Shown: piece after piece, positions 1 to 64,000 of the stretch
Numbering within the stretch: the stretch's first letter is position 1
Layout of the letters: each line of letters starts with the position of its first letter
Assembly (NCBI GenBank): GCA_951406725.2
Contig: OX597817.1
Span: 86,180,001-86,244,000 of the forward strand
Length of the DNA: 64,000 nucleotides
Source of the DNA: Octopus vulgaris
Taxonomy: Eukaryota
Reading direction: 5' to 3'
Position numbers and translations under genes: made by a program
The notes under the pieces: generated by a model
Seen by the model: the letters and a program-made list of their open reading frames with translations, nothing else
What the model was told of the DNA's origin: nothing
The model's database searches: none

Positions 1-110
1 AGATATTAATGTAAAAACACCTTATTGTGTTCGCAAGAAAAACTAATCAAATTAGGTTACATGCACTGAAATAAACATCCATATTCAGTAATACTGCGAT
101 CCATATTCAT

Positions 111-1300
111 TATCATCATTTAACATCCATTTTCCATGCTGGTATGGGTTGGATGGTGTGACTGAAAACTGGTAAGCCGGGGAGCTGCACCAGGTTTCAA
201 TCTGATTTGACAAGGTTTCTATGGCTGGATACCCTTCTTAATGCCAACCACTCTGAGAGTGTAGTGATTGTTTTTTTATGTGCCACCAGCACAGGTGCTA
301 TTGACCTGACACCAGCATCAGCCATGACTACGGTCTCACTTGTCTTGATAGGTCTACACAAGCACAGTATATCGCCAAAGGTCTTGGTCACCTATGCCCA
401 ACTTTCCTCTCAGGCTACTTATACTCTGTCATGCATGCACACTGACATTACACATCCAGCAAAGTGTACTAGTTTCATTTCTTACAAGCCTGCGCATGTC
501 CTCAGCAGTCACAGCCCATGTTTTACTGCCATGTAACATGGCTGTTCACATACAGGATCATACAGTCTGCCTTTCACTATGAATGAGAGGGTCCTTTGTT
601 ACCAGCAGAGATGGTAGCTCTCTGAACTTTTCCCTACCTATTCTTATTCTAGCAGCTACTGACTTGATCACCTAAATAACAGAAGCTATCAACCACTTCT
701 AGTTTTCTCTCCTGGCATGTGATGGAATCTATTTTCTGTACATTTTTAGTGTTAATTGTACCTGTGCACCTTCCACACACAAAAACTATTTTCCCTGTTA
801 ACCTTCCTCTGATATTGCTGCACCTCTTATGTATCCATAGCTTACACTGGGTACATCTTATAGAGTTTCTACCTGAAGGGATTTGTTATTTGTCTGCTTT
901 CCTACTTAAGACTTTGTTTTCTGCTAGGTTAACTTTAAGGCCTTTCAATTCTAGACCTTGCTTCCACACCTGAAACTTCTTCACTAGTTCTGGTAGTGAT
1001 TCAGCTATAAGAACAAGGTCATCAGCATAGAGGAGCTCTCAGAGGCAATCTGTCTTGAATTCCTCTGTTAATGCAAGGAGGACTATGATGAACAATTTGG
1101 GACTGCGGACTGATTCTTGGTGAACCCTTACTTGTACCCTGAATTCTTCAGTATACTCGTTGCCAACCCTCACCTTACAGACAGCATCCCTGTACATGGC
1201 TTGCACAGCTCTCACCAACCACTCATCTATTCTTAGTTTCCACATTGACTGCCAGATATGGGATCAGGGGACCCTGTCAAAGGCTTTCTCTATGTCAACT
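111..1300 (-). mobile_element. Degenerate, internally deleted RTE-clade LINE
   Basis: The reverse strand encodes RT fragments (ELLYADDLVLIA, VWKQGLELKGL, LHGSKTW) homologous to 45445-46341. The (GAT)n-type 3' tail is at about 111-125. Confidence 0.85.
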
Positions 1301-1635
1301 GTTGGACAATAATATGGATCATATGTTTCTTGGAAAAGTGATGGTGCAACTACTGTACATCTCCACCCTTCATCAGTAGAGTCAATAATGCTGCTAATTA
1401 TTTGAATATTAAACAGTTATTGTACATTAGTGTGTGCAATTAGAGAGAATTTTAAGATTTATTTCTCTGTCATCTACTGAAACTACTGGAAACTTCATTT
1501 TACTCTGTTACTGTCACCCAGTGTGTAAAATTATAAATGAAAGGATACAGTGCTCAGAATTAATGAGACATACTGTTATGTATTATGCCAAGAGATAAAA
1601 TACCATAACTCAATAACAAATAAAGTACTAATTTC

Positions 1636-1886
1636 TTAAACTCTTACCAATAATGTCTCATAAATTTTCCCTTCCTGCTGAAATGCATTGTTTTTGTTTC
1701 ACTTTTCAATTAATTTTGGAAATCATGAAGAATTTAGTAAAACTACTATCTTTATTAAGCTGGTGTATGAAACATAAATTAACATAAACTTTTGATAAAC
1801 GATTTTAATTTAGATCACTTTAAAGTAGGAAATTTGTATCACAGAAACAAAGGTGATTTCAGGCAGGTTGGTATCAAAAGGGTTAA
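1636..1886. mobile_element. piggyBac-like MITE (family B)
   Basis: TTAA at both ends and an ...AAAAGGG|TTAA terminus; an inverted homologue lies at 40355-40575. Confidence 0.6.
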
Positions 1887-2190
1887 ATTTTGTAATAATG
1901 CATGAATTGTATTCTTTCTTCTTAAAGAGATTAATACATTTTAAGCATATGTATTGAAGACTTTAATTATTTGTTTTGAATACCTCTAACCACTATTTTA
2001 TTAAAACTAAACCAGGAAAATCCATTTGAAAAGCTCTGAATACTTAAATTGTATTGGGCCTTTTTTAAAATCATACTTTTCTTATTTTTGATAGCATTTT
2101 TATAATACAAATGAATTAATTAAAAATTAAATACACTAATAAACATTTAAAACAAATTAAGAAATAAAGCAATAATTCTTTCTTTTATTA

Positions 2191-2366
2191 TTAACCCTAT
2201 AATATTCAGATAACTCAGTCAAATATGTTTGTTTAGTCACATTGCTTTGAATTAATCATACATTATTTCATAGCTTTAAAATTTCAATGATGCAATTATT
2301 TTAGAATGAAATTATAGGAAAGATGTGAGAGGCCAGATATGGTCAGTTTAAATGCTAAAAGGTTAA
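2191..2366. mobile_element. piggyBac-like MITE (family A)
   Basis: TTAA-CCCT...AAGG-TTAA; homologous to 21504-21732. Confidence 0.65.
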
Positions 2367-2733
2367 ATCTTTCAATTGTTTCAAAATAGTCTAGGTGTTT
2401 GATTTCTACAAGTTTGATCTACAAATATGTTTACTTGTATTAATATTCGAATATAGTATGGAGTTCATATTTTCATTACATACATGCCTAAAACATTTTC
2501 TTATTGAAAATGTTCAGGTTTTGTTATAAAAAAGATTTATCTTGTAGATATATGATGGTATATAACAAATACTGTGAGATATAAAAGACATGGTGTTGGA
2601 TTCTTGGATACTGAGTTATGGTCTACTGATTGTAGAAGTAAACTTGTTTGTTAATATTGTATGTTAAGGTAAATAGAAATGATTTATATTCAAGTAAATG
2701 GTTTATTTATTCAATTTCTCTTTTCTATAACAG

Positions 2734-15049
<12,316 letters not shown>

Positions 15050-17037
15050 ATTTTAAAAACAAAGCAGAAAATTGACTGAAAAAATGGAAAAAATGTGCCA
15101 GCTTATAAAGCTGCAATATTTATAAATCATATTTTCATGTCAGCTCTTAAACAGCAATATGATTTACAATTCATAAATGTACAAATCTGTCAGATGGCTA
15201 AACTTCAAAATTGCCCAGATAAAGATCACAATGATAACATCAATGATGTTATAAAAGAAATTATTTAAATTATTTAATTAATACCATTTCTAATGATCTC
15301 TACACAGAGTGTACTTATAAATGGTACATTTTTTAAAAATTGCTTTATCAGTTTCAGCAAAAAAGAAGTTTCTTGACAGATGGCAGGTTTACTAATATTT
15401 GCTGCTTCATTGTAAACTTATCAAATTGTTCCTGACTTTTCAAACAGTTTTATCAGCCAAATTTATTGCACTACTTGATTCAAGCTTATTGCTGTCATGT
15501 AAGACTCTTCTTTTAGCCCACCATAATAATGATTATCATTCACTGAAATGACTTCCAGCAGTAATATTTTTACTGCATTTTATCAACCAATATCAATTTC
15601 AACTTCTACAGAAAAGAAATAACAAAGATACATACATAATGTACAGTACACTTGAACATACATTAATCTTTATTGAAACAGTTCTAGCTTTGTGTCTGTT
15701 GTTATTTTTGGTTTTATGAAGTTTGGGTGTTCAAGTTTCAAGAATCTTCAACAGGGAATCAACCTGACAGACGAAAATGATTGGCAATATGCAGTGTTCA
15801 AGAATCCCATCCATCTCTACTGATACAGCATAAGTGAGGTTCTCAAAGCAGTTTTGTGCACTTTATGTATACACACAACTGGGATTTCACCCAATGTCCC
15901 TGTCAAGTTTACAATTACTGCTTCTTCCTATTGGCATCCATCCTTCATTCTTACCATTGACCACTTCTAGCCTTGTTTATATCTATCTTTCATTTCCCTC
16001 CTTCCATCATTCTCCTAACCACTGTATTCTACAGCTGTAATTATTGCTATATACCACACCATGTCGTCATTTCTGTACTGCCTGTCGTCACTCCCTCTCC
16101 TCTGAGTGACTCCCAATCAACATCCATTCCTTATTCTTATCCCCTACTCATATTTACCACCCTACCCCTGTTCACTATATTCATCCCTCTTCAGAACAAG
16201 TTTGTGCTTGAAGACAGCCTAAAGAAGCCTTCAACCCTGTTTAGCCCCAACTGTAAAACATGGAAGTAGCTGAACAGTTAAGGAAATTTGGGGCTATTTG
16301 AGTAAAGCTTACTTCAGCTCTTTTAGCAAGGTTGGCAAAGGGAAGTGGTCTCTCACTTGCTGTTTCAAAATGCACTGAAAACGTTCAATTATATTGAGAT
16401 CCAGTGACTGTAGGGGCTAGTTCATGTACTCTACTTCCCTTTTGTGCTATTAGTACCAATTTTGAAATAATATTAGCTGTGTGAATCAGTATTTTATCGT
16501 CCTGGAAGATTGTACTACCAACAGGGATCAATGTTTGAACCATAGGATGGACATGATTAGCCAAAATATTAAGATAATCCTTGGCATTAATTCTGCCATG
16601 TAGAACAACTAAAAGGCCAAGAAAATTACTTTATCTGGCTGCCCAAAATACTTCAGGGCTACCTCCATTTTATTTTTTTACAGTTGGAGCCAAACAGGGT
16701 TGAAGGCTTTGGTTAGTTGGTTGGGAGTGATAGAAGACACTTGCCCAAGGTGCTATTGAACCTGAAACCACACTGTTGGGAAGCAATGCCTACACTTGTA
16801 TGTATCAACATATGCAGCTTATTAGTGAAGCAAATGAATGAAAGAGTAATCAAACCATGTTGCAGAGTATATATTTATTTTTGAAAAGCTGACATCCACT
16901 TCATTGCTATTCAGTTTTTTGTTCAGTGTAGTCATTCCGATAACAGTATGTACATATATACAGAAATAGATTTTCAGTATTTTTTTTTTAATCTATCTTA
17001 AAAATCAATGAATTCAGATTTTTTTTTCCTTTGTGCA

Positions 17038-17127
17038 TTAAACTGAATGTATTGATTCGTAGTTGACACTCCGGGAAGGATCGGTTGGGAAGAAATGTTG
17101 GCACTGTGTCATCAACCGTTTTAATGC
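17038..17127 (-). CDS. PRPF18: PRPF18 last coding exon
   Basis: cag|GCA...TAA; [29 protein letters not shown]. Confidence 0.94.
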   Translation of the reverse strand, partial: ALKRLMTQCQHFFPTDPSRSVNYESIHSV

Positions 17128-20100
17128 CTGAAAATTTAAAAAAATCTATTTAGTGATATAAAATTTTTTTTCTGACAAGGAAATAAAGTTTTACTAATAA
17201 GAGTAGAGCATTAGGTATGCATATGAAACAAAATAAAGCTGATTGGAAGACCTCAAACTCATTGCTTTTACTTGCCTGACCACTCCATTAAACATTTTTC
17301 AGTCTGTGCCTTTCTTTATGCACAAGGCTTGAAATATTACATCAACCTCCAGTACTCAACTGGTATTTATTGGATCGACTTCAAAACGATGAAAGGCGAA
17401 GTCAACCTCAGTGGAATTGGAACTCAGAATATAAAGATGGATGAAATACTACTAAGAATTTTATCTGGCATGCTAACGATTGTGCCAGTTTGCTGCCTTA
17501 ATAATTTCTGGAATCAAATGATTCTAGCAAACAAAGTAAGCTGTCTCATCTTTAACATTGGGATATATGCATTTTCAGAGCACATCTCGACATCAGGTGT
17601 CTGTTTAACTTCCACTCCAACACTCTTACCAACATAACAGCCAGTTTTTTGTTTTTCTTTTCAATTTAGAAGATCCTAAATTGTGTAACTGTTACTGATT
17701 TCAGTTTAGATCTTGACCTTGCATAAGGCTTTGACTTTACTCATTCTTCTCAGACCACCCTCACCTTTCTAGATGATGTTAGCTTTTATCTCCTGCTCCC
17801 TTACTGTCCTCTTTTCCTCCTCCCACTGAAACAACATCTTTTACCTGCCTCTTTCTCCCTGATCCTTTCACACTCCCTATCTCATTTCAATGTCTTCCAT
17901 CATTTATTAACTCACAAAATACGTTACCACTTTCCCTTCTCAGACAAAGTTACAAAAGCTCTGAAATGTTAGATTATTCACTCCTACCAACAAATTCATT
18001 TGTAAGAATGTCAACTCAGAGCTTCAGGTTTCCTTTGATTCCAGATTTTAACTCTTGCTCTACTGCCTTCATTATTTCCACTGCTTAACAGAACTAAAGT
18101 AAATCTGAAAAACATTGTTCATGCTACTATTGCTGCTGTGTTAATTTTAGAAAATTTTTTAAAAACATTTTGAGTTTACAATCAAGTTTTAATTCCCAAT
18201 TAAAACTGATATCATTAGGAAAGCATGAAAATCACACTTTCTTCTTAAAAGATAGTTCATTCTGTATGAGGATTACCATACCTAGCATGACTTAATGTTT
18301 ATTAGAACTATCAGTAGTGAAAAGTAGTAACCCAATAAAGAATCCTTTGCCAGTTGTATCAGACAGGGTGCATTAAGGAAAAAAAAAAGCCATGTCTAAA
18401 ATGTTAGGAGCCCACAGACTCAAGACTGACCTAAAGCTAAATGACAAAAACAAAAGGCAATTAAAGGAATAGCTTTAACAATGAAAATTTGCTTTGACAA
18501 AAAGCTAGCACTGTTGAATAATACAGAAACCAGAATACTGGAGCTGATCATCAGGGGTATCAATGAATATAGAAATGGTTGAAAAACATAAGAATCATCA
18601 GAGCTTTAGAATCATCATCGTTTAACGTCCGCTTTCCATGCTAGCATGGGTTGGACAATTTGACTGAAGACTGGTGAACCAGATGGCTGCACCAGGCTCC
18701 AATCTGATCTGGCAAAGTTTCTACAGCTGGATGCCCTTCCTAACGTCAACCACTCTGAGAGTGTAGTGGGTGCTTTTATGTAAATGGTGTTTTTTACATG
18801 GCACCTGCACAGGAGCCAGTCCAGTGGCAACGACCTCGCTCGAATGTTTTTTCACATGCCAATAGTTAAAGCCATATATATGGAAAGAGCTAGTTGTCAT
18901 CAAATCTTTAATGCAATGTCTAAATGTGGATGAAGGTGTGTCATCAGGGCTTTAGTGGAATGTAGAAACAGTCTGAACTGTTAGAATTATATATCTTTAT
19001 AGACAGAGCTAAGTATTATCAGGGTATTTGAATGTAGAAATGGTCTGAACAATTAGAAGTATATATGGATGCCTTTAGGAAATCCATCTCAAAAGGTAAC
19101 GACATGAGTTACTGAAACATTGCAATAAGAAAAGAAACAGGAGAAAAAAAAAGACCAAAGGCTGTAGTTATGCATAGTCTGTAAATAGGTGACTTGTTAA
19201 TGAAGTACCAGAAGAAATTGTAAAGTTGATGCATTACCAAAAGTAAGTTTGACCCTGAGAGAGAATTTAAACTGAATCTAACAATACACAAATTGCATAA
19301 ACTATTTGAGAAAGAAGATGAAAACCAAACATTGTGTAGAATTAAGCATTATGGGAGATGTCAGTCTGGAAGTCTTTACTTTAGCAACAACTGAAATAAG
19401 AAACGAAAGTATTAGAATTCTTCTTGTTTTTCTAGGCTTTCTTACAAGTATATTTAAATTCTATTAATCCCAGCCATGATAAATGTCATTTACACACAAG
19501 GATTTTCATAGAAATCCACTCTAAACTGATACAAAAGGTTTTCGATTAGGATAAGCCAAAGGATTGGAAAGTTAGACATCTTAATGTGTGTATTTAACAC
19601 AAATTCTTCATTGCTTATATTGTATATAATTCTTTCTAATTTTGGTACATAGTAATTTTGATGGGAAGGAAAGTCAATTGCATTGACGCCAGTGCAGAAC
19701 TGGTACTTATTTTTACCAACCCCAATGGGATGAAAGGTAAAGTTAACCTTAGTGAAGTTTGAACTCATAGCATAAAGAGTTTGAGGAAATACCACTAATC
19801 ATTTTGTTTGATGTGGTTACAATTCTCTCAGGTTGCCACCTAATATTGTATATAATTAAATCACTTCAACCACCATCTGTCTATATCTCAAGAACAGCTC
19901 TCCTTTTAACAAATTGCAAAGACCTCAAAAATCTAAAATATCTACTGCAATATGTTAAGTTTCCATGAAGCCCAGCCAAACTGAAATAACTGATACAGCT
20001 AACTCTCAGAAAAGTAAATGGAGAACCCAAGCTAGGGCCACTATTATCACAGTAAATGCTAGTTTTGTTTATGTCTGCTTCTATTCTGAAAATAACCTTT

Positions 20101-23100
20101 TCTCTATTAAGAACGTTTTTCTATCCCAAATTCAACAGCTAATGAAATGATAGCTATTAATGAACCCTTGTTTCTTATTTACTGGGCTCCTCCCTTTTTA
20201 TGTAATAATTGCATTAAAAAACACTTTCTAGCCAACAGAAAATTGACAATAACAGCATCTTAGATCCCTAAAGTTGCTGTTGTGTGAAAAGTTTACTGTA
20301 AACTATTTCTGTGCAACAGAAGACTGAGATATGTGGCACATTGCTCTATGCAAGAAGACCAGCCCACCACTGTGGGTACTGGTGTCATGTAAAACACACC
20401 CAGTATACTATGGAGCAGCTGGCATTACTCTAACCCAAGCCAAAACAGACTATGGAACCTGATGCTGTCAAACCTTCCAACCCATCATGGAAAAATGGAT
20501 GTTAAATGTTGATGACTTGAAAAGTTTTGAATATTAGAGAGAGGCTGCCTTCTTTATAAACATATTTATAAGTTTGTTTTAATCCAACTAATCCTCCAAT
20601 TGTTACCAATTCTAAAAAGCAACACACTTAACTGTAATAGTTTAAAACACTTACCTGGATATATTTCCTTTGGGTTTCATCATTGAGTACGTGAGCGACA
20701 TATCGAGAAGAAATTTTCTCTCGACCAGTACGTGCATGAATACCTACCATGGTAACTCCTATAGGCCAAGGGGCATTACCAATAGCCATTTCGAGATAAG
20801 CATCATTAGCCTGCCGTTAGAAGGCAAATACAATTACTATATAGCTAAGTACAGTTATAATAAACACATTCGTGTACATTCAAACATGGAAATGCTTTCA
20901 CGGTGGAAACTGTTTAGGGAGAGAAATCTTAGATAATGTATGTGAAAAACACACCAGTGAACTATGAATGATGTCATTAGGCCATAGGACACCTGCATTT
21001 CTGCATCATTACACTGCATAAGTTACGGACACTGAATCTGTTGCTCATATCCCACTAAGGACTACCATTTTTACATTTAAAAAGTAAATAATAAATTTAC
21101 TGATGTGTAAAAGCTTTGTTAAACTGGAATTAATTACTAAACAACAATGATCAAAAAAGCATTCCTAATATAATTGTACATGTCTATATTTTAACCAATG
21201 ATGCTCAGTGTGTTTCTAGTTAATTATGTTATCATTTTTACTTCCACCTCAAGATTGCTGAAAAAGATGTAAGGAAGTGATTATTCAAAGGATTGGGAAA
21301 AAAATTATTACAGGAAAATAAGAAAATGTTATTGTTTTAATTTAGCGAATGGTTGACACAAGGAATGAGTTTTAATATGGAAACTCTTTAAATCCTTCCA
21401 TTCATGTGTTTCTAGATGTCATGTATGGAAAATTAAAATGTTACTCTTCAATGTTTTCTGTTCAATGAACAGTTAGTCAAAAAACTGAATTGATTTGCCA
21501 GGCTTAACTCTTTAGCATTCAGATTACTCTGTTGAATGTAATGTTTCTTTATTCATATTCTTTTTCAGTTACTGATGCATTATCTTACAGCTTCAAGATT
21601 TTGATGATGTAATTGTTTGTTTAAGAATGACATTGTAGGATTGGCATGAGAGTTTGGATCTGGTCAGTTTAAAGATAAAACAGGTAGAATATATGGGGCC
21701 TGATATGGCCAGTTTAAGTGCTAAAGGGTTAATCCTCAAAACTGGTTTTATGAATCTTTAATTCAGATTGCAAGAACAAAATGCAGAACAGAAAAGGAAC
21801 TATATATTACCTTAAACTACTAAAACATAGCTCTAGCTATCTACATTACTGGTAAAGAAGAATAGTACTATTTAGATTTTAAAGCTATTGCATTAGGAAC
21901 AGGTATGGCTGTGGAGTCAAGAAGTTTGCTTTGCAACCATGTGGATGACTACTGGAATTTTGTGATAAATCTATAATTTCTTATATAGTCATGATTTTTT
22001 TTAAAGGAAAAAATTTACTTGTAACAGCCATGATGTTAGATCTGACCAATTTTGCTTATCTATCTGGCTTTTGTACAGTTAACTTTGAAAACTAATGACA
22101 GGAATATCATTACTCCATATAATAATAATAATAATCCTTTCTATAGGCATAAGGCCTGAAATTTTGGGAGAGGGGTTTGTTGATTACATCGACCCCAGTA
22201 CTCAACTGCTACTTATTTCATCTATCTTAAAAGGATGAAAAGCAAAGTCAACCTCAGTGTAATTGGAACTCAGAATGTGAAGGTGGTTGAAATGCTGCTA
22301 AGAATTTTGTCCGGTATGCTAATGATTATGTCAGTTTACTGCCTTAATAGTAATAATAATGGACATAAACAATTGGACATTGTATTGATGGTCAAATAGT
22401 CAAGGTGACCATAATGTAGTAAATAAAGAAGTTGAAATAATTACCAACTATGCAAAGTTGAAGATGGAATACAAAAGAATGTGGAATACCACTATTAAAG
22501 CTATTCTTGTAGTAGTAGTTGCAATGAGGCCTACCCCCAAAAAACTGCCACAACTCTTTGACCAACTTAGATGAAATATGATATTGGCATTACACGAAAA
22601 AAAAAAAACTGCCTTGTTAGGCACTGCTCATATCCTGCAAAAGATTTTTCTCTTTCTCAAGCCTGAAAGAAAGACCTTAAAAGAAAATCAAACCAGTTTT
22701 TAGAAACTGTGAGAAGTACATTAATAACTGGCAATTTTAAAGACTGTATCAAAACAGCTATCACCACCATCGTTTAACGTCTGCTTTCCATGCTGGCATG
22801 GGTTGGACGGTTTGATTGAGGGCTGGCGAGCTAGAAGGCTGCACAAGACTCCAATCTGATCTGGCAATGTTTCTACAGCTGGATGCCTTTCTTAATGCCA
22901 ACCACTTTGAGAGTGTAATGGGTGCTTTTTACATGCCACCGGCATGAGAGTCAGTCAGACAGTACTGGCATTGGCCACATTTGGATGGTGCTTTTTATGT
23001 ACCATTAGCATGGGAGCCAGTCAGGTGGCACTGGCACCAACCAATTAAACAAGTAACATAAAAACAGCATGCAAGTTGGTCCACAACTAATTATCACTGA

Positions 23101-24506
23101 AGGTTGAAGATGTGGTTCACAATTAGTTTATACTATGAATGGCTTACCTTTATATAATCTCTGTTCATAATATATTTTACAATTTCTACCATACTTTCTA
23201 AAATGTCTTCCTCCACTTTCTGTCAAAAAATGAAAAGAGAGAGTAAATTACAAAAAAATCAAAAACCATTTAAGAAGATACTGTTTCTTAAAAAGATTAT
23301 CTTGCAGAAAAGGCTGAAACAAGTAAAATATAATATGAAAAAAATATCTGCAATTGAGAACTTACTTCTTAAAAATTTAACCAACTGAGTCAAACATGAG
23401 CAGTTTTGAAATAAATCTTTTTCAAAAGGTTTAAACAATTTTAATTCACTTGAATACATTTAAGTTGTTAACTTCCACTTGTACAAGTTTCATTTTCCAT
23501 TTGTTGGATATGTGGTGCTGCAAATTAGGAATTCTAAGCGTTTTCCAGTGTCTCATTTTGCTTGCTGTCAAAATAATCTTCATGACAAAATTTCCAAATA
23601 AATATTAAAGCAAATAGATTAAGACATTATCTTTTGGTTAAGAATAATATATCATTTGGTTTGGAAAATTGAAAATAAATAAAAAATACTAGAAAATTGA
23701 ATTTTTTTTCTCTTTTTCTTACTTTCTGTTTGAGTTTTCGAAATAAAGGTTTTAAGTATGCAACAGTTTGTGTATGAGTAGCACTGCCCATTTTGCCTTT
23801 CATAGTTCGTTTTTGATCTTCAGTGCGACTATTTAATTCCTCACCCCATAGCTTTAGGATATACTGAAATAAAGAAGTAGAATTCATTAGTTGGCTATTG
23901 CAGAGAAAGCTCATTTACTAGTTTATAAAATTCACATGCACACACACAGAGAAAAGCTTTAAAATACTTGTAACTAAGTAAAAAAGATAACTCTGTAGAA
24001 AACTATAATTGCAGAAAAGTACATTCCTTTTTGAGAAATTACTCTGGCCAGATGTTCTTTCTAATGCCAACCCATATCTGTTTTTCAAGGCATATTTTTT
24101 TTCTTCTACAGGTCTTCAAAGGCTCAGAGTGATTGATTGTAATGTCAACAAAGAATGAAAACATCATCTCACTGGCTGTGATTAGTGAAGTTGCGGGATA
24201 TCAATATTCACACACACATATCATCATCATTTAGCATCTGCTTTCCTTGTTGGCATGGGTTAGGACATTAGACTGAAACTGGTAAGTTGGAGAGCTGCAC
24301 CAGGTACCAATCTGATTTGGTATGATTTCTATGGCTGGATGCCCTTCCTAATGCCACACACACAGACATATTCTTTTACTTGTTTCAGTCATTTGACTGC
24401 GGCCATGCTGGAGCACTGCTTTAAAGGGTATTTTAGTCAAAGAAATCAACCCCAGGACTTATTCTTTGCAAACCTAGTACTTATTCTAACAGTCTCTTTT
24501 GCCGAA

Positions 24507-24550
<44 letters not shown>

Positions 24551-27500
24551 TACACAAACAGACTTCCTGTAGTTTCTTCTATGAAATTTGCTCACAAGGA
24601 AATAGCCAACCCACAGTGTCCTGCAGTAGGAATGAGCCCAAAACCACATGACTGAAAGTGAACTGCTCAGTCATGCCTGTGCCTATAATACATGAAAATG
24701 ATCAAAAATGATATCAATGTGCCAGTAGAAACATAATTCATGACAAAGACAGTAACCTTGTGTTAATTTTTATTATAGGCAGTACTATGACTTCTAGCAC
24801 TGGTCAAGAATCAATTGAACTAAGTTATTAATCCAAACAGAAAAAAACACAGACAGTGAGTAAGAGGGCTACTACAGTCTTGAATAAGGACTGAGAAAGG
24901 GCTTGTTATAAGACGGGAGGGGACAAAGTATAGATGACAAGCAGAGAGGAAGTAGGTACAACAGTTGGATAGTCTAAAGAAGCCACTGCAGTAATGAAAG
25001 AGACGGAGAAAATTCTGTATATTAATGGTTGCAGTGTGTTTGTGAGCAAATCTTTACCAATCGCTGAAATGACTATATTTTTGAGCAGATGTGGTCTCAA
25101 AGTGTGTATATGTAGCAGCTATGTTATTCCAAATATGTGAGCAGTATTAGTGGAATACATTTGGGATTTGTAGAAGATCAGCAATTGATTAGAGATGAAG
25201 CACTTTCTACTTCTGAAGAGACAGTGCAGTCTTTAAAATGCAGTTTAACACTGCTACATAAATGAGGTTGCCATGAAAGATGAGGCCTAGCATTTGTAGT
25301 GATTTTGAAAGTTTTAACCGTATTATACAGGACTAGGAAGAATGTAGTTTTATCTTTGCTAAGCTAGTTGTAATACATCTTAGAAATATCACGGTAATCT
25401 TACTTTGAGAAATCGCAAAACAATTTCTTGATCCCAATCACGGTTAATCTGTCCAAGCTCCTTTTTCATTTTCTGAAATAAATGAAATAGTTTTAGAAAA
25501 TTCCACAAAATCAATTATCTCATTTTATAAAGTGAAATAAAATAAGAAAGAAAATTATCTTTGAAATATTTACAATTGGAAGACACAGTTTGTCATAAAT
25601 TCACAGTAATTCGATCAAATCGTGACTACTAATGCATCAGTCTACCTTGTATGTTCCATCCACCAGATTTGATACTGAGGTTTTCATTCAGTTGTTTTTA
25701 ACTTGCCTCGAACTCATTTTGCTCAGATAACAAACCATACAGTTTTTCCTATCCACTTATCTTCATTCCACTTTTTGTCTCTCCCTTTCCTACATTATTT
25801 CCACCTTGTCTTTCACCCTCTTTTACTTCTTTGTTTAAAAGTTGCTTATGCACTAACCCATTTAAAAAGGAAGGCAAGAGAGAAAACATTCTAAAATAAA
25901 ATTAATGCAATAGATTTTTTGAGTCTTGAGAAACAAATTCTGAAGTATTTATTCTATATTTTTAAGGTGAGGAATTATGTACATTATTTACAATGAACAG
26001 ATAGGTGTCTTCACCTTGTTTGTTGTTATCACAACATTTTGGCTGATGTACTCTCCAGCCTTCATCAGGCGTTCTGGGGGTATTTTGAACCCAACTCTTT
26101 ATTTGACTAATGGGGTACACTGTTCTCATTCCTAAGGTATGTTGCTGACATTATTTTTCTGTTGATATTATTCAGGACGTCCGTATACTACAAACCAACC
26201 TTCACTGGACAATTCCTCAACTTCAATTCCTACCATCCATACAGTATAAAGAGAGGGATTGCTCAGTGCATAAAACATCAAGCAAAGACTATAAGTAGTG
26301 ATCCTGATACACACCAGGAAGAAATGATCAGGCTAAGAAACAATCTGCTATGCAACAACTACCCAAAGAATATACTATCCAGTCTGATGAGGAAGAGGAT
26401 GAAACCCATAAACTGAGCAGTCTGGCTACCCTATGTCAAAGGCCTCACGTAAAAGATATCCATTCTATATGACATCAGAACAGTATTCAGGAGTAATACA
26501 ACACTTCACAAATATCTTCTCCAAGTAAAACCACCCATAGAAGAGAATACGACCAAAACATGTGTGTACTCTATCCCATGCAGTAGTGGTAGGTTATACA
26601 AAGGCGAATCATGCTTCCCCCTTAAAGTAAGGGTAGAGGAACATCGTAAAGCTGTGTGACAAGAGGGAATGTTGTAAAATCGGGTATAGTCGATAATGTA
26701 TGGAAAAACGGAGACCACCTCTTGCTGTGGGATGAAGTTAAAATAATTGACAGAGAACACCACTGGAAAATACAGAAATTAAAAGAGGCTGCACATATGC
26801 TAGGACACGATAACCTCTTAAGCAGACCTAGTGCAGATATGAATGTAATATGGGAACTAGTATTAAGAAAAGATAAAATACTAGGTTTATATGCCCTGAA
26901 ATTCACTCTATAATTGCCCATGAGCATATAGCATAGTAGATAAGAGACCAGGCTACTAACCCTCGGATTCTAAATTCAATCCAGGCAGGGACTTGAAAAA
27001 TAATATCAAGAGAAAAATTACATCAGTAATATACCTTAGGAATAAGAACAGTATACCCCATTAGGGTTCGAAATTCCACCAGAACACCTGATGAAGGACG
27101 GAGAGTACATCAGCTGAAATGTTGTGATGATAACAAACAAGGTGAGGACACCTATCTATCCATTGTAAATAATAATCTGAAGGAGTTGTATTTGGAAAAA
27201 GAAACTCAGGCCATTGTTTCACAATAGATGTTGATTAAAAGAGCATCTAACCAGAAAACTTTATCCTAATTTCTAGAAAGGATAAATTTCTGTTTCCTCT
27301 TAATACTCAAAACAAACAGTGATGCTGAAGAAGACAAAATCATCCTCATGTGACTGCTCCTTTTGATATCATCTTTAAACATTACCATCTATCCATAAAC
27401 ACCATTGTCTGTAAACACTATTGTTTGTAAACACTGTTGCCTGTAAACATCATTGCTTGTAGACACTGTCATCTGTAAACTTATTTACCTCAATATCCTC

Positions 27501-29295
27501 TAATGTGGTCCCATCATCTTTAAAAGCAACATCATTGGACTTGGCAGCTCCATCTGTGGTTTTAATTAACTCATTTAAATATTCTTGATCAACTTTGTCC
27601 AAAGCAGCTTTGAAGTCATTCTGACCTCCTTGACCCTGACAATGAAATTTTTAAAAAAATAGTAACAAAGTCAAAAATAAAAATAATTAAATTTCTGACA
27701 TGAATTGTTGTTGATTAAATAAATTTTCACATTACATACTAACTGCCACTATTAGAGACAAAACACTTATTCAATATTTACATCTACACTTATCATCTTC
27801 ATATAACGTAAACCTTCCACACTGACAGTTTGACAGGATCCAACATGTCAGGGGGACTATGTTGAGCTCCAGTGTCTGCATATTATGGTTTTTCATATTT
27901 TCATGAGCAGGAGTAGTGGAGAAGCATCATAGCATGTGTTGTGAGGGATTTTGAAGGGTTTGAATAAATATAACAAGAGCAAAGTTTGAAGGAAATATTA
28001 GCCATTTTTCATATTTTCTAGGAGTAAGCAAATATGAAATAACAGTTGCTACCCAAGGACAAAAATTTTACATAAAAAAAAATTGCGAAGGATGCAAACT
28101 CATTGCCTGGTTTAAAACAATGAACATCTAGCCCATTGGTACTATCAGTAGAGTCCACACTGTGGCAAGTAATTAAACCAGGCTTCTTGTCTGACTTTCT
28201 CTTCCCAGTCATGGAGTCCCCTGAAATGAGTCAACAAGAATTACCCCACCAACTTTCTCCAAGTTATTTAAAACATCCAGACAATGATAACCCTTTAGCA
28301 TTCAGATTAATCTGCCAAATGTAATGCTTATTTATTTATATTGTTTTAAATCAATCATGCATTATCCTACAGCATTGGATTTCAATGATGTGATTGTTTA
28401 TTTTTTAGAATGACATTGTAGGGTATGTGTAAAAGGCTACATCTGGCCAGTTTGAACATCATTATCGTCAACATTTAATGTCCGTTTTCCATGCTGGCAT
28501 GGGTTAGACAGCTTGACAGGTAGTGGCAAGGCCAGGGGCAGCACCAGGTTCCATAGTCTGTTTTAGCTTGGTTTCTACAGCTGGATACCCTTCCTAACAT
28601 CAACCACTTTAAAGAATGTACTGGGTGCTTTTTACATGGTACCAGCACCCACACCAATACTTTTTACATGGCACCTTGTTTTAGATTTCAATTCTGTTGT
28701 GATAGGCAGATCTTCTTGCAATGTGCCACATATCTCAGTATCTGTCATCTTTGTAAGGTTCAAAAATATCTGGACCAGATATGGTTGGTTTAAATACAAA
28801 ATGAGGAATAAATAAAACAAAATTAATGCCTTCTATATTTACTTTGTTTACATCAGGTTCCAAAGTTTCATGCCGTTTTAGTCTTTGGTAAGCTTCAAGT
28901 TCTGTTTCCCCAAACAGAAGAATTGGTTCTCCTCTATCACGTAACCTTCGGATAACCTTTAAATAAAATTAAGATTTAATGGACATAGAAAAAAAACAAA
29001 ATTTTGGATAATATACAAAGATGAATTGCCTAATGATATTTAGTATGAGAAAATTCCTTTTGTGATTTACTAATTATATCAGCTTAAGACAATAATCAAA
29101 CAAAACTATTTGCATTAAAAAATGTAGATAAAAATTTAACAGAATTATTGCCACTGCATCAGGTGATTAACCATAAAAGAATTATATTTAGTTTGTTTTT
29201 ACCAAAGATATTTTTAGATTATATTAGCAGACATCTGGTTAAAAAATGTCTTCAAAATTTAAAATCATAAAAAGATTAAAATATGTATGTGTGTT

Positions 29296-29338
<43 letters not shown>

Positions 29339-32300
29339 GCACAAATACACACACATACACATATCTACATCATTTACTTGCTTCAGTCAATAGATTCTGG
29401 GCATGCTTTGGCACTATTTTGAAGGGCTTAATCAAACAAGTCAACCATGGTACATATTTTCAAGCCTGCTACTTATTCTATTGGTCTCTTTCACTGAACT
29501 GCTAATTCACAGGGATGCAAACAAACCAACATGAATTGTCAAGCTGTGGTGGAAGACAAAGAGAAACATACATAAATATATATATATATATATATACATA
29601 CATGTGTGTATGTATGTACACACACACATATACATACAGAGGGCTTCTTTCAGATTCTGTCAACCACAAGGCTTTCATTGATCTGGGGTTTTTAGTAGAA
29701 GAAACTTGACCAAGGTGCCCAAACAGTGGGACTGAACCCAAAAGCATGTGGTTGGGAAGTAAGACAACTGGTGTTGGTTTGTTTATATCCATATAACTTT
29801 ACAGTGACTGATAAGTACTGGGATCGATTTGTTCAGCTAAAACCCTTCAAGGCAGTGCCCCTGTATGGCCACAGTTGAATGACTATAACAAGTAAAAGAT
29901 AATATCATCATCATTCAATGCCCATTTTCCATGATGGCATGGGTTGGCCAGTTTGGCAGGAGCTGGCTATATATAAATAAACACATACTTACATCTTTCC
30001 GGGGTAGAATTTCTTCCTTCTTCGATTCTTCAGGTTCCGAAAGTGGGACATCTTTTTTCTCTATCAGCTTCACAAAGAAGAAGAAGAAAAAGAAATAAGG
30101 CAATCCATTTTATTACCAAGTATCATTACCATCATTTTAACATCTACTTTTCCATGTTTGCATGGGACAGATGGATTTTATTGAAGTAGTTTTTGTATGA
30201 CCATATGCCCTTCCTGTTGTCAATCCTCACCTGTTTTCAAGAAAAGTAATACTTCTCCATGCCCAGACATGTTTTTCACAGAAAAATAGAAATGAACATC
30301 ACATGATGTCAAAACAAGTAAAACACACACATACACACATATATGCATATAATAGATCAGGATTCAAGTGAATCAGGCACTTAAATGGTAAGGCACCGGA
30401 TTGGATTGAAAAGTAAAATGTGTACACAACAAAAATAGAGGAATACATATGCAGGCACTAATGTACAGGTAAAAAGATATTCAGATTATGTATACGATTA
30501 ACTGTACCTGACTGAGTATATTGATAACCCCGAGGCTAATTAAGAAACACATTGTACTAAATGTATGGTCTATAACATACTTATGTATATAAAAAAAAAT
30601 GAGATTAAAATGTATATGTTAATACAATTGAAATGACTGCTGGATTTTTAAGGTGTGATTTAAAATAAAGCTATGATTTTCTTCATACATATTATTTGTT
30701 GTTATATATATATATATATATATAAAATGTGACCTCGTGTGTACCGTTGGCGATTTTTTTCTTCTGTCTTCCCTTCTCCTATGTTTCCGACAAAGAGCTC
30801 CGCTCGAAACGTTAAACCTTCCTTCTTTCCTGAGCGTCCAATAATACTAAATTTGTTCCACGTCCTCGCGTTGTTGTGTTTTTTTGTGCTTTCTTGTTTG
30901 GATTAACTTTATATATATATGTATATATATATATATATATGCATACATATAACATACACACACATAAATACATATATAAATATATTATCATATATATATC
31001 ACATACAAACACACACAGGCCGTTTTTCCATTTTTGCCAAACAAATCCACTCAAGGCTTTGGCTGGCCTGGGGATATAATATAAGGTGCCATGAAGTAGG
31101 AATGAAGCTGAAACCAAATTGCTGGGAAGCAAACTTATTAACAATGCAGTTTTAAAAAATAACAACTGTGATTAAAACTTCTGAAACAACATTTCTTATC
31201 TTTTTAAAACTAATAATGAAGCAAATACATAAACATATTTTAAAATAGAAAAAAACTATCCCTAAAGTCTCTCTCTCTCTATCTACTTTTGTCCAAAATA
31301 GCATTTATGACTGAATTGAGTATCTACTCAGTTGAGTCAGAGAAATATATACTCAGGAACATTTGTCTTCCTATATTGTGACAAAGACAAGTTAGCTTAA
31401 CATGTTAGATTGGTGAGGACAATTTCACTATTTCTCAGGACCACACTCATCTAAAGGCTTGAACAAACATTAGCAACTAACAAAAAGAATAAAGGAGTCC
31501 CTATGTGGTCACTCGGCTTGCTAGAAATAACAACCAGCCAAATCTCCATCAAAATACACTCTATTCTCTTGAAGATGAAGAACACATTAGAGAAGGTAGT
31601 CCTAGATATATAAAAGGGATTCCATGGTTATACTGGAACTCTGTTGATCATGGGTCTTTCTTATTCAGAGTTGATTTTCTTGTGTGTTTACAGGCTTAGT
31701 CAAGTGACTATGTGATATAGTGGTTAGAGTGTTAGATTTTTGACAGTCAGGTCGTTGGTTTGATTCTCAGATTGAGCAGTGCATTGTGCCCTTGAGCAAG
31801 GCACTTCATATCCTCTGTTCAGAGTGAGTACCAATGACAAAGGAGTCAATGGTTAAACCTTGTAAGAGATTGGCATCCCATTCAAGCAAGAATCTTGTAC
31901 TTAACCACAATGGAAACTGAATAAGATCTTGTCTAATAGGGTTCTAAATCCAAGGTAGACTTTACATGTAGTGAATGAATAAGGGCAACAATCATGTTCC
32001 TTTTATAGGGCCTTTATGACTTGTGGGAGGAGTTATTCTTAGACCTGACATCTAGTACATATACTTACAGCAAAAAGATGGACTGTGTCAAATGTACCCC
32101 AAGATCAGGAGGTTATGTTAAACTGGACAATGAATTAAATTTACAATCCATGGACAGGAACAGTCCCTCTGACAGGCTTCTACACAGTTTCTGTTAAGTA
32201 AATTTCAGATTGTACTTGTAAGGCACAGAAAGAGGTTGCTCTTACCTCGAGATACAATTGGCAACAGTAAATCCAATGTCACGGGAACCAACAAAACTTA

Positions 32301-32842
32301 CCAGTTGTTCCCTCATGTGCCCTCTGCCCAAGCTTCTGTCTAGAAAGAATTATTTCCCTGAGATCAGTTCCAAGAACATGTCTGTCACAAACAACACACT
32401 GGTGAAGAAGAGGCTGTTTGAACATGCCATTCCTTGAAATGACACCACTTCCCCTCACTTTTGGTCCCTCATCCTTTCTCCACATAGATGTAAGGTTTTA
32501 GTTGACCCAAAGCTATAGTATAAGACACTTGCCTAAGGTGCTGCACAGTGGGACTGAAAACAGAGTTACATAGAAAACTACTTAGCTACACAGACATTCC
32601 TAATGGAGTAAAACACACCAATTATGCAGTACTGTGAGACTTCTCTCTCATATATATGTATATATATACTTTATTTAAAAGCAGCAGAAATTTAACAAAA
32701 GCTGTTACAAAAACTGTCCGACAAATGGGACTTTTGTTAAATTTCTGCTGCTTTTAAATAAAGCATATTACTCTACCTCTGGTATTTGAGTACTCTTTTT
32801 TCCACCTTGTTTCACATTTATGTGTTTACTCCAGTATATATA

Positions 32843-32875
<33 letters not shown>

Positions 32876-34138
32876 TTTAACAAGGAGAGTAGTGACAGTG
32901 ACTTTGGATGATGGCTTAGCTGGACAAAACTTCAAAATCATTGTCAATACTACTTCTGTTAAAAAACAATAAATTTGTACTCTACCAAATGTATAGAGCA
33001 ATCCTTCAATTTAAAGTAAAATTGTTTTTATTATAACATAAAAACAAACAATATATAGGACAGCAAGCTGGCAGAATCATTAGCACGCCAAGCAAAATGT
33101 CTTGCGGTATCTCTGAGTTCAAATTACACCAAGGTCGACTTTGCCTTTCATCCTTTCGGGGTCGATTATAAGTACCAGCTACGCACTGGGGTTGATGTAA
33201 TCGACTTAATCCCTTTGTCTGTCCTTATTTGTCCCCTGTGGGCAATAAAGAAATAAGTATATATATATGGTAGTTATCTACAGATATGCAATATGAGAAC
33301 TGGAAGTTTTGAGAACTTACCTCCTCATTAGAAGAAGAATTTTCAACATCGTAAGAATTTCTATTATAAAAACTCTGCTGATTATGCTTCGCCAAATCTC
33401 CACGCTTAAAATACTTTTTGCCAGGAACCTTCAAAATGTAACAATAAAAGTTTGCATTTTTCAGACAAGCATGATTCTTTGACAAAAAGGGAATAAAAAT
33501 AAAAATTTGAATATGAAGAAATATTTCACAATTCATTAACAATTTAGCACCACTTTGTTACAGAAGTATATTTCTATCTCTAATAACAGTAGTTCGATAA
33601 TTTTTTTGTTTCCTGAAATTCTAAAGAACAGTAATTGTTTCTCGTAACTTTAAAAAAATGTTTGGTGTTGTGTATCTCAGTCATTTATTAGTGTTCGAAT
33701 ACGGGATACCGTGATATTAACATTTTTTAAATGGAATTAAATTAGTTGCAAGGCTTTGTAGTGTAAAATAATTTCATTTTTTTGAATCAGCAGAAAAAAT
33801 GGATTGATAAACAATAAAAAAAATACAATAAACAATTTTTTTCTTTTTTCTTTAAATTGTTACGTTGTGTAATTTTCTTTAATGTAAATACTGCCGATAC
33901 TTCACTGTGAACGAAATTTAAAATCGCATGAAAATGGAATTAGAAGGTCTGGAATATAAGACAAATAAAATACAGATAACAGATATGAAATCAAATAGTA
34001 TTTTGATACCATCATACTGCACTCATTATATTCATTAAGAGATCATCTTCAAAATATAAATCAAACCCAGCTTACCAAAACCTGACTCTCATCTAATTGT
34101 CTTTTTTTCCTTTCGATCTCAGCCTTTAATAAATCCAT
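17038..34138 (-). CDS. PRPF18: Pre-mRNA-splicing factor 18, complete, 344 aa; complement(join(17038-17127,20655-20810,23148-23219,23723-23863,25404-25472,27489-27635,28843-28956,29993-30067,33321-33428,34076-34138))
   Basis: The translation starts [15 protein letters not shown]. It contains the PRP4-like motif [17 protein letters not shown] and the Prp18 signature [33 protein letters not shown]...[21 protein letters not shown]...PTDPSRSV. All introns are GT-AG. Confidence 0.96.
18611..18860 (-). mobile_element. RTE 3'-end fragment
   Basis: ATCATCATCGTTTAACGTCCGCTTTCCATGCTAGCATGGGTTGG is the reverse of the RTE tail at 46950-46993. Confidence 0.8.
20655..20810 (-). CDS. PRPF18: PRPF18 exon 9
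   Basis: cag|GCT...CAG|gtaag; [52 protein letters not shown]. Confidence 0.96.
21504..21732. mobile_element. piggyBac-like MITE (family A, full length)
   Basis: TTAA on both sides; TIRs CTCTTTAGCATT / AGTGCTAAAGGG; further copies at 28289-28457 and 56506-56718. Confidence 0.75.
22370..22650 (+). mobile_element. R4/Dong-like (RLE-type) LINE C-terminal remnant
   Basis: Broken frame reading [11 protein letters not shown]...[15 protein letters not shown] and [13 protein letters not shown], typical of RLE-LINE C-termini. Confidence 0.55.
22761..23035 (-). mobile_element. RTE 3'-end fragment
   Basis: Same tail family as 18611-18860. Confidence 0.75.
23148..23219 (-). CDS. PRPF18: PRPF18 exon 8
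   Basis: cag|AAA...AAG|gtaag; [24 protein letters not shown]. Confidence 0.92.
23723..23863 (-). CDS. PRPF18: PRPF18 exon 7
   Basis: cag|TAT...AAA|gtaag; [13 protein letters not shown]...[21 protein letters not shown]. Confidence 0.94.
25404..25472 (-). CDS. PRPF18: PRPF18 exon 6
   Basis: cag|AAA...AAA|gtaag; [23 protein letters not shown]. Confidence 0.9.
25950..27176 (+). mobile_element. Penelope-like element with inverted pseudo-LTRs
   Basis: Degenerate RT-thumb ([21 protein letters not shown]) and GIY-YIG-type endonuclease ([17 protein letters not shown]...[10 protein letters not shown]) frames; about 25980-26172 is the reverse complement of about 27000-27173. Confidence 0.85.
27396..27480. 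repeat. 16-bp tandem repeat, 5.3 units
   Basis: TAAACACCATTGTCTG / TAAACACTATTGTTTG / TAAACACTGTTGCCTG / TAAACATCATTGCTTG / TAGACACTGTCATCTG / TAAAC. Confidence 0.85.
27489..27635 (-). CDS. PRPF18: PRPF18 exon 5
   Basis: cag|GGT...GAG|gtaaa; [23 protein letters not shown]...TTLEDIE. Confidence 0.93.
28843..28956 (-). CDS. PRPF18: PRPF18 exon 4
   Basis: aag|GTT...AAA|gtaaa; [38 protein letters not shown]. Confidence 0.94.
29993..30067 (-). CDS. PRPF18: PRPF18 exon 3
   Basis: Polypyrimidine tract, then aag|CTG...GAT|gtaag; [25 protein letters not shown]. The acceptor position is slightly uncertain. Confidence 0.82.
30728..30910 (+). mobile_element. Solo Penelope-type pLTR with a degenerate hammerhead
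   Basis: Flanked by (TA)n; GTTT-CCGACAA-A-GAGC(TCC)GCTC-GAAACGTT-AAAC at 30783-30817. Confidence 0.55.
32669..32763. repeat. Perfect 33-bp inverted repeat with a 29-nt spacer
   Basis: CTTTATTTAAAAGCAGCAGAAATTTAACAAAAG (32669-32701) and its exact reverse complement (32731-32763). Confidence 0.9.
33058..33256 (+). mobile_element. SINE (family 2)
   Basis: Colinear with 7557-7770. Confidence 0.7.
33321..33428 (-). CDS. PRPF18: PRPF18 exon 2
   Basis: aag|GTT...GAG|gtaag; [21 protein letters not shown]...SSSNEE. Confidence 0.92.
34076..34138 (-). CDS. PRPF18: PRPF18 coding exon 1
   Basis: ATG...TTG|gtaag; [21 protein letters not shown]. Confidence 0.92.
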
Positions 34139-34263
34139 TTTGTATTTCAAACGGTGTTTCTTATGAACAAGTCACTTATAAAATTTAACATTGATCACGA
34201 AGTCAAGCGTCATTTCAATGATATCAAAAAGATAGACTTGTACAACAAAAGAAAAGCTTTTAC

Positions 34264-34760
34264 CAATCCCCCACCTCTCCTACGAATGACAGTCATGCGA
34301 ACTGATCATAAAATGGAAAAGACTTCCGTCGGTCCCCACACCCATTTTCTCCTAAATTTGTTTATTTAAAAAGATTTTTTGCCTAAAATCCCCGTTTTCG
34401 GATACGGAAGTCCCGGAAAATTGCCAAAAATCGGTATGGAAGGGATGGACAGAAGTCTTGCCTGTATTTCTATAAAATTTCACTAATATATATCCATTTT
34501 CCTGAATGTTATGAAGGAAAAATCGGATCTTGTGAATTTTCCGAAAGTCCTCTCCCCGCGCCCTCCGTTCATTTGCGCAAATTTTTGTTTTCATATTCGC
34601 TTTCTACACTTTTTTTTTTTTTACACCTAGTAGGCTGGGTTTTTTCTTGTTTTCGTGACAGGGAGTTAAACTGTATATTGACCGAAATATCCTTATCCAG
34701 AAATCTCCCAGGTATATATCCACGGTTTCACGAACATGCCGAGGCCTCGGATGTAAAAAT
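34264..34760 (-). promoter_or_regulatory. Probable PRPF18 promoter and 5'UTR region
   Basis: Locally CpG-rich, with ETS-type sites ACTTCCG (34322-34328) and CGGAAGT (34405-34411). A possible 5'UTR intron at 34175-34263 is gt...ag on the minus strand. Confidence 0.5.
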
Positions 34761-35894
34761 GTATGAAATTCTCGCTTTCCACAAGTGTTTTGAAGCATTT
34801 ATCTTAAATTTTGTAATCGTTCATTATTTTGCAATCAAACTGACAAATGCTTATATCTGATATCGACTTCTCTGTTACTCTTTCTTCAACATTATCTATT
34901 AAGTTTTCTCATTGCAGATCTGCCCCATCCCTAGCTGGCTTTGTGATGATTCCAGAGGGGATAAAAACAATGACCTTCCTTAATAAAATTATAATGGTTT
35001 TTATAATTTTAAATTTGTTCAACACTATGTGGAAGAGAGAAGAATAATATGGAAGCAAGCTCTATTTTGTCTTTTTATTAATAGAGTGAAAAGTTGGCAA
35101 GCTGGCAGCATCGTTGGTACATCAGACAAAGCGGCATTTTTCTCTGGATCTTTCTGAGTTCAAGGTTCACTTGCCTTTCAGTTTTTAGGGTTCGATAAAT
35201 ACCAAATGAGTACAACAATCGATATAATAAACTAATCCCTCTCCTTAAAATTGCTAGCCTTGTGCCAAAATTGGAACGAATCAATAAAGAGGGAAGGGAT
35301 TTCACTAATATTGTTTTATTATTCCTCCCAATTTCAACTTGAAAACTTTCTCATAATTAGGCAAGAATGACAGAAGTGCTCTAAAATATTCAGCTTGGCT
35401 TTTTCATTAGCTGAAAGGGCAAAGCTGAATACTTTAGGGCAAGTAAATTCCCGTCAGGGTCGAATTTACCTTTCGTCTCTGAAACTGACTAATTCAACTC
35501 GGATCAATTAAATTCGATTATACCCATGCCCTACAGAAGAGCCACGGCTCTTTGCCGACGTAAGACGTATATAATTGTAGTCATTTTAGTTATAAAACAT
35601 TGTAATATACTTTATTGATTTACGGTTTCCTTGTTCGTGCTGATGGTGACCATAAATTTGTAGACCTTAATCCTACACGATTGGGGAATTTTCTTTAATG
35701 CCATTTGTTAGACCATCAAATCAGTTTAACAGATATTATTTCATGTTACTTCGCATATTTTACGTAATCAAATACAAACTGAAGTATAATAAGGCTTTTT
35801 TGTAATTAATACTTCAAACTATCTGAATTAATTAATTCATATTTGAGAAAGTTCTGTTCAAGAACAGCGAAACTATTGAGTGCAAAACATTATG

Positions 35895-35934
35895 TGCGCA
35901 TGCGCAAGTGTGAACCTAGCGAAGTTATGGCGGC
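35895..35934 (+). promoter_or_regulatory. NRF1 palindrome plus YY1-like motif at the EEP-gene promoter
   Basis: Perfect TGCGCATGCGCA at 35895-35906, followed by ATGGCGGC at 35927-35934. Confidence 0.55.
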
Positions 35935-36112
35935 TCACCGTGCAGTGTTGTTACGCTTGTTGTTGTTGTTAGTATATATTCAGGTGTTTATTAATGGTTA
36001 GAGCAGAAAACAATAACTTTCCCTCTAACAATATGTTTTTAATAAATAATCATCGACATCGCATCTTTCTGGATTAATCAGCGGTCGCAATAAGTTCCTG
36101 ATCAATGTAAAC

Positions 36113-36271
36113 ATGGTGTATTATTTACATTATGCCATGTCGCGATTTTCCTTAACGATCCTAGTTCTGTCTGTTATATTCCATTGTACTTTGAGTTTGA
36201 AAGTTGCCACTTATAATCTATGGAACATAATGTTCAATTGGGAAGTTAGAAAAATGCGAGTGATTGAAATG
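36113..36271 (+). CDS. EEP gene exon 1 (signal peptide and first motif)
   Basis: MVYYLHYAMSRFSLTILVLSVIFHCTLSLKVATYNLWNIMFNWEVRKMRVIEM|gtgag. Confidence 0.82.
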
Positions 36272-39200
36272 GTGAGCAGTTTATTTCCTTTCTTAATTTT
36301 CATTTAATGTCTTGTTCTGTTAGTATTTTCTTTCAACAGCTTCGATGTATGAAAACCTGTGCGACTTTTACACATTAATATACCTGTTAAATGTGATTTT
36401 AATAATTTATTATTATTATTATTATAGATATTCTCATAAAATACATCTATTCCATTCAGCTTTTCCCCGAAAATTAGTCGGTTTCCTAACAAATATATAT
36501 ATATATATATATATAATACGATGGGATATATAATATATATATATATATATATAATACGATGGGATATATATATATATATATATATATAATATGGGGATAA
36601 ATTATCCATGCGGGTACCGTAAGACCTCTCAGGTATATTCCAGGTTCCGTAACCACATCAAGTAGTGAGAAACATAAGGGATCGCTTAGGGTGAGCAATC
36701 CCACTGTAATTCATCTGATGGGTAAATCCAGATTCGCTTCGCTGAATCATGGATATATTTTTTGGAATTTAAATCTACAACAATTGCAAGCATAATTACG
36801 CTTGAAGAAAAATTTGAAGCTGTACCAGTCTCTGTATTCTTTGTAATTGTTTTGTATATATATATATATATATATTGTTTTGAGTCGACTTGTTTTATTT
36901 TGAATCAAAATGTAAAGGAATCAGAAATATTCCCAAAAGGGGATCGAGTGGGCACTGTGCTATTCGCGCGCGCACACACCACACATACACACTAAAACAT
37001 TACTCATCTTGTTTCTTCAACAGGGTTAATTAGACCAAATCTCCAAGACTGCTTGTCCCAGAGCTCATGCCCCCAGATTTATTTTCTGTTAGGTTTACTT
37101 ATAAAACATACAATTATTTTCGGCAACGTTCATGCGAAACATCGCCTTATTTTCTTATGCGTGTTTGCGACAATATCATTTTCGAATAATGATCCCTTAT
37201 TTCGTATTTTAAAATATTTCATATTGTTTTTAGCATAAGACAGCCTGTAAGGAATCAAAAACGGATTGCTGAGCATTGCTTCGAGTTAAAACGACACCAA
37301 GTAACGAGATCCCAAAACATCTTGATGTTTGGGGATTTCATTTTGGTGTAATTTATAATAGAGACGAGAGTGTATTTTACTAAATCATTGAATATCAACA
37401 ATTACGAGAGTGGGCTGAAAGGCTCATAGGAGTGATGCTAGAGCTGTGAAATCTTATAGGCATTAATTTCAACTATTCTTATTAATAACTGAATTATTTC
37501 TTTCCTGGCAAACTGACACGCTGACGTGGTTGATACATTTAAGGATGATGCTCTAGCTTTATCAATAGTGCAAAAGTGGGTTGTTGAATTTAGGAGGGGA
37601 TGGGAAAGACATGAAGATGACCCAAGGTCTGGACGTCCTGCAACTGCCACCACTACCAAAGAAAACATTGATCACATTCACCACATGGTGATGGATGACA
37701 GGTGATTGACTATAAATCAAATAGCCAATGCTATTAGCATATCCTCTGAGAGAGCAGAGAATATTCTGCCCAATGAGCTTAGCATAATGAAGGTTTCTGT
37801 TTAGTCGGTGCCATTTAGTGGGGTCCTGATCAAAAGCACACCAGGCTGATCACATTACAGAAAAATCTGACATTGTTTGAAGCAGATCCAGCAGATTTCC
37901 TTGAAGGTTTCCTAACTCAGGATGAGTGTTGGCTTCATTACAGAGCCAGAGACAATTCATGCAGTGGAAACATCTCTCCTCATCTCGTCTGAAGAAGGCT
38001 AATGTTATTTCATCTGCAGGGAAGATGATGACCTCAGTTTTTTGGGATGCAAAAGGCATTGTGTTTATTGACTATCTTCAAAAGGACCACACCATCAATG
38101 GAGAGTACTATGCCAACTTGAAAGTTGTTGAGGCAGTTATAAAAGGCTATAAAGAACAAACATCTTAGAAATCTGACAAAAGGGGTCTTGTTTCATCAGG
38201 ACAATGCTCTAGCACACAAGTCCTTGGTTTCAATGGCTGCTGTGCATGCTGATCACTCTCCCTTATTCTCTTGATTTTGTCTCATCTGACTATCACCTGT
38301 TTCCCAACCTGAAAAAACACTTGACTGGAAACCAGTATTGCAGTGATGATGATGTAATATCTGCTATTGATGCCTTTTTTGACCAACGATGGAAGAAGTG
38401 TATGGATTACAAGGAGGACTTTGCTGAAAAGTATACCTCATTTGGTTACATTCCATGAGAGTATCTTGGGTCAGGTTATGAACTTTTTAGCTGACCCTCA
38501 TACAGCTGAAAACAATGTTTCTGCCAATTAACAAACCGCTAAGTTTTGCACCTTGCAGGACTGTAGTCAAATGTAATTGCATACTTGAGGTTCAAAGAGT
38601 CAACTTCTACATCAGGAGTATTCAATCTTTGTTCTAGAATTTAATGGAATTCTGTGAGAGACTAAATGAGGGAAATATTTGCTGATTCAGCCACAGTATG
38701 TTACAAACAAACTGGCAGCAGCATTATCAACTGTTTTACTGCAATTCTATATTTAAGAGATGAGGAATTATGTACATTATTTACATTTGATGGATATTTG
38801 GAATCTTGGGGTTAGTAGCCTGTGCTCTTAACCACTACGCCATATACCTGTGGGCATATGGCGTAGGAATGAGAACTCAGGTTTGAAATTTCCCCAAGAC
38901 ACCTGGAGGGTATATCAGCCGAAATGTTGTGTTAACAACAAACAAGATTTGGACAAATATCCATCAAATGTAAATAATGTTTTACTGCAAGTTTATATTT
39001 TTAAATATATAAATATGAAATGCATTTGATAATTAATCCTGCTAGTCATCAAGGTGATAATGTTATTTTGATTGATCTTAGTTAAGTATGTGACATTTAT
39101 GTAACTTTGTATTTTCAGCACCTCATTGATTATCCTGAAAGACTTACATCCTTCACTGCTTTTATTGTTTTACATACCATCTCCCTCTCATAATCATTTC

Positions 39201-42200
39201 TGCAACTGATCCTTTTGTCTTTTAAAATTAGCTCTTGCTTGTTTCATTTATCTGTTTCCTGTTTGACCATTATTATAATCTACAAGATCTGGAATGGTAT
39301 TTGTTATAGAATAGCTATATTAATAGTTGCATTCATTATATCAGATTAATGTATATAAAATGTTTAATGTAAAAATGTATATCAAAAACCTTCTCTTAAA
39401 CATTTTTTCAAAAAATTTTTACTTCAGATAGAAACTATTAATCCTGATGTGATAGCATTCCAGGAAGTTCGAATGGATTCTAGCAGTGTTAGAAGTCAGT
39501 TGTTAGAGCTGCAAGAGAAACTTATAGACTTCAACTGGATGGTTGTTCAACCTGCAAATGATGTACAGAAACCCAAGCACACCTATTGGAATGGATGGGA
39601 ACGAGAAGGTATTATGAGTTTGACAAAATAACAATATAGTTGTTGGGTTTGAGTATGAGTACAAGCTATAATATTTCTACACAGGCACACACACACACAC
39701 CGACATGCTCACAGCAATAGAGTATTCTTATCCATATACCTATCTGTATTCATATCTTACTTAAATCAGAAATTATTTTAAAATATTGAGACTATTTTCT
39801 AAAATATCTTGTGAGTTAGTTTGGCCTCTTCAACTTGAGTTCACTTGTTTTTCTTTTCTTTTTTCTTTTTATGATTAATCATGGGTAAGTGAAAATCAAG
39901 ATCAAGCAAACTTTTGCTTGATGTGTGGTTTCTCTCCATGCTAAGCTCATCTTTGGACATATATGAATGAATTAAATACTTTGAATCTGATGAAGACATA
40001 GATGAATAAATTAAATACTGGTGCTTTACCATTTCTGCAACTCTGCATCCTTTAACTAGTAATTTTTTTTTTATAATTCTTATCTTCATCATCATCCTTT
40101 TCCTACTGGAAGTCACTCATTAGTTTGTTAATTATGTATTCTTTCTGAAAGTTAAAATAGAGCACAAACTGTTTTGCAAAAAACATAATTGTATTGGCAA
40201 GCAGTGACATTTAATTTCATTAAGTATTTGAAATTATTCTTAATTAATTTTAGTATATCAAATTTGATTAATTGTTGTTTCTTAATTGCTAAATTCTACT
40301 ACTCTCATAATCCCTTTCTTTAAAAAAAAATATATATTTAGATTAGTAAGAGATTCACCCTTTTGATACTGACCTATCTGAGACTACCCTAGTTCTAAGA
40401 CACAAATTTCCTGTTTTAAAGTGAAATGAAAACCTTTCATCAAAATTTCATGCTATTTATGTTTCAAATTCCAGCAAAATGATGACAGTTATTTTACTAA
40501 ACTCTTCATTATTTTAACAATTAAGTGAAGCAAAGGAAGCATGTTTCAACAGAAATCTAATAACAGAAGGGTTAATATATTTCTTTATTTCTGCACTTTA
40601 AAAAAAATTTATGTAACATCTCTCAATTTTTATTTCTATTGGCAGGCATTGGTATTCTTAGCAAGCTACCAATACTTAAATCAACAACAATCAGTATTCC
40701 CTATATGAGTGGCCCCGATACAAATCAAAGGATTGCTCTTCATGCTATGATAGGTTATAGTGAAGACTCAGCTATTCATGTTCTGACTGTACATTTTTCA
40801 TATGACAGACAGCAACAGTGTAACAATGCAGCCAGAATATTGCATTACATCTCAGGTTAGTTTGCAAATCTTTTTATATTTTCTTCACAAAACTATTTGA
40901 ACAAGCTAAGTTGATAATTTCAGATATGTAAATTGACAATTTATATTATTTCTAAATGTAGAAATCATCATCAATATTTTAATATTCTCTTAACCATGCT
41001 TGCATTGATTGGATTATATAGTCCTGAATATATGCCTGAATAAAAACCTCAATATTCTCAACTGGAAAACTTTTGATGTTATAATATCTTATATATGTAT
41101 TAATCTGGTAAAAAAGATGGGATGATCATGGCTAGAATATGCTTGTTATGTCTTCCCGGTCTCAGTCAGGGTTTGTTTGGGATTTAACAAAATCATGAAA
41201 TTGTTTCTATTGCTATATAACAACCTTAATTAGCACATCAGTGTAAAAAGGCTAATTAAATAATATTGTGTATAATTTCCTGCTTTTATAAAAATATATT
41301 ATCAGTTATTTGAATTGTTCTTTTTCTAATTATCATCATTAATTTCACATCTATTCCATGTTGACTTGAATTGTAAAAAGCCTGTAATATCACACAACCC
41401 TTGTCTGATTATTCACAGACTCAAGGAAAGAAAAAGAAACAAAAAAAAAACATCTGTACATTTTCTGATAGTTAAAGAAACCCAAAGTGAATAATGATAT
41501 TCTTTTACTTGTTTCAGTCACTTGACTGAGGCCATGCTGGAGTACTGTCTTTAGTCGAACAAATTGACCCCAAGACTTATTCTTTTTTAAGCCTAGTACT
41601 TAATCTATTGACCTCTTTTGCCGAACTGCAAGTTTACAGGGACATAAACACACTAACATCAGTGTCAAGCGATGATGGATGGACAAACACCAACATACAT
41701 ATGACGAGCTTCTTTCAGTATCTGTCTACCAAATCCACTCACAAGGCTTTGGTTGGCCTGTGGATATAGTAGAAGTCACTGGCTACACAGCTTACTAGAA
41801 ATAGCAATCAAATCTTCCTTATATCATATTCTGTTGTCTTAAAAATGGCTTGACAAAAAAAAGATGGGTTAATGGTTGCACTTCATTTCATATTTGACCA
41901 GGACTGGACTCCAGTGTATTTCATCAGGGTTAACTTCAAAGATTACACTCAACTTTCTCACAGACAGGATCCCTAACAATAAATTTTGCTCATTTTTATC
42001 TTTCATTAAACCTACAAAAAACCATTATATGGAAGCTTGGTTAATTAAACAATACCTAATGTGTGATTTCTGTTCTGAAATAAGGTGGAGTAACAAAAAT
42101 GGTAGAGTTCTAACTAAATATCTTGTGGAAGTTTTGCTCCTGGATGTTCTGAGTTCAAGAAAAGAGGTTGACTTTTCCATCCGTCACATTTGGTCCTCTA

Positions 42201-45200
42201 CTGCAGTTAGTTAAACCAACATATCTATCCCTTATCCTTGTGTGCACAGAAAAATAAAATCAGTAATTTCTTGAAATAGGTGTAGATTGCAAGAATGCCA
42301 TTTAGCCTGTCTATCAATTTAATTACTGTGTAATTTATATTTATCTTGTTTTGTATACCAACAGAAAAAGAACTTGAAAATGTAGTACTTCTTGGTGACT
42401 TTAACACCTATCAAGACTTTGAATGGCCATTGGAAGTGTTCACAGATACAGAAATTCGGCCAGAAAATTCCTGTTTTGATATGGTTAGAGCTGATGCCAA
42501 AGGACCAAATACTATCCTTGCTGATGTTTGGAGTGTTCATGCAGCAGATAAATTGTCAGGATTTACTTTTAGTAATATGGTAAGAAACAATTTCATCTGT
42601 GTGGAAATAATACTGTTGTAGTCTCAACTTTGTATTCAAATATAAGAAACATTGATGTAAAGTGATAATGTGATGACTGGGAGAAAAAAAAATGCTGCTA
42701 CAATATGAAATATTCTGGTTATTAAATTATTGATTTACATCTTTTAATTTTGAAAAACTCACCTTGACATGTCTTCCACTTGTATATCAAAGAAAATTTT
42801 CTTTCCATCGCTCTCCATCCTTAATCCTAGAGTCAAGTTATGGTGGGTTTATAAATATGTATGAATTACTTTGGGAAGGTGTAACAGCTGCTATCTGTTT
42901 ATAAATCATCATTGATTTAACATTCATTTTTCCATGGGTTGAACAGAATTCCTTACAGAAGATTTTCTACATTTGGATGCCCTTCTTGTTACCAACTATT
43001 GCCTGTTTCCAAGCAAAGTAATATTTTCCTCATGGCTGAACATGCTTCCTTGGAAGATTGGACACAAATGATACTGCTTATTTGATGGTAACATATTTAT
43101 AGCTATCGTGTGATATCAAGGCAAGGAGACACATGCATACAGGTTTGTGTGTATGTATATATATATATATGACAGGCTTATTTTGGTTTTGTCTATCAAA
43201 TCTACTCAAGACTTTGTTTGACCTTGTGCTATAGCAGAAGGCACTTGCCTAGAAAGCCACATGGTTGGGAAATAACAGCTATGCTTCAAGCTTACATTTG
43301 TCTACTTGTATATTTTCTTTTTGTACATATAGAACTACATTTTCCAACTTAAAACAGTAGACTGTTGTTTCTAGCAAGTACAGAGACTGCAAAATCTGTC
43401 CATTGTTTACCTGAAGTAACCTTACTTGTTATAGTCTCAGATCAGTCATAATTGAACAATAAAAAAAAACTAAGATGAAAGATATTACAGTTGTGGCAAT
43501 TCTGTTTGTATATCAGGTAGTATGTAATTAACTTTTCAATATAACCTTTCTCTCAAGGCACTAACACTCTGTCGAGTATGCACACTGACATTACACATCC
43601 ATCGGAGCATGCTGGCTTCATTCCTTGCGAGCTTACGCATGTCCACAGCAGTCACGGCCCATGTTTCACTGCCATGTAGCATGGCTGTTCATACACATGC
43701 ATCGTACAGTCTACCTTTTACTCTGAGCGAGAGGCCCTTTGTCTCCAGCACCCATTACACTCTCGGAGTGGTTGGCGTTAGGAAGGGCATCCAGTTGTAG
43801 AAACTCTGCCAAATCAGATTGGAGTCTGGTGCAGCCATCTGGACCTCAGTCAAATCGTCCAACCCATGCTAGCATGGAAAGCGGACGTTAAACGATGATG
43901 ATGATGATGAATCAATAAAAATATATTAATATAGTTACAAGGATTAATATAATTATAATGTTCAATATAACCTTCAGATAGTAGAGTGTAATCTGTGATA
44001 TTTGGTTGAGTAGGTTGAGCAACCATGTGTTAGATAAGTGTCATCTAGTGATTGATCCAACAGAGGAAGAGGTGAATTTATTTCAGAGGTAGTTTTTCTT
44101 TTCTTTTTCAGCCACATGTATACATGATCACATAAATATCACTATAACACACCATTGCTACTAAACAGGACTACCTGCTCCTAGGAGTCATTTGATGTGT
44201 AAAAGAGGATAAATATGGCTATATCAGCAAGAGTACCTTACAAGTAACTCTTCTACACATATATAAATTACAATCCTTAATATATATATATCTTTCATCA
44301 TCATTATTTAACGTTCACTTTTCATGCTGGCATGGGTTGAATGGTTTGACTGAAGACTGGCAAGCCAGAAGGCTGTACCAGGCTCCAATCTGATCTGCCA
44401 AGGTTTCTACAGCTGGATGCCCTTCCTAATGCCAACCACAAGAGTGTAGTGGGTGCTTTTTACGTGTCACCAGCACAAGGGCAAGTCAGGCGTACTGGCA
44501 TTGACCATGCTTCAATGGTGTTTTTTACGTGCCACCAATTTGCAGGTGTGACTGTAGTTGAGAAATTTACTTTGAAACATGTGGTTTCAACTTCAGTTAT
44601 ACTGTGCTGCATCATGGGTGAGTGTCTTCTATTATAGTATCAGTTTGAGCAAGCCTTGTGAGTGGTTTTGGTAGAAAGAAACTGAAAGAAGCCTGCTGTG
44701 TGTGTGTATATATATATACAGGGTGGGCCAAAATTAGTGCCCTAACTTGAGTTTTTGAAAATCCAACGATTTCATAGATGCTGACCGAGGAAGCTTCTTA
44801 TGTTTGTCATAATGAGGTGCTCCATCTTGCACAAAAATTTTGGAATGACGGTATCAAAAATACAGCCAGATGATGTTTCCACACAACAGGTAACAATCAT
44901 CATTCATCGTCTCTTGTGTGAATAGGGAATGCACAAATTCCTGAAGACAATATTGCCACCCAATGACAAGAGAAGGTGAATTAATGTGCTATTCCCAAAC
45001 CACTTCAGGGTCATCTTCTGAATAATAGAAGCAGTTATGACGATTGATGTGACCAGAAACATCAGAGAAAATGAGTTGGTCAAAAAATTTGGAATCTCTG
45101 GCTTCTGCCAGCATTCTCTCACAAAATTTGACACATTGAATAATCAATTACATATAGAAATAACAGAATGCATCAAGAAACTACAAAAGTAACAGACATA

Positions 45201-47825
45201 TAATTGGGGCACTAATTTTGATCCACCTTTGTGTGTGTGTGTGTGTATTAATGTCTTCTTGTCTTTACATCAGGCAAGTAAACAAGTGTCATATATATTG
45301 TTTGTTTCTTATCTTCCATAAATTTGATCACAGGCAAAAATATGATCTTCACTGGAATCAGGTGGGAGTTGGCAACAGGAAAGGCATGACCTATGCAAGG
45401 ATGGAAATGTGGATGTTAAAAAAAGATATTAGGAGAAGTTTCAGGTGTGGAAACAAGGATTAGAATTGAAGGGCCTCAGAGTCAATCTAGCTAAAACCAA
45501 AGTCGTAATCAGTAGGAAGGTAGACAAATCACAAACGCCTTCAGGTAGATGGCCCTGCTCGATCTGTAGAAAAGGTGTAGGTAGAAACTCTATAAGATAC
45601 ACCAAGTGTAAGCTATGGACACATAAGAGGTGCAGCAATGTCAAAGGAAGGCTAACTAGGAAGATGGTTTTTATATGTGGCAGATGCTCAGGAACAATAA
45701 ACACTGAAAATGCTCTGAGACCAACTTCCGTCACTTTCCAGGGAGAAAAACTAGAAATAGTTGATAGTTTCCGTTACCTAGGTGACCAAGTCAGCAGCGG
45801 GGGCGGGTGTGCTGAAAGTGTAACTGCTAGAGTAAGAATAGCTTGGGCAAAGTTCAGAGAGCTCTTACCTCTGCTGGTGACAAAAGGCCTCTCGCACAGA
45901 GTGAAAGGCAGACTGTATGATGCGTGTGTACGAACAGCCATGCTACATGGCAGTGAAACATGGGCCGTGACTGCTGAGGATATGCGTAAGCTCGCAAGAA
46001 ATGAAGCCAATATGCTCCGATGGATATGTAATGTCAGTGTTCATAATCGACAGAGTGTAAGTACCTTGAGAGAAAAGCTGGACCTAAGAAGCATCAGTTG
46101 TGGTGTGCAAGAGAGACGTTTGCACTGGTATGGTCATGTGGCGAGAATGGATGAAGATAGTTGTGTGAAAAAGTGCCACACCCTAGCGGTTGAGGGAACC
46201 TGTGGAAGAGGCAGACCCAGGAAAACCTGGGACGAGGTGGTGAAGCACGACCTTCGAACTTTAGGTCTCACTGAGGAAATGACTAGAGACCGAGTCCTCT
46301 GGAAGTGTGCTGTGCGCGAGAAGACCCGGCAGGACAAGTGAGTCCATAACCCGTGGCCTTCTACTTGGGATGGAGCCAGCCTACGTATGCATACCTTCCT
46401 TCTTGGGACACAAAACTCTACTTGTGAAGACCTGTTGAGGCAAGTGAGGATCAGAATCGAAATCGATCAATGGAAATTGCAGATGTGTTACCAGTGCCGG
46501 TGGCATGTCGAAACTCTACTTGTGAAGACCCGTTGAGGCAAGTGAGGATCAGAATGGAAATCGATCAATGGAAATTGCAGATGTGTTACCAGTGCCGGTG
46601 GCATGTCGAAACTCTACTTGTGAAGACCCGTTGAGGCAAGTGAGGATCAGAATGGAAATCGATCAATGGAAATTGCAGATGTGTTACCAGTGCCGGTGGC
46701 ATGTAAGAGAACCTTCCGTTTTGCGACCGTTGCCAGCACCGCCCCGTTTTGTGTCCGTTCGTTGCCAGCCTCGCCTGGCCCTCGTGCCGGTGGCACATAA
46801 AAAGCACCATCCGTTCGTGGCACGTAAAAAGCACCCACTACACTCACGGAGTGGTTGGCGTTAGGAAGGGCATCCAGCCGTAGAAACACTGCCAGATTTG
46901 ACTGGGCCTGATGAAGCCTTCTGGCTTCACAGACCCCTGTAGAACCGTCCAACCCATGCTAGCATGGAAAACGGACGCTAAACGACGATGATGAATTATA
47001 TTTTTCAAAAGTAATTAAATGATGTTCGAGATGTTTTATTCTACTAATCTCATTTTGAGAGATTAAAGATTTTTCTAGGCCAAATATAATCTCTAAAGAT
47101 GAGGTTGATAGTACAAAAAAAAAATGTCAATTCATTTTGTCTCTGTATATTTTCAGCCAACTCCTGGTTATGAAAGTCGTCCGGATAGAATACTTGTTTC
47201 AAAGAGCTTCAAGATTTTATCATGTAATCTTCATGGCAATGGTAATTTTTATAAAAAGAAATACAAGACACTAATATTTTGGCATCGATTTCAGAGAGTA
47301 ATTAAAAGTGCATATGAAGCTTTTCAAGGTTTCTCTGGCTACAGTTGTACACAGGATTGTGGCCCACATGGTTCTTGTCGCTGTGGAGTATGCGTTAACA
47401 TTGGCAATCAGAAAGATTGCCTCCTAATAGACTGTTCAGAATGCAATTCCTTCATGTTTTTACTTTTTATTTTATTGACTCTGTTTGCTTGTTTATTATC
47501 ATCAGTTACTGTGCTGGCCCTCATATTATTTCTCTTTAGTCGAATATCAGTAAGAACATTTCACTGTCTCTACAGTGTAAAATTATATTTCAACACGAGA
47601 GCATATTCAAGGTTGCGGATACTCTACAGGTTTTTTCCATTTATAAAAGCACCGTTGCCTTTTCTTTTAGTTTGCATCGTTACAAATCTTGTTTTTTACA
47701 CAGTAATTACCTTCATTTTCTCAGGTACTTTGCAAACTATTTTTCGTGTCATGGCTGAAGAGTTTTATCCTTCAGACCACCTAATGATATCATCCCAGTT
47801 ATGGATACCAAACAAGGAGTCTTAG
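36113..47825 (+). CDS. Uncharacterised EEP-superfamily (endonuclease/exonuclease/phosphatase) membrane protein, about 477 aa; join(36113-36271,39428-39608,40646-40855,42365-42579,47157-47825)
   Basis: A hydrophobic N-terminus is followed by the EEP motifs in canonical order: KVATYNLWN, PDVIAFQEV, GIGILSKLP, LTVHFS, VLLGDFN, RPDRIL, YPSDH. Introns are GT-AG with compatible phases (0,1,1,0). The start could be ATG 36113 or 36137. Confidence 0.88.
37405..38500 (+). mobile_element. Degenerate mariner transposon
   Basis: TA target duplications, imperfect TIRs (CGAGAGTGGGCTGAAAGGCTCATA / TATGAACTTTTTAGCTGACCCTCA), and transposase fragments SAGKMMTSVFWDAKG, HQDNALAH and YSLDFVSSDYHLF. Confidence 0.88.
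38745..38982. mobile_element. Short palindromic non-autonomous Penelope-derived element
   Basis: Both ends match the pLTR of 25950-27176 in inverted orientation; central palindrome CTACGCCATAT...ATATGGCGTAG. Confidence 0.7.
39428..39608 (+). CDS. EEP gene exon 2
   Basis: cag|ATA...GAAG|gtatt; IETINPDVIAFQEVR...WNGWERE. Confidence 0.9.
40355..40575. mobile_element. piggyBac-like MITE (family B)
   Basis: CCCTTTTGATAC...CAGAAGGG-TTAA; inverted homologue of 1636-1886. Confidence 0.6.
40646..40855 (+). CDS. EEP gene exon 3
   Basis: cag|GC...TCAG|gttag; GIGILSKLPIL...HVLTVHFSYDRQQQC. Confidence 0.9.
41503..41780 (-). mobile_element. tRNA-derived SINE (family 1)
   Basis: Reverse complement of the 57059-57449 family; similar copies at 24370-24683 and 60428-60600. 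Confidence 0.7.
42365..42579 (+). CDS. EEP gene exon 4
   Basis: cag|AA...ATG|gtaag; NVVLLGDFNTY...LADVW...GFTFSNM. Confidence 0.9.
43549..43911. mobile_element. RTE insertion with an inverted 5' segment
   Basis: 43549-43743 is antisense ORF2 sequence (homologous to 45880-46075), joined directly to a sense 3' tail ending in (GAT)n. Confidence 0.8.
44296..44535 (-). mobile_element. RTE 3'-end fragment
   Basis: Reverse-oriented tail-family copy. Confidence 0.75.
44719..45231. mobile_element. Tc1/mariner-like non-autonomous element nested in a SINE microsatellite
   Basis: TIRs CAGGGTGGGCCAAAATTAGTGCCC / GGGCACTAATTTTGATCCACCTTTG; inserted after TA; SINE sequence resumes on the far side. Confidence 0.7.
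45431..46993 (+). mobile_element. Young 5'-truncated RTE-clade LINE (uninterrupted 298-aa ORF2 C-terminus at 45445-46341, plus 3'UTR)
   Basis: Motifs GLRVNLAKTK, FRYLG, MLHGSETW, RRLHWYGHV and GRGRPRKTW; (GAT)n tail. Confidence 0.92.
46413..46704 (+). repeat. Three near-identical 98-bp tandem repeats in the RTE 3'UTR
   Basis: Units start at 46413, 46511 and 46609 (AAACTCTACTTGTGAAGACC...GGCATGTCG). Confidence 0.92.
47157..47825 (+). CDS. EEP gene exon 5 (DRI motif, Cys-rich module, two TM segments, PSDH motif)
   Basis: cag|CCA...TAG; PTPGYESRPDRIL...CTQDCGPHGSCRCGVC...EFYPSDHLMI. Confidence 0.9.
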   Translation, partial: PTPGYESRPDRILVSKSFKILSCNLHGNGNFYKKKYKTLIFWHRFQRVIKSAYEAFQGFSGYSCTQDCGPHGSCRCGVCVNIGNQKDCLLIDCSECNSFMFLLFILLTLFACLLSSVTVLALILFLFSRISVRTFHCLYSVKLYFNTRAYSRLRILYRFFPFIKAPLPFLLVCIVTNLVFYTVITFIFSGTLQTIFRVMAEEFYPSDHLMISSQLWIPNKES

Positions 47826-50299
47826 TTACTCCCATGTGTGTGTGTTGCTTTCACATTTTATTTGAAAAGTAATAATAAAAAATTCTCATGGCTGTAAGGT
47901 TAAGTTCACTTTACAAACCACAGGATTTCCTGTTTGACCTGAATGTGTAACTTTCTTGGGCAAATAACATCTACCATAATTTCAGCTTGCCTAATACCTT
48001 GCTCATGGAATTCACGGAAGCCTATTGTGTATGGAGATATATATACACACACACACAGATAGTGTATATGTAGTTATCTACATACACACACAGATGAGTA
48101 GAAATAAGGGTTTCACCCTCAAACCTCATCACCACTACTTTTACTTCTTAGCTCCACCTTGATCATTCCCTTTCTCTTCTAAAATGCAAATAACCATGTA
48201 GCTCCTCTACAGCAAGAAACCTGCTCTGCTCTTGCTCCTCAACTCCTAGCATAAAGTGGCTGTTCATAGGGTTCACAAGTGTTGCAAGTTGCATGGCAGC
48301 CTCTTTAGTGATGATGGCACAGAAAAAAAAAAAGAAAAAGCACCCAGTATGTGCTAATGTTAGGAAAGGCCTCCAGACTTAGAAATCATGCCAAAGCAGA
48401 CACAATGGAGCACAATGCAGCCCTTAGGCCCATCAAATCCTGTAAATTCATTTAACCCATGCCCGCATGGAACATGGATGATAACACATATACACACAAT
48501 CTATTTGCTAATGTAAAACTCTGGTGAGAAAAACAAACCAGTGCTGCTGAATATAGATATCTGGTGGTATTTGCTCTATACTGAGTTGCAGACAATTCCT
48601 TGCTATCAGAAACACAGCAACCTAATGATCTGACTGTTGGAAAACCATAACCAACTATGCTAGTGCAATATAAAATACAATTTGTGAAGATTAAGTTACT
48701 TGCCTCCCTCTATATGTATTACTTTCACATGAAATTGAAAAATAACAAAAATATTCATACATGAAGTGTGGGGATTTTAGTTAGCTCCATGTTTATGTGT
48801 GTATATATTGATTTTATATTTTATTTGAATTTTTTTTTAAAAACCCTTATAGAAAGTATGGATTTTTTTAAGCATAGATAAAGAAAAAAATAAAATTTAA
48901 TCATGTTAACAGTGTATAGTTGAAACATTGTAATACAGTTGTTTGCTGTCAATGGCATATTTATTAAATAAAAAATATTAACAATTATATTTTCCTTCAG
49001 AGACAAAGATTGAACTTAAACCAAGTGGTTCTGTTAGAAAGAAATTCATTGGTGGTGATTGAATTTTCCTTGGTGAATTAGACAAAATACCACTTAGTAT
49101 ATTAGTTTTTCTTTCCTTTTACATTTTTAGTTCCCCTTTATCCCACCAGGATCAAATAAATTGACTATACCCTACCACCATGGGAAAATTATCTTGTCCT
49201 TAGTCAAGGTATATATGAAAATCCTCATGTCAGAAAATATACTGAAATAAGAATATTTTGACAAAGAAATATGGCTAAGATGACAGATGCTTTATGAAAG
49301 CAAAAATTACAAGTGGCAGATGCAAAAAGGGCCAAATTAAAAAAAAAACTTTATAGGAGACCCAAGATTTTTTTTTTAAATATACCTAGAAAAATTTGTG
49401 AAATATGGAATGTATTACCAAAAGCTACTGGAAAATATCAGTGTTCCAGACTTTAAATCTACTTTCGATTTTCAATACTCAAAGCTTAAGAGGCTTGAAT
49501 AACTCAACAATACCCAAAACTGAGCAATAACTACGCAGTAGTAACCCATCACCTCCTCAAGTAAGCTACAATAAGAAACAAAATATTCAAGGTTTACCAG
49601 TGCTGTCCATAAGTAAGGCACATAAAGCTCTGACTCCATCCAGTTGTGTACCATAGAGAATTGGTATAACTTACTATAGCAAGAAGCTAGAGCATGTTGG
49701 TGAGTTCAAATCATTCTGAATGCTTTCAGTTCCTGTCTGTGAAATCCACTCACAAGTGTCCCAGGGCTATAATACAAGTGGGACTGAGCCTGAAAACCAT
49801 GTGGCTGGGAAGCAAATTTCTTACCATAAAGCCATGCTTGTGCCTATTAAAATAGTTATTCTCTTGAGACAGATAATGTGAAATTTATATGAGAAGACTA
49901 TAGAAAGAGTTCTATGAAATCAACCAGTGGATATTGATTAAATCATGTTGGAAACAAAATAAGTTGAAATAAGAGCAAGACATTCTCACTAATGTAATCT
50001 ATCCAAGTGTATTCATTTGTTTTTATGCTAACATGGTTAAATGGCTATAATATTGAAGCTTTGTTTTGCAGCCAGATAGCCTTCATGTTGCTAACTCAAA
50101 CTTTGTTTTTCAGGTAAGGGATTTCTTATGTTTTTGAAGTGCAAAGTCAGCAGACTTGTTGACAGAAAATAACGTCACTGCTTGTGGCTCAGCTGTGATA
50201 TCATTTTCAGAGAAACACAACTGTAAATACATACATGATCATATATATATAGTTAAGTTAATTTTTTGGTGCAAAAAGCAAGGCCATGTAGTTATGTAC

Positions 50300-51258
50300 A
50301 GGGAGGGTGTTCATGCAAAGAGTTTCTGGTCAAGAGAGACTTTGAACCGAGCAGTCGTCGGCATCTTCACTATCTCGTCCGGCAGCTTATTCCACAGGTC
50401 CGCAACCCGGACGGAGAAAGCCCCTCTCCTTCGATTGAGATGAAATCGTCGCAGATAGAGCTTTTCGGAGTGACCCCGCAGCCGACGCTCTGGAGCAGGA
50501 GTGAAGAACAGCTCTTTCGAGAGGTTACACTTTCTGCTTATGATGTGGTGAGCGAGAATGAGATCACCACGGCAATGGCGTTTTTCTAGAGAATAAAGCT
50601 CGAGCGTCTTCAGCCTTTCTTCATAAGACAAATGCTTGAGACCAAGAACCATGCAGGTAGCCAGCTTCTGGACTCTTTCAAGATGATGCATGTCTTTGAG
50701 GAGATAAGGAGAAGAGGCTTGAATCCCGTACTCCAATATGAGTCTCACCAGCGTGACATAGAGCGGTAGGAATATGGTTGAATCAAAAAGAGAACTCCGC
50801 GTTCTTTGTTGGCAGCATGGACGCACTGGGCCGAAGGCGAAAAGGAAGAATCCACCAAGATACCCAGGTCCTTTACCTGGTCGGTCCTCTCCAGCAGCAG
50901 ACGACCCGGCTCGAAATCAAGTTGAGTTGCAGGAGAGGAGCTAACAGGCAGATGACAGCACTTTGACACAGGTCCCATTCGTTAGACCATCTCCAAACTT
51001 GGTGGAGGCATCGACGAAGATCATCTCGCGAGGAGCAGCCAGTTTGACATCATCGGCAAATAGAAGGGTGTGTTGCGTGAGGTCGTTGGGCAAGTCATTT
51101 ATGAAGACTAAAAACAATAAGGGCCCAAGCACTGAACCTTGAGGCACGCCACTGCTCGCACTGGAGATGTTGGACAGCGAACCATTAACTTGAACTTGGA
51201 AGGAGCGATCTGAGAGGAAGGCACCAACCCATCGTACAATATCCGGATGGAAACTATT
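50300..51258 (-). mobile_element. CR1-like LINE, 5'-truncated and frameshifted
   Basis: GVPQGSVLGPLLFLVFINDLP, LFADD, KDLGILVD, LSYEERLKTL, RLRGHSEKL, WNKLP. Confidence 0.9.
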
Positions 51259-54200
51259 GTGCATGTGTAAATGGATGCACTCAGTGCACAAATTTACTGT
51301 TTTGGTTGCAGCGCTTATTAGTAATCATGTCAAACTTTCTCCACGAGAGGGGAGCATCAGTAGTATATGCTCCAACTGATTTGTGAACAAACTTTACATG
51401 GGAATCTAAGGGAGATAATTCTTTCAAGCACGTAATTTTTTTTTTTTAACGTTTCTAATGCGCTCTAATATTTGGCAGAAAGATTTAGTCGACCTCAGAA
51501 CTTGACTGATATTTTATTTCATAGACTCCTGAAAAGATGAATGGTAAAGTTGACAATGATAGGATTTGAACTCTAAGCATAAAGAATCAGAACAACCTCA
51601 AGGTTTAAATGACATTACCAATCCAAAGCACAAAAATTGCATTTAAAAAGTAAAGAGTTTATTGTACCACTGTCTTCTATAATTGTTGGAGAATGGCCAT
51701 GTTATAGAAAATAAATGCAGTTACTCATTGCTAAAATTAGGCGAGTTGACTTCCTGCAAGGGAATTTCATCTTAAAGCTAAAATAAGGATCAATTTTAAT
51801 ATTTGGAATGCAGTGAAGAAAACCTAAACAATTTTCAGTTTTATAAATGGTGCAGACATGGTTGCATAGTTAAGAAGTTTGCTTTGGAACCATCTGGTTA
51901 GGGATCAATCCTACTGCATGAACATCGTTGGCAACAAGAAGAGCATCCAGTCACTGGAAATCTGCCTCAACAAATACCGTCTGAACTAAAGTATAGAAAA
52001 GTGGATGGTAAAATGATGGTGATGAAGTAGATGATAAATTGTGTCGCTTGAATAGATAAATGAGAAATTGCTAGTTGTTTATATTATCAACTGTGTCAAC
52101 TACATCTAGGCAATACAAATGATTTGGAATTCATGCATTGTTACATAAGGCCACAAATTTGTAGAGAAAGAGTATAGTCAGTGAAATCAACCACTGAAGG
52201 TAATTATATCCGGCAAAATTTATGAACTCAAACGTTTAATGAAATGTAACTAAATATCACAATCCTGACACTACAGTTTCTGTCATTCTCACCACAAAAT
52301 ATTTCGAAGTCTATTAGAGCAACACAAATGATTTGTTCTTACCATCCACCACTTAGATAAGAATAATAATTTAACAATGTCATCATTGCATTTTCATTAA
52401 TTGAGGCCAACTGAAATGAATTTGTTGTGCAAAATCAATTAGTGACAAATTGCAGTTATATCAAAACCACCTCAAATTAATGTCAGTTTTGACATTAAAA
52501 AGTACTCTGTATGCAGGAGTCAGTCTATGTATCACTACAGTGGAAAGGAATAGTTTTAATATTCCAATCCTTTATTTCATTCCTTGTTCTAAGGGTATGT
52601 AGATAGAAACAGCACTCCCTACAGAAATTAACATCCCATATTACCTGGTACCTATCCCTAACTGTTGGATAAAATTAAATAATGCATTGTGCATAGAAGC
52701 AAGAAACTTGATTTCATAATCAAAGTGCAGCCAATTTTAATACCTCATACTTTAGCTGCTGCTTTTCTTAAATGTGTATAACATAGGCTTATGAAGGACA
52801 GCCACAGGTATGCACAACTGCAGAATCAGTTAGATGTCAGCATGGATGAATAAATCACTTTTTCCTCAATGATGGAAAACAAAATTTATTTTCAACATGA
52901 TGATAATGATAATGATGCATCAAATGAAATTTAAAAGAAGTAAAAACAACAAACCCTCAGCAAGATGGTAAAATGGTCAAGTGACAGTCTAAATGGCTTA
53001 AAACATTTTTATTTTGTTTCTTGTACTGTGGAATTGTTGTATTTTACAACAAAAATTGCATCCTTCTCAGGTCAATAAATTAATAGCAGGAATGATTATA
53101 TTGCTCCCCTTGAAATTTGTAATTTAGTTCCAATTTAAGAAATATTGTCCACTGTGTTTCATTGGCCAAAGAGCTGACCATGTGAAAAGCTGCTCCTTTT
53201 GAATACATTTTCAGAAGATTCTCGACTTTTCTCTAACTTCATGTCTATGTATGGCTCTGTTTCTCTTTAAAAGATAATTCTAAATTCACACAACTTTTCT
53301 ATAATAATGATAACCAAATAGTTTCATGAAAATTAGAAGAGTTTCTAAATGAAATTTTACATCTAATTATTTTCTCCAAAATAATTACATTTATATCAGT
53401 TTACCTTATTAGCACAACATAGTTAAAAATACTATTGTTTTTAAAACTAAAAAAAAAAAACAAAACAATATCTCTTTTCAATACAAAAGGTAACCAACAC
53501 TCTCTGTGTAGTTATTTAAACTAAAATTGAAATAACCATGGAAATATATCTTTGTGGGCAATTTTTATACCTTGATATGATTTAAACAATAATAAAACAT
53601 AAGAAACAGGATCTTGTTCCTAAACCCTTACACTCTAAATCTTTATTCTTGATTAAAATTCACAAATAACTTAAGATTGTTACCAGGTGTAACAAAACAA
53701 AACTGGACAGTTCCCTATTTCTTTGCTAAACAGCCTATCTTCATACATTTTCCTATTCAAACACCCATTAGATTTCTGTAATCTTTTAATCTTCCTCAAA
53801 ACAAGAAAAGCACGTACACATTTTATAGTATGAATTAAGGCTTTGTATATTCCTCTATAATTACCAAGAAATCACTGAAATCCTGATAATTTCCCCAATA
53901 TTTCTGAATCTTTTTTACCCAGAATCTTTTTTAAACAACCCAGTTAATATTTGTAAATAATAGGAGGCAATATATTCCCTTGTTTTATTTTAGAAATAGG
54001 AAGCTTAACTACTTATATAGTTTTACCATTACTCTCTTTTTTTTTTTTTCTTTCTTCCTTTGCATCAAAATATCAAGATATTTGAAAATTATGGAGCTAA
54101 TAAAAAAAAAATGTTCAGATATCAGGGTATGAAAAATACAACTGCACAAAAATAGAATGAAATAAGGAGACACAGATTTCTCTTTTCAGATTTGAAATGG

Positions 54201-54286
54201 GAACACTTCATAAAATCAACTGTACACTCATTTTGAGGAACAATAAACCAAGATAAAAGCAAATAAAACCTTGCAAAATCTTTCAT

Positions 54287-55237
54287 TCAGCTGGCTTTCT
54301 TATAAAATAATAGATATGCATTCTCATTAAGTGTCCGAGTTGACAACTCATACTGCATATCAACTTCAGTTACATTGTCATCATCAAATTTGTACCACTT
54401 TCCATTACTGTCCAGACAATAGCAAATGTAGTGACCACTGCTAGTGCCACAAGAGCTTAAATGAACACACATAGCATACAAATTGTATTTGTAAGTAGGA
54501 TCTACTGTATTGCAGCTACTCTTACTAGTTGATTTTAAGTTGAACACTATGTCTTTCAAGTCCAAACCCAAAAGAGTAATATTAACAGGGGTTGTTATCT
54601 TTTTAGCATTTTTAGTCTTTGAGTCAAATGTAAAGCGCAATAGCTGAATAATAAGGCATTCTGGAAGTTGGTGAAGAAGACAACGTCGATCAATGGTCTG
54701 TTTTTCTCGTATCATTCCATCACATGCCCCTGCATAGAAACGAGGAGTTGAAGTCCGAATACTATGAGGTGTCAAGGTGTCGTCTGTTTTGTTGCTGACA
54801 ATGGGAGACATATATGGAGCCATGTGAAATGCAGGAAGTGTCTGGATGTTTACACAAGGAGGGATGTATGATAGAGGAGACATTACAGAAGAGCTTACTG
54901 AAGGAGTTGAATGGTCAACAGGATTAACTTTAGTACACCGAGAACACACCTGACCAGAAAGTTGTTCTACACTACTAAAGATGGTGAAGCAATCTTCAAG
55001 ATATATATTAGATTCTGATAATGATTCTCCAAGTGGGATTGGTAAAACAGCAAATGTCTGTGGCTGAATTGATAGATGTCCTTTCCGGCTACAATTATAT
55101 GCTTCTAGTAACTGACCAGTGAAAAGGTTGTCTATGATGGAAGAATTTTCATTTTTGTAAGCGTACCAATCTAGATCAGATAAATGCTGAGCCAACTCTG
55201 CATAAGCTTCGTTATCAAAGCTATTTAGCTTGTCAAT
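54287..55237 (-). CDS. USP last exon
   Basis: tag|ATT GAC AAG...TGA; open frame of 316 codons carrying the His box. Confidence 0.92.
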   Translation of the reverse strand: MDKLNSFDNEAYAELAQHLSDLDWYAYKNENSSIIDNLFTGQLLEAYNCSRKGHLSIQPQTFAVLPIPLGESLSESNIYLEDCFTIFSSVEQLSGQVCSRCTKVNPVDHSTPSVSSSVMSPLSYIPPCVNIQTLPAFHMAPYMSPIVSNKTDDTLTPHSIRTSTPRFYAGACDGMIREKQTIDRRCLLHQLPECLIIQLLRFTFDSKTKNAKKITTPVNITLLGLDLKDIVFNLKSTSKSSCNTVDPTYKYNLYAMCVHLSSCGTSSGHYICYCLDSNGKWYKFDDDNVTEVDMQYELSTRTLNENAYLLFYKKAS

Positions 55238-58200
55238 CTAAAATGCAAACAGAAAAAAAAGTTAAAAGTGCAATTATTTTGAAACTATTTTATGCATCAT
55301 CAATAAAACATTGGTTTTTATCTGATGTTTACAACTATTAAAGGTATTACCAATAGTTTGAAGTTATGTAATTCCTTTGTGTTCTAAATATCAGATAAAA
55401 GGGGTAAATATAGATCAGGGAAAAGCAAATAAGAAACCATTTTGATACTAAAACATGAGATATATTCAAAAATAATTAGCTCCCCTGTCAATTTTTATTC
55501 TGATCAATCAAGTGAGCTTAACTGAAATAAACTAGTTGTTTAATATCAGTGACTAAAGGTTAACAGGTTTGTTATTGAACAATTAGTCAAAAGGTAATTT
55601 GAGTACATGCAATTTTACCTTGTGATCTGTTTTATTCCCAAGGAAGACTCCTACTGCAGCCTAAACCATATCAATACTAGATGTTTGCATACAATACCTA
55701 CAAGTAATCTGTTCTGGTTCAGTTTATTTATTTAGCTATAGTAGTGTATGAAATTTTTCATTGAATACATCTAGTAAAATTCTTTCCTCTGAAACAATCT
55801 GGCCTTTGGCAGTCCATATAAGATTTTGTTGTTAAAATTTATGCATAATAAATTGCTTATACTTCTACAATATAGAAAATGTTTTAATTTTTTATACAAT
55901 TCCTATGGAGGTCCTGTAGAGTAAAATAAGAATCAAAGGGATCCAAAGGCAAAAAATGGTTGGGAACCACTGCCCTAAAGATATAAATCTTACTGATTTT
56001 TAAAAATTTACAACTCTTCCATAACTGCAATGTAGTACATTTATTTCTCCTCAGCCTACTTCATTTTCACTCTTCCAGAGATTCTTCATTAACTTCCTAA
56101 CTCATATTTCGCAAACTTATTCTTATAGAACACTTATAAAATTTTTCCAAAACTTGTGAAAACCATTACAATATTTTACAACCAACTCCTGTCACTTAAC
56201 TTTAATAAAATACTAAATGAAGCAAAACTTGTTTAGGAGAGAGAATTGATTAACATATGTAAAACAACTTATTTTGAAAATGGTGGATATAAAAGAAATT
56301 TTTTGATTAAATTTCATTAAAAGACACCTTCTCTTGTAGAACACTAGAATGTTTTTCAGAAAATCCACTTAAAAAAACTGCTCTTTCCTGACACTCAAAT
56401 TCCACTTTATTTCTCTCCAATAGCTTATCTGACTTTTGTATCATCATTACTATAACAAAAAAAAAACTTCTCATAACAGACAAACAGTTATAGAATTGTT
56501 CTTTAAACCTTTAGCATTCAGATTACTCTGTCAAATAAGTTTATCTGTTCATGGTTTTGAACTAATCGTGCATCATCTCCTAGCTTCAAGATTTTGAAGA
56601 TGTGATTGCTTATTTTCAGAAGGACATTGTAGAGTAGGTGTAATAGGCCAGATCTGGCCAGTTTCAGCATAAAACAGTGTTTGGGCCAGATATGGCCAGT
56701 TTAAACGCTAAATGGTTGTCTAACTGCCAGATTTTTTGCAAATTCTATACTGACTTTTCAGAAAAGCTGATGGGTTTAAAATCAAATATGAAAATAATTT
56801 ATATCACATTATATCCTCCTAGACATTATACAGCTATATTTCAAATACAGAGACATTACTATAAAGAAAATCTTTCCACATACAGGCCAATTAATGGTTT
56901 GTTAATTGTATAGGAATGCAAAGTATTTCTTTATTCAATAAATTCTTTATATTTTCTTTAGTTGTAGAAATGCATCATGGCTCCAAGTACATGGAACTAT
57001 CCTATTCTTTAGTCATCAATCAACATGATTCCAGCAAAATTTTCATTCTGTAAACATAGGCGCAGGAGTGGCTGTGTAATAAGTAGCTTGCTAACCAACC
57101 ACATGGTTCCGGGTTCAGTCCCACTGCGTGGCATCTTGGGCAAGTGTCTTCTGCTATAGCCCCGGGCCGACCAATGCCTTGTGAGTGGATTTGGTAGACG
57201 GAAACTGAAAGAAGCCTGTCGTATATATGTATATATATATATGTATGTGTGTGTATGTGTTTGTCCCCCCTAGCATTGCTTGACAACCGATGCTAGTGTG
57301 TTTACATCCCCATCACTTAGCGGTTCGGCAAAAGAGACCGATAGAATAAGTACTGGGCTTAAAAAGAATAAGTCCCGGGGTCGATTTGCTCAACTAAAGG
57401 CGGTGCTCCAGCATGGCCGCAGTCAAATGACTGAAACAAGTAAAAGAGAGTAAGAGTATTAAACCTTGTTTTAACACTATCCACCACTAATGAAAATCTC
57501 CCACCTGTCTATTTGCAGTTACTAGGTGTTACTTAGTGATATTCTAGCTACAACTCTCAAAAAAATATTTCTCCAAATTACTGTGATTGGAGCTGATTTT
57601 AAAAGTGGGTTTTTTTTTGGCAAACATTTTAATAGCTTATTTTATTGATTTATTTATTTTGTTAATATTTGTTCATATTTCCTTTCAATTATCCTAAATA
57701 TATGTCACATAGGTGGTGCCATGGCCAGTGAGGGTTATCAGAGGCATAGTTATTGCTAGTTGAAAGCCATCTAAAGCTGACATCTACCTCATTATCTGCC
57801 TGACAGTATGTATTTATGGTCCCTTTAAAGACCTATCTAATGGAAAATGCCACCTGGGGCAACTTTTCATTCGAAAGTGTTAAGCTGTTAAGCAAGGGGA
57901 ATTTGTAAGGCTTGTTAGTAATTAGCTATGAAATAGAAAATCTGAGAAGGAAGGGATTAACAGAAGGTACTGTCAAGAATTACCAACTGTCTTTTACTCT
58001 GAGTTACAGACCAACTACAGGTAGTAAGGTACGAAATGCTTTTGCCAATCTATCATTACCCATATTTTAATTTTTATTAAAATTACTTTAAATAATTAAA
58101 AAGTACAAAATATTCAATCTATACTTCTATACAATAATCATTACTGATTTCTGGAAAGCTAGACAAAATGGATGACTTCACATAAGTGTCATTTACCATA

Positions 58201-58554
58201 GGAAGAAATTATCAATTAAACCATTATTGAAAATATATCAATCAGTAAGCTGTCTTTTCATTGATCAACTTACACCTCAAAACTAGAGAACAACAATCTA
58301 GATTATATGCCTATTCTATATCAATGAATTTAAGACTCGCACATTTATGTGAGTTTGATCTAACACATTTATGACATATATCTGATATTTAAAAAGGAAA
58401 AAGAAAATTACAAATAGTTCCAGTAGTAAAGCAAAAATGGGATTTACCTTTTCTTTGTAGGCAACTTTTAACTTTTGAATATTTTCTACATTTAATTCAT
58501 TATATGAATCATTCTGGTTTACTGGTCTTGAATTCATCTTGCTTTCCCCATAGA
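54287..58554 (-). CDS. Ubiquitin carboxyl-terminal hydrolase (USP, peptidase C19), 5'-partial; complement(join(54287-55237,58448-58554))
   Basis: Contains the USP boxes SIIDNLFTGQL, LEDCF, LPECLIIQLLRF, the His box YNLYAMCVH...TSSGHYICYC...WYKFDD, and AYLLFY. The Cys-box exons are not visible and presumably lie beyond the window end. The subfamily resembles USP2/8/21 but is not assigned. Confidence 0.9.
57059..57449 (+). mobile_element. Near full-length tRNA-derived SINE (family 1)
   Basis: GGCGCAGGAGTGGCTGTG head, B-box GGTTCAGTCC, internal (TA/TG)n, and 3' end GACTGAAACAAGTAAAAGAG. Confidence 0.85.
58448..58554 (-). CDS. USP penultimate exon
   Basis: cag|TC TAT GGG...AAG|gtaaa; YGESKMNSRPVNQNDSYNELNVENIQKLKVAYKEK joins in phase 0 to IDKLNSF. 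Confidence 0.7.
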
Positions 58555-59812
58555 CTGAAAAAGAAAAATTGTAAAAATTATACCAATTTACCAAGCCTCA
58601 TTTTCTAAACCATGCCAAATATTTGGACTTTCAATCCTATACATCTACCATCACAAGCAACTTTTTTCCTTTTCATATCAATAGATGCAATGCTCCAACT
58701 TCCCATTACTATCACTAATAAATGTTATCTTTTCTCTCAATGTATATACATGTACATATATACATGCTATGCATACATATATATACATACATATGTATAT
58801 ACATACATATATATATATACATACATATATAAGAGAAAAAATAAGTTCAAAAAGAACAATTCTAACTTTCTGAGAGATCCAAAAAGAGAGAAAAAATAAT
58901 TTCTAGTAAAGATTCATTATATTCATAAAAAATCAACCAGAGAAAGTAATAAGAATATGAAAATAATAGATGAAAAATTTCGTTATAGGTATAAATATAC
59001 CACAAACAAGTACAAAAAATGGAGGAAAAAAGATGTTGAATCAAAATTAGATTTGATATAAAATTGGATTCAATACATATGCATGTTTCGAAAGACAATA
59101 CAAATATGTCGGAAAAAATTATAATCATAGTAATTATAATTAAATTTATAAATTGTCATTCGCATCAGTGAACATCAAACAGGTTTAATAAAATGAAATA
59201 AGATACAATAAGGGAGAATGCAATATTTACAAACAAGTTGTAAAAGGGAGAAATAATAATAATAGTGAGAGAAACGAAAAAGAAAAAGACATATCAATGT
59301 GTATGCAAGTCTGTATGTGCAGTAAATAATAACGAAGTATAATGTAAACAAGGCCATGAGTGTATAGTAGAATATAACACAACAGGCTCACTGGCAGAAA
59401 ACAGCCATAGAGAGTTATACATATACATAATATTGAAAGACGAAAAAAATATATATATATTACAAGAGGCGTAAAGCTGACATGCAAGACTATGTTTGAA
59501 AAGACACAATATTTAAGTAAAAAGGTACATACAAGCAGAGGAAAAACACCAAAGCAACTTAACAAAGAAAAGCACTGCTCACAGACAGGTTCGGCCGTTG
59601 TATTCAAAAGAGATCTCTTACTCAAAAACTAGCCTGGGGTAGGGGAGACAATCAAAAACGAATATATGGAGAAAATTATTGCAAATTTACAAGTAAATTT
59701 ATACATAAATATGTATATATATATATATATATACACATACATACGTATATATACATATATATACATACATATGTATATATACATACATATACTTATGTAT
59801 ACATATATAAGA

Positions 59813-60292
59813 TGACATGCATAAGATCTGGTCATCAAATCTAAGTAGAGACTTCAAACTTGAAATATTCAAAGCCACAGTCGAACCAATTCTACTATAT
59901 GGCTCAGAAACCTGGACGTTATCAAAGAAGCTTGAGAGGCGGTTGGATGGAACCTACACTCGCCTCCTTATGAGAGCTCAAAATCTCTCGTGGAAGCGCC
60001 ATCCAATCAAAATGCAAATATATGGGAAATTACCACCTGTGTCATCTCTTGTGAAAGGTAGGAGAGTCCAGTTTGCTGGACATTGTTGTAGAGCTGAAAA
60101 AGAAGTAATTTCTACTCTTCTCCTCTGGAAGCCATCTACTCGCAATACCAGAGGGCGCACACTCTCCTACCCTGATTCTCCAGGATACAGGCATCCAGCA
60201 ACAGGACCTCCGTAATGCTATGATGGACCGTGAAGTCTGGCGTAACATAGTAAATTCCATTGTCTCGACCACGGTCGAACAATGATGATGAT
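59813..60292 (+). mobile_element. Second RTE-like LINE family, 3' fragment
   Basis: KATVEPILLYGSETWTL...RRVQFAGHC; (GAT)n tail. Confidence 0.8.
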
Positions 60293-60607
60293 ACATATAT
60301 ATATATATACATAAGTATACTTACACACACATATACATATAAATATACATATATAAATACATACATATATATATATACATACATAGATAGATACATATAT
60401 GTATATATATAAATACATACATACATATATTGTTTCATTGTCTCAGGCATTTGGTTATGGTCATGCAGAACTGCCTTTAGTTGAACAAATCGAACCCAGG
60501 ACTTATTCTTTCTAAGCCTAGTACTAATTCCATTGGTCTCTTTTGTTGAACCGTCAAGTGATGGTGGGGGGACAAACACAAACACACAAACATATATATA
60601 CATTAAA

Positions 60608-61850
60608 CTAGCTGAAGGTGACCCGCTCTACGCGCGGGTAAGAGTGTGGGTGTTACTTTCTGTTGCTTCCTTTCAGCACGTAAAAAGCACCATCCGAACG
60701 TGGCCGATTGCAGCACTGCCTTGACTTGCTTCTGTGCCGGTGGCACGTAAAAAGCACCAACCGATCGTTGCCACTGCGAGCCCCCTGGCACCAGTGCCGG
60801 CGGCACGAAAAGAGCACTCACTACACTCACAGAGTGGTTGGCGTTAGGAAGGTCATCCACCTGTAGAAACACTGCCAGATCAGACTGGAGCCTGGTGCAG
60901 CCTCCTGGCTTCCGAGACCCTGGTCACACTGCCCGACCCATGCTAGCACGGAAAACGGACATTAAACGATGATGATGATGATGATGATTCTCCGTATTTG
61001 TTTCTCTCTCCGTTCTCTCTCACTTTCCCACTCTCTTACTTTTCTTTTCTCTCAGACTCTCCCTCGCTTTCTCTTACTCTCTATCTTTATCTATCTCTCT
61101 CCCATTTATAAACAACAGAAGATCTTGAGTTTGTTGAGAAATAAAATATTTAGAAAGATCAATCAGAAATATGAGGCAGTGGCAATGGAAAGGTCTGCTT
61201 CAAGGCAGACAGCAAAACGCTAACATTTAAAAGGGACAGACGAACTTGCGAGCTGAATAAAAATAATAAAATATTGGAAACCAAAGTTTGAAGGGATAGA
61301 ATCTGAGGATAGTAGAGTCACCATGGCTGGCGGACAGCAACGTAGTGACAGTTTAATGGCCGGCGTAAAATTTTGAACTTGATGTAAAAGAAAATTCGTA
61401 AACACCAAGTTTTGAAGTGATTCTTTCTCACGACAGTAGACTCACCATGGCAAGCATTCAAAACTTCTTTATCATGGACGGCAACACATTGACGATTAAA
61501 AGGCTGGCGCAAATTTTTTAGCTTGATGTAACAGAGAATTCCTAAACACCCGCTCCTTGAAATTTTAATCCCCTTCCAGCCCCATTTAGACCCCTTTTCA
61601 CATTTTAGTTAATATAACCCGATTTCATTCGGGTCTACTGGGGCCACATTTTATAAGATGAGGAATTTTGTCCTAGAGGTGATGCCTTTCATTTGAGGAA
61701 CAAAATAGTTGTCATGCAAACTTGTCAGCACCTTTAACATAGGTGTGCATATTTTCAGCTGAATCGACCGACTACGTAATGCACACATTATATATATATG
61801 TGTATATATATATTGTGTGTGTGTGTGTGTGTGCACGCATTATATATACA
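60608..61850 (-). mobile_element. Non-autonomous Helitron (5' end approximate)
   Basis: Minus-strand 3' end with the hairpin ACCCGC...GCGGGT (60621-60639) then CTAG|T (60608-60611); internal duplication at about 61314-61410 and 61434-61550. Confidence 0.65.
60676..60987 (+). mobile_element. RTE 3'-end fragment nested in the Helitron
   Basis: Homologous to 46790-46993; ends in (GAT)n. Confidence 0.8.
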
Positions 61851-61976
61851 AATGTATACAAATGAGATATATATCTGTATAAATTAAATTAGAGATAAAA
61901 CCACTAATAGGCAAATCAAAGAGTGAAAAACCAAAAACAAAAACATAAAAAAAGAAAATATAACATAGAAAATATA

Positions 61977-62971
61977 TCTATATATATAAAACTGTAGTTG
62001 TGTGAGTGTCTGTCCCCTTCGATTTAGATTCCTAACTACTCCCACATTTTGCGGTGCAGTTTAACCAAATTCGGGTATCTTAGTCGTGATTCATATCGAG
62101 CCCGTCTGGGTATTAGCGCGCGTCTACGATGAGTCAACGAATTTTAAAATAATTTAACATTTTTATTCCATTTTAATGCATATTTTTTCGTGTGTCGATG
62201 GTGGCGGAGTTGGCGACCACGCTCACGCCTGCACCTGTTTGCTTCTCCCCCTTCTTCCCTCCCTCGTGAAGCTGTGGGGAAGGGAGTGTAAGGAAATCAA
62301 CGTCGTAATGCGTTGTGAAGGAGACCAGCGTTCTTTTAGAACAACGACTTCATGGCTTGAAGGGGCCAAAACAGAAATCGCTAAAAAAGCTGAAACAGAT
62401 CCACAAAAACGGCAAAAACCGCCACACAGGGCAGGTTTCCTGTGCAAACAATTTGCACAACCGAATGTTTTAGTTGTTGCACAAATCTTTATATATAAAA
62501 GTAAGGTTGTGTGTCTGTCTCCTACGATTTAGATTCCTAACTACTCCCACATTTTGCGGTGCAGTGTAACCAAAACCGGGTATCTTATAGTCGTGATTCA
62601 TATCGAGCCCTTCTATGTATTAGCGCGCGTCTACAATGAGTCTACGATTTAAAAAAAAATTTACCATCATTTTTTATTCCATTTTAATGCATTTTTCGCT
62701 ATTATATAAGGGAAGTAACTCTCTAAAAATGTCTACGATGAGTCAACGATAAAAAAAAAATTACCATCATTTTTTATTCCATTTTAATGCATTTTTCGCT
62801 ATTATATAAGGGAAGTAACTCCTAAAAATGTCTACGATGAATCAACGATTTAAAAAAAAATTACTATCATTTTTTATTCCATTTTTAAAGCATTTTTTGC
62901 TATAACTCACTAAAAATGCTTATATAGTTATTTCCCTTACAAACCCGAGCAACGCCGGGCGATACTGCTAG
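61977..62971 (+). mobile_element. Composite non-autonomous Helitron
   Basis: A|TC 5' end at 61977 and a second homologous A|TC head at 62486; three internal repeats of about 98-100 bp at about 62631-62915; 3' hairpin CCCG...CGGG (62944-62959) then CTAG|T. Confidence 0.8.
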
Positions 62972-63112
62972 TAAAATATAAAATTGAAAACTTTAAATTA
63001 TTTAAATTGAAAATAAAAATTATTAAATTATATTTATAATTTGTTTAAAAATATATATAACTATGAAAAAGTATGAAAAGGTTTAATATACATAAATACA
63101 GATATATTCACT

Positions 63113-63310
63113 TTGTATATATACATTATATATACATATTTATATATAGAACACACACACACACACACATACATTATATATACATATTTATATATAGAAC
63201 ACACACACATACATTATATATACATATTTATATATAGAACACACACACACACATACATTATATATACATATTTATATATAGAACACACACACACACACAC
63301 ACACATATAT
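63113..63310. repeat. Compound microsatellite-derived tandem repeat, about 4 units
   Basis: ATACATTATATATACATATTTATATATAGAAC(AC)n repeated. Confidence 0.85.
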
Positions 63311-63907
63311 AAATGAACGCAAGAATATCTGATTCATAATATTTGTTCTCATGCTCGTGTGTTGTTTGTTGGTGACAGACATATACTTAAAAGAACGCCG
63401 CCGAAGTGATAGGAAGGTAGGAAACAGAGTCAGTGAAAAAGAAAGGAAATAGCGATAGTGACAGATACTTTAAATAACGGTAGTGGACTTCTGAAAGTTA
63501 TGAAGAGGAGTAAGAGAGGGAAAGGAGGAAATAGGGTGAGTGAGGAAGATGGCCCCTAGCAACCACAGCTTTCAAGATAGGGATTTCTAAGGTAGCCCAC
63601 GCACATCATCACCTCATTCTACATGTCCCTGTAAATTTTGGATCGAATCGGACGGGATGTAGTGGCATTGAAAGCGAACCAAGCGGTAAAAACGCATTTC
63701 AGTTTTATATATAGAGATGACAGGCTTCTTTCACTTTCTGTCTACCAAATCCACTCTCAAGGCTTTGGTAAGCTCAAAGCTATAGTGGATGATACTTATC
63801 CGAAATGTCACATTGGTGGTAAGCAAGACCATGTGGGTGGTGCAAGTTAGCAAGCTACTCACCACTCATGGATATGTATATATATATATTCATACTTATA
63901 CATACAT

Positions 63908-63971
<64 letters not shown>

Positions 63972-64000
63972 GCATATTATATACATATATACATGTACAG

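Follow-up and report, generated by a model that had tools for sequence, protein, structure and literature searches.

Retrotransposons that encode proteins are usually held to be transcribed by Pol II, and only short non-coding ones by Pol III, according to PMC10886601, where it is also stated that the autonomous partners of TRIMp3 elements must use Pol II. Two published observations speak against Pol III transcription of a coding Penelope-like element, namely that Pol III is held to be poorly processive (PMC10886601) and that the one experimentally mapped Penelope promoter is Pol II-like (PMC2377424). In the Poseidon element of the green anole, a hammerhead overlaps the start of the ORF in the same way as at the locus described here, and RT starts 111-118 nt into the ORF (PMC11167929). 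As for termination, T4 and longer runs are reported to be effective Pol III stops, and TCTTT to stop about half of the transcripts (PMC12101331). The locus studied here lies in a stretch of 64,000 nt of Octopus vulgaris DNA (hereafter the window), in which a first-pass annotation had proposed a tRNA-like Pol III cassette fused to a hammerhead ribozyme. Judging from its sequence, the locus does not represent an independent SINE or retrozyme but belongs to a Penelope/Poseidon retrotransposon that encodes protein and of which it forms the pseudo-LTR, and the tRNA-like head may well be the element's own promoter, from which Pol III would read the whole element, a reading to which we give a probability of about 0.5.

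At the locus (Table 1), the tRNA-like head begins 9 nt past the ORF stop and is followed by a leader of about 45 nt, a start codon and a hammerhead lying within the first ~33 codons, with insertion ends that, counted on the sequence, fall approximately 79 and 110 nt past the start of stem II. The ORF piece, which carries internal stops and one frameshift near 26657 and ends with a stop at 26911-26913, comprises the RT thumb, a linker and a GIY-YIG-type endonuclease. In tblastn it showed 49-65% to the RT proteins P0021 and P0005 (E 3e-63, 5e-78), aligning to residues 602-844 of the RT-bearing P0021, and 29 relatives were found. The organization into a single ORF with RT and then a C-terminal GIY-YIG-type endonuclease was judged via these relatives, as P0026 is named as a GIY-YIG endonuclease, the GIY-YIG match of P0027 is weak (E 0.017, below the Pfam cut-off), and the ORF piece itself gave no Pfam match. 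A PDB sequence search returned only weak matches to group II intron-like RTs, and protein-based locus searches found no relatives among viral contigs or prokaryote genomes. An extra zinc-finger motif in the RT-EN linker is described as a trait of Neptune and Nematis (PMC8557442); the motif C-x(2,5)-C-x-x-C is absent from P0001, P0021, P0039 and P0027, which are in this respect Poseidon-like. A contig of the locus was also present in run X11 (record 3), guessed to be an RNA run, but because the locus appears intronic this contig is no evidence of expression.

Table 1. Features of the two Penelope/Poseidon insertions (positions are those of the window).
Feature	Position	Strand	Basis or remark
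Arm B, inverted 5'-truncated pseudo-LTR	25952..26173	-	81% to 26999-27173; alignment, translation
5'-truncated Penelope/Poseidon ORF	26174..26913	+	tblastn to RT proteins, 29 relatives, T-run tests
Short imperfect palindrome at 5' edge of tRNA-like head	26915..26926	+	
tRNA-like head, predicted type 2 Pol III promoter	26922..26995	+	Box scan, folding, majority letters, bridging contigs
First codons of the next tandem unit's ORF	27042..27173	+	tblastn, translation
Decayed minimal type I hammerhead	27083..27128	+	Alignment; same architecture in 15/76 related loci; PMC4209133
Arm D, head and 3' end with 31-nt tail	38745..38856	-	Window self-comparison, translation
Arm C, fold-back arm of second subfamily	38853..38980	+	Self-comparison, alignment, translation
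Left copy of 13-bp target-site duplication of the C/D insertion	38732..38744	+	Right copy 38978-38990

When translated, the hammerhead and the 3' tail give the N-terminus of the protein that the element itself encodes, in a frame without stops up to the insertion end at 27173; the start codon of this copy has mutated, and arms B and C have ATG. The tails of arms A, B and C are the best matches in the window to the first 80 residues of the full-length P0021 (E 0.006-0.16), a peptide match that over the hammerhead is partly a consequence of the common RNA motif. The long end reads SSSLKYR, to be compared with TSSQKYR, the sequence with which the conserved N-terminal domain of P0039 begins. From ATG to hammerhead there are three length variants, with differences of 15 and 27 nt, all of them in frame. 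An N-terminus of this type was seen only in the P0021 cluster among the 235 proteins compared; a 55-residue tail peptide used as query for longer proteins found none and gave no local alignment to P0039. Since hammerhead and tail are the first codons of the element's own ORF, and the head follows the stop of that ORF, the earlier proposal that the ribozyme trims a self-contained RNA of the SINE or retrozyme kind is not supported. In place of the non-coding body and simple-repeat or LINE-derived tail of a SINE, the 3' part is an open PLE frame, and the window contains no tandem ORF-less monomers with a canonical type I hammerhead, as in retrozymes.

In the head, we found an A-box-like TAGCATAGTAG at 26929-26939, an anticodon-arm-like GGCTACTAACC at 26951-26961, with an anticodon-loop-like 7-mer at 26953-26959, and a B-box-like ATTCAATCC at 26974-26982, which lies 45 nt past the A box (tRNA spacing). 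The two boxes have one mismatch each to the box consensus, and the first-pass annotation was right in placing an A box, an anticodon arm and a degenerate B box past the endonuclease frame. Taken alone, this A/B pair is within chance for a 64-kb window, as at equal stringency there are 2 pairs in the real window and 0-5 in 10 shuffled ones. What lifts the head above chance is a second copy (77% over 61 nt, E 2.7e-7), together with the majority letters of other copies, which at two positions, 26938 (G, 81 contigs) and 26974 (G, 33 contigs), both in run X2, are those of the box consensus; in control loci, 4-6 box mismatches were counted upstream of the hammerhead in 10 of 10, compared to 2 here. 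For the related copy at 38801-38842, the perfect minus-strand A box that had been claimed is indeed present (38842-38832), but the arm has neither B box nor hammerhead and is joined directly to the 3' tail. ARAGORN reported 0 tRNA genes in the window and left the head out of its 24 calls at a relaxed threshold of 80, an Rfam search gave no tRNA match at the head, and the head folds no better than shuffles (z -0.07). We consider the tRNA-like layout supported, and the 26922-26995 copy not a foldable tRNA but a predicted type 2 Pol III promoter. It may have some likeness to tRNA-Arg. The TACTAAC within the anticodon-like arm, which we take to resemble a splice branch point, lies about 80 nt ahead of the TAG that precedes the start codon, with several AGs between. 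At least four other genomic copies (contigs of run X9, records 28-31), which their 20-33 differences each assign to other loci, likewise have ORF and head in collinear order. With these copies and the second insertion, the tRNA-like part belongs to the family, and the fear that it might be a one-off SINE insertion proved unfounded. The window carries many tRNA-headed SINE copies. An origin of the head from the window's common tRNA SINE was rejected, as the head is not among the 12 other matches of the 11675-11750 query, which aligns to it over only ~27 nt around the A box (E 0.81).

The coding strand of this head-bearing element avoids T runs, which is a new observation here. Between 26174 and 27173, about the last third of the element, there is 1 run of three or more T compared to 9.2 expected (T4 count 0, T3 count 1), and 0 of 2000 mononucleotide shuffles were as low, whereas A runs are normal (33 vs 34.5 expected). 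The observed/expected ratio for T runs is 0.11 here and 0.71-2.74 across 50 related ORFs, and for the ORF alone 0.15 (1 vs 6.7) compared to 0.52-2.7 in the homologous part of 37 loci; for TT it is 0.63 compared to 0.89-1.43 in related ORFs. These values are to be read against a control set of 76 metagenome loci, used as controls only, which are distant relatives from other animals (27-54% identity, with one 82% match over 22 residues) and partly near-duplicates; ARAGORN over these related loci gave 0 genes in 60 of 76 scanned. Nowhere else in the window, on either strand, is there so long a stretch without TTT as in the ORF (732 nt, the runner-up being 459), and all Phe codons of the ORF are TTC (6/6). 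At silent positions, T is used at 43 of 74 sites without a T neighbour but at 1 of the 13 where its use would create a TTT (Fisher p=0.0007), in contrast to 2935/5783 and 945/1758 in the pooled controls, and silent A shows no such drop (41/55 vs 31/45). The signal comes from one decayed 740-nt ORF piece in which the deficit was spotted by eye before testing. The absence of T4 is by itself not significant (0 vs 2.1 expected, p=0.10, with 4 of 50 controls also without T4), and with dinucleotide shuffles the p value of the T3 deficit is 0.039 when ORF and repeat are taken together and 0.22 when the ORF is taken by itself. Among 9 other ORFs of the window, one has a milder significant drop (35/54 vs 9/24, p=0.03), and the RT-like ORF adjoining it leans likewise (23/43 vs 6/19, p=0.17). 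The second subfamily has TTT ahead of its hammerhead, with 3 T3 runs in arm C.

T-run avoidance combined with a tRNA-type promoter is the signature expected if Pol III read a whole coding element. Somewhat more tentatively than for the promoter itself, we suggest that an autonomous coding retrotransposon may have exchanged a Pol II promoter for one of tRNA type and cleared Pol III stops from its ~2.5-kb ORF, the long Pol III RNA being template and possibly uncapped message, and the short Pol III RNAs from truncated copies being SINE-like parasites. In a partial tandem, the head would stand upstream of the next ORF, which is the spot of the internal Pol II promoter of Drosophila Penelope; TFIIIC would bind the A and B boxes, and transcription by Pol III would continue across leader, ORF and second repeat, since selection would have removed T4 stops and most T3 near-stops, until a T run in flanking DNA ended the transcript. 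The element's RT would start inside the uncleaved RNA at two tail positions, as in the anole Poseidon, and short inverted arms would arise when RT stopped early with fold-back. The hammerhead would likely be dimer- or protein-dependent and not required for insertion, and the uncapped RNA might be translated cap-independently, as proposed for R2, or the protein might come from Pol II read-through of some copies.

The alternative that survives best, even if we consider it unlikely, is an ordinary Poseidon read by Pol II, with a tRNA or SINE head that an ancestor took up into the 3' UTR, where it would be a passenger, an enhancer or an insulator, T runs being avoided for other reasons such as U-rich splice or termination signals. 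Translation would then pose no problem, the head is in fact not folded as a tRNA, and the known Penelope promoter is internal and LINE-like (PMC2377424). T runs, however, are where this explanation is weaker, for even if the LINE-like ORFs of the same window show a milder drop, a loss of this extent is found in none of the 50 related ORFs, which have no such head. The loss is furthermore specific to strand and to T, AA and A runs being near expectation, and we rejected UV, slippage and avoidance of the endonuclease's own target as its cause because each would predict a loss of A runs as well. ADAR has a neighbour preference, and fixed ADAR editing of the opposite strand was discarded in turn, as TA is not depleted (94 vs 88), with the proviso that an editing event older than the family could have contributed.

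The insertions themselves carry information on how the element moves. Both (2/2) consist of back-to-back arms with a 31-nt tail on one side only, arms B and D being tailed and A and C not, and this Penelope signature of an inverted 5'-truncated arm with a 30-40-nt tail at one end bears out the earlier idea that Penelope machinery mobilised the unit. Arm B begins just downstream of the tRNA-like head, keeps ATG and stem II, and has the extra 31-nt tail at 25952-25982; the plus copy ends at 27173, the short end, where the tail is absent, and in each DNA-type run 57-78 contigs show the tail as well, as a loose end at 27173. Arm D is deleted past the anticodon arm and fused to the 3' end with the tail, its end translating as ...NSSSLKYR. 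Arm C, which has the short end, is of a second subfamily that is 27 nt shorter from ATG to hammerhead and also appears as loose ends at 26091 and 27084 in the contig data. The right copy of the 13-bp duplication overlaps the element end by 3 nt, and the palindrome at the head edge is the fold-back point of this second insertion (38843-38862). The predicted cut at 27123/27124 lies upstream of both insertion ends, so that trimming would part the head from the RT start; as the reverse-transcription start would be removed, no SINE would be made by trimming. It is possible, on the other hand, that short uncleaved head-initiated RNAs move like SINEs as a side product, and the 236-bp insertion at 38745-38980 may be one.

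An amended form of the earlier idea, which we regard as more doubtful than the Pol II alternative, would have Pol III read only a short unit that begins with the head, includes the uncleaved hammerhead and ends at the RT start sites, with the Penelope enzyme copying these SINE-like RNAs and Pol II reading the ORF. This would agree with the absence of T4 between the head and the insertion end in a unit that includes the RT start region, and with the ORF-less insertion at 38745-38980, which shows a 13-bp target duplication and has its fold-back point at the head's 5' edge; at least two further joints have inversion points in the head (26140 to 26971 and 26174 to 26951). Short 5'-truncated inverted arms are, however, described as a normal product of Penelope insertion (PMC8557442), there is no cluster at the head edge among the best 24 of ~1500 loose ends, and summed depth over the ORF, depth being no copy number, is not below that of the head. 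Such division of labour would also leave the ORF's own avoidance of T runs unexplained, although it can hold together with Pol III reading of the whole element.

The hammerhead had been recognized as AACAC-CTGATGA-A...GAAA-TGTT-GTG at 27083-27126, and its motifs are in place, with stem I at 27083-27087/27124-27128, CUGAUGA at 27088-27094, a bulged A, stem II, and GAAA at 27116-27119. It is of the minimal Penelope type, but stem II at 27096-27115 is broken; in the inverted copy at 26030-26072, the GGCTG/CAGCC stem II (26060-26056 / 26045-26041) held up and the core GAAA did not, being now AAAA (26040-26037), and CTGATGA is deleted from the plus arm at 38853-38980. Pseudo-LTRs with a minimal hammerhead near the ORF start are thus present but decayed in 3 of 3 local copies; none of them is intact, and the pattern descriptor matched none. 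Majority letters of other copies restore the 5' side of stem II at 27098-27099 (115 and 117 contigs, run X2). Rfam gave no hammerhead match at the local copies, including with Hammerhead_1, a model that does match canonical hammerheads in locus L010; both hammerheads fold no better than shuffles (z 0.05 and -1.32), and a pattern scan of viral, genome and metagenome contigs gave 0 matches. The same architecture recurs in 15 of the 76 related loci, and 8 of these 15 have a palindromic CG where the local copies have TG.

A tRNA-type promoter followed by a hammerhead is the layout of Sm-alpha (PMC6765202, PMC2770079), and it could be argued that the unit is of that kind or a retrozyme, that is, a tandem non-coding monomer cut by its hammerhead to unit-length or circular RNAs. 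We find this very improbable, given the minimal Penelope type of the hammerhead, the lack of head-to-tail monomers in the window, the attachment of the unit to an ORF and its coding tail, and the two fixed positions beyond the cut site at which copies terminate; cleavage is moreover reported to be unnecessary for insertion in the anole Poseidon (PMC11167929). Least credible of all is that the head is an independent SINE insertion in one copy or a chance A/B match, for, abundant as tRNA-headed SINEs are in the window and expected by chance as a single pair at this stringency may be, the same head is joined to a Penelope tail in the second insertion, bridging contigs place it after the ORF in at least four other loci, and it differs from the head of the common SINE (~27 nt align, E 0.81).

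If Pol III does read the whole element, a coding Penelope with A and B boxes at the promoter position and a terminator-free ORF would break the division of labour between Pol II and Pol III, would be a case of natural multi-kilobase Pol III transcription, and would leave the translation of such an RNA to be explained. An autonomous element could then also give rise directly to SINE-like offspring, as each truncated end carries both the promoter and the RT start. If this reading is false, the locus would be an ordinary decayed Poseidon with a tRNA-like 3' UTR, of modest interest.

Compared to known systems, the octopus unit shares with metazoan non-LTR retrozymes a type I hammerhead and the mobilisation by Penelope-like elements that has been proposed for them, but these are described as tandem, ORF-less and processed to circles, none of which was seen here (PMC7229834, PMC7761336). 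Sm-alpha and Sj-alpha of schistosomes likewise have a tRNA-derived Pol III promoter and then a type I hammerhead, and there, as would hold here, cleavage leaves the promoter at the 3' end and tandem copies are hence needed; they are, however, non-coding repeats with canonical hammerheads, whereas the octopus unit consists of the end repeat of a coding element together with its first codons (PMC6765202, PMC2770079). The TRIMp3 elements Cassandra, Helenus and Ajax also have a small-RNA-derived Pol III promoter in the terminal repeat, but according to PMC10886601 they are short (~0.3-1.3 kb), non-coding LTR elements. The minimal hammerheads of metazoan PLEs, as described in PMC4209133, have the short stem I, the unpaired base before stem II, the G10.1-C11.1 pair and the two-base stem III seen here, and there is no difference in kind, the local copies being decayed. 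Penelope of Drosophila virilis resembles the octopus element in having an internal promoter in the pseudo-LTR, with the 3' UTR of an upstream copy driving the downstream ORF, but its promoter is reported to be TATA-less, DPE-bearing and LINE-like, with an intron, where the octopus element has A and B boxes (PMC2377424). In the green-anole element PAc (Poseidon_Ac), as here, RT is followed by a C-terminal GIY-YIG-type domain, the pseudo-LTR hammerhead overlaps the ORF start, there is an inverted truncated arm, and the two insertion ends are ~30 nt apart, ~110 nt past stem II (PMC11167929). The account given in the available part of PMC11167929 does not mention a tRNA-like sequence, and it places the PAc start codon at stem II, whereas that of the octopus element lies upstream of the hammerhead core; unlike PAc as described there, the octopus element has a tRNA-type A/B cassette in the 3' UTR/promoter position and a sense strand that avoids T runs.

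The most likely reading of these sequences, to which we would assign a probability of roughly 0.5, is that the tRNA-like head is a working promoter from which Pol III reads the leader, the ORF and the second repeat. In a partial tandem, the head falls 5' of the next ORF. Pol III, started at the head, would transcribe leader, ORF and second repeat in this order; the uncleaved RNA would then be reverse-transcribed from two internal starts, and truncation and fold-back would produce the short inverted arms. That the element is in addition an autonomous retrotransposon transcribed by Pol III has, in our judgment, slightly less than an even chance. For an uncapped RNA of this kind, R2 offers a precedent of translation initiation after ribozyme processing (PMC6765202, in excerpt).

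Features of the element and of its insertions in the window
Feature	Position	Strand or arms	State
3' third of retrotransposon ORF	26174-26913	+	internal stops, one frameshift
Inverted arm B	25952-26173	-	adjoins truncated 5' end of ORF
Copy A hammerhead	27083-27128	+	stem II broken
Arm B hammerhead	within 25952-26173	-	AAAA in place of GAAA
Arm C hammerhead	within 38853-38980	+	CUGAUGA box missing
Second insertion	38745-38980	arms C/D	13-bp target duplication

The predicted anatomy of the element places it in Penelope/Poseidon, because the endonuclease region is at the C-terminus of its protein and the extra linker zinc finger is absent (criterion from the accessible part of PMC8557442). The ORF piece is 49-65% identical to RT-bearing proteins, its nearest named relatives being barnacle proteins (P0023 cluster). 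The family is abundant; summed depth, which is not a copy number, reaches up to 10^5 over ORF and hammerhead versus 60 in a flank bin. The second insertion consists of two internally deleted arms lying back to back, which fold back at a palindrome on the 5' edge of the head, and in both insertions one arm extends 31 nt past the end of its partner, the Penelope tail signature. An exon-like open frame on the minus strand (27507-27641) resembles splicing factor PRPF18, and a Pfam search of this frame gave no match; if it is a host exon, the Penelope copy would be intronic, its ORF running antisense to that gene. Elsewhere in the window, a U4 snRNA-like match at 57698-57830 (+; E 2.9e-6; 42.6 bits, where the gathering score is 46) is probably a pseudogene or divergent copy, a 316-codon open frame at 54287-55237 (-) has a strong ubiquitin C-terminal hydrolase match (E 6e-32) and a faint WWE match, and the decayed stretch 37500-38500 looks by eye like a mariner-type transposase remnant.

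If Pol III reads the whole element, T runs should be missing from the coding strand, because T4 stops Pol III effectively and TCTTT does so partially (PMC12101331, in part). Between 26174 and 27173, T4 is absent and TTT occurs once, versus an expectation of 9.2; A runs are at a normal level. Neither strand of the window has a stretch free of TTT that is longer than the ORF. The observed/expected ratio of T runs is 0.11 here versus 0.71-2.74 in 50 related ORFs (>=600 nt), and 0.15 versus 0.52-2.7 in 37 loci for the homologous ORF part, these controls being distant relatives and partly redundant. The clearest test holds the protein fixed: at silent T/C sites of the ORF, T is used at 43/74 without a T neighbour, 9/24 with one and 1/13 where it would create TTT (p=0.0007, from a single decayed 740-nt piece whose pattern was noticed before testing). 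In the pooled controls (all loci with a forward match) the counts are 2935/5783 without a T neighbour versus 945/1758 where TTT would form, and the lowest single locus of 64 has 0.22 at would-be TTT on a baseline of 0.25. All three majority changes to T in the ORF, among the rows listed (26550, 26585, 26691), create no TTT.

That a Pol II element carries the head as a passenger seems unlikely to us. The T-run signal for Pol III has its limits: T4 absence, by itself, is not significant (p=0.10) and is common to 4 of the 50 controls, and dinucleotide shuffles, which absorb the TT deficit that is itself part of the signal, give p=0.039 for the T3 deficit and p=0.22 for the ORF alone. A milder drop in silent T occurs in one of nine other window ORFs (p=0.03), the neighbouring RT-like ORF leans likewise, and the second subfamily, that of arm C, has T3 runs close to the hammerhead. 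LINE-like ORF fragments with a weak PHD match and an RT-like motif lie at 45433-46341 (+; TT o/e 0.70) and 50311-51324 (-; mild drop in silent T use beside T).

Use of Pol III for short SINE-like RNAs only is rather improbable, and would be compatible with Pol III reading the whole element. The first-pass annotation had envisaged a self-contained SINE- or retrozyme-like RNA, trimmed by its ribozyme. Its motifs are in part confirmed at their sites, albeit decayed, and its interpretation is supported in part only: the unit is the pseudo-LTR of a coding element, with the head joined to the ORF and the downstream frame coding, and the predicted cut precedes both insertion ends (79 and 110 nt beyond the start of stem II), so that a trimmed head RNA would be left without the RT start. 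Under all readings except a retrozyme and an independent insertion or chance, the repeat is almost certainly a Poseidon-type pseudo-LTR. In arms B and C a frame that opens with ATG stays open across the hammerhead. When residues 1-80 of the related 847-residue protein P0021 are compared with the window, the three arms match best (E 0.006, 0.020, 0.16; pairwise E 0.001), a match that partly reflects the shared ribozyme. The long end, however, encodes SSSLKYR at the point where a second relative, P0039, has TSSQKYR, ahead of its conserved N-terminal domain; among the arms, the distance from ATG to hammerhead varies by 15 and 27 nt, with the frame kept. A retrozyme, tandem and non-coding as such elements are (PMC7229834, PMC7761336, both in part), is very improbable here.

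The hammerhead at 27083-27128 keeps its outline but is decayed, and all three local copies of the ribozyme fail even a relaxed descriptor. As a predicted Penelope-type ribozyme it is ordinary, given that the same type occurs in 15 of 76 related loci and in the minimal hammerheads of metazoan Penelope-like elements (PMC4209133, in excerpt). The only descriptor match in the window (expectation 0.17 per shuffle) is a second, unrelated motif at 12652-12696 (+), whose palindromic TGCA stem III is identical to that of a metagenome locus, L001. In another such locus, L010, a Penelope-like ORF is followed by a back-to-back pair of canonical type I hammerheads (1787-1831, -; 2232-2276, +), both of which exceed the Rfam gathering score.

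In the head, the A-box-like 11-mer (26929-26939) and, 45 nt from it, the B-box-like 9-mer (26974-26982) are likewise present but decayed; Rfam called neither tRNA nor hammerhead, whether run on the full window or on two stretches alone, and ARAGORN called no tRNA. A single A/B pair of this quality lies within what chance yields in 64 kb (0-5 per shuffle in 10 shuffles, 2 in the window), yet the head recurs at 38856-38796 (77% identity over 61 nt) and follows the ORF in at least four contigs of run X9 (records 28-31, 20-33 differences each, among 32 pieces listed of ~14,100), so that an independent insertion or chance is the least credible explanation. Contigs of other copies have G, the box consensus, at 26938 and 26974, and at 27098-27099 the letters that would restore the stem; these make up ~95-97% of summed depth (run X2, among the 40 of 231 difference rows listed). 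This recurrence and the consensus letters indicate that the head is genuine despite the chance-level pair, and the X9 contigs that it travels with the coding element, whose stop codon lies 9 nt before it. Its A/B pair has 2 mismatches versus 4-6 in 10/10 control loci whose ORF is followed by a hammerhead on the sense strand, none of which has a comparable pair. The anticodon-loop-like segment (26953-26959) overlaps TACTAAC (26954-26960), the classic branch-point word, which is common to both local heads. A tRNA-headed SINE family with 44-nt A/B spacing, distinct from the Penelope head, is abundant in the window (11675-11750 and 12 more matches, e.g. 57059-57125, 49844-49773).

Our search of openly available papers turned up no Penelope element described as having a tRNA-type promoter or an ORF free of T runs; Repbase, Dfam, subscription papers and supplements, outside our scope, may describe the repeat. 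The order of tRNA promoter and hammerhead is already known from schistosome Sm-alpha repeats (PMC6765202, PMC2770079, in part), and Pol III promoters within terminal repeats from TRIMp3 elements, which however are non-coding and whose autonomous partners are said to require Pol II (PMC10886601, in part). Anole Poseidon shares with the octopus element an ORF start overlapping the hammerhead; in the anole element, reverse transcription begins 111-118 nt inside the ORF, and insertion does not depend on hammerhead cleavage (PMC11167929, in excerpt). In Drosophila Penelope, according to the accessible part of PMC2377424, the internal promoter sits 5' of the downstream ORF, the very position held by the octopus head in a partial tandem.

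Follow-up and report, generated by a model that had tools for sequence, protein, structure and literature searches.

A gene of Octopus vulgaris (contig OX597817.1; the whole 64-kb stretch of DNA analysed is referred to as the window) encodes a 477-aa protein that almost certainly combines an EEP core with a 198-residue insert in the penultimate loop, predicted to form a disulfide-bonded pedestal and a two-helix membrane hairpin. It brings a further architecture to the well-studied EEP superfamily, one in which a predicted membrane hairpin separates the Asp from the His of the catalytic pair. H463 of the terminal SDH motif is very probably the catalytic His, and a two-pass membrane topology with a luminal active site is predicted with good confidence. 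With middling confidence in both the enzyme class and the lipid head-group substrate predicted for it, we propose a phosphodiesterase of the phospholipase C type that depends on Mg2+, lies in the lumen or at the cell surface, stands on a two-helix stalk and removes lipid head groups.

The reading frame was assembled from five GT..AG exons with intron phases 0, 1, 1, 0 (Table 1), and its translation exactly matches an uncharacterised Octopus vulgaris record (P0001), which is the basis of the first three exon joins; the contigs covered exon 5 and its flanks. Contigs from 4/4 sequencing runs (four studies) cover 47156-48025 without a gap or a differing letter, and their loose ends are the end of exon 4, i.e. 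exon 4 is joined to exon 5. The RNA type of these runs is predicted and not on record as RNA, the spliced join being the evidence for it. Because the contigs span the insert unbroken, 47157-47825 is a single exon, as an earlier sequence-only reading had proposed. The exon reconstruction also confirmed the motif order of that reading and its D codon of RPDRI at 47184, and the eight Cys at 47346-47444 were recovered in translation. YPSDH is present as well, but the interval 47769-47780 given for it holds PSDH only. The long gap between the catalytic D and H is real; about 197 codons had been claimed, and D265 and H463 are in fact 198 residues apart, compared with 34 in human nSMase1 (D238-H272).

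Table 1. Coordinates of the exons, motifs and insert elements in the window.
Feature	Position	Strand	Remarks
Exon 1	36113..36271	+	aa 1-53; first EEP strand (N35, W37) after a likely signal peptide
Likely signal peptide	36113-36196	+	aa 1-28; cleavage site inferred
TYN motif	36209-36217	+	exon 1
Exon 2	39428..39608	+	QE motif 39461-39466; E66 (39464-39466), predicted metal ligand
Exon 3	40646..40855	+	D138-x-N-x-R142 (40717-40731, D-K-switch-like), H163 (40792-40794), invariant C172
VHF motif	40789-40797	+	exon 3
Exon 4	42365..42579	+	GDFN 42394-42405 (D195, N197), invariant C220, TFSNM
Exon 5	47157..47825	+	aa 256-477 and stop; D265, whole insert, terminal SDH strand
RPDRI motif	47178-47192	+	exon 5
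D265 of RPDRI	47184..47186	+	predicted partner of catalytic His; 38/38 in alignment A1
Stalk helix	47241..47324	+	aa 284-311; model; invariant Y287, R299
8-Cys module	47346..47444	+	aa 319-351; disulfide bonds likely; no match by fold
Predicted membrane helix 1	47451..47537	+	aa 354-382 (29 aa); hydropathy, model, conservation
Basic loop	47538..47654	+	aa 383-421; predicted cytosolic
Predicted membrane helix 2	47655..47720	+	aa 422-443 (22 aa); hydropathy, model, conservation
Short return helices	47721..47765	+	aa 444-458; model; conserved E456-E457
YPSDH	47766-47780	+	exon 5; H463 at 47778-47780
PSDH and last strand	47769..47804	+	strand aa 465-471; closes EEP sandwich in model

The core is assigned to the EEP fold by its PF03372 profile score (50.4 bits against a cutoff of 24.5, E 3e-13), and 38/38 members match this profile. 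The full EEP set of N, E, H, D-x-N, D and SDH is conserved among the relatives. In alignment A1, S, D and H of the terminal motif are each found in 36/36 rows, two of the 38 rows being gapped there, which upholds the expected conservation of SDH. The same alignment gave E66 in 35/36, H163 in 36/37, N197 in 36/38, D195 and D265 in 38/38, D138 and R142 in 37/38 each, W37 in 29/31 and R68 in 35/36. No conserved alternative His was found upstream of the insert in this alignment, H281 occurring in only 6/38 rows. The membrane helices stand before H463, after which 14 residues remain.

An AlphaFold model of the octopus protein reached a pLDDT of 88.1 and a pTM of 0.84. In a wide structure search, all 38 matches with Z of at least 14 were EEP-fold chains whose alignments extend to model residue 471-477, such as 3g6s (Z 25.5, rmsd 2.8, 237 aligned, model 26-473 on chain 1-261). 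According to the model, the C-terminal strand would close the four-layer alpha/beta EEP sandwich, in agreement with the earlier idea that the terminal SDH strand completes the fold; this placement of H463 is derived from the aligned ranges of the model, not from coordinates. Structural scores do not favour nSMases over other EEP enzymes. The nSMase structure 8j2f (Z 23.6) is level with TDP2, PDE12 and CNOT6L and scores below unassigned bacterial EEPs and mannosyl-6-phosphatase 4c1r (Z 24.8), and the leading Foldseek matches are CNOT6L and TDP2. By sequence, human nSMase1 is the best match among solved proteins of known activity (E 1e-9).

The hydrophobic stretches of 29 and 22 aa and the basic loop noticed in the DNA were reproduced and are conserved among relatives. 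Hydropathy was at least 1.6 for helix 1 in 101/104 proteins and for helix 2 in 98/104. Between its hydrophobic runs the octopus loop contains 8 K/R and zero D/E; the loop is net positive in 89/89 relatives (740 K/R vs 141 D/E) with net acidic flanks, and Cys clusters occur in it in many of them. The tail after helix 2 has a median length of 33 aa (≤50 in 101/104; about 34 in the octopus protein). Among the insert-bearing proteins, 50 have an N-terminus that can be read, and 47 of these carry a hydrophobic segment there, its flanking charge bias being weak (23/47). Sequons on the presumed luminal side numbered 65 against 113.5 expected, with zero in the octopus protein. Amphipathicity of the stalk helix was not detectable (1/38), and control helices fail in the same way. 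Although the insert alone was modelled at pLDDT 91.5, it gave 0 Foldseek matches, and the wider structure search matched nothing beyond helical hairpins of a generic kind (best Z 8.7). In the structure atlas the whole protein led only to the cluster of its own family and the insert to no usable match. The 8-Cys module may resemble integrin/tenascin EGF repeats; Pfam and PDB gave no support for this likeness, in a structure search that barely probed the module. Because the layout is seen again in relatives at 29-63% identity and in the unbroken contigs, it is not a product of chance.

Relatives were found in molluscs, annelids, a brachiopod, hemichordates, echinoderms, cnidarians and further eukaryotes (three with EukProt labels). 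Chordate, arthropod and nematode names were absent from the matches, a weak result as these name searches were word-based. The relatives grade from a plain loop of about 30 residues through a short hairpin and a Cys module to a Cys module with a long hairpin. Since hairpin-free relatives retain the same catalytic set, the hairpin is best regarded as an anchor added to the loop, outside the catalytic fold. Likewise, D-x-N-x-R and N-x-W are common in insert-free relatives (16/20 and 17/20) and thus are not tied to the anchor. A quick tree grouped the insert-bearing proteins with an SH-aLRT of 96, while a careful core-only tree gave 75/76 and placed two insert-free rows within the insert group. 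On the core-only tree, insert presence required 2 changes vs 13.8 when shuffled. The insert therefore appears clustered on the tree, a single clade not being established by the trees.

SMPD2 and Isc1 share with the octopus protein the EEP fold (Z 23.6, rmsd 3.1, 246 aligned), the N, W, E, D, H set and two membrane helices, and the active site of SMPD2 faces the cytosol. The SMPD2 helices are C-terminal (PMC10682184), the aligned range ending at 284, past H272, whereas the octopus helices lie between D and H, and the signal-like start and the Cys module are additional. N35, W37, E66 and D138 align with hSMPD2 N15, W17, E49 and D111, and these counterparts are functional in hSMPD2 (PMC10682184). 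Judging from motif order, D265 would be the equivalent of hSMPD2 D238 (PMC10682184). The lipid-contact residue W17 is W37 in octopus, while the position of W51 is R68. In place of the D-x4-K switch of nSMase, the octopus protein has D-x3-R (D138, R142), one residue shorter and with Arg; in the alignments R142 is one residue off hSMPD2 K116 but falls on the Lys of the SmcL D..K motif. Bc-SMase and SmcL are secreted EEP enzymes (Z 20.4-20.8) whose D..K aligns with D138..R142. In Bacillus SMase, the membrane-binding hairpin W284/F285 directly precedes catalytic His296 (PMC9710629), and the octopus insert occupies the segment that bears this hairpin in bacterial SMases. The bacterial enzymes are, however, soluble and carry a short beta-hairpin with aromatic residues at this place, whereas in octopus a stalk, the Cys module and a helical hairpin predicted to span the membrane take up about 175 residues.

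Cwh43 has many membrane helices upstream of its EEP domain; we know of no insert before SDH in the Cwh43/PGAP2IP group, and just 28 residues precede strand 1 of the octopus protein in place of the multi-pass N-terminal domain of that group. The helices of steroid sulfatase interrupt its catalytic domain. This enzyme has a luminal catalytic head on two antiparallel hydrophobic helices and a site opening by the membrane (PMC4591525). Its fold and chemistry are unrelated and it is not among the structural matches, whereas the octopus protein is an EEP by profile and fold, so that the likeness is an analogy only. The claim that no described family has such a layout thus holds for EEP enzymes, our literature search having found no described EEP family with a D-to-His membrane hairpin, but a two-helix stalk on a luminal domain is known from the steroid sulfatase account. 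Literature searches by six locus tags found nothing, and a search on CAEP surfaced no enzyme study.

In the proposed mechanism, the catalytic domain would enter the ER lumen by means of the likely signal peptide. Past strand 274-281 the chain runs through the stalk helix, the Cys module, helix 1, the basic loop and helix 2, with the loop predicted in the cytosol. Two short helices are modelled to return D462-H463 and the last strand to the sandwich beside D265, N35, E66, D195 and N197. Because only about 34 residues come after helix 2, this helix and its His-bearing tail would be inserted post-translationally, with EMC as the probable agent, and the active site would not close before that step (cf. 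PMC10803268). As the least certain step, H463, about 20 residues from the bilayer, may hydrolyse a luminal-leaflet phosphodiester lipid, e.g. a phosphosphingolipid or lyso-lipid. Sphingolipids reside mostly on the outward-facing leaflet; if the mechanism is true, an outward-facing nSMase-type enzyme would meet them there and could supply a missing step in the lipid or glycan turnover of invertebrates. A tentative and rather doubtful extension would make the protein the first recognised member of an ancient eukaryotic family of nSMase-like enzymes that face outward. It would perhaps be the phospholipase C that acts on ceramide aminoethylphosphonate or on similar sphingolipids of invertebrates, with its activity reporting correct EMC-dependent insertion. 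As the catalytic His is carried by the tail beyond the terminal membrane helix, the enzyme may offer a gain-of-signal reporter for EMC terminal-helix insertion.

The same topology could also serve another substrate. A glycan or GPI-anchor phosphodiester or phosphate (phosphocholine, phosphoethanolamine or mannose phosphate) that is processed within the ER or Golgi is a somewhat unlikely candidate, with precedents in mannosyl-6-phosphatase and in GlcNAc-PDase. The latter clusters with Cwh43/PGAP2IP in a group whose EEP domains are linked to the remodelling of GPI lipids or the removal of zwitterions from glycans (PMC10704324). Many insert-free relatives carry an N-terminal anchor and a long stem like Golgi enzymes, one of them with a sub-threshold MGAT4 C-terminal match. 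PF23226 is matched weakly by 7/38 members (best E 1e-5), but the octopus score stays below the cutoff (16.4 vs 27 bits), the closest sequence match of known activity is nSMase1, and a rigid two-helix stalk near the site would be less suited to a distal glycan than to a lipid. It is improbable that the hairpin is a mere tether for an ecto-nuclease, or for a nucleotide phosphodiesterase or phosphatase that acts on soluble substrates. The Foldseek matches to CNOT6L and TDP2, the occurrence of hairpin-free forms and a faint similarity to NCBIfam models of extracellular nucleases, far under cutoff, fit such an enzyme; yet CNOT6L and TDP2 structures are merely abundant (14-20% identity), and a tether could sit at a terminus, whereas an insertion before the catalytic His, retained from cnidarians to octopus, suggests positioning.

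That the insert itself is an annotation artefact or is spliced out is barely credible and is refuted for the main form; a minor short isoform may exist, as assembled contigs lose rare variants. The annotated O. bimaculoides isoform X2 (P0184, 291 aa) departs from the frame at G284, at which point the window has a GT (47242), and the helices are missing from the Nematostella and Elysia crispata gene models. Against this stand the contigs with the entire exon, the conservation of the insert across phyla and the loss of the catalytic His that X2 would also entail; the last exon of X2 was not found in the window. Quite improbable, too, are re-entrant or monotopic hydrophobic segments, or a catalytic body facing the cytosol as in nSMase1/Isc1. 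In the relatives P0052, P0054 and P0069 the hydrophobic part is only about 30 residues long, with an Arg at its centre, which is short for two spans, the sequon counts lend the luminal side no support, and the distant relative P0109 carries an SH3 domain, usually cytosolic, within its EEP core. The two-pass luminal topology is favoured instead by the helix lengths and the uniformly basic loop, by the eight conserved Cys with invariant C172/C220, and by a thioredoxin domain within the core of P0046 (a record that may be chimeric), which fits the lumen. Moreover, animal proteins of the family carry a short hydrophobic N-terminal segment immediately before strand 1.

An EEP (DNase I-fold) gene was modelled by reading the region 35500-49000 and testing its splice sites. 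The gene comprises five exons, with every intron bounded by GT..AG, and its predicted 477-aa product is exactly identical to the uncharacterised Octopus vulgaris record P0001. All of the motifs named in the sequence-only reading were recovered, although the coordinates 47769-47780 that it assigned to YPSDH cover PSDH only, and YPSDH begins at 47766. D265 and H463 are separated by 198 residues; an excerpt of PMC10682184 gives 34 residues for the D238/H272 pair of human nSMase1. The segment between them, hereafter the insert, contains a modelled stalk helix, an 8-Cys module, predicted membrane helix 1, a basic loop and predicted membrane helix 2.

Contigs from all four sequencing runs aligned (four studies, one run each) were gap-free over 47156-48025, and their loose end was the end of exon 4, i.e. 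an exon 4-exon 5 join. The RNA status of these runs is the tool's guess only, but this join marks them as spliced. Hence, exon 5 holds as the single exon proposed, with contigs of 4/4 runs crossing the whole insert. A GT donor-like site within exon 5 coincides with the point where the annotated O. bimaculoides isoform X2 (P0184, 291 aa) leaves the frame, and splicing of this type would yield a secreted form without the helices or the catalytic His. No use of this donor was seen in contigs of the four runs, and the last exon of isoform X2 was not found in the 64-kb window.

Features of the window and of the octopus EEP protein
Feature	Position	Strand	Remark
EEP exon 1	36113-36271	+	
EEP exon 2	39428-39608	+	
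EEP exon 3	40646-40855	+	
EEP exon 4	42365-42579	+	
EEP exon 5	47157-47825	+	
Donor-like GT	47241-47247		within exon 5
Mariner-type transposase remnant	~37450-38490	+	intron 1, broken; PF01359, E 6e-16
302-codon open frame, then repeat array	45433-46704	+	intron 4
98-bp repeat, x3	46413-46704		98% identity, after the 302-codon frame
Ubiquitin C-terminal hydrolase exon	54287-55237	-	PF00443, E 6e-32; convergent with EEP gene
WD40-repeat exon	~7990-8130	+	PF00400, E 3e-8; separate gene
Membrane helices 1 and 2	aa 354-382, 422-443		predicted
Modelled helices	aa 284-311, 353-389, 421-442, 444-451, 455-458		AlphaFold2
Modelled last strand	aa 465-471		AlphaFold2

The intron 4 frame resembles the 3'-terminal part of a LINE reverse transcriptase; Pfam returned a weak PHD match and nothing else.

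The exon 5 query matched 38 longer proteins among 779 candidates. With further searches, named relatives were found in molluscs of four classes, Lingula, Owenia, Capitella, hemichordates, echinoderms and cnidarians, all annotated as uncharacterised, hypothetical or just EEP-domain. In the 38-row family alignment A1, counted over rows with the residue present, D195 and D265 were conserved in 38/38, N197 in 36/38, H163 in 36/37 and E66 in 35/36. The terminal S461-D462-H463 was retained in 36/36; of the other two rows, one is a record that stops early and one a divergent gene model. Upstream of the insert, A1 has no conserved His that could substitute (H281, only 6/38). Among 220 proteins compared, fragments and near-copies included, the Cys motif occurred in 122, with a downstream S/T-D-H in 110; of the 12 lacking it, nine stop no more than 112 residues past the motif, and three are unexplained.

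An AlphaFold2 model was built from A1 (mean pLDDT 88.1, pTM 0.84), and Foldseek and VIA queries with it returned EEP chains. In a wide structural search, all 38 chains at Z of at least 14 were EEP-fold, with alignments reaching model residue 471-477 and the target covered through its last strand. Since these alignments run to its C-terminal end, the model places the last strand, and SDH with it, in the usual EEP position, as judged from aligned ranges rather than coordinates; the split-off strand is thus predicted to join the fold as proposed. The insert modelled alone (pLDDT 91.5) matched only generic helical hairpins among known structures.

Hydropathy was at least 1.6 for helix 1 in 101/104 proteins and for helix 2 in 98/104. 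The basic loop was net positive in 89/89 (K/R 740 vs D/E 141; 90 proteins minus one without two hydrophobic segments), with acidic flanks, and the two hydrophobic stretches and basic loop first read from the octopus DNA are therefore family features. Of 50 insert-bearing proteins whose start could be read, 47 have an N-terminal hydrophobic segment, and in animals it is short and immediately ahead of strand 1. C172 and C220 are invariant, and the eight insert Cys are conserved. Together, the helices, positive loop, N-terminal segment and cysteines point to a luminal or extracellular catalytic body with a cytosolic loop. Against a luminal body, sequons were not enriched in 52 proteins (65 observed vs 113.5 expected), charge bias at the N-terminal segment was weak (23/47), and the distant relative P0109 carries an SH3 domain within its EEP core. 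Close Cys pairs, present in 55/89 loops, could be palmitoylated. In two records, either true fusions or chimeric assemblies, the loop region downstream of GDFN in the EEP core hosts an extra domain: SH3 in P0109 (aa 399-449, E 2e-9) and thioredoxin in P0046 (aa 288-387, E 2e-22).

The median length of the tail behind helix 2 is 33 residues, and in 101/104 proteins the tail does not exceed 50. According to an excerpt of PMC10803268, a last helix lying no more than about 50 residues before the C-terminus has not yet left the ribosome at termination, and one with a translocated tail is inserted post-termination by EMC, short uncharged tails being best. Given this rule and the short tail, the closure of the active site only after correct insertion, as proposed in the sequence-only reading, would have a concrete mechanism: EMC would insert helix 2 and the His-bearing tail after termination, and only then would the site close. 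The tail has several acidic residues, which may disfavour this route.

Among solved proteins of known activity, the wide profile found its best sequence match in human nSMase1 (E 1e-9). The nSMase1 counterparts of N35, W37, E66 and D138 in the alignment are N15, W17, E49 and D111, residues that matter for the enzyme in the excerpt of PMC10682184; R142 is one position off K116 and aligns on the Lys of the SmcL D..K motif. In Bacillus SMase, a membrane-binding hairpin (W284/F285) directly precedes catalytic His296 (PMC9710629, excerpt); this is the segment expanded in the octopus protein. An nSMase-like substrate is disfavoured by three points: structural scores put nSMase1 level with TDP2, PDE12 and CNOT6L, the W51 position is Arg in the octopus protein, and nSMase-type motifs also occur in insert-free relatives. 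Ceramide aminoethylphosphonate is abundant in molluscs and cnidarians, and our literature search found no enzyme acting on it. Interest would rise if the substrate were an invertebrate phosphosphingolipid, or if activity were EMC-gated. The main rival is a glycan zwitterion or GPI anchor as substrate, and some EEP enzymes do remove zwitterions from glycans or take part in GPI remodelling (PMC10704324, in part).

By profile, fold and residues, the octopus protein is an EEP-superfamily member. SMPD2/Isc1 membership was rejected, as the helices there follow the catalytic His instead of preceding it; by analogy, the protein may work like SMPD2/Isc1. Cwh43/PGAP2IP was rejected on a profile score under the cutoff. 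The stalk principle is already known on another fold, because steroid sulfatase bears a luminal head on two antiparallel hydrophobic helices (PMC4591525, excerpt). Searches of the open literature, supplements and subscription papers being outside their scope, by locus tags, topology, and EEP plus membrane terms found no description of such an EEP family, in agreement with the earlier claim. The architecture is thus real and conserved, and it seems to be undescribed.

When 1.84 billion representatives were searched with a profile, 121 proteins reached E 1e-30 or better. The D-to-SDH distance was measurable in 152 of 217 proteins: 47 (at most 60 residues) lacked both the Cys module and a hydrophobic segment, 12 (61-130) comprised eight hydrophobic without Cys module and four with Cys module but no helix, and 84 of the 93 above 130 combined the Cys module with two or more hydrophobic windows. 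Short-insert relatives have the G..Y opening helix and EE.FPSDH closing motif in common with full forms. In a core-based tree, insert-bearing proteins cluster (2 changes vs 13.8 in shuffled) and animal proteins group together (95/84). Support for a single insert origin was 75/76 there and 96 SH-aLRT in a quick tree whose alignment also took in the terminal motif, which weakly suggests that the insert arose once. Helix-less Nematostella and Elysia crispata records nest among full-insert forms in the quick tree and may be gene-model errors. Eight relatives (P0052, P0054, P0069, P0087, P0094, P0115, P0171, P0218) have a short hydrophobic hairpin without the Cys module (D-to-His ~93-120 where measured), and P0085 and P0074 have the module without helices; both kinds are possible intermediates. 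In P0096, D-to-His reaches 499 residues, with nearly all of the added length in the presumed cytosolic loop.
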